Positions 1 to 64,000 of a DNA stretch of 64,000 nt are shown one piece after another (within the stretch, counting starts at the first letter, position 1; each line of letters begins with the position of its first letter). The stretch is taken from NCBI GenBank assembly GCA_965649765.1, contig OZ287755.1, positions 7,192,001 to 7,256,000 of the forward strand. The letters run 5' to 3'. The stretch is from Bispira polyomma. Its lineage: Eukaryota. Below the pieces are notes generated by a model that saw nothing but the letters and a program-made list of their open reading frames with translations, was not told where the DNA came from and searched no databases. Made by a program: the position numbers and the translations under genes.

Positions 1-448
1 AGCAAATGAGTAGAAAGATCAGCTTGATACAAGCCATTGCTTTTTTATCAGGAGAATTATCCAAGTAAACAAAAAAAAAACATCCCTAGAACATGTCAAG
101 TAATGGATTATTACTTTATATTTTCCCATTAATTTCTACTGAAATTGTAGTAGTGATAACAATGTGTTTACTCACACACTGTATTGTGATGGTTGTAGGT
201 TGGTTAATAGAAACAAAATTATAATTATATGGTCACTTTTTGCTGGGTTTAAATCACTTTCAACAGCTTAGGCCATACCATGATGGCCAAATTCAATGGT
301 GTAAGACACCAGAGCCGGGATTTCTAACCCACATATTGATGAGAGGCCAGTGATTATGAAGCTAGCACCTCTGACCAATCAGGCCAATGTGGCACCTGTT
401 CAAATAAGTAATCAACCTACTTACCCCACAGTGCTACAATTCTTGGAA
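1..448 (+). repeat. Segmental duplicate of 6038-6772
   Basis: agcaaatgagt..aaagatcagcttgatac...ccccacagtgctacaattcttggaatg occurs in both places. The 6038 copy carries an extra MITE and lacks the El1 insertion. Confidence 0.85.
246..400 (-). mobile_element. Degenerate tRNA-derived SINE remnant (paralogous copy at ~6585-6715)
   Basis: Contains the motifs (t)ttcaacagcttagg..cata, gagaggccagtgatt and cca(a)t(c)aggcca, shared with the better-preserved SINEs at 29615-29842 and 55835-56060. Confidence 0.5.
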
Positions 449-782
449 TGTGCACATCAGTCCCCTTTAAGAGACTGATAGTTCAGTCCACACACCACTC
501 TATGTTATTGCACAACCTTAATTTCGGCTACACCATAGCTATATGTAGCTATACCTCTTGTATACTAAGCACTAACCAATCAAATCACACACACTTGCTG
601 TTTATGCTTCTCTTCTTAAAACTCCATATTGAATTTTCATTGAAGTCACAGATTTCAAAAGAAACACAAGTGGAAAACAAAATATATTTTACAAAGGAAT
701 GAATTATAATTGTTATGTTTTATGTTTTTAAAGTACTTGGGTTTACGTTATACGTATATATAGTGAATTGGAAAGTGTGATT

Positions 783-1305
783 ATGTACAAAGAAAACTCC
801 CATACAGAGCACGGCAAAGAAATCAACAAAGAAACCGTTAACTTCAAGGAAAACAAAGACATGTCAGGTATCCGATTCTTTAGTTCTAAACCTTAGCAGC
901 CAGTCATCTGCGGTAGCGGGCCCCTCTAGAAACAACAGTCCTATTTTACAGTCACACAGTCGCCATGGCATGTGGTCAGGACAGCTTGGGCCCTCAGTAT
1001 GCATGAGGTAGAGGAGGGTCGGCTGTCCTGGCAGAATGACACTCAATGGACTGAGTGCATCTCAACTGGCTATGGCGAATGGCAGTAGTGCAGGTAACGT
1101 TAACAGTAATAGTGAATCCAAGATCATTTGTAAATTCTACAACAATGGGAAGTGTACTCACAAGACTGACCACAACAGCTATAAGCATATTTGCTGGCAT
1201 TGCAGCCGAACCTTAGGAAAGGACTCGTACCATCCCGAGTTCAAATGCTACAGGGCTAACAGTACGCAGCTGGACAGCCAAGCAAACCAGGGGAAACAAA
1301 GCTAG
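783..1305 (+). pseudogene. El1 gag remnant (internally deleted, frameshifted)
   Basis: TAWALSMHEVEEGRLSW aligns with El3 ASHAVVLCKMEEGKVTW. The C-terminal Cys/His knuckle is in ORF 1036-1305. Confidence 0.75.
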
Positions 1306-2282
1306 GTTCTGATTCAACAACCAAGAGGACGAACAATAAGAGTTAAAGATAAGAACAGTGTAGTGGTAAATTCGCAAAATGATAAGATTTCTAGTAATAA
1401 ACAGTTTCTTGATAGAGTAGGTAAAATTAATAAATTGAATATAGACAGTACTCATTCTTATAATGATATTAATGTTTGCAACAATGCATTGGTACATAAT
1501 ATTAATACAATGTGTTCAAATAATGTCACAGGTTTTGCACATAAGAGCATAATGACTGACCACGGCAGTATACCAGAGCACTGTGATATACTTGTGAACA
1601 AATATTTTCAGCATAATTCCAGCAATGCTGTCCAGTCCCAGAGTCATGATCAGGAATCAGTTATTAATGATAAGAAACCCCAAAGTTATGGTGATAATGG
1701 AAAAAACACTAGACAAAAATGATCCCAGTAGGAAACAGCTAGAAGTGACTTTTAATGTCACAAATTGGCAACAATATTGTATTGATTGGTCCATTTGGGT
1801 CCCCATAGTTTTTCTGGCTTGTGTTCAGAAACAGATTAAAGGTTTCTACTACATGTATCACCATTGCTGGGATAACAAAACGAAATATGTACCTGTAATT
1901 GATTTGCCTTAAGGGGAACTTAAAGTCATACACAGATATGTCACAGCTATATATATTAATCGAAACAAAAGAACTGGGTTTCTCATTAATAGAGAAAACC
2001 AGCTTAGTCCTGTAGAAATAAAACAAGCAAACAATGCTTTTTATCACTTTAACAAAGATATAGAATGTTACAAGAGATTTGGTTCTGACTATTCTGAGCA
2101 TATAATTAACATTATTGATAATGCATGTAATGTCAAGACAGAATGATTAGCAACGAGGTTGCAATCTGCAGTGCAGAAAAATACAAGTAAGTACTGCATG
2201 TGAAAAAAAGAACCAAAAGGTTTTTTATTGTGATAAAACTTACACTTGTCCAATCCGTTACTTCTTCTCCCAAACTGACGGT

Positions 2283-4010
2283 GTGGATACAACCCACACA
2301 TTAGACTGTAAGGAAAATTCTGATATTAACTTACCTGACAAAAAAGTAGGATTTATTGCTCTTTCACACACAAACTTCAGTTTTATAGGCCCTGACCAAA
2401 AACCAATACAAATCGATTCAGTGGAAAAAATGAAAGAAATTGCTTTCATAGTTAGAGGCACTAATATCCCTAACTATAGACAAGCCAGAATTCCTCTGGT
2501 TTCAGGTTTACATCATAGGACTTGGAAAGAAATGTTAGTTGATTACCCAGATCAATTTCTTTTACAGTACGTTAAATTCGGTTTCCCGTTATCACTGAGG
2601 GAACCCGACAAATTAAATAATTCTAACATTATAAACCACTACTCTGCTCTGCAATTCACCAATGATGTGGGGCAATATCTTGATAAAGAAAAGTCAAAGG
2701 GGGCGATGTTAGGCCCAGTTAAGCAGGTGAATACACCACATTTACACTGTTCACCCTTACTCACAAGGCTGAAAGATACAGACAAGCGTAGAGTAATTCT
2801 TAACCTATCTTACCCACAGGGGAGATCCTTAAACGAGAATGTGGACAAAGCCTTATTCGACAGGGTAAAATTTACCTTAAAATTTCCAACTATTGACAGT
2901 ATAACAGAGGCTATACGCAACACCGCAGATCCGGCATTACTCAAAATTGACGTGGCCAGAGAGTTCCGTAACTTGAGGGTAGATCCGGCTGAAGCTTTAA
3001 AACTGGGTATCCAGTTTGCAGAAGGATGGGTACATAAAAGAGCCTTCTAGCGGTGTTCGTACGCCATAGCAGCACACACTTTAAACTATTCTGCTATATA
3101 GACGACTACATATGTGTTTGTACTAGGAATAAAGCAGATGAAGGATTTAACATTTTAAAAAATTATTACTTAAGCTAGGTTTCCCTATGAACGATGATAA
3201 GTTAACACCACCCACTATTCGCTTAATGTGCTTGGGAATAGATTTCGATATCACAGCAGGTACCATCAGCATTCAACATAAAAAAATTGTTGGTATCATG
3301 AACATGATAACAGAAGTATCAAATAAGCGACATATCTCTCGTGCAAAATTCCAGTCCTTATTAGGCAAGCTTTTATATGTGCACAAATGTGTACAACCAG
3401 CAAGAACTTTCATTAACAGATTACTTTTTCAATTTAGGAATAAACAAAACACTAAAAAATTTGAAATCTCCACTGAAATGGAAAATGACATGGTTTGGTT
3501 TGAAATATTTTTACCCAAATACAATGGTATTACATACATTAAACATAAGGACATTTCGAATATAGATGAATTACATCTAGATGCCTGCTTTAGGTTTAGG
3601 TCTGGAACAAAGAAATTTATTCTACTCCATATTATAATGTGTATTGCAGAGCTCTGACCATAGTGCATCTGGAGATGCTTAACATTATACTGGCTTTCAA
3701 GATTTGGGGTGAAAAATGGGCTCACAGTAGACTGATAATTCATTTTGATAACATGGCCGTTGTACTGGTTGTTAAAAGTCAAAAGATTCTTTCCTAGCAT
3801 TATGTTTGAGAAGCATATGGTTACTGACAGCTACATATGATATTATCATTGATATTAGACACATTCCAGGTAGGGGAAAATATTATAGCTGATACATTAT
3901 CTAGAATTTACTGTGAAACACCACCTAGCAGGGAAATATTACAAGATTTAGACAAAAATTATAACTGGAATCATGTTCCTGTACAACATTTTGACCTTAA
4001 CCTATTAATA
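2283..4010 (+). pseudogene. El1 RT/RNase H (fragmented: ORFs 2283-3050, 3187-3657, 3837-4061)
   Basis: Motifs FGFPL, GAMLGP, RVILNLSYP, KIDVAREFR, FQSLLGKL, LHLDAC, HLEMLNI and NIIADTLSR match El2/El3 pol. Confidence 0.9.
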
Positions 4011-4019
4011 TATTTACAG

Positions 4020-4842
4020 GTTCTGCAACCATCAGCCAACATTACATCAGTTCAGCCCTGAGACCAAAGACTACTGCTGCGTATGAAAATCAGTTTAAAA
4101 CATTTTTGGCATTTAATAGTTTCTCAGGCATTTCAACGATTTCTGTATATTCTGTCTTAGCCTTCATGGAATATCTTATACAGAATAATATTTCCTCTGC
4201 TGTAGTGGCAAATTACATATCTTCGTTGAAATTTATGGCCAAGAAATTGAAATGGGATTTAGCTCCATTCAACACAACAGATCTATATTTTTACTTGCTT
4301 ATTTTGCTTTCCTCAGGTTGTCCAACATTGCTTCACACTCTAGGGTCTGGTTTGATAATACTAGACATTTTCTCAGACAAGACGTGATCCTTGGACAACC
4401 TGGGACCCACATCATTCTGAAATGAGCCAAAAATTTATAAAATAGAATGGACACCCATATTATACAGATCCCACAGCTTCAGAACAAGCTCATCTGCCCA
4501 GTATTAGCACTACAAAAGTTATTATATTCAAGATCTTTACCCCCTACGGCACCACTTTTTGCATTCACTGACACTCCACATCACACAGTAGTAGAAACAC
4601 ACGTGAGAGTTGCGTTGGAAAAAGTGCTTACACACATTGGCATCCAATATTCTTCCCATGGCTTCCACACATTCAGAAGGTCTGGAGCCACCTGTGCCGT
4701 TAACCACCATGTATCTTTGCAAAACATAATGGCCCACGGGCTATGGAGATCATCATTAGTTTGGGTTTACTTACAGAAAACATCTCAGGCAGCATCAGTG
4801 GTGCCTAATACATTTGCCTCTGCCATTCCTCCTTCCTCCTAA
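4020..4842 (+). pseudogene. El1 tyrosine recombinase (fragmented)
   Basis: ALRPKTTAAYENQFKTFLAF..., CPVLAL, HTFRRSGA, HGLWRS..VWVY. Confidence 0.9.
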
Positions 4843-6786
4843 AATTTTAACCATTATTTAACAAATTGTTTATCTGTACATAGTACTAATATGTATATAA
4901 ATAAAAGCTCAAACTGAATCTTCTTACTGACTTACAAAACTTTTAGACTGATCTTTATACCTGTATAACTTAAGTGGACTGTGCACAGCAGTCCCCTTTA
5001 GGAGACTGATAGTTCAGTCCACACACCACTCTATGTTATTGCACAACCTTAATTTCGGCTACACCATAGCTATATGTAGCTATACCTCTTGTATACTAAG
5101 CACTAACCAATCAAATCACATACACTTGCTGTTTATGCTTCTCTTATTAAAACTCCATTTTGAATTTTCATTGAAGTCACAGATTTCAAACGAAACACAA
5201 GTGGAAAATAAAATATATTTTACAACCCACCGCCTCCCCTTAACCACAGCTTCTTGCTAGACCAGTATTCAGCAACAGAGGTTGGCATGTTAATTACATT
5301 CACTCTCAATTAATGGTTTAAGAACAGGATAGTAATTTACAGACTACTACAGCGGAAGGCTTGAGCGGAAGGCAGATTTGAACCAGCGGCCATGTGAGTA
5401 GCGATTCTGTCACTTATGCCTCCCCTGGGTCATACAATGCTTCGCCAGGAGGGGGTATGACCGGCAGAATTTACCCTTTGCTAGGCGGCAGGTGCCCTAG
5501 GCTGTTGGTTCCTAATCTTAGCCTGAAGCTCGAATGCTCATAAGATTGTTTAAAGTTGTAATGTGGTCATTATAACGTTTGTCTTCAACATTACTATAAT
5601 AAAGTATAAACTCATTCACAGAATGAGAGTATACAGAGTATATGGAAATTTCAAGAGTGTTAGAACTTCAAATGTGTTAGAAATAATCACAAGATTGGCT
5701 GTGAATAGGTTCTATATGTAAAAAATATGAACGAAGAGGAAAACACGGTTTATGAATAAAACATGCTCTATACAAGGTTTATGACGAAATTATTCTTTTA
5801 CATGTAACTTTTGTTATTTTAATTCTATGACTTGAACGTAACAAGAATGTTTTAGTATATTATGATATTAGTTAGTTAGTGCATTGATTATTGACTAGTC
5901 CTTTTTTGTATTGGTTATATGTATTATTGTTATGGCTAGTCCTTTGTTATGAAAGGGCAGACAAATACCATTTTACTCCATTTGTGTAGAAATAACACCT
6001 CACGTTTTATTTCAGATGGGACATCAATGTGCCATATAGCAAATGAGTGGAAAGATCAGCTTGATACAAACCATTGTTTTTTTATCAGAAGAATTATCCA
6101 AGCGAACAAAAAACATTCCAAGAACATGTCAAGTAATACATTAAGAGGAATTGTGTGAATCAAAAAATATATCTTTACCCATTGTGATTTCTGATGAAAT
6201 AGCAGTAGTGATAACAATGTGTTTGCTCACACATTGTATTGTGATATGGTTGTAGGTTGTTAACAGAAACAAAATAAGTATATGCTCACTTTTTCTGCCT
6301 TTTGTGATATATATTTACCTCCACTAAGAGTTTTAAATTTACGTATGTTTTGCCCTCTTCTACTAGTTAGATGGATTAAAAGTTTTATTTGTCGCTTGTA
6401 ATGAACACAAAAACTGCTAAACTGATTAACTTTAATCTGGTGGAGTCATGGGCCTATGGGCCTTAAAAGAGTCCATTTTAGTGTATCCAATTGACAAGGT
6501 GGATCCAGGAAATAAGTTTGTTCAATTTTGGACACTGAGGTACCTTGACAGAGGTATTCAGTCGACTTAGAATTGAGATACGGTTTACATCACTTTCAAC
6601 ATCTTAGGTCATATCACGACTGTGGAAGACACCAGAGCTGGGATTTCTAACCCACGTATTGATGAGAGGCCAGTGATTATAAAGCTAGCACCTCTGACCA
6701 ACTAGGCAAAACTGGCACCTGTTCCAAGAAATAATCAACCTACTTACCCCACAGTGCTACAATTCTTGGAATGCTTTAAAATACAT

Positions 6787-7044
6787 TTTTTTTTCAATTT
6801 TGATATTTAATGTCCACTCTAGTACCTGTTTAGGTTATATTGGGACGGGTAGTTGGAAACGGTGAAGGAGCAAACACTGCATACAGTTGATCAAGGTTCT
6901 GCACTGAAACCAGCGGCCCACAGTAAGGAACTACCACCTTTCCCACATAGGCATCGACGGGATTCGAACTCACGCCGCCCAGAGGTGAGAGACCAGTGAT
7001 TGTGAAGCGCAATGCTTGCTAACCACTAGGCCACCGCGGCCCCC
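6787..7044 (-). mobile_element. tRNA-derived SINE (family 1) with 14-bp TSD
   Basis: Minus strand reads GGGGCCGCGGTGGCCTAGTGGTTAG (A box) ... GAGTTCGAATCCC (B box). TSD gctttaaaatacat at 6773-6786 and 7045-7058. Confidence 0.9.
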
Positions 7045-8995
7045 GCTTTAAAATACATATGAACATATAGTGTTATACATGAACATTAATATTATTAATA
7101 ACATTGATAGATAAACAACCTATCCTCAAATATAAAAAACCACATTTGCTTACTTTAAGAATTGTTATTTTAGTTCAAGGTATGTTTTAAAATTAAATCA
7201 AAATTGTTTATTTATTTTTTTAAATTTTTGGGGTTATATTTTTATTATTATCGACTTAATCACAATGTACAAAGTTTTTCACATCATGCATTAAATTCAA
7301 GTAACAAGAAATAATGAATACATTTCAAAAAAAAACTTGCTGTCTATTTCATCTTTAATTTTTACCTATAGTTATAATTTAAATAGCCTGGAATACTTGT
7401 TTCCATACTCCCCAATTAACTTTCAAAATATCTCACAGAATTTTGCTCCAAGTAAAAAGTCTTGATTTTTGTCAAAAGGCATAGCAATTTGATTCGTTGT
7501 CAATTCTAAAATAGACACAATTCATCATTAAGCCCTTAAGAAAACTTTAACCCACTTCCATGACGTAACAGCCGATGTTTTGGTTTCTACTTTTCACCTC
7601 ACAAATAAAAACATGTATTTAGTTTTATGTTAAAAGCACTGTACCACATAGATTGTATTCCTGTGTACAAGGGGAGCTATATAGTATTATTATATATTGG
7701 CGACTGCTGGCCGACGGACATGGCACTGGCGAATAGAAATGGCCATCGAATGCTGGTTGACGGAAAAGGTTATCAAGGGGTAAAAGGCAGCAGTCCTGTA
7801 GCATTTACAAGGAGGCCTTCATTTCGACACTAGATAATGTGTTGATAGTTATTCTGTCATATGTCATCGTCACACTGTGCTACATCCACACAGTTAACAC
7901 AAATATAACACAAATATATAACCTCTATGGATATATGGGGATATATCGGTAAAGCAAATTTTAAAACCTAAAATATTTTTAAAAGATTGGTTTTGAGTTT
8001 TTGTTATCATAATATGTACTTTTATGGAATTGTAAATAGAAAGTTTTTGGGTTTTTTAAATATCATTGTTGTGAACCCTGTTGTGTGTTTGTTGACTTTA
8101 GGAATTTTACCATTTGAAAAAGATAAGAATCATTTAACAAATATCCAAATATATATGGATAAAACACTAATATACCTAAATGGAATCAAGTAATATGTAA
8201 CCTGATATTTGTGTATAATATTGGTAAAGCCAAACCAATATAAAAAAGATATTGCTATAATAATTTAATTTAAACTAGTGTATTAGTGTAAAATGAGCAA
8301 TGAATAGTGATTTGGCATTTACCAGTCTAGGTGATAAAAATAGAAACTTAAATTATCACTCAGTAAATGGTTATATAATAAAAACATATACATGCCACAT
8401 ATCATAATGTGTTTTATGGATAAAAAAATGCAAAAAAGAATGATCAAATTGTGGTTTTGTTTCCCCCATTTGTTCAGAAATTACACCACAGTGTTTCAGG
8501 GAATTTCCATAGCTTTTTATTACCAACAATCCGACACAAATGTGGCCCATATGAAGAGAATTATTGATGGAATGAGTAGGTTGAATCAGGCCAAGTATTT
8601 TTTAATCAGGAAAATCAAGATAGGAAAAAAACCATGTCAAACAATAGATTAAGTGGAATTTGTGAGATAAAAGAAAAATGGTCTAGGCCCATTGATGTCG
8701 ACTGAGAAAAATATAGCAGCAGGGTTGCTGAGTTTAGTCAGACATAATTCTATGATGGTATTGCATGGTGTGTCACAGTTTACAGAATATAGCGCCAAAG
8801 TTGTGATTTTCTTTCGCATTGTACTATTTTTGCTGCTCAATTTACTGGTGAGGTTTGACTTTTTTCAACTTTAGTCAATTTTAAACTCTTGCATTGGCAA
8901 GATAACTTTCTGCAAGAGGAACAACCATACCTATAAATGTAGTAATACTTGTGGTCCTCCATGGTCTAGTGGTAAGGGAGTCAGGCTCGTAATAA

Positions 8996-9248
8996 GGGGG
9001 CCGCGGTGGCCTAGTGGTTAGCAAGCATTGCGCTTCACAATCACTGGTCTCTCACCTCTGGGCGGTGTGAGTTCGACTCCTGACGATGCCTATGTGGGAA
9101 AGGTAGTAGTTCCTTACTGTGGGCGGTTGGTTTCAGTGCAGAACCTTGTTCAAATGTATGCAGTGTTTCCTCCAGCATTTCTAACTACCCGTCCCAATAT
9201 AACCTAACCAGGTAATAGAGTGGATGTTAAATATCCCAATTCAAATTG
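8996..9248 (+). mobile_element. tRNA-derived SINE (family 1)
   Basis: Near-identical to the reverse complement of 6787-7044. A box tggcctagtgg, B box gttcgactcc. Confidence 0.9.
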
Positions 9249-9411
9249 GTCTGGTAACAAAAAGGTCATCAGTTCAACTGCTGAGAAGGCGGGTGGTCAA
9301 ATGGTTCAACTGGCCTAGCGGTTATGGATTTGATCTGGTTATCATAAAGTCCCCAGTTCAACTCCCTATAACAGCATATTGGTTACCGGGGAATAACATT
9401 TCGGGTGCATG

Positions 9412-9509
9412 ATGTAAACATGTCACTTTCTGCTGATAACCGTCAATATTATCCTGTAGGCCTATAGGATAATATTGACGGTTATCAGCGGAAAGTGACA
9501 TGTTTACAT
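9412..9509. repeat. 98-nt near-perfect palindrome (probable foldback/MITE remnant)
   Basis: Two 49-nt arms centred on agg|cct at 9460/9461, with 2 mismatches. Confidence 0.9.
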
Positions 9510-12500
9510 ATTGGTCAATATTGAAGAGCTTCAGGACTTTAAAGATTCTTATTACAATATTAAATATAAACCTATCAACATATGCCAAGCATAGGATTTA
9601 TTTTTCAGTGCAGGTTCATGTCCTGAAATTTTTCCACGGACCCGCCGAATATTTTAAACCGTTACAAACATCAATGGCAAAAACAGAAATGTGTTGGGTT
9701 TCTTCCTTCAAAACTGAGGTCACAATGTAACTTTATTAATAACACACATTTTTTACGAATATATTCAAATATCCTTTCCATTAAATTTATTAGGTATATT
9801 GTAGACAGAGGACATATATCTAAGGATATCAGTCCTTTAAAATAGACATGGACAATTTAGGTTTCTTCGCTGCATAATGTGTTGCTGTTATTATGCCATG
9901 GAATATATTTCCCAGGAGGATGGGTTAAAGATAATAGCTTAAAATTGCTTGGAAGAACCAGGTTTTGACAGTATATATGACCATACTGAGTAATTCATAT
10001 TTTACAAAATATGCAATATATATGTGGCTGTAATTTATTATACAGCCAGAAAACATCGACAAAGAAATGGAGTTTACTTTTAGGTGCCAGTATAATTTTT
10101 GTGTCTTATTTCTGTAGACACTAAAACTATTGCTCTAAATATTTACTTTACCGAACCAGCATATCGTGTGGCTGGTGGATCTATGCAAAAACTAGGCATT
10201 GTCTAAAGAATCTTAAGAATCAGGGAGGCAATCATTTAGTCCACTGATGCAGCAAGGTCGTCAGGAAAATGTGGGGGTGTGCAAGGGGGAACTAAAGTGG
10301 GTACGCAAGGTTAAAAAATTTTTTTTTTGAAAACTGATAAGTGTTTCAAGTGATCTGAGGTCAACTGGGAGACTGTTCCATAACAAGAAGACTGCGATAG
10401 ATACAGCTCTGGATTTAGCATTCCTAGTGGGTTTAACAGAAAAAACAGAGAGTCTGTTACTTACTCCATATATACTGGATGTACATATGTTATTGCTTCA
10501 AGCATTTCAGGTTTTTAGCATCATTCACATGATATAAGAATTGTGCACAATTCATTCCAAAGAAACTGAATTTATTATTCCTAATTAGTTGAAATGATCT
10601 GTCACTTAAAAGTGGTAACTATGATTAATCGTCCATGTAATTGTATTTAATGACAAGGTTTTATGGCCATTTTATGACGAGTAATTTCACTTGTCTTGAC
10701 AAAATATGCCCAAAAGCACTTGAATGTAAAACAAACAACACCCGGATGTTTAAAGACAGGCCTTTATTATTTAATGGCACTTGACTTAATGCCATGTTTG
10801 GAAGAAATAAAAACACCGCCCTCTTTGTAAATTATGCCTTTTGAAAGCAAAAACACTAGATAGGTATTAGTTACTAAAAATAATTCATTATTGTATTGAA
10901 TAACACTTTCTGGTATTAGGAGATAACATAAAACCTATCTCTTCAAACTCGCTCACCCTTTAGTTTTCCTCCACCCCACATCCTTTCCTATAAGCTTGGA
11001 TATGTTTTTGGACTCAATTAGTTTTGTTACTTTTGCTTTACAAGATGCCTCACATCAAAAAATGTGCATTAAGCATGCAAAATTCAAATCATGCCCATCA
11101 ATGTACAATTACTAAACAACATAATGAAATGGTTATAATCAACTTAAGTTTACTCACATGAGTTAATGATCCAGCCATGCATTATTGAAACAAAAAGGAT
11201 CATGCAGCAGCAGTACAATGTTGTAAAATATTGCATTACTGTTAGATTTGACGAATTTAAATTACTCTGGTTTTACTTTCAACAGCTCAGGTCATTACAC
11301 GATAGCCAGTTTCAATGGCGGAAGATGAATGACCATAAATAACCACGTCACCATTTACATTAGAAGATTAAACATAAAATGCTCTGCAATTCCAATATAC
11401 CCCCAGATGAGTGATACAGTTCAAAGAAAAAGGATACCGACAATTTCTTGATTAAGGTCGGCCACAAACAAAAGGTCATGCTAGCTGGCATAAAAACCTT
11501 AAGGCAGTTCCCTGTGGTCTCCTTGAGTCAAATAGAGCAGATTTCTTGTCAAACTATTCCAGCTTTATATAGACATGCATACAAATGGCTGCTATCAACT
11601 CATTGATGCCTCCCAATGTAGCCATTTTTTCGCATCTAACCTTTTCATCTTAATCAGCCATGTATACTCCATTTTAGCATTTTGCTGACATTTTCTCCCT
11701 CCTCCTTTTATTCAGCTCACTTTTTTGGTCCTTTGGGGTTTGGTCCATAAGAAACTATCTTTGATATGGAAACAAGAGTTGTTTGTTTTAAAAAGACACA
11801 GGCTCATAGTGTGAAATACACTAACATCGGTATGACCAGTTTCATGCCCGCTTGGCACCCCTACAAATATTAATCTGACACCCCTCAGTTTTGACGGATC
11901 GATTGCTTTATCAAATACATAAAGTTCTTACATATGATTTCTAAGGTGGCATTCTTTTAAACGATAGCTGCACCCTTTTCAGAATAAAAACAATATCAGT
12001 CTACTCCTGATAAAAACCCCAGTTGATGGAACAAGGCACTGTAAAGAATTTGACAATGTCTTGACAGTTAATATTCCTCTATTTGTGGCAATACTTATAT
12101 AGTGTGAGACTTCAATGGTGAAGTCAATGTACATCATTTGGGTCATTTAACGTTCACTACCTTTAAAACTATATAAACACATGCAGGGTTGTGGATGAAA
12201 TCATCGAGATAGTTTGATTTCTAGGCTTTAAATCCCTTTTTCTACAGGATTTCGATCCCTTTTCAAAATCATTTTAATCACCGAATTCCTTTTCCGTCTT
12301 TGAATATTGTTTAGTTACATTTCTCCATAATTTTGTCGTTTTGCATAACTCATCATGTTGGAACAAAAATTAATGTGGCATGTAAATAGATTCAGTATTT
12401 AATACTTGAAAATTTATAAACTACAAGAGGACTTAGAAAGTGCATACAACCACCAAGGTGCAATGTCCATTGTTTTGTTGGTTCCTTTCTGTCGAAAAGA

Positions 12501-12773
12501 CACGAAAGACACCAACAATAGTACTGAACTGATTTACATCAAATTTGGTGGAGAAATTGGCATGGGCCAAAGAGAAAATGGATTAGTGTTCAAAGGAATG
12601 ACCAAGGAAAAATTTTTAAAAATTTTTTTTGGCACCATAACACTTTGGTGATGGTATGCATTCTACTGAGTGCAATATTTGGTGCTTAAATTTGACAGTG
12701 ATCACTAGTGGGTACTAAATACATTTCTTATTTATATCTAAAAGTTAAACTTAAAATTAAAGGTACTCACAAG

Positions 12774-12842
12774 CTATTTTAGACACTGGTTCTATTTTAG
12801 GCACTGGTTCTATTTTAGGCACTGGTTCTATTTTAGGCACTG
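12774..12842. repeat. Minisatellite, 18-bp unit x~3.8
   Basis: (cactggttctattttagg)n. Confidence 0.9.
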
Positions 12843-25500: not shown

Positions 25501-28500
25501 ATGTTATCTCATAATAAATAGAATTGTCAGCACTGCGTAAAGCACATTATTTAGTTAATCTGTACCTCCGCCAAAGAAAGCTCTGTTGTACATTGTGTCT
25601 GTTTGTTTGTCATCAGGATTGTCATCAACATTTTTCACATTCAACATCTGAAGAGTTACAATGTTCCGTAAAACACTAGGCAATGTTATTTGGTGCCTGA
25701 CAAATAACTACATTTCAATACAAAGCCTCAAGGGTTGGACATTTATTATTCTGAATCACAATTTTGTTTGACATCAAATTCTAGTGCAAGGCTGGCTTCA
25801 GCCAAGGGTTATGAGGGGCAAGGGAGTGGCTGTTACTTTTTGCAAAAGTGATCAATCTCCTGTCACAACCTGCGTATCATTTTTGTCCAGATTTTTCTGG
25901 AGGTTAATTAGTATATTGTTATGTTATCTCATAATAAATAGAATTGTCATAATAGCACTGCGTAAAGCGCATTATAAAGGCTGGCTACAAATTTTTGGTT
26001 AATCTGTAGCTCCGCCAAAGAAAGCTATATTGTACATTGTGTCTGTTTGTTAGTTAGTCATCAGGATTGAATAAAAACAATTATTTAATATTAATACTTC
26101 CAACATTAAATGAAAAGCTTATGTTGTAGTTCGGTTCGACCGTAGAGTTTTAAAGGTCTGATGAAACAAACTGTTTGACAATTTTAAGGTGTTACTTTAA
26201 GATAATGTCATAGGACAACGGTTATTGGACTACAAAATCCTGGGAATTTTTAGTCTTTTTTCCTTAATGTTCCTAATGTACAAGTTAGTTGTTTTGTAAG
26301 CAAGTGGGATTGTAGATTAGTCTTTTATTTACCAGTTGTAAATATAAGTTTCTAGAATGCACTAAAATTACTACCTTATTATTCAGCTACTGATGTTTAA
26401 AATAGCTCTGAAAACCCATGTACATGAGTTACAATGATAGCTATATTTGATGCACTCCTATTTGACTCCATCTGTCTTACTTGACGAAATATTTTCAGTC
26501 TTTTATGCAACAGATGCAAAATGACTGTTTAGATGGCACTGGAATCACAGTAAAGTATCTATTTAACCCTATATATATGAGTTAAAATGATGGTTACATT
26601 TTATCCACTGCCATTTCACTCCCTCCATCTTACTTAAAAAGAATTCTCAGTCTTTATCGCAACTTATTTCTTGAGAAATCCAATCTGTCAGAAAATAGAA
26701 AGACTTGCCCTTGGTAAAAAGACCTCCAAATCATATTAGATAAGGTTCATCCATGATGGTTAGTTGTTAAAAGCATTAATAATTTACTTCTCCTCAGGAA
26801 AAAGGGATTAAAAAACAATGTATTATTATTATCTTCTCTCTATTTAACTGAATGACTATTAACATTTAAAACTGCTTTTAAAGCTTGTCTATTTTTTATT
26901 ATACATGCACAACTTTGGGGGCCTTCAGAATTCGGAATGTGAAACTTTAAATATCCATTTAGCGCTTTCCGAAATAATGCACTGTACATATTTAATATAA
27001 AGTTTTTATTTAGCAAGAATATAAAATGTCATACAGATATTGTTTTAGTCAGAGGGGATTTATCAAAGGATGTTTTTTATTTATGAAAAACTATTTTTCC
27101 CTTTTTTCATTAACAATGTAAAAATAATAAAACGTTTCATTTTATTTGTTGCTCTTTCTAGATGACAAGAATGATTACTTGGCGCTTTTGACACCTTGGA
27201 ATTGCTTTGAATAGTAAAAAAATAAATTCCTCTGATTTTTGATTGATGGCCAAATAAGGGATATAAAGCAAGTCCTTTTTTCTAGAAAGATTTCGGAACA
27301 CTTGGGATTGTGGAAAATTGAAGGGAAGTTTGTAGAAAAAATACACATTAGTGTGTTGTTCTGATTTATTTTGTCATGTATTGTAATTGTAATGTATTTT
27401 TGTATGTGCAGGATTTTTCAGGCAGCCTACTTTTATCAGGCCCTGCCTAATGTTGTTTTCATTCTGAAAAGGATGCTGCTGTCTTAGAAATAATATGTGC
27501 AGCCTTCTTGGGTTGGTTGGAAGCCACCAACCCGACCAAACTGAGGAGTGTCAGAATAAGATTTGTAATAGTAGCCAAGCCTGCCTAAGTATAAAACTTT
27601 TAAGTAGCATGTGGTACCATTCTGGTGTCTGTGTTAAAATAAGGGCATTGTATCAATAATTAACATCAGTATATAGTATGATAACATATGGTAAAGTAAA
27701 ACGGTGAAATGCCTGATGGTATTATTTCTTCTGTTGCATAACAAATGTTGAAATAAGTGACAGGGTAGAATTTTGACTTATTAATACGCCACACTGGAGT
27801 ATTGTGGCTGTATGAATGTTAATGTATTTCACATTGTGCACCTTAGAAACTTACGATCCAATTCTAGGGCACAAGATGTCAAGAACACAAACCTCAGTGA
27901 GTGTTTAGTCTTCTTTTCCTTCAAAAGCTCTTAATATATAATGTAATCCAGGTTGTAGATTAGTCTTTCATTTACTAGATGTAAATGTAACCATCTGGAC
28001 TGGATTGGAAAAACAGTAAAGTATCTATTTACTATTGCCAACTACTATTTTTAGCACATTCCTTATAATCCATATTTTAAAATCAATCTTTCCATCTCTC
28101 CAGGACTTGTAATACTGGTTACATTTTTATGCACTGCCATTTAGTTCTGTCTGGGTTAATTTGAATGATTAGAATTTAGTTCAGTTTTAACGTCGTTTTC
28201 AACAGTTTAGGTAATATCAAAATTGCCAGATTAAATGGTGAAAAAGACCAGTGCTGAAGCAATGTCTACCATCGATCCTACCGCAATAACTGGACAAACT
28301 TTCTCCACACAAAGGAAATAGGATTTGGACCTGCATTGGCAAATGATTCTAACCACGAGGTCACTCCAGCCGCTGACTTAGTGCAAAACAGCTGATGGAT
28401 GAAAAACATAGTGAGATTCACCCGCTTTGGGCATTTATTTATTAGGTGATCAGGCTTCACCTTGTAATCACATACGTTCCCTCAGGACAATTTATGTGGC

Positions 28501-29614
28501 TGCTGTTTTTTGTCAAATGAATGTGATATTGGGTTTTGTTATTTACATTTAAGTCCCTCCCCCAATGGACCTTGCTCCAGGAAGAAGGTGACGGGGGAGG
28601 GGTAACTATGACATTGACACAGGTTGATCAGACAATCCCTGTACTCTTTAGTATCCAAGGTCGAGCTGCCAATTAAAAAAAATCTGACATTTTTCTTTTG
28701 AATCCTATAGTTTTGGGGGGCCATAAAAGCAAGGAATATCAAACATTAATATTCGTTTGGCACTTTCGTTTAACACAGTATCTAAATAATCGTTAATTCT
28801 TAGTATAAATCATCAAATAGGGTTTTTCTGAATGACTTCCTATGCTAGTTTCTTCAGTTATATTTTAAACTAGTATTACCCCGTTTCATGCAGTGTAAGG
28901 TATTTCATATCATATCATAACTTCACTAAAAGCATTCAGAGTTATACACGTAGTCTTTCAATTGAAGGTTATTCATTTTTGCTGTATAGAGAATTCATTT
29001 TCTCCTTGACATCTTTAATGCTAAAGAAGGAACCAGGTCTAGTTTTATTTCTCTTTTTCTAGATGACTTAAGGAATTACATGGGCTTTTAGACAGGTTTA
29101 CCCCAAGACGTTCATTGAATGGTAGAAACAATAAATACCTAGAATTTTTGATTGATTGCCAAATAAGGGATGGTGGCCCCGATTTTTTTCCTCGCCAAGA
29201 AATGGTACCTCTTGGGATTGCAAATAATTGAAGGGGAAATAGGCAGAAATAATAAAGTTTAGTGATTTACTGTTTTATTATATAATGTCAGTGTGTGAGG
29301 TGTGGTAAACAAATAAATAATGCCAAACAAGGAATGTTAGCACAGTGTTTTTTCCAGATTTTGGAGTAACCTTAACATTATAAATATTTAGGGCATAATT
29401 TGTTTCCAGGAATTTGTTTCATTTTTTGCCACTGTGCAACTTTGGTAGAGGTATATACTCTACTGATGAACAGATCTAGTGTCAAAACAATGTCCAAAGC
29501 ATCCACAGAGATATTGTATTTGTCAACATGGACAATATCAGTAGTAATAGTGTAGTAATGAATTTTATTATCCTCTTTTATCCAATATTCCACAGAACAA
29601 CAGCAAAGGTTGTA

Positions 29615-29842
29615 TTTAAATTTACTGTTGTCTTTTCAACAGCTTTGGTCATATCACGGCGGCCAGGTTTTAGTGGTGGGAGAAACCAGTTGCCGAAGCA
29701 CTGTAAACCACTGACCTACGACAAGTACCTGACAATCTTTCCCACATAAAGAAGGAATCTGTGGGATTCGATCACAAGATGTGAGAAGCCAATGATTTTA
29801 AAGCGGACGCTTATATAACCACTAGGCCACAGCAGTCTCCAA
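29615..29842 (-). mobile_element. tRNA-derived SINE (family 2); truncated paralogue ~39290-39472, + copy 55835-56060
   Basis: Head tggcctagtggtta..gatcgaatccc. Body gaaagattgtcaggtacttgtcgtaggtcagtggttt..ggtttctcccaccactaaaac..gatatgaccaaagctgttgaaa resembles molluscan V/Meta-type SINEs (recalled, not searched). Confidence 0.8.
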
Positions 29843-32063
29843 TCAATGTCTTTAACGCACCCATCTATCTTTCGGTATAATCCTTACATAGAAATTATAT
29901 TATACAAAGTAGCAACTTAGTCACTTTATCTTTTTTTTGCACAAGTGGATAAATCTTTGCAGATAAACACAAGAATAGGCTTATATATAAGAGTTTATTA
30001 TTAAATGAATACACACTAAACTTTAGCCTTTACAAAATCAGCTTGAGTTTCTACAGTAAAAGCTAAACAACTAAAGTTCTGGTTCCCCTTAAGTGACAAC
30101 CATAAGTACGTCCCTAATTCGAGATTTAGCAATTCTTATGAAAAAAGCTTTATCAAATATAAAGTCTGGGTTTTTAACTAAAAAATTCAGGACAAGCTCC
30201 TTAAAGGATTATAACCCTGGGGAGTTTTAGCCCAATTTTTTTCCTTCAAACTCTTAGTTGACAAAAAAATTTAATAGCTTGGTAGCCAATCCTGGCTGCA
30301 GATCGACTATTTCATAACAAGATGCAAATGTGTAACTGTCTAGACTTGCTCTAATTTTTTACCGTAAAGTACATATTTACTGCCGAACTTGTGATTTCTA
30401 GTATATTTTTACTTTAAAAAAATCATGAAATATGTAAAATGCCATGTCACCATTATAATAATCGATACTATAGTCTACACTATTAATCAATCAATTAATT
30501 CATCTACAGCAAATAACAGTTATTGGATAAGCTATGTTACTTTAACATTGCTTTTAATGCACTTGTGTTATGTTGCAAAAGCCATGAGAAATAAATAAAG
30601 CAAAAAGTAACAACTTGTCCCCCAAGGTCCATCCCTCCACCAAAGGTCATGTAAGTGGGTCTGGTATTGTTTGGTGTCTGATCCTGGTGACAAAAACAAC
30701 TAACACACATGTGGTGCAGGTCATTAATGGAATTAAATGAAGCAATATCTTGTTGAATTTTTAGAGAACTGTGATTTCCTCCATTCCAGATATTACTCAT
30801 CGTGATTTGACACGAATGTCGTAAAACTGAAAATAAAATAAAGCCAACTTAAAGCTAACCAAAATATATAAGCCTCTCTGGTAAGTACTTCAAGTCACTG
30901 TTAGTAGTTGTTCACACACAGAGAGCTAGAGCTGACAATAGTTAATCTTTTCCTTACTATGATTATGGTTTTGTTTCTTTCAGTGGACAGTAGCCATTAG
31001 CACATAACACTAAGGAGTCTGTTGGAGATAATAAACCATTCATGTACTGGCCAAACACTGTATAAATATTGCTGGGCTTGAGTGGGAGGGGTTGGTTAAT
31101 CGTAGGGTCGCTTGTGGCCTTTGCTAGGTTATTTCGCCAATTAATGTGCTTTTACAAAGTATCCAAGGTCAAGCAGCCAATTAAAAAAAATTCTGCCCTT
31201 TTTACTTTGAATCCTATAGTTGCACATAGTCTTTGAGGGCGACAAAAGCAAGCAATGTTAAACATCAATATTTGTTTAGCACTTTCAGTATACACAGTAT
31301 ATACTTTCTGTTCAATACAAAGAATACTGTATCTAAATAATCGTTAATTTTTAGTATAAATTATCAAATAGGGTTTCTCTTAATGACTTTCTATGCTAGT
31401 TTCTATCAGTTATATAATAAACTAGTATTAACCTATTTCATGCAGTGTAAGATATTTGATATCATATTATAACTTTACTTAAAGCATCCAGAGTTATACA
31501 TGTAGTTTTTCAATGGAAGGTTATTCATTTTGCGGGGTAGCGCCGTAGGGGATAGCAAGTTCAGTGCTACTAGTATTTTCCTCCTTGGGTTCATGCCCTT
31601 TAAACCCTCTCCTAATTGGTTATTTGTGTACTAATTAACCTCTGTTTTCCCGCTTTTTAGCTAGAATCCTCACTTACACTTTTGAAGTCATGTAGGCAAC
31701 AACGCCATCTTTAATATTTTACATTATTTTACTTTTATGTGTTTTATTTTTACTTCACTGATTTTATTATCTGTGTGATGGAAACAAGAAATGCAACAAA
31801 TGATTCACTAAGTGGTGCTACACACTAAGGAGGAACTGATCTGCAGTGCTTGTGCTGGATTCCTGTGTTTTACTCTACTTTGAGTCTTGCGATTATATGC
31901 TCGTTTGAGCGGTGGTAAAGGAACGTGGTCAAATCAATTATATTGCATCAAATTCACGGCTATTTGCCTGATTACATATAATTCAATTCAGATTATCGCG
32001 TTACAGTTCCTTTAGTATAGTTGCAGGTATCAAAGCCACGAGTTCTTATATTATTCAGAGGCT

Positions 32064-33038
32064 ATGGCCCCAAGGAAACAATATTTCTGTCACAAGTGTG
32101 AAACTTATCATGTTAAGCCCATTGATGACAACTGTAAAATGCATACCGGTGTGGGAACCTCCCAGCAGAACTCTGTGACTGGCGATGGTGTAACTGCTGC
32201 CGACGTTAATCTACAAATTTTGACTGAACTCAAAGCATTAAGTGGGCGTATGACCCAAGTTGAGCAGCAAGTTTATCGCAGTTCACATGGAGCCCAGGCT
32301 TTGACGGCGTCGAGCCCGGGGAGTGCAGCCCAACCTAGACAGGCGGACCAAACCACTTCTGAGCTACTGGTCCCGACGCTACACACACTACGTACATCCG
32401 ACTCCCTACAGACTGCAGTGGATTCACGTCTTAAGGAATTGGTGGCCATTAACGAGTCAGGTACGTCAAAATCTCAAAGAGGGGGTCCCGACACTCTGTG
32501 GGTGAAGAATAAGGTGGCTTGGCCTCAGAACGTTATACTAGGGGGACAAAACAAAACACGAGTTACGTATGACGCGTTGTCAATGGCCCAGTGGGTCTCT
32601 GGTTTTGCCAGTATAGCTAGAGATGAAAGTAATTTAGACGTTAAAAACCAAATGTTGGAGTATCTCACTGACCTCATGGAGGACGCTCATGACTTTTCCT
32701 GGACTTCGGCTAAGGCTAGCCATGCCGTTGTACTCTGTAAAATGGAAGAGGGTAAGGTAACCTGGGGAGATGCCCACAAGTTGGACAGGATTAGACGGGC
32801 TCATGCCCAAAGGGTTGTCATCCAGACTGCAAGTAGTAATTATCAAACCAACACCAGGAAAAGTCATGAGAAGTCCATCCCATGTAGGTACTTCCAGAGG
32901 GGTACTTGCCCCCAAAAAGGGGATCACGAATTCAAAGGTGTGTCATATAGTCATGTGTGTAACCAATGCTTTCAAAATGGGAGGTCTTACCCCCACCCTG
33001 CAAAAGACTGTAAAAAATATCCGTTAAAAAACGAGTAA
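32064..33038 (+). CDS. El3 Gag-like ORF1 (324 aa)
   Basis: Intact ORF. N-terminal CHKCETYH..C; C-terminal CRYFQRGTC..H..HVCNQC..H..C. Confidence 0.9.
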   Translation: MAPRKQYFCHKCETYHVKPIDDNCKMHTGVGTSQQNSVTGDGVTAADVNLQILTELKALSGRMTQVEQQVYRSSHGAQALTASSPGSAAQPRQADQTTSELLVPTLHTLRTSDSLQTAVDSRLKELVAINESGTSKSQRGGPDTLWVKNKVAWPQNVILGGQNKTRVTYDALSMAQWVSGFASIARDESNLDVKNQMLEYLTDLMEDAHDFSWTSAKASHAVVLCKMEEGKVTWGDAHKLDRIRRAHAQRVVIQTASSNYQTNTRKSHEKSIPCRYFQRGTCPQKGDHEFKGVSYSHVCNQCFQNGRSYPHPAKDCKKYPLKNE

Positions 33039-35442
33039 GGCACTGCAGTGATGCAGTGCCACCCCATGTTTCTTCCACACAAGAGGTGGTCAGAAAAAAA
33101 CTTGCACAAAAAGTTGTAAATATTTCTAAAGGTTGTCCCACTAGAACTGTGTATAATAGTTTTAAATGTATTACTGGCAGTACACATTGGAGGGCAGATT
33201 GGGCCAAATTTGTAAATAGATCTTATGCTGATGTGGTTAAAAGAAAGGCTCCCTCCAGGTCTGCTGCCATAAAGTTTTCTGTACAAAGTGCGAATGTGAC
33301 TCAGAGGTGGCAAAGTCACCACGTTAAATGTTCACCATGTTTAAATAACAACCAAATTTCAGAGGTGTCCACAAAGCATGAACGGGGCCACAGAGTGAGT
33401 GTTAAAACTTTCACAAAAGGTGCTTCCCCTTTCACAAGTGTACAGAGGCATAATGTAATGTCAAAAATGGGTAAACCCCCTCCAACAAAAGGTGATCAAT
33501 TTGGCCAAAAGCTGGAAATCACAAAATTAGACATTCAGGGCAAATGGCCCATTTCCACTCACAATAGGTTTTCCCCGTTGAGTGACAATGACCATTATAT
33601 GCACACTAGTGACAACTCTGTCACACATTTACCAGATACTTGTAACCAAGGTCAAGGTTTTAAAATACTCTCTCGAGGTACTGGGGGAATAAAATCAGAC
33701 AAATATGACCTAGAGCTACAAACTAAATCGAAAAACAGGGAACTTATAAAACATGCTTCCAACCAGCCTCAGTTCCAGCAATGGGATACTCAAACTACAG
33801 ATAAGTATGGGTTTATTCCGCTAAATGACCTCCGAGTTCCCCAAATGGATAAACGAGTAAAGTCGGATAAGTCTCTGTTAGAATTACACACTCAGATTAA
33901 GAAGGACAACTACCCAAATTATATGGGGGCACAAGTTCAATTGAATACTGGGATAAACAACTCCCTTTTTTGATAAGATATGGGTTTCCCCTCGATTTTA
34001 ATCCTGACAGCAAGTTATCTCATACAGAACAGAATCATTCATCTGCAACACAATTTCCAGATGATGTGCATGCTTATTTAAAAGAAGAGACTGAGTTAGG
34101 CGCCATGTTGGGCCCTTTCCATAAGGCCCCCATAAAAAACCTCCATATTTCTCCCTTCATGACTAGGGAAAAACCAGGTGCCGCACACAGGCACAATCAT
34201 AGATTTAAGCTTTCCTCATGGCAACTCTGTGAATTCGGCTGTAGTCAAGGATAAGTATCTCGGTACTGCGTTTGCATTAACCCTTCCCACAATTGACACA
34301 ATTACAAACAAAATCTGTCGCATGGGACGTGGAACGCTCCTATATAAAATTGACGTAAGTCGGGCATTTCGTCACGTCAAAATGGATCCAGCTGATTACA
34401 ATCTATTAGGCTTAAAATTAGACAAATACTATGTCGACTCTTGCCTCCCATTTGGTTTTCGGCACGGGAGCGCAATTTTTCAGCGATTAAGTGACGCCGT
34501 CAGGTACATCATGAAACGTTACGGACATGACGTCACCAATTATATCGACGACGTAATCGGCTATGGTGACGTCATAGAAAGTAAACGTTCATTTGATATA
34601 TTGCTAAACTTACTCCAGGAACTAGGCTTTGCGATTAGTCACAAAAAACTTGTGCACCCCAGCACGTCAGTAACGTGTCTGGGGGTGTTAGTTAATACAA
34701 ATGACTTGACAATCTCATTGCCAGATGAAAAGCTACTAGAAATAAACACACTTGTGCAAGACTGGCAATTAAGAAACTGCTGCAGTAAGAGGGAGTTGCA
34801 GTCACTGCTAGGTAAATTGTTATATGTATCCAAATGTGTTCGAGTTTCACGTGCTTTCTTAAACCGAATGCTTGACGTCCTAAGATCTGTAGGCTCGGAT
34901 CAAAAAGTAAAACTCACACCTGAGTTTCATCAGGATGTAAATTGGTTTAAAAAATTTTTACCAACATTTAATGGAAAAGCCTTCTTTGAACACAAACCCA
35001 CTACCGATTGTATTCAGTTGGATGCGGGCCTCCAGGGGCTGGGAGGTCGTTGTAATGATGAAGTATACCAATTCCAAATTCCTCTAGGCTACCTAGATTT
35101 CACGATAGTTCATCTGGAAATGTTAAACATCCTAGTTGCCATTAGGCTATGGAAGTCAGCGTGGGCAGGTAAGAGGCTAATATTGCAATGCGACAATGCT
35201 GCCGTGGTCACTATCCTAAATTCAGGCAAAACTAAAGACCTCACTTTGGCAGCTATTGCCAGAAACATCTTCATGGCCGTAGCCTCCCATGACATCAGTC
35301 TCAAAACCATTCACATTTTAGGTAGACTTAATACAGTGGCAGATCACGGGCCAGTAATAATGACAAGTTACTACAACTGGTATCGAATCCCAAATGGGTA
35401 AAAGTAAAAGACACAATGTTAGAAATAGATTGGTCTATCTAA
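33026..35442 (+). pseudogene. El3 pol (linker + RT + RNase H), -1 frame; three frame-disrupting lesions (~33965, ~34190, ~35345)
   Basis: ORFs 33056-33973, 33970-34254 and 34178-35401 are consecutive parts of one RT/RH protein (YGFPLDF, LPFGFRHGS, YIDD, QLDA, HLEMLN, CDN). Confidence 0.9.
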
Positions 35443-35448
35443 TTGCAG

Positions 35449-36440
35449 ATGTACCTTCCAAGCTAAGAAAGATTGCTACACAAGCCTCATACAGAGCCCA
35501 TCAGGCCTTTAGACCAGCCACTGAAAGGGCCTATACAAATATGTTTAGGATATTCTTGGCCTATTGTAGTTTTGCTCAGGTCTGGCCTCAAAATATCTCC
35601 CCCCTTATTATATTGGCCTTCTTAGAAGTATTAGTGGTTAATCAGGTCTCTTCCCCCTCCATTGCAAACTACCTTTCGGCAGTTAAAGCTAAATTGGCCC
35701 TCTATGGCCTTGACGTCTCTGCATTTGCAGATCCTAGAATTAAGTATTACCAAAAAGCCCTTACACTCAATAGCCCCTTCAGGGCTAAAATTAACGCTAT
35801 TATTGACATTCCCCTCTTACTCCAAATTACTCAAATTTGTGACAGCATGTACATGGGGCAGATCTTCAAGGCTCTGTACCTCATTGCCTTCTTTTCTTTT
35901 CTTAGAATATCCAACTTACTTCCACATGTTGTCTCTCAATTCTCTCCACTTGTCCAATTGGCCCGGGGGGACGTACTTTTTGCCTCCCCTGGCCTCCACC
36001 TCATAATAAAGTGGTCTAAAACAATGCAGTCAAAGAATGTAGCAAAAGTTATTAAAATACCGAGCCTAAGTGGCTCTAGTCTCTGTCCGGTGGCTGCCAC
36101 AAGGGCCTTGCTGGCTATTACTCCTGGACACAAAAATTCTCCTCTCTTTCAGTTTAAAAAACACCATAAATGGTCTCCAATCATTGACACCCAAGCTAGG
36201 CAAAATCTCACCCAAATTTTGAGGCGTCTTGGCCTCCAGCAATCAAACATTTCTTTCCACACCTTCAGGCGTTCAGGTGCCACCTGGGCCTTCAACAATA
36301 ATGTCCCAATTCAAGATATCCAGAGCCATGGCACTTGGACGTCTGATTGTGTGTGGAAATATATTGTACAGGATCACAATGCATCTGACCAAGTCGCCCT
36401 CACCTTCAAGGCCCTCCTTGCCCCTTCTACTACTTCCTAG
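35449..36440 (+). CDS. El3 tyrosine recombinase, intact catalytic set (probably expressed as a spliced exon)
   Basis: FLR (Arg), IKWSKT (Lys), HTFRR (HxxR), HGTW, WKY (Tyr). Confidence 0.92.
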
Positions 36441-39400
36441 TTGGGCTTTGGGGCTTTATTTACATACATTATATACAAATAAAATATAATAATGCTTAAA
36501 TATAAATATTTTGGGGCCACCTTACCTTATACTAATTTAATCCTTTTACATCTTTACTAAATCTCTTTTGGCAACCTCAAATAAAATCTAAGGTTACCAT
36601 TTTTTCTTAAATTTAAACTCATTCTAAGGGTACCCTAACTTCAAGTTAGGGTACCCCTAAATTCAACCTTAAAAATTTCAATCTTTGGTAACCCTGACTT
36701 CCAAGTTGGGGCTACCCTTAACCTTAAACTCAATCTTAGGGAGCCCTAACTTTCAAGCTAGGGCTACCCCTTAAATTTTAAAAAATCCCTTTGGTCACTT
36801 TGGCCTGTTGTCCTCAGGCTAAGGTCACCTTAAACTCTTAACTTCTCCTAAACTCTTGGGGCTAAGGTGGCCCCTTACTACACAGTATGTAAATAATTAT
36901 TAGTGATAACATAGTAAAATTAAAGCTAATATCCCCAAAACCTACCTTTCTTGTTATTTTCCTGTGTTACACCACATATACAAGTTTACTTGGGTAGGGC
37001 ACTGTGCGGGGTAGCGCCGTAGGGGATAGCAAGTTCAGTGCTACTAGTATTTTCCTCCTTGGGTTCATGCCCTTTAAACCCTCTCCTAATTGGTTATTTG
37101 TGTACTAATTAACCTCTGTTTTCCCGCTTTTTAGCTAGAATCCTCACTTACACTTTTGAAGTCATGTAGACAACAACGCCATCTTTAATATTTTACATTA
37201 CCCACCCACTTGCCCCTCCTACTTCCTCGGTAGTTTTCAGCTATGCGTCCGTCCCTGGAGTGCTGCATGCAGTCCCTGGGGTTCCTGAAGTCTCACTTTA
37301 CACCTTGGCGCAGGGGGGTGGGGGCTCGGGGCTGTGGGCCCACGAGTTATGCATTACTGCTGGCCTTCACAGTTCCCCGCCCTTGGGGGCCTTCTGGGGC
37401 CTCAGGTGACTTATCTCCCATATTCTTCTGGGTAACACCAGGGCCCTTAGGGGCCAACACTTACTTGTAGGTAGCTGCTTGCTGCTGAGGTTGCGTCTCC
37501 TTTTGTTGTTATCAATTGTATGTTACTTTATTGTCTTCAGGGTGTTCCCTTTGTTGTATATCAAATTGATAATGTTGTCAAATGTCCTGCGTCAGGTAGC
37601 ACGATTTATACGTATATAGTATGTGAAGTCGCATCCTTTTTGTTCTTATAGTAGCATGTAAAGTATAACTAGTAATGTTGTTCCTCGTTACAACGAGGAC
37701 TGGATTTGTAAAATGTTTGTATTTCGCAACCTGGTGTGGTTGCTAGTATAACGTTACAATGCACTGCACATCATGTTGTGTGCAAGTGCATTTGGTAGCT
37801 TTGTGATCACATGTTGAACTGTAAGCATGTAGTTTCAGGCATACTGGATTGATGGATCTCTTGTGGCTCAGTCAGGAATGAACTCTATACAAGCAAGCAC
37901 TGCCCTCCTGGAAGACAAGAGCTACTCGATTTATATTTTGCTCATGTCTGTATGCATGTTCTCTGTAAGCCATGGTAATTGTATATGCTAGGGGTTTAAG
38001 GTCTAGTGAGTTTTTGCTACTCTCATGGACTTTATTAGTGAGCAGCACAGGTTTTAGTCTCTTAGCTAGTACCATGGTTTTTTTAACTTCGATTTTACCC
38101 TTTTTGGGGGCTTTATTTACATACATTATATACAAATAAAATATAATAATGCTTAAATATAAATATTTTGGGGCCACCTTACCTTATACTAATTTAATCC
38201 TTTTACATCTTTACTAAATCTCTTTTGGCAACCTCAAATAAAATCTAAGGTTACCATTTTTTCTTAAATTTAAACTCATTCTAAGGGTACCCTAACTTCA
38301 AGTTAGGGTACCCCTAAATTCAACCTTAAAAATTTCAATCTTTGGTAACCCTGACTTCCAAGTTGGGGCTACCCTTAACCTTAAACTCAATCTTAGGGAG
38401 CCCTAACTTTCAAGCTAGGGCTACCCCTTAAATTTTAAAAAATCTCTTTGGTCACTTTGGCCTGTTGTCCTCAGGCTAAGGTCACCTTAAACTCTTAACT
38501 TCTCCTAAACTCTTGGGGCTAAGGTGGCCCCTTACTACACAGTATGTAAATAATTATTAGTGATAACATAGTAAAATTAAAGCTAATATCCCCAAAACCT
38601 ACCTTTCTTGTTATTTTCCTGTGTTACACCACATATACAAGTTTACTTGGGTAGGGCACTGTGCTGCATAGAAAACTCATTTTCTACTTCACATCCTTAA
38701 TGCTAAAGAAGGACACATGTCTAGTTTTATTTCTCTTTTTCTAGATGAATTAAGGGATTACGTGGGCTTTTTGACAGTTTAACCCCAAGATGTTCATCAA
38801 ATGGTAGAAACAATAAATACCTCCAATTTTTGATTGATGGCCAAATAAGGGATGCTGGCCCAGATTGTTTTCGCTGTGAAGAAATGTGACCTCTTGGGAT
38901 TGTAAATGATTAAAAGGCAGAAATAAAAAAGTTTAGTGAGTTACTGTTTTATTATATAATGTCATTGTGTGTTGTGTGGTAAACAAATAAATAATGCCAA
39001 ACAAGGGATGTTGGCCCAAATTTGTTAACCAGATTTTGGAGTAACCTCAATATTATAAATATTTAGGGCATAATTTGTTTCCTGAAATTTGTTTTATTGG
39101 TTGTCGCTGTGTCACTTTGGTAGAGGTGTGTACTCTACTAATAAACACATCTAGTGTTAAAACAATGTCTAAAGTATCCGCATCTATATTGTATTTATCA
39201 ACATAAACAATAGTAGTAGTAATATCGTATATTTCAATCTCCTATTTTATCAACATTGCAAAGGTGGCCATCAAAGACTATATTTGCATTTCTATGGGTT
39301 TTAAGCCAGTTTCAACAGCTATGCTCATACTATGACGGCCAGGTTTTAGTAGTTGGAGAAAAAAGTTACTGAAGCACTGTAAACCACTGACCTACGACAA

Positions 39401-41962
39401 GTACCTGACAATCTTTCTCACACAAAGAAGGAATCTGTGGGATTTGATCACAAGATGTGAGAGACCGGTGACAAATTCAGTTGACAAAAAAAAGTAATAG
39501 CTTCGTAGCCAATCTTGGCTGCATATCCACCATTTTATTTACTAGATGCAAATGTAACTGTCTAGACTTGCACTAATATATTACCGTTAAGTATATATTT
39601 ACTGTCCTGCTTGTGATTTCTGGTATATTTTTACTTTAAAAAATCATGAAATATATAAACTGCCATGTCACCATTTTAATAATTGACGCTACAATATGCA
39701 CTATTCATCAATCAATTAATTCATCTGGAATTCCTTTCAACACACTTGTGTTATGCCGCCACATAAAAGACATGAGAAATAAATAAAACAAAACCAACAA
39801 GTTGGCTCCCATGCTCCATCCATCCACCAAAGGTCTTGTAAGTGGGTCAGGTATTTTTGGGTGTGCAATCTTCGTGACAAACACACATGTGGTGTAGGTA
39901 ATCGCTAGAAATAAATGAAGCGCAATCACTTTTTGAATTTTTACACCAGTGACACTATGAGTCTATATATAATATCTTTTATATTATATATACTACTATA
40001 TGACACAAACGCGTTAAAAGAGTTGTGAAACTGAAAATAACTTAAAGCCTACTAAAACCTTAACAAAATATATATAACTACTATGGTTATGGCTACGGTT
40101 GGTAAAATGTGGCTTTAACATAAATGATTTCCTCCGCCACGGAACGACTCATCGTAATGATGACACAAACATGTTAAAAAGAGAGGTGATACCCAAACTG
40201 AACTAAAACAAACTAGCAACTAGTTATTAGTAGTTGTTTACACACACAAGGGGGTATTATTATTTGGTCTTTTCCAAAATGTGATTATGGTTTTGTTTCT
40301 TTCAGCGGGCCGTGGCCATTAGTATATGACACTAAGGAGTGTCTGTTGGGGGTAATGGACCTTTTATGCACTGCCCAAATACACTATAAATATTGCGAGG
40401 TCATGAGTGGGAGGGGTTTGTTAATCGTAGGGTGATGTCATCGGGCTAAACAAGTGGATGTCGGATTGGGTTTCAGGAATAGGTTCATTACTGTTTTTTG
40501 TGTAAGCACAAGGGAAAAACATGACATGTGACTACTGTTGATAAATGTTAGTAAATGCTTTCTACTGTATAATAAGATATCACAACAGTGTTTTTGATTT
40601 GATTAGCTTTGGTTTGGAAATAAAGAGTGCTGCTTACATAACTATAAAATAAATCATTTTATTGCATGCCCCCTCCTTTGGTTTATATAGTTGAAAAGGT
40701 ACAAAAGTGTACCTTGAGGCATATGCACTATAGGCATTCTCCGAGAATGAGTGAAGACAACAATGTAATATCCCTTTTAATTTATTGCCTTTGTTCTACA
40801 TGTTGATACATTCCCTTTCATGATTACAACAGAATAGTTTATTGCTTTCCCAAACATATATATCACATAGACCCAAATTCGACAAGCATTAACAACAATT
40901 TTAGGCACAATGTTTAAAGACAACACTGTAACTTTTAATTTCTTGCATTTCTTAAAATTTGATATATTCCTTTACATGGTTATAATAGAATAGTTTATTA
41001 TTATAACATTAAATATATTATACTATAAAGTCATGTTTAAAACTCAAATATCATATACAAGTACATATAGAGATGTTGCTTTATTTACAATAGTAATTGC
41101 AGTAGGATTGGCATCTCACCATTCATTTTGAAGAGCAACTCAAATATGTATTATTGATATATAGGCTCAGACACAAAGATATATGCTATCACATATTTTG
41201 TAACTCTAAGATGTTTAGATAAATACTTTCCCACCCATAAATACATCTTTCTCTCTAAATAGATATATATAATTCCCATTGTCTGCAAAGATCAAGGACT
41301 TTTTGTCTTTTATGATTGATTTGTCTCCCATTGCTTACTAGACTGGAATCATTCAATTAACTGCTGGGTTAGCCAGGTGAATATTAGTTCACTGGAATAA
41401 ATCACTGCAGATAATAAGAGTAGTTTATCAAGGGGCTTGAGAGATAAATACTGGTTATTTTTGTGTATGATTTCTTTAACTAATCGACATCACACAATAT
41501 AATCTGCAGTAACAAAAACAACTATTGAATTGTGTGTCATGGTTGTCATGTTATATCTGATCACGTAATAGTTACATGCTAGATCATTCAAGCACCCCAA
41601 CCCCCCCCCCCCTCCCCTCCCCCACTCCCCCCAAAAAAAAATATTCTAAAAGTAACAGAATGACCTTCCTATAATTTTATGAACATGTGGCAGCTTACAA
41701 CTGACTGTTAATGCACATCCTTTGGCAAAAAAATCATCCAAATATATGTCTACTCTCTATGAACAGTACATTTTATACCTCACCATACTATTTGATTAGC
41801 ACACACAATAATACAGACCTTAAAAACCTGCTGCAAAGTGGATGATGGATTTGTTCAAGACTGCTAAATCTCTCTAGCGCCAGGGCATGGTGTAGCAATA
41901 AATATGTTGTAAATAAAATTAGATAAAGGCAACAGATAGGTTGGTGCTACAGACTGTTAAAC

Positions 41963-42221
41963 TTTGAATTTGAATTTGGATATTTAACGTCCACTCTAGT
42001 ACCTTTTAGTAGGTTATATTGGGACGGGTAGTTGGAAATGCTGGAGGAAACACTGCATACAGTGGGTCAAGGATCTGCAGAGAAACCAGAGGCCCACAGT
42101 AAGGAACTACCACCTTTCCCACATAGGCATCGACGGGATTCGAACTCACGCCGCCCAGAGGTGAGAGACCAGTGATTGTAAAGCACAATGCTTGCTAACC
42201 ACTAGGCCACCGCAGCCCCCC
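41963..42221 (-). mobile_element. tRNA-derived SINE (family 1) with 13-bp TSD
   Basis: Near-identical to 6787-7044. TSD cagactgttaaac 41950-41962 / cagaatgttaaac 42223-42235. Confidence 0.9.
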
Positions 42222-42309
42222 GCAGAATGTTAAACAAAGCACAATGTAATCATTACAAGACTATCTTTCAAGAGCATAGTCACAATGGGCATAAAAAGTG
42301 GTATGAAAC

Positions 42310-43130
42310 TGACTGATGAAGAAATTCTGAAACTGATAAAACATTCGCCAACCAAATCTTGTCCACTTTACTTGTTAAGGAGTGCATTGATATCCTTATT
42401 CGATAAAATCTCTTAGCTTGACAACCTATCACTGGTTGACAGTGCTTTCCCTGCTGTCTTTAAAAAGGTGGTAGTGACACCTCTCATTAACAAGCCATCA
42501 CTGCAAAAGTAATGTTTTAAAAACTATAAGTCAGTGTCTAGATTGAGTTTCGTATCAAATCTAATAGAAAGAGCTGTCGCTGAACAAATAATTGACCATC
42601 TGAATGCGAATGGTTGGTAAATTCATTCAATTGGCCCACAAGAGTGGCTGTTTCACTAAAACGGATTTAACACTTTGAAAATGAAATACACATTTTGTTT
42701 AAAGGTGAAACCTTAACATTGGTCCTGCTTGATCTGTGTGCTGCTATGACACAATTGATCACAGTACACTTCTTAATCTCTACTTCATATCTCTCAGATC
42801 GATTCTATGCAATTAAAATAGGCTCTGTCAGACTTGCTTAAGTTAGAGTTTGGTGTTCCATTTGGGGTTCAATTATATTTTCCTTATACAGAACAAGCCT
42901 CATTTGTGTTTTTGACAAGTCCTACTCAATCAAGTATAATTTCAATGCTGATAATACCAACTGTACGTTCAATGATTAAAAAAAAATCCGACTTCTATAT
43001 TCAACATCTTTAAAAAGCTTTCTTAATGATGATCACAAGTGGATGTTTAACAATAAGTTGAAACTCAACCAGGATAAAACACAATTCATTCTGTTTGACT
43101 CAAAGTCATAACATGAGAGTTTGGGACTGC
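42310..43130 (+). mobile_element. Degenerate L2/CR1 LINE RT fragment
   Basis: Colinear with the 62127-64000 ORF: PTKSC, AVVTPLI, NY..VS.LSF.S.LIER, LVLLDL.AA.DTIDHS.LL, FGVP, ADNTQ, KLKLN.DKT. Many stops. Confidence 0.85.
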
Positions 43131-43169
43131 CACAAAATATGATTGCTTTACGAAGATCTTTTGATTTAG

Positions 43170-43316
43170 TTCTGCACTAAAACCAGCGGCCTGCAGTAAG
43201 GAACTACCACCTTTCCCACATAGGCATCGACAGGATTCGAACTCACACAGCCCAGAGGTGAGAGACCAGTGATTGTGCAGCGTAATGCTTGCTAACCACT
43301 AGGCCACCGCGGCCCC
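43170..43316 (-). mobile_element. Truncated SINE (family 1, 5' half)
   Basis: Matches 6898-7044. Confidence 0.85.
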
Positions 43317-45246
43317 ACCTGAATAGTAAGAGGCTTTGCAAATATTGTGTTACAAAGATCATTTAATGCCTTGCAGGTCACTAACGTTTGTTGCTTTGTA
43401 AACAAATTGATCATCTAGAGCTGCTAACGTTTCTGTCAAATTTCTGATATATGATTACATTTCCTCTACCAGTAACCTACTTGTCATGATACGACACAAC
43501 ATGTGTTTAAAGAGACATTTAACCCAAACTAAACTTAACTTACAGGAAAATATCAACCCCTTTAGTAATTATTAAGTCATCATAGGTAGTTGTTTACACA
43601 CACAGGGGGAGCTGACATTTTTTTTCTTTTCCACAATGGTATTACAGTTTTCTTTCTTGCAGTGGGCAGTGATCATTAGTGTTGCATGGTAAAGGAATCT
43701 GTTGGAGGTAATGGACCTTATATTTACTGGTCAAACACTGAAGAATATGGTAAAGCGTTAAAAGGGTTGGTTACTCTTAGGATGATGTCATCTAGCTAGA
43801 AATGGTTCGGCACTGGTTTTGTGTGTGAGCACAAAACATGAAATTTGGCCAATGTTTGAAATGACACCATTTGTAGACTGAGAGATCAAAACAATTTAAT
43901 TATATATGAGCATAAGTTGGGAATTACATTGGGATTTGTTCTCCTTTTTCTATTACATATTGTAATCTTAGCCTAGAGCTGTTTTATTATATCTCCCTTT
44001 TTGTAAACATCTCATTTTGCAGACAGTAAAAAATTATCATAACGCAATTATAGGAATTCATTGTGAACATAAAACACTTGATATAACAGCAATAAAAAGC
44101 CTGGCGCTTGATGATTTGGTTTTTGTGTGGACATAAATATCCTTATAAATATATATGTAGTGGAACTGCAGCCGTTTAGGCACACCATAGAATGTAATGA
44201 TGAGTATATATTAGAAAAATATTAATACTTGAATATTATGGTATGGGAAAACAAATATATAAATATGTTTTATTTCAGCTATCTTTATTGTACACAAATA
44301 TAATACAGCATGTCCTATTTTGTGAGTTCAAGAAATTTTGATAAATCCTTGTTCCCACTGACACATATACAGATAACTCCCATTATGGGCAAAAAAACAA
44401 ACACACATTGCTTGTCATTGCTTGTTTCCTGACAGTAACTAGAATGGAATCACCCAATTAACTTGTTAACTAATTTATCATTAGTTCACTGGAAATTATC
44501 GTTGAATGTAAAAAAGTTTATCAAGGGACTGGAGGATAAATACTGGTTGTTTTTGTGTAAGTTATATATACATCACACAATATGATATGCAGCAACACAA
44601 CTATTGAATTGCTGTCATTGACGTCAACCTAGTGTTTAAAATAAGACTAATGTATCTACAGGTATATGATATTTGAGTTTAAGCAAGAATTTAAGATGCA
44701 ATGAGCCCACATGCACGCACAGCCGATGGTACTAATGCTTAACATTGTAGTTAGCCTTAGTCGAATTTTAGTTTTTATAATATATATTTAGAGTATAAAA
44801 GTGAACTATCATATTATAACTGTGAAAATGAATGTATTAAATTGTAAAAAAAAAATTAATTAATTAAAAGGGTTATTACATTCTAGTCTTTATTTATACT
44901 TAAAGAATTGATATTCAAATATGTTAATAAAATGAGGGAGAATGTAATCAACTGATTTATTTTATACCTTGAAGCGGTACTTTTTTTCTCACAAACCAAG
45001 GTAATAAAAATAAAAGCTTGTGGTGATCTCCTACTATACAGTAGAAGTCATTTACCAGGATTTGTCAACATTAGTCACATGTCATGTTATCCTCTTGTGC
45101 TTACACAAAAAACAGTAATGAACCTATCCCAGAAATACAATCCGGCATCTACTTGTTTAGCCCTATGATTAACCAAGCCCCCCCCCCCCCCCTCACCATC
45201 CCACAACATTATACAGTGTTTGGCCAGTATATAAAAGGTCCATTAC

Positions 45247-45290
45247 CTCCAACAGACTCGTCAGTGGCATTTACTAATGAGCACTGCCCA
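45247..45290 (-). pseudogene. Candidate 44-nt internal exon of the host gene family (GQCSLVNATDESVG)
   Basis: Minus strand ttgttttctctctttcag|...GTTGGAG|gtaatg. Paralogues at 30984-31027, 40306-40351, 43663-43707 and 57566-57609. Confidence 0.55.
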
Positions 45291-46227
45291 CTGAAAGAGA
45301 GAAAACAATAAGAATATTATGGAAGAAATCAAGTAATGTCCCCTCCAACTCTCTGTGTGTAAACACTTACCAATGGTGACTTATTATTGACCAGATGGAC
45401 TGATATTTTTTTGGTGTAGCTATAACTTGTCTTTAGTTTAGTTTGGGTATTATGTCTCTTTTTATTATTTATTTATTCATTCGTACACTAGGTACAATAT
45501 TATGTTTATACAAATGTGAAAAAATAACCAAAAAAAAAAAACGAATAAAGTAACATGTGCAGGAAAGAACCACATACAACTTAAACATTAACCTATGTAC
45601 ATAACACTGTGAATTGTCATATGTAAGTATATATTCAGTATATAATGGATTATTTCATTTCTTTCATGTTTTTAAAAAAAAAAGAGTTTGATTGCTCCTT
45701 CTTAAGTCTCGTATATTTCCTGAAACAGGTACATTTTGGTTGTAAATATTTTTTACACTAACATGGTTCAGTCACTATCTTAATTTTACTTGTTCTATAT
45801 AATATTCAGATACATAATTTAAGGTGTAACATGCCTTTGATTGGCTTCCATTTAAAGTTAGGGTAAGACTGTATACTATATATGACAATACTGATGTTAC
45901 TATCATTTGCATTTCTAAAAATTCCTAAAAAAATCTTAATGGAAAGATCATTTTTTACCCAAATGATTAGCAACTGACTTTGCTTCAACATATATCTTGT
46001 TATGATGTAAACCTTTTATAACATTATGTTTAGAATACACTAGGAGTTGGTAGTTTTTAACATTAAACATTACATCATACACTTTGCCAAAAGCATCAGC
46101 TATTTTAAGCATTTGTTTTTAACCGGACTGTTTTGATGCTATTAAAGCATTAATCCATTATCGGCGTACCCCAGTGCTTCTGCAAATGTACTTCCAATGT
46201 AACAACCTAATTTAACATTTAATTTAA

Positions 46228-46510
46228 CTCTTTCGACCCCTTAGGTTGCCTTGTAGTGGCTCCCAGAACCGATTTATATCATCAATCAGTCAACATCCCA
46301 AAAATATTACCCTATTATCCTCCAGTTCTTCAAAGTAGGACCTTGGTAGTAAAGCAGAACCACCAGTTTAATCAATTATACATGAGGCCGTTGCTGTATG
46401 CCAGAAGTAATCTGTGGTGTGTGTTGTAGTGACTCCAGCTATCTGTAACCTATTGTCCACAAAAATTTCCTTCGGTTCCTGGCAATAGTTTTCGCTTGCA
46501 GTCGAAAGGG
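46228..46510. mobile_element. piggyBac-type non-autonomous element (MITE)
   Basis: TTAA at 46224-46227 and 46511-46514; TIR c(t/c)ctttcgac. Confidence 0.8.
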
Positions 46511-48702
46511 TTAATTTTATTATATTATTACATGTACCCATACCTAGTACCTGCTGGTTGATCTGTCACCAGTATTACACAAAAAAGACCTACTTGCATG
46601 AACTTTTATTTAGGATGGAACATGAGAACATGGACATTTTGGGTTACATTTTGAAGTTGATTCATGTCAAATAGCAGATCAAGGCATTGTTTTCACTTTT
46701 TGGTACTGAGATGCCTGGATTAGGGTATACACTTTACATAACTATCCCCTGCTGTTGTACAAAAATTTAATAAAATATGTATAGCTGGGAATTGTTTCTT
46801 TCTCTGCCCTAATGCACGTTATGTTATCCAAGTTATACAATGCATAAAGACATTTTTTGAAGCGTCAACATTTTACCACATCTTATAAATAACTACTATG
46901 TTTTGTCTTTTTTGATATTTATTATATGTTAGGTCTGGTGCTAAAATTAGTGCAAGTTATTTATTTTGTCTATTATATTTTTTTGGTGTTTCATCTCCCA
47001 TTTGTTTCGTTATATCTATTTATCATGTCTTTTATTTATTCATTCCGTTTTTAGTATGTCCCGAAATTACACAAGTGTTTTGGCAGGGACGGTAATCTAT
47101 TTACTTAACTTAAGTTGTAAAAAAGAAGCTGGGCAATAAATATATACTTTATGGTAATATATCAGTGCAAGTTTAGACAGTTACATTTGCAGCTAGTACA
47201 TGAATTTGTGGATCTGCAGTCAAGATTGACTATAAAGCTAGTCAACTAACTTATGAGTTTAAAGGGAAAACTAACGGCTAAAAGTCCCAGGGTTCCAATT
47301 CATTTTTTTCAGTTGAAAGTCTAGAATTAATTTTTTGTAAGGAATGATCAATCTTAAATTAATCCAGGCTTAGGATGTCACTTAAGGGGAACTAGAACAT
47401 TAGTTGTTTAGCTGTGCTGTAGAAACTTAGTCGTTCTTAAATAATAAGTGTAAATGCTAAAGTTTTGCGTGTGTATGCATTTGATGATAAACTCGTTCAT
47501 TTATATACGCCTATATTGCGTTTCTCTGCACAGATGTATCCTCTTATGCAAAACCCAAAAATAAAAATAATAAAACAGGACTATATTGCTACCATGTATT
47601 ATAATTTTTTTATTTGAGCATAATATACTGAACTATAGTTACAGCCTTTGATGGCCAACTTTGATGATGTTCTGTGCTGGTTTTGGATAAAATGCGGAGA
47701 CTAAAATATCCATTACTATAATTGTCCATGTTGACAAAATATTTAAAATGAAAAAAAAAGAATATCTATGCTAAACTCGTGGATATACTTTGGACATTTT
47801 TTTTTAAACTAGAAGGCCTACCCACAGTTTAAGACTACATACCTCTTCCAACGTTGCAAAAAGTGAAACAAATTCCTGGAAATATACGCTGCCCTTCTAA
47901 TTTAGTAAGGTGATATGATATGATGATATGATAGATTTTTAAAATTGGATAGCAGGCATCTTCTAAAGTGCAACATCCTTGACAAAGTTGTCAAAACATA
48001 CTTCGTTTCCAATGCAAATAAGGTTGAGTTAAGAGGAAACAGAAAGTCTATTTCCTCTCTTAAGGTTATTAAAAGAAAGACAAGTAGCAAGGTAGGAGGG
48101 CTTTTGAGAGACAACAGCTTTGAATATGGTGACTTGGATTTTAAACAAAATTTGATAATGAATGGAAAGCCAATGCAATGCAATACAAGCCATGCAGGTA
48201 TGGAGGGACATGACTACTTATGTCCAGATAAAAAATGAAATGGATAGTTTTGAATAAACTGTAAATTATTAATGGGATGCTTTGTCACCCCAAATAGAAG
48301 GCAATTGCAGTAGTCAATGAAGCTACTTTCAGGGGAATTAGTCACATTAATAGCAGTATCAAGTGACAAGTGACTACTGATTCTCATCAAATGAGAAAAG
48401 GTAGTCAATAGTAACAGCAAAGTTCTTGACATTATTAGAAGGTTTTATATATTTGCCCAGTAGTGCAATGGGGAACTATGATATTAATGTCCAGGATCAG
48501 TACAGTGCCAAAAAAATATATCATTTCTGTCATTTTCTCTTCAATTTTTTTAAATCTCATGAGGTCCGAAATCTCTAAAAATAGATGGGCCAGCATTCCT
48601 TATTTGGCATTATTTATTTGTTTATCATACCATACCACACACAATGACATTATATAATAAAACAGTAACAGACTAAACTTTATTACTTCTGCCTATTCCC
48701 CT

Positions 48703-48872
48703 TCAATTAGTCACAATCCCAAGAGGTACCATTTCTTTGTAAGAATATACAACTGGGCCAGTATCCCTTATTTGGCCATCAATCAAAAATCGGTGGTATT
48801 TATTTTTTTTATCATTCAAAGAACATTTTGGGGTAATACTGTCACAAATCCCTATGTAATCCCCTTTGTCAT
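48703..48872 (-). pseudogene. Candidate terminal coding exon of the host gene family (DDKGDYIGICDSITPKCSLNDKKNKYHRFLIDGQIRDTGPVVYSYKEMVPLGIVTN*)
   Basis: Open from a tttctag acceptor (phase 1) to TGA. The same acceptor precedes paralogues at ~15559, 27162, 29063 and 38745, which carry indels or stops. Confidence 0.45.
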
Positions 48873-50619
48873 CTAGAAATAACGAAATAAAACCAGATGT
48901 GGTTTCTTCTTTAGCATTAAGGATGTCAAGGAGAAAATGAGTTTTCCATACAGCAAAAAAGAATCACCTTCAATTCAAATAAAAAGGCAAAGCCAGTAGT
49001 AACACCAAGCTTTTGACATCATTCTAAAGTTGTGCATATTTGCCCAGTTGTGCAATGGGAAATAATGATATTAATGTCCAGGAGCTGTATATAACAAATC
49101 AGTACAGCACATTAAAGTGTATCACTATCTGCCATTTTTCCTTCAATTTTCTCGAAATCTCAAGGTCCGAAACCTGGAAAAAATCATGTGCCAAATTCCC
49201 TTTTTTGTTTACCATACCACATCACACACAATGCTATTCTATAATTAAACAGTAACTCAGTAAACATTATTATTTCTGCCTATTTCCTTTTATATTATTT
49301 ACAATCCCAAGAGGTCCCATTTCTTTGCAAGGATAAAATTTGGGACGACATCCCTTAGTTGGCCATCAATCACCATTAATCAAAAATCTGAGGTATTTGT
49401 ATTTTTCACCATTCAAAGCTTGGGCAAAACTGTCAAAACTCCCTATGTAGAAATAATAATAAATCCCCATCGAGAAATAAAGAAATAAAAACTGGACCTG
49501 CTTTCTTCTTTAACATTAAGGATGTCAAGGAGAAAATGAGTTTTCATGCAGCAAAAATGAATTACATTTCATTCGCAGACTACTTTTATAACTTAGAATG
49601 CCTCTAGTAAGGTGATGATGTGATATTAAATATCATACACTGCATGAGATAGCTTAATACTAGTTTTATGTAACATATAGTCAGCGAGTAAAAGGGGAAA
49701 ACAGGCATATAAAAAGTCATTCAGGACAATCAGTCTGATTCAGTGTGAGGTATAAAATACATCGGTTGATTACTGTATTATTTGTTTAAACCTCTCACTT
49801 TGGTTTAATGTTGCTTTAAAACATTCTGTCCTATCACGATGGGCAGCTTGCTAGTGGAGGATATCAGAACAGGGTTGTTGGTCAAAGGTTTATTCTGCTG
49901 AGCAAATATAAAGATTTAAAAACCCAAGCCGCCAGATGTGGGAGACTAGTTTAATTTGATTGCTGTTGTTCCTGTTCCTAAATATTGAAATACTGAAACT
50001 AGTGAGTTCAGTTTTAATAGTATTTGGTATAAAAATCTTTATTTGTATAAAAGCAGCGTCAAAATAAAGGCTTTGGTTTGATTTATGTTGATTTAAATGT
50101 GCAGGAAAAGGTGGGTCCACTGTTTTGAGAGTGAGATTTTTATTACAGTAAGTACATGCTGTGCTAAATGAAAGTGCTAAAGTACTATTAATATTTAACA
50201 TACCTTGACTATTATAGCTGGAAAGACTCTGTTAAACTACAGGATTTAAAGGAAAATGTAAAAAAAATATTTACAGCTCAACCTTGGAGACTTGGCTAAT
50301 GAACCTACCAAAGGTCATAGAAAGAAAAATAATGTCTTGATGGCATCGTTACCATCCCCACCCCCATCTTTTTGTCTGTGGAGAGGTCCATTGGGGGAGG
50401 GATATACAAATATAAATAAGAAAACCCTGTCTCGCATTCATTTGGCAAAAGAAGACAGATAAATTGCCAAGAAAGAATGTATGTGGAGTCTGAACCTAAT
50501 CATTATGATAGTTGCCCAAAGTGGGTGAATCTCACCATGTGTTTTAATGTGTCAGCTGTTCTCACTTGTATACTATTAATCAATTGTTTTGGTAGAGTAA
50601 TGTTATTGGTCTTAACTAA

Positions 50620-51211
50620 TGCCGTGATCACACTGAGCTTACGCACAAAAAGTGGCTAACGTAAGCTATAAAGTAGTAAACTTAAGTAAAATATGGTACC
50701 TTTAGCTTTGTTATTTCCCATTTTCCAAAAAAAGTCTTAATTTTCGGACTGCTCCAATTTTGTTACGTTTCTAGCCGTTTGCTGAATAAAATTTTGAAAT
50801 GGGTGGTGAGTTTGTGACAAACGTATTACACGTATTCAATGTGTATTTAACAAAAAGGATGGGAGTAAAACAAACTATATGTACAAATAATATTAAGGAT
50901 GACAAGAACAAAACAGGTTTACAAACGTTATAAACGAGTAAAACAGGACTGAAACTGGTTTAGAAGCGTGGCTAACGTATTTCTAAAAACCTAGCTAACG
51001 TGGCTAACGAGACTAACTTATCGTTAAAACATGGCCAATGAGTTAAACATAATTGAAATGGCTTTTAAATGTGTGTACAAACACGTACAGAATGTATATA
51101 AAATGGACCATACATTTGATTTTTGCTACGTTTCCAGATTATCCCACGGTTTTTCACTTCGGCTTCTCCTGTTTAGGAAAAAACGTAACGCAAACGGTAT
51201 AAGACAGAGGG
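50620..51211. mobile_element. Degenerate MITE-like element rich in AACG(T) motifs
   Basis: Interrupts the host unit, is CpG-rich relative to its flanks, and has only imperfect termini. Confidence 0.4.
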
Positions 51212-53927
51212 GTGGTTTAGTGATTAGAAATGTTAGCATCATAATAGGTGGCCTCTCATCAATGTGAGTTTGAATCCTGTTTGTTCCTTTATGTGGGAAA
51301 ATTCACCAGGTATGATATGACCTAAGCTGCTAAATTTCTAATTCACATTGTACTAAGATAGAGCTAACTACTAGGACATGAAAACAAATTTTGCCGTTAT
51401 TTAGTCCTGTTTAGAAGAAAACAAAGTAATAGTGATCAGCAAGAAAAAAATATTGCTTAGCATTCATGGATTTAATGTGATATGCCAGATACTTTAGTAT
51501 AATTTAGGTACAGTCTAGACGGTCACATCTGCATATCGTAAAAAAAAGACTAATCGAAAGCCTCAATTGCTTTTTTTTTCTATATTAATAGCTTGGAGGA
51601 AAAAAAAGACAAAGCCTTCCGAGGGGTTTTGTATTCCTGAAATATTTTGCCCTAGAGTTACAGAAATATTCTTAATGTTTGGGCATATTTAAGGTTTTAT
51701 TTTAACAGAAAGCTCATAAGCTTACCTTCAATGTATAAACTATTAATCTTGACTAAAATTGTAATACAAATGTGTACACAAAGACTCTTTCATTGATACA
51801 ACCAAATATACTGTATCCATATACATACAATGACATACTTTCTCTATGGGAGAAAGGGTCCTAGATAAGCTTTACATAACTTTCAAATGTATCATATTTT
51901 GTTAAAACCAAGTTCAATAGCTTACCTTAATGACCTTGTCTAAGACGTGAGAAAAACTGCAAAACTTGTGGTACTACATTCCTACTAAATAACAATTTTA
52001 TACACTCCTTTGATTGCAGAAGATTCTGTTATATTTTTGCCAAGACACTTCCAAATATATGGGATGTCTGTAGTTTTGTTTACCAGATGTAGCTAAAATG
52101 CACCCCTACAATACCAATTATTCAAGTAAAAATTAGATTGTCCATCTAAGTCTGATGTATATATTATGTGCCTTCTGTCAAACTACAAGGTCCCTCAGTA
52201 CAGTGTGTATCTCTGCCAAAGTGTTACAGTGACACAATTCCTGGATCCGCCCTTTTGACAGGTTATGTTCCAAAATGTAGTCCACGCTTGCTTGTTCCAC
52301 GCCTTCACTAAATGTTATGTAAATCAATTAAGTAGTTTTTGTGCAATCCTGATGAGAGTCAGAGGAGAAGACACAAACTTAGGCTCCGTGGTGGAGGTAA
52401 ACCTTAATCAGAAACTTGTAAGCAGCCATTTATAATGTGCTTTAATCTTTGCCCTTCTTTTGTTCATATGCCATTGTTATTTATTATGTAAACCAGGTGA
52501 GCAATATGAGAATAACAGAACAATATCAGAATGAACATTCAGAAACATCTTGAGTAAAAAAATATTTACTATGATATATCTGTACAGAATGTATAACTAT
52601 GTGACCCAGTGACATTTGATGGAAACCTGTTAATACACAGGTTGTCACATACTATTGATCAGCTTTGCAAAATTGAACAGCCCCTCCATTGCCTCTCATA
52701 ACCCTTGGCTGAAGCCAGCCTTGCACTAGCCTCATCTGACTTTGTATCTCTGACATTGAGAATTTGAGAATCAGATTATATTGTGGTTCAGAATAATAAA
52801 TGTGCAGTCGTTGAGGTTTTGTATTGAAATGTAGTCGTTAATCATGCGCCAAATACCATTGCCTAATGAACATTGGTAAACCTTCAGATGTTGCATGGTA
52901 AAAAATGGTGTATCTAAATAATTACTTCACTCAGATATTTCGTGGAGATTGTGGTATCTGTCATGGCATATTAGATAATGAAGGTGGTCTAGTGATCAAA
53001 GCTCAAGCCCAATTAATACCATAGTTGTAATGTAAAAAAAACAAAACAACAAAAATGTGCATTTAGTATTCTATGTAAAAATATCAGTACTCTGCAACAT
53101 ACCACAATGCTTATCTTTTGGTCTGTATTTGTTAAGGATTCTCAATTAGAAATAATTACAGAATATAAGCTGTATGTGACGGCCATACTGAGTTATTTGC
53201 ACCGAATCGGCCCTCACAAACAGCTTATATTCTGTTTATTTTACCGAAGCATTTCTACAGAATTTCCAATAGCAATACTATTTCAATAAGAAATTTCTAT
53301 TTAACAAAAACACAAACGATAAATGTAAACACAATTGCCGCAGGAATATGGGGCCCCGACTCCTGGGCCATATCAGGTTTTATGTTATGTAACATGATCG
53401 CATTTTAACCAATAGGATCACTGGATTCACCACCGAAGTATTATAATTTAAAATATGTCCTGACATATATTGCTGTACAATAAATATATCTAAAATCTGA
53501 CAACATAATTGAGTTCCGCCCTCAAAGCTCTATTACATTGAACAGCAACATCACAAGCAAAGTTCCCACTTCAAGAAGCTCCAACTTTTTACCTTTCTGC
53601 CTTACATACATGTAAATAAATTTATTTTCCTTCGGCAAGACCGCAATAATACAATACCATATTTCATGGTAATTTGTCCACCACAGTTTACACCATGTCT
53701 ATGTAAATGTTTAATAAATAGTGGCAGATACAAATCCCTGCACCCAGTGACAATAAATAAGTGGAACACACTATTTGGCCACAATGAAAAATCAGAGGTA
53801 TTTTTTTTTTTTTTTTTTAAATTGTGCAACCCAAAGTTATAAAGTCGTATTAATGTTTAACATGACATCTCTCGATTTTAAGGCCAGAAATTTATGCATT
53901 AATAAGAACATTCTCCATGAACCTACT

Positions 53928-54008
53928 GGATTCAAAGGGAAATTTAAATACCTTATGTACCTTTAATTGGATTCAAAGGGAAATTTACATACCTTAAGTA
54001 CCTTTAAT
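53928..54008. repeat. 41-bp tandem duplication
   Basis: ggattcaaagggaaattta(a/c)atacctta(t/a)gtacctttaat x2. Confidence 0.9.
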
Positions 54009-54785
54009 GGCCTTCATCTCCATTATTGACAAATCAACTTACCAAAGGTCACATCCCAAAAAATCATTGCTACTAAAGCTAGACCATGTCTACATAGCAG
54101 GTTGTAAACCCCCTTCTATTGGGAAATCTATTAAGTGAGGGTAAACATGTAACTGACAAGAGTGGTACAGCCTTCATTTGGCCGTGAAAAATCTCAAGGG
54201 TTAATCAGATTTGTCTGTGATTACAAGGAAAGGCCTGATAAGTTCATCAAGTGGGTGAATCTTACTGTAGTTTTATCTGTCAGCTGTTTGCACTGTGTGT
54301 GGGTGGATAAAGAAATTTAGTAGTCGAAAAATACTTGTAATTGGGAATTTGTTTTTTCTATTAAGTAGAATAACAAAATGGTATGAAACACAGACATTAA
54401 TTGAGACAAAATATCATAAGAACCAAAAAAGGCTTCCTGTCCCCAGTCTAAAACGTCCTGCAGGCTGACTTTTCGCAAAAGTTAATAATATCAGCTGTGT
54501 AATAAGATGGAAGTCCTAATAACAATGGTATTTTGTTTTTTTCCTCCTCATCCCTTTGATCCTTTTGACAAAGAAGTCAATCAGTGGTTTTGTTTTAGCT
54601 TTTAACTCCCCGAGATGGCCTTATCTAATGTGGGTTCTCTTTATCAGGGTCAAATATTTTTGTTTTCTGACAGATTCATGTACTCAAGAAAAAAAGTGTA
54701 ATGAAGGTTACTAATTCTAAAAAGAACTGTCAAATAACAATGCATCAAATCCAACCATCATTAAAACTCCTGACAAACAAGCTAA

Positions 54786-55406
54786 TGACCTGGTCACACC
54801 TACATGTGCTAACGTTCCTCAACGTAGCAAAGCAATATAAACTGAAAACGTGGTAGCTTTGTGTTAAAGTGACATCATTTTCATAAAAGGGAAGTCAATT
54901 GTGACGTTTTTGTGATGTTTCATGACGATGTTAGTACTTATACACACTGAGCGGCGTTAAAAGACCGACCCTTTACTGGTAGGATATCACTACCTACTAT
55001 AACGTAGAGCTACTGTACTGCTACTTACTGGTGCGTTCTGCTTCGTTCTGCTACCTAGTAAAATGTTTCACGACGAATACAACAAGTGGAGACAATATCA
55101 CTACTTACTGGGACTTCATCGCTACTTACTGATACGTCTATGTTACTTTCGGAAACGTTCTGGGACGAACAGAGAAACAGGAAAGAAAGGGAAAATGGGA
55201 ACTGTGACACGATTGTATCAAACATTTTGAAACAAGTGTCGCAGCAGATGAAACAAAAACGTTTCCGTAACTATACCATCTGTTAATCAACATCACGGAA
55301 CAAGCGCAACAGGGATCCTCACTATCTACTATGTTTCAAAACGTTTCCAAAATTAACACAACGTGACACATATGTAGCTCTAGAACGTGTAGGTGTGACC
55401 AGGACA
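54786..55406. mobile_element. PIF/Harbinger-type non-autonomous element
   Basis: TIR tg(a/t)cctggtcacacctaca(t/c)gt and TAA TSD (54783-85, 55407-09). Flanks rejoin to match the paralogue at ~23770-23800. Confidence 0.85.
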
Positions 55407-55834
55407 TAACCAACAGTCATAGACACATAATCTTCTAGTCAGACATAAAAATGGCCACTTAGTGTTTATGACATACATGGGTTTGAAGTGATAGTAGCTG
55501 GGCAGTAAATATTTACTTTACAGTAATCCCATTGCAGTCTAGATGGTCACATTTGCATCTGGTAAATTAAAGACTAATCTACAACCTCAGTTGGTTGCAA
55601 AGCTATTCACCCTTTTCTGGCTACTAATAGCTAAATATCAGAAAAAATACAATTAACGATTTGCATTTCTAATGTTAAATGTTAAGGTTTCACTTTTAGG
55701 AAACTAGAGGGTCAGTCTACCTTTAATGTAGAGACTATTAATCATACATTATTGTGACACATATGTGCACACAAAGCGTTTAGCTGTCATTTATGTAACT
55801 AAGTCAACTATATCTCAATTTTCCTACGCTGAGG

Positions 55835-56060
55835 AGGGGCAGGGGTGGCCTAGTAGTTATAAGGGTCTGCTTCAAAATCACTAGCCTCTCACCTATTGGG
55901 ATCGAATCTCACCGGTTCCTTCTTCATATGAGAAAGTTTCTTAGGTACTTGCCGTAGGTTGGTTATTTACAGTGCATCAGCACTGGTTTCCCCCACCACT
56001 AATCGTGACAGTCACGATATGATCAATGCTGTTGAAAGCGCTGTAAAACTCAATAAATTT
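55835..56060 (+). mobile_element. tRNA-derived SINE (family 2)
   Basis: Reverse-complement homologue of 29615-29842. Confidence 0.75.
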
Positions 56061-56930
56061 AGCATCCTACACTGAAGTTCAGGTGAGATGCCGGATAGGT
56101 CAGTTGCATACAGGCAAGTCACAAGCAAAAATGTTGTATAAAACGTTTAAGCATGCAATTCTAGGTGGGCCTTAACCGCTACCACTCCTCATGCACTAAC
56201 CAAATCATCAAGCTCCAGGCTTTTTATTGCTGTTAAATCAAGTGTTTTATGTTCACAGTGAATTTGTATAATTGTGTGTTGAAAGGTTTTATTGTCTCAA
56301 TAATGAGATTTTCACATAAAGGGAGACATAAACTCTAACAAAACAGCTCTAGGCTTTCAATGTGTAATAATAGTGAAGGGATAACAAATTATGTTTTCAG
56401 ATATTCCAGCTGTCTAGGACTCATGATATCATCTCTGTACTTGTGTGTGTATATGAGAACAAACACTTTAATATGTCACCAACTTCCATTTGTATTGTAT
56501 TAACTCTTTCACTGTCCATCTGTTAAAATACTTAAAAACCCAAAAAAGTGTGTTTTCGTAATCTCAGCTCAACTGGGAGACCGAATATGTTGATAACCTG
56601 TTGAAAATCTACATTTCAATATTTATTTCTAGTCAAATATAGGACACAAGCTTAACTTCCATAAACAATATGTGACTTGTTGTCTGTGCAGACATATGAC
56701 TCAGATACATGTACATAGGTATCACACGTGTAGTGGGCAGTACATCATTCAGTCTAAGGTCGCTTTCAACTACTGCATATTTTATTGGTGCTGACAACCT
56801 TTCAGATATACTTGAGATTTAAGCCAACAAAAACAGAATGTTACTTTCTGATAGATAATGGCAGTCTATTCCATAATTTTTGAAGATCCACAGAAAGTGA
56901 TCACTTGGCAAAGGTCATTCATATAGTGAA

Positions 56931-57180
56931 GGGCGCCGCGGCGGCCTAGTGATTGGAAGTGTGCGCTTTAAAATCACTGGCTTCTCACCTCTGTGATCGG
57001 CTGGTCGCCAGTTCACCTCCCGTTGATGCCTTTGTGGGAAAGGTAGTAGTTATTTACCATTAGCTAAAGGACCTTGGACAACTGCATGCACTGTTTCCTC
57101 TAGCGTTTCAACTACCCGTCCCAATATAACTGATTAAAAGGTACTAGAGTGAATGTTAAAAATCCAAGCAAATTCAAATT
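56931..57180 (+). mobile_element. Older SINE family 1 copy
   Basis: Colinear with 8996-9248 but more diverged. Imperfect TSD catat(a/g)gtg. Confidence 0.8.
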
Positions 57181-57920
57181 CATATGGTGTAAGTATTAAC
57201 TGGCAGCAATTTATCTTCAGTAGATATTGTACTGTGCTTATGACATTTATAGTAAAAAGCATTGCAAATATTGTGTCGCCAGAACAGTTAATGCTTTCTA
57301 GGCTACTAACACCAACAATTTAATCATCTGTGAGTAGCCATTGAAAATTATGTAAAATAATTGGTACATAATTATATCTCCTGCACCAGTGAACTAACTG
57401 CCCATTGTGATACAACACAAGACGTTCAATCCAAACTTAACAAACCTTACACCAAAATATTAGCCCCTCTGGCAGTTAAAAAGTCAACATGGGTAGTAAT
57501 TTACATACAAAGGAGGACATTTTTTTATCTCTTCTTCAATATTATTGTGGTTTTGTTTCTTCCACTGGACAGTGGCCATTAGCATATTACACTTAGGAGT
57601 CTGTTGGAGGCAATGGACCTTTTATGTACTGGCCAAACACTGTATAATGGTGTGTTGTGTTTGGTTAATCGTAGGGCGATATTATTGTGTTAAACAAGTG
57701 GACCCCGGATTGAATTTCTGGGTTATTGTACATCTCCATGAGCACGGGATGCGGCAAGCGGCTTGCGGCTGCGGCTTGCGGTTGCGGTATGCGGGTGCGG
57801 CAAGTCTGTTTCCATGTGTGCGGCTTGCGAGTACGGCTTGCGGCTGCGGCAAGTCTGTTTTCGTGTATGTAGGTATATAAGGAGCATTTTATTTGCTAAT
57901 AAACCTCTTTTCAAGTAAAA

Positions 57921-59597
57921 ATGGCACCTTCTATGTCAAAACTAGTTGCTTGTAATGATAAAATAACCAGAGATAAGCTATTGGTAGCTACACTATATAC
58001 TTTGTACTTAAAGAAGAAAAAATTCAACAAGAGAAAACATCGTTTTTGGGTGGATACTGTTTTGAAACTGAGAGAAACCTATGGTGCTTATCACCATTTA
58101 GTACAAGAACTCCACTTAAATGTAGAACATTTTAAGGCTTATTTTCGTATGTCTAAGTTACAATTTGAAAACCTGTTAATTGGACTTGAAGACGAACTGA
58201 GAAAAGAAAATTTAACAAGGAAATCTATATCACCTAGAGAGAGATTATGTCTGGCATTGAGGTATGTTTTTTGTGGTTACCTTAATAAATTATAAAGTAC
58301 TGAACAGTGTCTATCAAGAAAAATCTATAACAGTTGAATATATTTGCGACCTGAAAATACTTAAAAATATATATACTTAAAATGTACATCAGAAGTAAAT
58401 ATATATATTACTATTAATGTAAATGTGGTTGGTAAAATCCTATACTGATGCTATAACAATTATTTTAGAATGGAATTTACAGGTTGTTTTCTTCTGATAC
58501 TACTGATATCATTTGATTTTTAATTAATAAAATCTAAATACCATTTATATGATTTTCAAAGTTAGCATAGTCATAGCCCACTTTATACCGGCATTGTAAA
58601 CCACCGACCATCGACAAGTAACTTTCAACTTTTCCACTTAAGGCCTGGGTTGAGATTTAAACCTCAGAGGTGGGAGGTGGGTGTGTTACCGAGGTGATTT
58701 AGATATTCATAATTTCCCTTTTTTTATTACTTTTAGATTTTTGGCAACTGGAGAATCCTTTAGATCTCTGTCATTCAGCTTCCGAATTGGTATTGCAACT
58801 GTGGCGAGGATCATACCTGAAGTCTGTGATTTAATTTGGCATGTTTTTAAAGATCAGTATATTCCCATGCCTCAAACACAAGATCACTGGCGATTGTGAT
58901 GTTGTGATTAAGGCACCAGATAATACAGGATCGCAGCATTTCAATTATAAAGGGGCCTTCTCTGTGGTGCTACTGGCACTGGTTGATGCTCATTTGAAAT
59001 TCATATACATAGATACGGGTTCATATGGTCGAAACAGTGATGGGGGCATTTTTTCACACAGCAGCTTAGGAAAAGCATTGCATGGAAATAACTTGCACCT
59101 ACCACCTGACTGCCCAATGCCTGAGGCACCACAATTGGGACCAATGCCATATGTTATGGTAGCTGATGAAGCGTTTCCTCTTCATCATTTTTTTGAGGCC
59201 TTTCCCAGGAAAAAAATGTGGAGAAAAAGAACAACTGTTTAATTATCGTTTAAGTAGGACAAGGAGGATTGTGGAAAGCGCATTTGGAATCCTAGCGTCA
59301 AGGTGGAGAATTTATCACACCAAAATGGCTGTCAGTCCTGATACAGTAAACAAGATAGTTAAAAGTACTTGCCTGTTTCACAACATGATCCAGGCAACTA
59401 CAACTCCAGCAGAAATTACTACATTGTTAGAAAGTTCAGAAGGAGAAGCTGAAGGGTTGCAGGGGCTCATCAATATGGGTTACAGAGGTACACATGATGC
59501 TATTGACATTAGAAATAAATTTAAACAATACTTTGTTGATATTAACCCTCTTACATGGCAAAACGAACATGTTCGTCGTGGACTTTGTCAAGACTAA
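57921..59597 (+). pseudogene. Harbinger (HARBI1-like DDE_Tnp_4) transposase; exon 1 57921-58261, exon 2 58737-59597; defective
   Basis: FRMSK..F, ISPRERL.LALR|FLATGES (AG|gtatgt ... ttttag|A), NYKG.FS, GRNSDGG, VADEAFPL, FNYRLSRTRRIVESAFGIL..RWRI. A deletion at ~58897 removes the GAIDG catalytic motif, and there is a frameshift at ~59190. Confidence 0.9.
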
Positions 59598-59754
59598 ACA
59601 AAAACAAAACTTAAAAAATTCTGAAGTTTCAAATATTGAAACAATATTGGATAAGAAAGTATTTTGTATTTTGTATCGTCAATTGAAGGAAAAAAAATCA
59701 CTATCAATTGACGAATTGTATTGTCAATTGAAGAAATAAAAATCACTATCAACA

Positions 59755-61268
59755 TCAATGAAGAATAGTCTGCATGGCTTGAGCCAAGATGTCATTTGGA
59801 CTCAGGGTTTGCCATTGCTGATGATCTGTTCCTTGAGTCATGTGCCCTGCATCGGATGTTGCAGAAACAGCAGGTGCAGTAACAACAGGTGGGGTGACAA
59901 AATTGTTTGGTGGGTCTGGATATTCAGCCTTAAAAAAGAGGTTTGAAATTTCGCATTTCAACCAAGACCTGTTGTCTTGGTTGAAGCTTTTTCATCCTCA
60001 GAGCACATGACTCAAAGAAAAGATCATCTTCGTCTTTTCCATGGCATATAGAGACAAGGTTGTCACTATTGTTTTTAGAATCCGCCATAAATTCTATGAG
60101 GGCATTTGATAACAAGTCCTCCTCCTTGGCTTTTCTGGGCCTCTTCCCCTTCCCAGGTTTTCCAGGTGTTGCTCCAGGTGTTGCTTGTGGTTGTACTGGT
60201 CGTGACAGTGTTGTTGGCGGGGGGCTTGGTGATTTGGGTGACGGGGGGGGATTTGGGCATTCTGGTGAATACACAAGTCTGGTCTTCATCTTCATCCTCA
60301 ATGTCTTCCTCAACGCACTCCTGCTCACGTGCCGTTTATATTAATAGATGTATGACTTTGATCATTTTTACCATTTCTTTTTACACTAAATCAATTTACT
60401 TATTATGCACAGATGTTTGACGATAATTGTACACCAAATGTGTTGAATATCTCTTGCATTTCACTGGACATATTTATTGAGAAGAAATTAAAAAAAACTG
60501 ACTATGTAGGTAATAATATCTATACTATGGAATACCATGAGCAGTAAATAGTATCTAATAGACCTCAATGTTAATACTTCTATAGTGCCACAATCAATGA
60601 CCAGGCATCTTCTGTGCTGCACATCCAATTCAGCATGCAAAGGAATAGTCATCAGTATGAAAAGAATAGTCTAATCAGTATGCAAACTAATAGCCCAAAT
60701 AGAAAAAGGGTTTTTGATCAGAGTTGACTACATTTCTTGTAGGATATATCATGTAGCTATAGATAGGAACAAAAGTATGTTATACTTACTCAGCTTGTTG
60801 GGACAACAATTCAGAATCGGAATCCTCTAATGCCAGGTTACTCTCTGTGCTTAAATGACAGAAAACATTCACACAGTTCACTGAAAAGTTACACAATAGT
60901 AAGAGTTATAATTTTACATAATGTAGTACGTCTGAATAATAAAATTGATATATTGTTTTCTGTATTACATATGAAATACCTACTCCTTAGAAACATGCAT
61001 AATGTTTAAGCTGGACTCTGGAGAAAATTAAGACTTCACTGTAACCCATGTAACCCAAATTAACAACATATCAACATATATCGTACATAAATCATTATGT
61101 TATCATAATACCTAGCTTCCTCTAAGTAGCTGTCCAGGAATGACATCTGGCTAAAAAATACCCATTTGTTGGTCTTCTTAGCAGCCTGGCCACTTTTCGT
61201 TTTCATGATCTTTTTCTGCTTGAGGTAGCTGTCCCTTAAGTTACGCCACCTTTTCTTCAGCTCTACAC
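59755..61268 (-). pseudogene. Harbinger MADF (Myb/SANT-like)-BESS partner gene; exons 61112-61268, 60790-60849, ~59755-60330; first exon outside the window
   Basis: KKRWRNLRDSYLKQKK..KSGQAA..KWVFFSQMSFLD with canonical ag/gt boundaries. BESS-like DEDDLFFESCALRMKKL...KCEISNLFF, frameshifted. Confidence 0.85.
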
Positions 61269-61956
61269 CTGAAAGATAAGTATTTCTTATAGTAACAGTT
61301 TCTTTTCCAAATGTGAATTCACTTAAAACTGTCCTTACTTCTTGAGATTTTCAGTATAAAGTAAATGTAGTCAGAGTATATAATATGCATTATGATATTC
61401 ACTAATACAAGGGAACATTTATATCAGTTCAATTACATTTAGATACAAGCAGCAGTGTAAGTTTTTATGTCTGATTTATATGGTATTGATTTATATAGAC
61501 TGAAGTACAAATACCAAAAAGTTATGGCTATGCTAGTTATCTATTAAAAAAGAATAGAGTGAGTTATTGGACTGTATTTAATGCAAATATTGATCATTGC
61601 TTAAAATGGCGAAATGCTGTCCACTTGTAATCAATATTCACCCAGTCCCTTTGGTTACTAAATTGCGATAAAATTGATCAGAAATACCTTCATATAACTG
61701 GGTACGAGTCTGATTTGCATGCAATAAAACAACCTTAACAAATTACCAATGAGCTGCTTTAAGAGTATTTACTTTTGCATACATTTGTCAAATTTCCCTG
61801 AATAATCGGCGAATCGCTGCCCCCCTGTAGTAGTGGAGTTGATTGTCATCACTTCTTGTGCCTGGGTTCGAGCCAGGATATGTGATATAAGGGGCCAGCT
61901 AGCTAAGACTCAATTTGTAGCCTTCCGTCGGCTACTGGCAAATATTTAGAACAATT

Positions 61957-64000
61957 AGGATTAATTAATTTTTTTAATTAATTAATTAGACTTTTATTGC
62001 GCTTAATCTCCCCTTAACAAAGGGGACTCTAAGGCGCACCAGCACAAAAGACAGTCATCCAATTGCCAAAATCAAGGGACAGAAAAAAGGGTCAGCAACG
62101 TAGAGCGCGCCGGGGGATGATTGAAACTAAGGTGGATATGCTTTAGTGTACAAGTGGGTTTTAAGCTTCTTTCTAAAACTGGCTAGTGAGGGGGAAGCAC
62201 GAATCACATCAGGGAGACCATTCCAAACAATGGGAGCATCAAAAGCAAAGCTGTGACCAAACTGTTTAACAGACTTTTGAGTAGATGGGTGGAACTTCGG
62301 AACAACAAGGAAATTACTACCACTCTGACTGCGTCGGGTATTGTAGGAACTACTGTAAGTGGAAAGATATGGGGCAAAATACTTTGGAAACCCAGTGTGG
62401 AGAAACTTATAAACAAGTGTAGCTGTCTTAAACACTGAACGCTGTTCAACAGGGAGCCAATGCAATTTCTTCAGAACAGGAGTTATACTAGTGTATCGAC
62501 TGGTGTTTGACACAATTCTAGCTGCACTATTTTGAATGCATTGTAATTTGCGTAAATTAAACTTTGAGAGACTCCTGAAAAGTGAATTGCAGTAATCCAG
62601 TCTACTACTGACAAAAGCATTGGCTACAAGTATAGAGGCATCATAAGTGAGAAACCGTCTGACACGTCTAAAGTCACGGAGTTGCATAAAACAGCTTTTG
62701 CAGACACTCTGAATGTGTTTAGAGAAAGAAAAGTCAGAGTCAAACCATACACCCAGGTTCTTGACAGAATCAGCTGGACTGCAAGGGCTACCCAAGATGT
62801 CAACTGGGAACATTGCTTTCAACTTATCCCTCTGTTGTTTTGAGCCAAAGATTATGAACTCAGTTTTATCGGGATTAAGTTTAAGTTTACCAGTTGACAT
62901 CCACTCTTTCACATCGTCAAGGCACCTGTTCAACTGTTCTAAGGCAGTGGATGTGTTTTTATGGGATAGGTGCACATAAATTTGGGTATCATCTGCATAA
63001 AAATGAAACTTTATACCTGTGTATTTGCCAATAACCAATCTAAGAGGGGAAGTGTATAATGAGAACAACAGAGGGCCCAAAACAGAACCTTGAGGAACAC
63101 CAAACAAGAGTTTACAAAGATCGGACAGAGTAGAGCCAATTTTTATCGACTGATAACGATCAGTTAAGTAGGAAGTGAACCATTTAAGAACAGAGCCCCT
63201 AACTCCAAACCAAGTCTGAAGACAACTGAGAAGTGTGGAATGATCAATGGTGTCAAATGCAGCAGAGAGGTCAAGCAATACCAGGGCAGTAGGTTCCCCT
63301 CTTGACAAAGATAGGTGAACTTCATTTTTTATAGACAGGAGAGCTGTCTCAGTCGAATGACCAGTTTTATACTCAGACTGGTATGGGTTGTCTAAGTCGT
63401 GGACAAAGATGTGATCTAACAGTTGCCTAGCAACCACGCGTTCAACCAGTTTTGATATAAAACTAAGACCAGATACAGGGCGATAATTCTTCAGGTCATC
63501 AACTGGAAGAGAAGCCTTCTTAATAAGAGGAGTAACCACAGCTGTTTTAAAACCATCAGGTACATGTCCCTCCGTAAGTGAGCAGTTTACAAGCTTTGTA
63601 ATGGATGGTAGTAATATATCACTACATTCTTTAATAAGAGATGTTGGCCATGGATCCAACATGCAGGATTTTGTAGGCGAGTTACTTATTATTTTACTAA
63701 CATCATCTTCGGAGACTCTGGTAAAGGCAGTAATTTCTGGGGGATCAGAAAGAGGATGAACATCAATTTTTGTTCCAGAGACAACAAAAGTATCTCTAAT
63801 TCTCTTAATTTTGTCCAAAAAAAAGGAAGCAAACTTATCAGCTAGTGATTTATCCGAATCATGGGACGGGAGTGCCACATTGGTATCCATATTAAGGGTC
63901 TTGCGCAGTTCGTGCCACAGCTTCCTGGAGTTGTGACTTTTGTCAGAGATAAGCTTGCTGTAATAAACCGACTTATCCTCATTAACAAGTACATTGCACC
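61957..64000 (-). mobile_element. L2/CR1-group LINE, 3' part, with 3' UTR and (TAAT)n tail
   Basis: On the minus strand the UTR ends agcgcaataaaagtc(taat)n at ~61957-62005. Confidence 0.92.
62127..64000 (-). CDS. LINE ORF2 reverse transcriptase (open to the window edge)
   Basis: NYRPVS, LDLSAAFDTIDH, GVPQGSVLGPLLF, YADD, SRLDYCN, LHWLPV. No stops over >620 codons. Confidence 0.95.
   Translation of the reverse strand, partial: CNVLVNEDKSVYYSKLISDKSHNSRKLWHELRKTLNMDTNVALPSHDSDKSLADKFASFFLDKIKRIRDTFVVSGTKIDVHPLSDPPEITAFTRVSEDDVSKIISNSPTKSCMLDPWPTSLIKECSDILLPSITKLVNCSLTEGHVPDGFKTAVVTPLIKKASLPVDDLKNYRPVSGLSFISKLVERVVARQLLDHIFVHDLDNPYQSEYKTGHSTETALLSIKNEVHLSLSRGEPTALVLLDLSAAFDTIDHSTLLSCLQTWFGVRGSVLKWFTSYLTDRYQSIKIGSTLSDLCKLLFGVPQGSVLGPLLFSLYTSPLRLVIGKYTGIKFHFYADDTQIYVHLSHKNTSTALEQLNRCLDDVKEWMSTGKLKLNPDKTEFIIFGSKQQRDKLKAMFPVDILGSPCSPADSVKNLGVWFDSDFSFSKHIQSVCKSCFMQLRDFRRVRRFLTYDASILVANAFVSSRLDYCNSLFRSLSKFNLRKLQCIQNSAARIVSNTSRYTSITPVLKKLHWLPVEQRSVFKTATLVYKFLHTGFPKYFAPYLSTYSSSYNTRRSQSGSNFLVVPKFHPSTQKSVKQFGHSFAFDAPIVWNGLPDVIRASPSLASFRKKLKTHLYTKAYPP

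Follow-up and report, generated by a model that had tools for sequence, protein, structure and literature searches.

A putative −1 ribosomal frameshift cassette at the gag/pol junction of Ngaro-like retrotransposons in Bispira polyomma

The El3 element and its gag/pol junction

El3 is a tyrosine-recombinase (YR) retrotransposon lying on the forward strand of the window, the whole stretch of 64,000 nucleotides that was analysed (Table 1). Its parts follow one another in the order A1, gag, reverse transcriptase (RT)/RNase H, tyrosine recombinase, B1, A2, about 900 unique nucleotides and B2, with gag, RT/RNase H and YR all on one strand, and a TGC triplet marks three places: the left flank, the seam between B1 and A2, and the end of B2. 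No inverted repeats of at least 40 nt are present between 30000 and 40000, the region of El3, and none of five long pol ORFs from sister copies gave a Pfam methyltransferase match at E 0.1; pol ends about 33 aa past the RVT_3 match in L061 and L079. Neither a protease nor a DDE integrase was detected by Pfam in El3-type elements. On its split direct repeats, its gag-RT/RH-YR order and the missing methyltransferase El3 is Ngaro-like. A DIRS1-like identity was rejected, as no inverted terminal repeats and no methyltransferase match were found.

Passages of PMC3783388, PMC9210276, PMC8547959 and PMC4157794 describe Ngaro elements as having an A1-gag-RT/RH-YR-B1-A2-B2 layout, overlapping frames and no methyltransferase, with further support for Ngaro features in parts of PMC3266345 and PMC6681497. 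El3 has the layout, the overlapping frames and the absent methyltransferase in common with these, but differs in the 900 or so unique nucleotides that separate A2 from B2.

Table 1. Positions of the features of El3, and of the gag ends of El1 and El2, in the window
Feature	Position	Strand	Basis or remark
El3, whole Ngaro-like YR retrotransposon	31534..38664	+	7.1 kb; repeat map and paralogous empty site at 28960-29000
Split direct repeat A1 of El3	31534..31726	+	99% identity to A2
gag-like ORF of El3	32064..33038	+	324 aa from first ATG; Cys/His-rich C-terminus ending KNE
Candidate phase-1 splice donor in gag	32461..32466	+	AG/GT
Slippery heptamer A_AAA_AAC	33026..33032	+	gag phase
5' pol in −1 frame, closing early in El3	33026..33973	+	frame analysis
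6-nt spacer, including gag stop TAA (33036-33038)	33033..33038	+	sequence
9-bp stem-loop, predicted frameshift stimulator	33039..33060	+	fold; covariation in 27 junctions
Remaining El3 pol (RT, RNase H-like), two pieces, 33901-34254 and 34163-35401	33901..35401	+	RVT_1 E 2e-11, RVT_3 E 0.013
Tyrosine recombinase ORF of El3	35364..36440	+	Phage_integrase E 3e-6
Split direct repeat B1 of El3	36447..37007	+	2 mismatches vs B2
Repeat A2 of El3	37008..37200	+	adjoins B1 directly
Repeat B2 of El3	38104..38664	+	repeat map
El2 cassette: A_AAA_AAC, TGA stop, 7-nt spacer, 8-bp stem, UUAA loop	19511..19544	+	sequence
El1 gag/pol junction: in-frame TAG-G and conserved CAACWACCA, no −1 cassette	1303..1325	+	sequence

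The gag frame of El3 is open over 340 codons, from 32016 to 33038, with its first ATG at 32064, and matched no Pfam family. It ends TTA AAA AAC GAG TAA (33024-33038), and the heptamer that the earlier note had placed at 33026-33032 does lie there in the right phase. The 6-nt spacer and the perfect 9-bp stem described in that note are borne out as well, with 33039-33047 pairing with 33052-33060 around a GUGA loop. The loop is thus of the GNRA type in El3, as claimed, but the conserved signal does not include it, since GNRA is found in only 6 of 27 aligned junctions. The 111-nt junction region has a predicted folding energy of −29.3 kcal/mol (z −3.4). A pseudoknot is not supported in El3, where the loop is of 4 nt and variable, and comparison with Rfam gave no meaningful match. 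Within the window, such a heptamer followed after 5–9 nt by a perfect stem of at least 8 bp is found at four places on the + strand and at one on the − strand, the number expected by chance being 0.28 per + strand shuffle (40 shuffles); two of the four + strand matches correspond to where gag ends in El2 (19511) and El3 (33026).

The −1 frame of El3 is open from 33014, with a GTG at 33056 and a first ATG at 33458. It had been claimed to run straight into the RT ORF, which is not the case in El3 itself: the frame closes at 33973 after 315 codons, and the ORF with the RVT_1 match (34163-35401) is in another frame. Relative to its sisters El3 has frame breaks near 33946, 34195 and 35337. Forty places of 95–100% identity were scored in a DNA search, and in the best 30 of these 40, El3 included, the heptamer and the stop are kept throughout and the stem is perfect in 27. 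At the level of this family the claim does hold, as 20 of the 29 close sisters have a −1 frame that runs uninterrupted from the heptamer up to and including YIDD; this frame is 825–826 codons long in five of seven full-length sisters, and its first Met is codon 145. On this comparison El3 belongs, as a defective copy, to a young family whose pol is one long −1 frame and, with its own pol broken, El3 cannot make RT.

Conservation of the cassette

El2, whose Gag is about 45% identical to that of El3, carries a cassette of its own at the end of gag. From the 151 and 150 matches obtained by Gag homology to El3 and El2 in the host genome (1.04 Gb, 75 contigs), 78 loci were picked by hand. The exact heptamer is found in phase at the first stop reached in 64 of them; the other 14 are made up of five one-base variants with a stem, three loci with the cassette upstream of a broken gag frame and six without a stem match. 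Sixty-one loci have both the stem core and an open gag end, and these group into 11 subfamilies of 50–77% nucleotide identity. NNA AAA AAC is present in all 11, whilst the residue that precedes the Lys may be Leu, Ile, Ala, Thr, Val or Ser. Of the 48 other Gag columns with an invariant residue in these subfamilies none has an invariant codon, which indicates that the silent sites of gag outside the heptamer are saturated. Codon use in Gag is 107:70 for AAA:AAG and 30:55 for AAC:AAT.

The distance from the heptamer to the CACTGC core of the stem is 8 nt in all 27 aligned junctions. Over these junctions 93.4% of the stem cells are paired and three of the nine pairs have changed on both sides, giving a covariation score of 0.198, compared with 0.062 for shuffled and at most 0.048 for slid alignments; the junctions were hand-picked and their kinship inflates such scores. 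Outer and inner pairs covary, and five of the nine never vary and are hence silent on pairing. The junction folds with z between −2.2 and −3.8 in 10 of the 11 subfamilies, although some subfamily stems are short (7–8 bp, about −12 kcal/mol) and L114 has a z of 0.0.

Genome-wide, the exact cassette AAAAAAC-N8-CACTGC-N6-GCAGTG is found 1188 times and its reversed control not once, and the stem core taken by itself has 1436 matches (control 103), so that most such stems sit behind the heptamer. The check for being a gag end covered some of the matches and, since the 1188 copies and the 11 subfamilies are of common ancestry, the counts do not represent independent trials. Variants are few: six copies have the synonymous AAG codon for Lys, 42 have a first base other than A, and 47 carry a change that breaks the stem but is silent in pol (control 8). 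The variants listed are scattered over many spacer and loop types, which fits decay after insertion.

Homologues of Gag in other assemblies number 371, with an identity of at most about 58%; they were compared as proteins, have contigs in common and could derive for the most part from a single assembly. KN stands within the last five residues in 78 of the 120 homologues listed (background 3.2%), and the residue before it can be encoded by NNA in all 91 that were scored. Fourteen homologues continue past KN with [GS]TA, several of them then with MQC, which corresponds to the hairpin read in the gag frame. The KN ends and these extensions suggest that the cassette is probably present in at least one other organism. 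No DNA locus of the relatives was found in metagenome or viral contigs, and a weak search for longer fused Gag proteins gave none among 4329 candidates of 696–2000 aa. Comparison with the ESM Atlas returned unnamed clusters only, with recognition under threshold.

Frameshifting and its alternatives

Very probably, the cassette is a programmed −1 ribosomal frameshift (PRF) signal by which a Gag-Pol fusion containing RT/RNase H is made in this Ngaro-like clade. All the features by which a −1 PRF signal is recognised in sequence are present, namely a phased heptamer, a predicted structure close by, pol in the −1 frame and conservation at silent sites. The frameshift reading draws on this silent-site conservation together with the fixed spacer, the covarying stem, the 5' region of pol that lacks a start and the replacement of the stimulator in distant families. 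Most ribosomes would terminate at 33036, yielding the 324-aa Gag. A smaller share would be held up by the hairpin while Lys- and Asn-tRNA occupy AAA AAC, and these tRNAs would then re-pair one base back, on AAA AAA, with translation resuming in the pol frame at the CGA codon at 33032. Copies whose pol is open would give a product of about 1,150 aa. That of El3 would end at 33973 as a protein of about 636 aa without RT, meaning that El3 would depend on the RT of other copies.

The start of pol is informative about how this frame may be entered. In 13 copies chosen for their open frame, the first 300 codons contain no stops in the −1 frame, partly as a result of that selection, compared with 6–20 and 30–45 in the other frames. 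The first 250 or so codons encode a variable linker with conserved islands (RxV[YF], SYxDxVK, HNRF and DKY), which sit upstream of any shared Met. No Met in the 5' part of pol is common to all branches among the 13 copies, one of which lacks Met throughout the first 330 codons. Nor was a conserved splice acceptor found near the gag/pol junction in the 11 subfamilies; four of them do have acceptor-like sites at up to 200 nt from the gag stop, in unrelated places and phases. With no shared Met and no conserved acceptor, a shift at the heptamer would be the simplest entry to pol.

Pol could instead be made separately, by reinitiation, from an internal or non-AUG start or from a spliced mRNA, with the hairpin involved in packaging or in the control of termination. 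These elements seem to splice, as both a phase-1 donor within gag and a phase-1 acceptor ahead of YR are conserved, and the GTG at 33056 lies within an invariant arm of the stem; moreover, the RT of DIRS-1 acts in trans, according to part of PMC7192593. This is nevertheless considered very unlikely, as the Met positions are not conserved and the acceptor-like sites near the start of pol differ in place and phase among the 4 of 11 subfamilies that have them. A GTAAG past the heptamer of El3 was rejected as a splice donor, for it is not conserved and is missing in the other subfamilies. Separate synthesis would also leave unexplained why a phased heptamer is conserved at silent sites at a fixed distance from a stem. 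Lower still is the likelihood that the run of six A residues causes transcriptional or reverse-transcriptional slippage, whereby an added A would bring pol into frame in some RNAs. Slippage by RT at a retroviral shift site has been published (in a part of PMC5737442), but the run here is short, the invariant C and the spacing of 6–7 nt to the stem suit the geometry of the ribosome, and the G_GAA_AAC of a related family has only four A residues.

An equally slight probability is given to protein constraint alone, acting on the C-terminal KN of Gag and an HC..AV motif of Pol and combined with shared ancestry. All copies are indeed related, and in each pair of the stem core at least one member stands where a change is non-silent in the pol frame. 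Yet silent sites are fixed in both frames here and are saturated elsewhere in gag, with none of 48 invariant, and the outer and inner pairs of the stem covary. A constraint on the pol-frame peptide at this place would, moreover, itself require translation from upstream. The rarity of silent variants genome-wide, along with the codon data from the 11 subfamilies, largely refutes this explanation.

Other YR families and known systems

Twenty of the 70 PF00589 matches in the host genome were sampled as distant YR loci, of which 17 have a gag match. A slippery-type heptamer lies near the gag end in 12 of the 17 and an in-frame UAG-G in four, with L213 assigned to neither type. L214 has A_AAA_AAC with an El3-type hairpin, whereas in L203 and L215 the same heptamer precedes a predicted H-type pseudoknot, read by eye, whose layout recurs in most of the 16 best related loci with little variation by which to test the pairing. 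G_GAA_AAC, which is one base off the XXX rule, is followed by a long stem in seven loci (z −1.8 to −4.9; gag frame broken in two), and A_AAA_AAU is found in L197 and L198 with no predicted structure (z +2). Distant families keep a slippery heptamer and replace the structure that follows.

The El1 clade takes another course. Gag ends in TAG-G in 28 of 30 sampled loci and frame 0 is open for up to 905–912 codons, through RT. No stable 3' structure is predicted at the UAG junction of El1, and a conserved CAACWACCAG begins 9 nt past the stop; TAGG-N8-CAACWACCAG is found 275 times in the genome (control 10). A G_GGA_AAC in El1 was rejected as a shift site, being out of phase and not conserved. An RT tree of 21 rows, drawn from the host genome only, separates 14 frameshift-type from seven UAG-type rows with a support of 100/100 but, being unrooted, gives no direction of change between the recoding types. 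The earlier proposal that YR retrotransposons make Gag-Pol by frameshifting is supported for the El3 family, with its conserved signal, but does not extend to the El1 clade with its in-frame UAG.

At the junction of pol and YR, the phase between the two frames varies (−1 or +1) in El3-type elements, and for this reason a −1 frameshift is not supported there; the junction looks spliced from its sequence. An AG/GT donor is found at the same codon position in all eight representatives with a KSQRGG motif, out of 11 tested. A candidate phase-1 acceptor ahead of YR ends at 35448 in El3 and matches the phase-1 donor in gag. Three runs of contigs, of unclear kind and uninformative on expression, are evenly covered, and none of the joints shown for them falls at a predicted splice site.

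We lean, by a modest degree, towards a retrovirus-like three-protein programme for Ngaro elements from one RNA, in which Gag would be made by termination, Gag-Pol by recoding and, through splicing, a Gag(N)-recombinase. Within one genome the module for recoding would have been exchanged repeatedly, between a −1 shift with a short hairpin, pseudoknot or long stem in some lineages and, in another, UAG readthrough driven by a previously undescribed 3' CAAC(U/A)ACCAG element.

The −1 mechanism itself is textbook knowledge and frameshifting in Ngaro has already been surmised. The expression of RT without a start codon in YR retrotransposons has likewise been surmised before, and in the literature searched was not tied to a defined signal. 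A candidate for such a signal is provided by this cassette of 35 nt, with its approximately 1,200 genomic copies and their natural variants. A shift at gag/pol implies a fixed ratio of Gag to Gag-Pol, as in particle-forming elements. For annotation, it means that gag and pol should be joined, rather than pol started at an internal codon. Together with the sister clade of El1 and its in-frame UAG, the El3 family allows two routes of recoding to be compared, as they occur naturally, within the same host.

Gammaretroviruses have a gag-pol junction that is read through at UAG-G. El1 shares with readthrough junctions the placing of gag and pol in one frame, parted by UAG-G, and such junctions, in gammaretroviruses as in Candida Tca2, differ in mechanism from that proposed for El3. 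For Tca2, a gag-pol junction with stop-codon readthrough is described in part of PMC2194720.

Within Ngaro, Poulter and Butler (2015), in a passage quoted in PMC13003380, considered programmed frameshifts probable, with a −1 shift at the overlap of RT/RH and YR. In El3-type elements the signal is at gag/pol and the RT/RH-YR junction has no fixed phase, so the proposed Ngaro frameshift is moved from the RT/YR junction to gag/pol. No description of a gag/pol shift signal in Ngaro was found in the literature searched, which included parts of PMC7192593 and PMC5633606; Goodwin and Poulter (2004), Poulter and Butler (2015) and PMC1370496 may cover the gag/pol overlap or its signal.

A heptamer with a downstream structure is the standard −1 signal, as set out in part of PMC6771820, and PMC5009743 counts A_AAA_AAC as one of the heptamers on which mammalian ribosomes shift most; neither DIRS nor Ngaro is mentioned in the first 300,000 of the 449,034 characters of the latter. 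El3 has in common with the signals of retroviral gag-pol and gag-pro and of other RNA viruses, treated in parts of these two sources, an X_XXY_YYZ heptamer, a short spacer, a 3' stem-loop or pseudoknot, and a gene order in which the structural gene comes first and the enzymes lie in the −1 frame. It differs in its host, a tyrosine-recombinase retrotransposon in which no protease or DDE integrase was detected. The stop of gag also lies inside the spacer in El3, and directly behind the heptamer in the El2 branch. The El3-type stem, finally, is set apart as a short hairpin of 8–9 bp whose core is fixed and whose loop is free to vary.

Gag/pol junctions in other YR retrotransposons

In a sister clade of tyrosine recombinase (YR) retrotransposons, to which element El1 of the window belongs, a conserved TAG-G divides gag from pol, both lying in one frame. 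The motif CAACWACCAG is found 9 nt downstream of the gag stop in this clade, and the combined pattern has 275 matches genome-wide vs 10 in the control. No stable 3' fold is predicted at the El1-clade junction, which is likely to be passed by stop-codon readthrough. The gag of four further loci (L241, L243, L244 and L246) likewise terminates in TAG-G, followed by 3' sequence that differs from that of the El1 clade.

Signals of the frameshift type also occur in other YR families. Within one (loci L203, L215 and L217-L232), the short hairpin is replaced by two interleaved stems, a predicted H-type pseudoknot that follows A_AAA_AAC after ~8 nt. Another family (L204-L206, L209-L212) has G_GAA_AAC located 12 codons upstream of the gag stop, with a long irregular stem that begins 7 nt after the heptamer (fold-stability z -1.8 to -4.9).

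Two single copies deviate. At L213 the gag stop is without a slippery heptamer and pol seems to be placed in the +1 frame; this gag end may reflect decay or a different recoding mode. L173 (G000:C3:101946640) has a gag-into-pol open frame of 1029 codons, probably as a result of an upstream indel, and retains the cassette of heptamer, spacer and hairpin.

Candidate splicing and other features of the window

Joining of the predicted phase-1 donor and acceptor in El3, the Ngaro-like element, would fuse the front part of Gag to the recombinase. The phase between pol and YR is not constant across subfamilies.

Outside the YR elements, the heptamer with a perfect stem has three further matches in the window, two of which share the palindrome CAACCTTAAGTT and look like a dispersed repeat. 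The window also holds broken transposase pieces, which we take to be Harbinger-type.

Features of the window (+, forward strand)
Feature	Position	Remarks
El1-clade gag/pol junction	1303-1325	El1; further members L131-L171, L199, L200, L202, L207
Heptamer + perfect stem	16018 (+)	outside YR elements
Heptamer + perfect stem	59946 (+)	outside YR elements
Heptamer + perfect stem	47932	outside YR elements; reverse-strand numbering
Local duplication, copy without El3	28854-29795	
Local duplication, copy split by El3	31406-31531 + 38662-39471	
Candidate phase-1 splice donor	32460/32461	El3, within gag
Candidate phase-1 splice acceptor	35448/35449	El3, directly past pol stop
Palindrome series	36620-36780, 38280-38440	El3, B repeats
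Unique A2-B2 stretch	37201-38103	El3
DDE_Tnp_4 transposase	58835-59597	broken pieces

Repeats and insertion site of El3

El3 is inserted in one copy of a local duplication (~85-90% identical), so that the other copy represents a natural empty site. Short palindromes of types GGGTACCC and GGGCTACCC stand in series within both B repeats. A unique, partly G+C-rich stretch of ~900 nt separates the A2 and B2 repeats of El3, whereas the usual description of A2-B2 is without such a stretch.

Follow-up and report, generated by a model that had tools for sequence, protein, structure and literature searches.

A four-box B|A junction at the crossover point of the Ngaro retrotransposon El3 from Bispira polyomma and its probable attC-like fold

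Ngaro retrotransposons are described as elements with split direct repeats and gag-like, RT/RH and tyrosine recombinase (YR) genes that insert without target-site duplication and also occur as solo AB and shortened copies (PMC8547959, PMC6681497, PMC13465315); the available text of these three articles describes no structure at the B|A junction. In the published model for DIRS elements, a double-stranded circle recombines at a 3-bp sequence that is identical in the target (PMC3266345, PMC7192593), and the available part of one of these articles states that YR specificity in the DIRS order has not been studied experimentally (PMC7192593). A folded recombination site is described for integrons, whose attC sites comprise four boxes (R-L...L-R) that form an outer and an inner stem with a non-complementary central spacer and have low sequence conservation (PMC2727003). 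Cleavage of attC takes place beside the spacer, on the outer stem's 5' arm, with one crossover (PMC2727003, PMC3458562); one strand is exchanged and the product is resolved by replication (PMC3458562).

Here we address the question of how the YRs of the DIRS order insert into targets with which they share almost no sequence. We analyzed a 64,000-nucleotide stretch of Bispira polyomma DNA (hereafter, the window) together with related elements of the host genome. The junction at 36998-37042 is the B|A junction of a Ngaro tyrosine-recombinase retrotransposon, El3, which is an ordinary Ngaro element with an exactly placed att site that is not loxP/dif-like.

El3 and its relatives in the host genome

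The window contains three tyrosine-recombinase retrotransposons in states ranging from degraded to intact (El1, El2, and El3; Table 1). El3 has the A1-ORFs-B1-A2-B2 layout of split direct repeats, the gag-like, RT/RH, and YR genes, and the lack of target-site duplication of the Ngaro elements in the literature available to us, and its Pfam domains PF00078, PF13456, and PF00589 correspond to RT/RH and a tyrosine recombinase, as in Ngaro. A general Pfam scan of 13 ORFs reported no methyltransferase domain, whose absence separates Ngaro from DIRS1/PAT. El2 breaks off within its YR and has no 3' repeats (window 22546-22563), and El1 retains A2 and the start of X, with no B2 inside the window (5226-5500). 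Five further ORFs, each encoding 126-144 aa, lie at 57500-60340 close to short tandem repeats.

A YR search of the 1.04-Gb host genome yielded 9955 candidates at first look; 150 of these were scored. The locus sample consists of the closest relatives of three queries and is not a random draw; it comprises 40 El3-family loci and 120 further 9.9-kb loci, from which 2 of the 160 were left out as having no YR match. The remaining 158 loci define 23 related families of one genome, with YR identity to El3 ranging from about 39% to 100%, and motif-free self-alignment found abutting A and B in 66 of the 158 loci. Among the matches listed for contigs of three sequencing runs there was no joint across El3, and neither an empty allele nor a circle was seen.

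The repeats show several further features. Repeat B of El3 includes an array of short palindromic units with a period of ~52 (36600-36860 and 38257-38520, by TRF). A C-rich, CCCACC-like tract follows A2 in 64/66 elements and A1 in 0/66 (window 37201-37220 and 5226-5245); it likewise follows A2 in the distant metagenome element L285 (about 5498-5515), and a G-rich tract often opens repeat B. B1 and A2 together are thus bounded like one LTR, and the two tracts are candidate primer or strand-transfer signals. The first B is the terminus in 61/145 copies (A-ORFs-B; loci L061-L280), the share being 7/40 in the clade whose B is short (150-240 nt) and 30/69 and 24/36 in those whose B is long (450-650 nt), a pattern consistent with B1 x B2 recombination or template switching. 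El3-family B-A-X units of 1656 bp form tandem arrays at G000:C2:3427794-3440648 (L003-L009, L096, and L097), where seven junctions follow one another, and at G000:C10:4728853-4732270. Solo A-X-B units of about 1.1-1.2 kb with both ends exact occur in the El1 family (L147, L149, L152, and L156), and several elements (L175, L177, L191, L272, and L274) lie inside tandem satellites with a unit of about 188-189 bp, which provide near-identical empty sites.

Table 1. Coordinates of El3, its junction boxes, and related features in the window
Feature	Position	Strand	Evidence or remark
El3, full-length Ngaro element	31531..38661	+	self-comparison, ORFs, Pfam, ends of family copies
El3 A1	31531-31726	+	
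El3 gag-like ORF	32016-33038	+	
El3 RT/RH	34163-35401	+	
El3 YR (tyrosine recombinase) ORF, open	35364..36440	+	PF00589, E 3e-6
El3 B1	36447-37004	+	
R1, 5' strand of predicted outer stem, last 7 nt of B1	36998..37004	+	right ends stop here
El3 A2	37005-37200	+	
S1, 7-nt spacer, first bases of A2, predicted largely unpaired	37005..37011	+	first base T in 23/23 families
L1, 5' strand of predicted inner stem	37012..37018	+	"right arm" of the original prediction; covaries with L2, not R1
Terminal loop of predicted hairpin	37019..37021	+	3-6 nt across families
L2, 3' strand of predicted inner stem	37022..37028	+	missed by the original prediction; pairing with L1
S2, second spacer	37029..37035	+	7 nt, 6 nt in El1 clade; last base T in 23/23 families
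R2, 3' strand of predicted outer stem	37036..37042	+	downstream motif of the original prediction; pairing with R1
El3 spacer X, 0.9 kb	37201-38103	+	
El3 B2	38104-38661	+	
El1 four-box junction	4974..5022	+	B1|A2 junction, crossover 4981/4982
El1 boxes	R1 4974-4981, S1 4982-4988, L1 4989-4996, L2 5001-5008, S2 5009-5014, R2 5015-5022	+	
El2 left end: S1, L1, L2, S2, R2 without R1	18304..18341	+	El2-family copies start at 18304
Host DNA upstream of El2, chance palindrome	18289..18303		upstream DNA is unrelated at other left ends of the El2 family
Empty paralogue (88% identical) of the host repeat hit by El3	28940..29020	+	extra T in T-run

Crossover point and target sites

The ends of element copies place the crossover at 37004/37005, between the end of B1 and the start of A2. 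In the El3 family (40 loci), 37/37 right ends stop after R1 and 34/34 left ends start with S1, one of the 34 being an internal junction with an indel. Over the 23 families, 148/156 right ends terminate in ACTG and 152/165 left ends retain at least 6 of the 7 spacer letters, after removal of calls at internal junctions (7 left, 2 right). The junction is therefore the att site of the element, as originally predicted, nearly every copy of the 23 families having its crossover at the base that follows the left arm. None of the 156 right ends carries 6-7 spacer letters, and a large second class of ends with its crossover beyond the spacer is absent; most of S1 is missing in 4/165 left ends (L119, L125, L130, and L196), which could reflect erosion or a second class of small size. 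A TGC shared by both ends looks true for El3, but varied host bases follow other right ends, and this candidate was rejected.

A paralogous empty site outside the window was found for 16/119 two-ended copies, and the gap is 0 in all 16, with repeat-caused ambiguity in three. Target-site duplication is 0 in 83/119 copies and never exceeds 4 nt. The empty paralogue inside the window is not decisive alone for precision, because of its one extra T. Insertion is thus blunt, with a single crossover point and a degenerate target.

Target preferences were counted at 153 left and 153 right clean ends. The target loosely resembles the left arm R1, with G at -7 in 49, A at -4 in 90, T at -2 in 106, and G at -1 in 45 of 153 sites; position -2 is A or T in 148/153, position +7 is A/T in 126/153, and position +8 is A in 69/153. 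In contrast to the DIRS model, as given in the available text, just 33/153 targets share even the first two spacer bases (TG at 0/+1; 5% expected). The whole spacer matches its targets at 1.86 of 7 positions versus 1.59 expected, an excess limited to these two bases; spacer positions 2-6 give 1.11 matches versus 1.09 expected, so that no shared 3-bp or 7-bp core is required. Complementarity of target positions 0/+1 to the returning hairpin strand was rejected, since G at +1 is enriched whatever stands opposite and A is not.

The junction before the ORFs is a host junction at 129 loci and an internal one at 1 only, inside a tandem array. A circle with two equal double-stranded junctions should give permuted copies, and the two junctions are therefore not equivalent at integration, which could be explained by a structure-dependent site or by an intermediate of another shape.

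Four-box anatomy and covariation

The junction has the same order of parts in 23/23 families: R1, a 7-nt S1, L1, a loop, L2, a 6-7 nt S2, and R2, with 30-34 nt from R1 to R2 throughout. The three strings on which the original prediction was based are present in the window, as are the arm-complementary motifs downstream of them (El3 37036-37042, El1 5015-5022, and El2 18335-18341). Those of El3 and El1 lie at true B1|A2 junctions, whereas that of El2 lies at a left end, the element starting at 18304; 15 of the 18 letters of this string are host DNA, and its "TGC spacer" and palindrome are due to chance; the true El2 B end was located in L107 and L278. The ACTGTGC thought to be common to all sites reduces to ACTG|T, which is invariant in 23/23 families, while the following letters vary. 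The downstream motif does covary with the left arm, but the GATAG said to precede it, which runs from the last part of the inner stem into the first part of S2, is not conserved across families.

R1 and R2 form 6/6 Watson-Crick pairs in 23/23 families. Five of these six pairs are invariant and hence uninformative for covariation; the pair at position -5 is G-C in 8, A-T in 8, and C-G in 7 families, and underwent at least 4 changes on the 21-family YR tree, none leaving it unpaired. Over the 23 families, own-family R1:R2 pairing is 6.26 versus 5.39 for swapped partners, a value reached in 0/20000 permutations. The covariation at -5 is poorly explained by protein read-out, because the corresponding target position matches its family weakly (40/153). 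Own-family L1:L2 pairing is 4.96 of 7 versus 3.84 swapped, again with 0/20000 permutations as high, and the first inner pair changed 5 times on the YR tree without being broken. Pairing in the inner stem is incomplete, at 3-6 of 7 when bulges are disallowed; some El1-clade families have bulges and El3-clade families have purine mismatches, and no such feature is universal. S1 and S2 are mostly non-complementary, with a mean of 1.6 Watson-Crick oppositions of 6-7 and a T.T opposition at the cut in 23/23 families. L2:R2 pairing is 4.04 in own families versus 3.86 swapped (permutation fraction 0.09). The two arms named in the original prediction, R1 and L1, do not co-vary as it had claimed: their pairing is 3.96 of 7 versus 3.97 swapped, with 64% of permutations as high and a range of 1-6.

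In 13 families, those with native junctions and a 7-nt S2, 92.9% of cells are paired, and covariation is 0.335 versus 0.129 in shuffled and at most 0.087 in slid controls, which ignore the relatedness of the families; two-sided changes affect 5/12 pairs, including 4/6 of the inner stem. For the 8 families whose S2 measures 6 nt, pairs were counted by script only, and the first two pairs decided the 6/7 register. A count on a 21-family MAFFT alignment (61.9% paired) was rejected, as the one-base difference in S2 between the two clades puts the inner stem out of register there.

Fold energies differ between elements. The El1 junction yields a two-stem hairpin with a z-score of -4.4 (0/200 shuffles as good), whereas shuffled sequences fold as well as the El3 and El2 junctions taken alone (z -1.3 and -0.1), and several minimum-energy folds adopt other registers of the inner stem. 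The better fold is on the sense strand in 21/21 native junctions, with 23 G.T versus 3 A.C oppositions; this bias fits an RNA fold equally and partly mirrors G-richness.

Related YRs were found in twelve metagenome loci, eleven of them at 35-41% identity. All five elements among them that have >500 nt after the YR (L281, L285, L286, L289, and L290) show the four-box layout 203-495 nt downstream of the YR, with different arm sequences. The layout rule is post hoc: the first rule picked out three sites, and the other two were recognized by eye before a relaxed rule, whose background is about 0.75 hits per kb, recovered them; all five sites are placed by layout. The circular-looking contigs L286 and L290 were rejected as evidence of circles, since assembly through repeat A yields the same picture.

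The El3 YR is open, and alignment shows its R/K/H-x-x-R/W/Y positions to be present and conserved. Its structural model (pLDDT 76) is closest to Cre (Z 15.6, rmsd 11.0, 275 aligned), followed by an archaeal Xer at Z 15.4, and IntI ranks 8th (Z 12.9, rmsd 11.4 over 246 residues). PDB sequence searches with the YR or a YR profile found nothing. IntI has a specific insertion that binds extrahelical bases. Judged from the model, the protein lends no support to integron-like specialization.

Proposed mechanism and alternative explanations

The alternative raised in the original prediction, an attC-like single-stranded fold using the downstream motif, is the idea that the comparative data support. 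We propose that the B|A junction is the donor site where Ngaro joins host DNA and is probably a folded, attC-like substrate of which the YR would cut one strand only; this reading is based on the family-matched complementarity of R1:R2 and L1:L2, the non-complementary spacers, and the one crossover beside the spacer. The sense strand would fold, as a free single strand or as a cruciform arm, into an outer stem, a 7/6-7 nt internal loop, and an inner stem, and two recombinase monomers would bind the two stems. The sense strand would be cut at the edge between the outer stem and the loop and swapped for one strand of a duplex host target with a loose resemblance to the outer arm, and the branched product would be resolved by replication or repair, without a second exchange.

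In canonical YR chemistry, the arm keeps a 3'-phosphotyrosine and the spacer carries a 5'-OH, the cut lying at the edge of the 5' arm and the spacer. On this basis the cut strand must be the sense strand, as an antisense fold would place the cut elsewhere. In DIRS-1, the extrachromosomal cDNA is antisense and mostly linear, according to the part of the source available (PMC7192593), so that for a sense cut a displaced plus strand or a cruciform must be assumed. This sense/antisense conflict is the main difficulty for the folded-donor reading. More tentatively, Ngaro elements across eukaryotes may use a Cre-like YR that reads the shape of the folded sense hairpin and makes one exchange into almost any host site, in which case the newly made junction alone would be used, being the only single-stranded one.

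Among other explanations, it is unlikely, though the least so, that the hairpin acts in RNA or reverse transcription (B1 poly(A) read-through, packaging, or strand transfer) while the YR recognizes a degenerate duplex core at this position. The G.T wobbles favor the sense strand, which is the RNA strand, weak two-sided target symmetry (T at -2, A at +8) would suit a double-stranded core, and AATAAA occurs 49-119 nt before the B end in 8/10 representatives, for which read-through into A2 must be allowed. However, the crossover at the outer-stem edge and the 7-nt gap to the second stem in 23/23 families are recombinase geometry with no RNA reason, TATA-like boxes at +68 to +90 of A (6/10 representatives) place the probable RNA ends at a distance from the hairpin, and Rfam gave no match near the gathering score for the junction hairpin.

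Still less likely, the four boxes would be double-stranded protein-binding sites, a core and an accessory pair, with one exchange on a double-stranded circle resolved by replication. A single exchange on double-stranded DNA also predicts one crossover point, L2 resembles R1 in the El1 clade (L2:R2 5-6 of 7), and the R1-R2 spacing of 30-34 bp is close to three helical turns. Against this, covariation is confined to the fold pattern (R1:R2 and L1:L2), unlike four copies of one motif, and the permuted copies expected from a two-junction circle contrast with the single locus with an internal junction.

The loxP/dif-like simple site of the original prediction, with inverted arms, a 7-bp overlap, and two strand exchanges, is very improbable: the El1 arms are 6/6 symmetric, T at -2 is mirrored by A at +8 in 22/23 families, and the YR model is most like Cre, but arm symmetry is otherwise variable and not family-matched, targets have no overlap identity, and two exchanges over a mismatched overlap predict about half of the ends in a far-side class that here holds no right end with 6-7 spacer letters and at most 4/165 left ends. 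This model is largely refuted, one crossover class dominating, though the scars are compatible with strongly biased repair.

The preferred reading, a folded donor with one strand exchange, shares with attC, as described in the sources available, outer-outer and inner-inner pairing, an unpaired spacer, and a crossover at the outer box beside the spacer. The Ngaro site differs in its length (about 45-50 nt versus 57-142, from the same sources), in the lack of universally placed extrahelical bases, in its target, which is dispersed host DNA, and in its ACTG|T core, which is not an attC R box and has no cassette/attI context; with such a core in a retrotransposon, it is only attC-like and not an attC site. 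Ngaro is moreover a eukaryotic retroelement whose YR fold is not closest to IntI, and single-strand use is proven for attC, whereas for Ngaro it is inferred. With loxP/Cre and dif/XerCD the junction shares the recombinase fold and a 7-nt spacing between symmetric elements, but it has no conserved arm symmetry or partner overlap identity and apparently undergoes one exchange. The folded attP of CTXphi is also a single-stranded donor with a single exchange and host resolution. CTXphi recombines at a single dif site through the XerCD of its host and requires microhomology in the overlap, whereas Ngaro has its own YR and many degenerate sites. We found no published description of a folded Ngaro junction; Goodwin and Poulter 2004, Poulter and Goodwin 2005, and Poulter and Butler 2015 may discuss junction symmetry.

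The four-box layout provides a structural rule for locating the exact ends of Ngaro elements, and the problem is reduced to a 45-nt oligo and one ORF, with compensatory mutations supplied by nature. A folded donor with one strand exchange, if true, would explain blunt insertion without overlap homology. It would then be a eukaryotic counterpart of attC recombination, carried out by a scarless, low-specificity integrase, and would carry site-specific recombination on folded DNA beyond bacteria into animal genomes.
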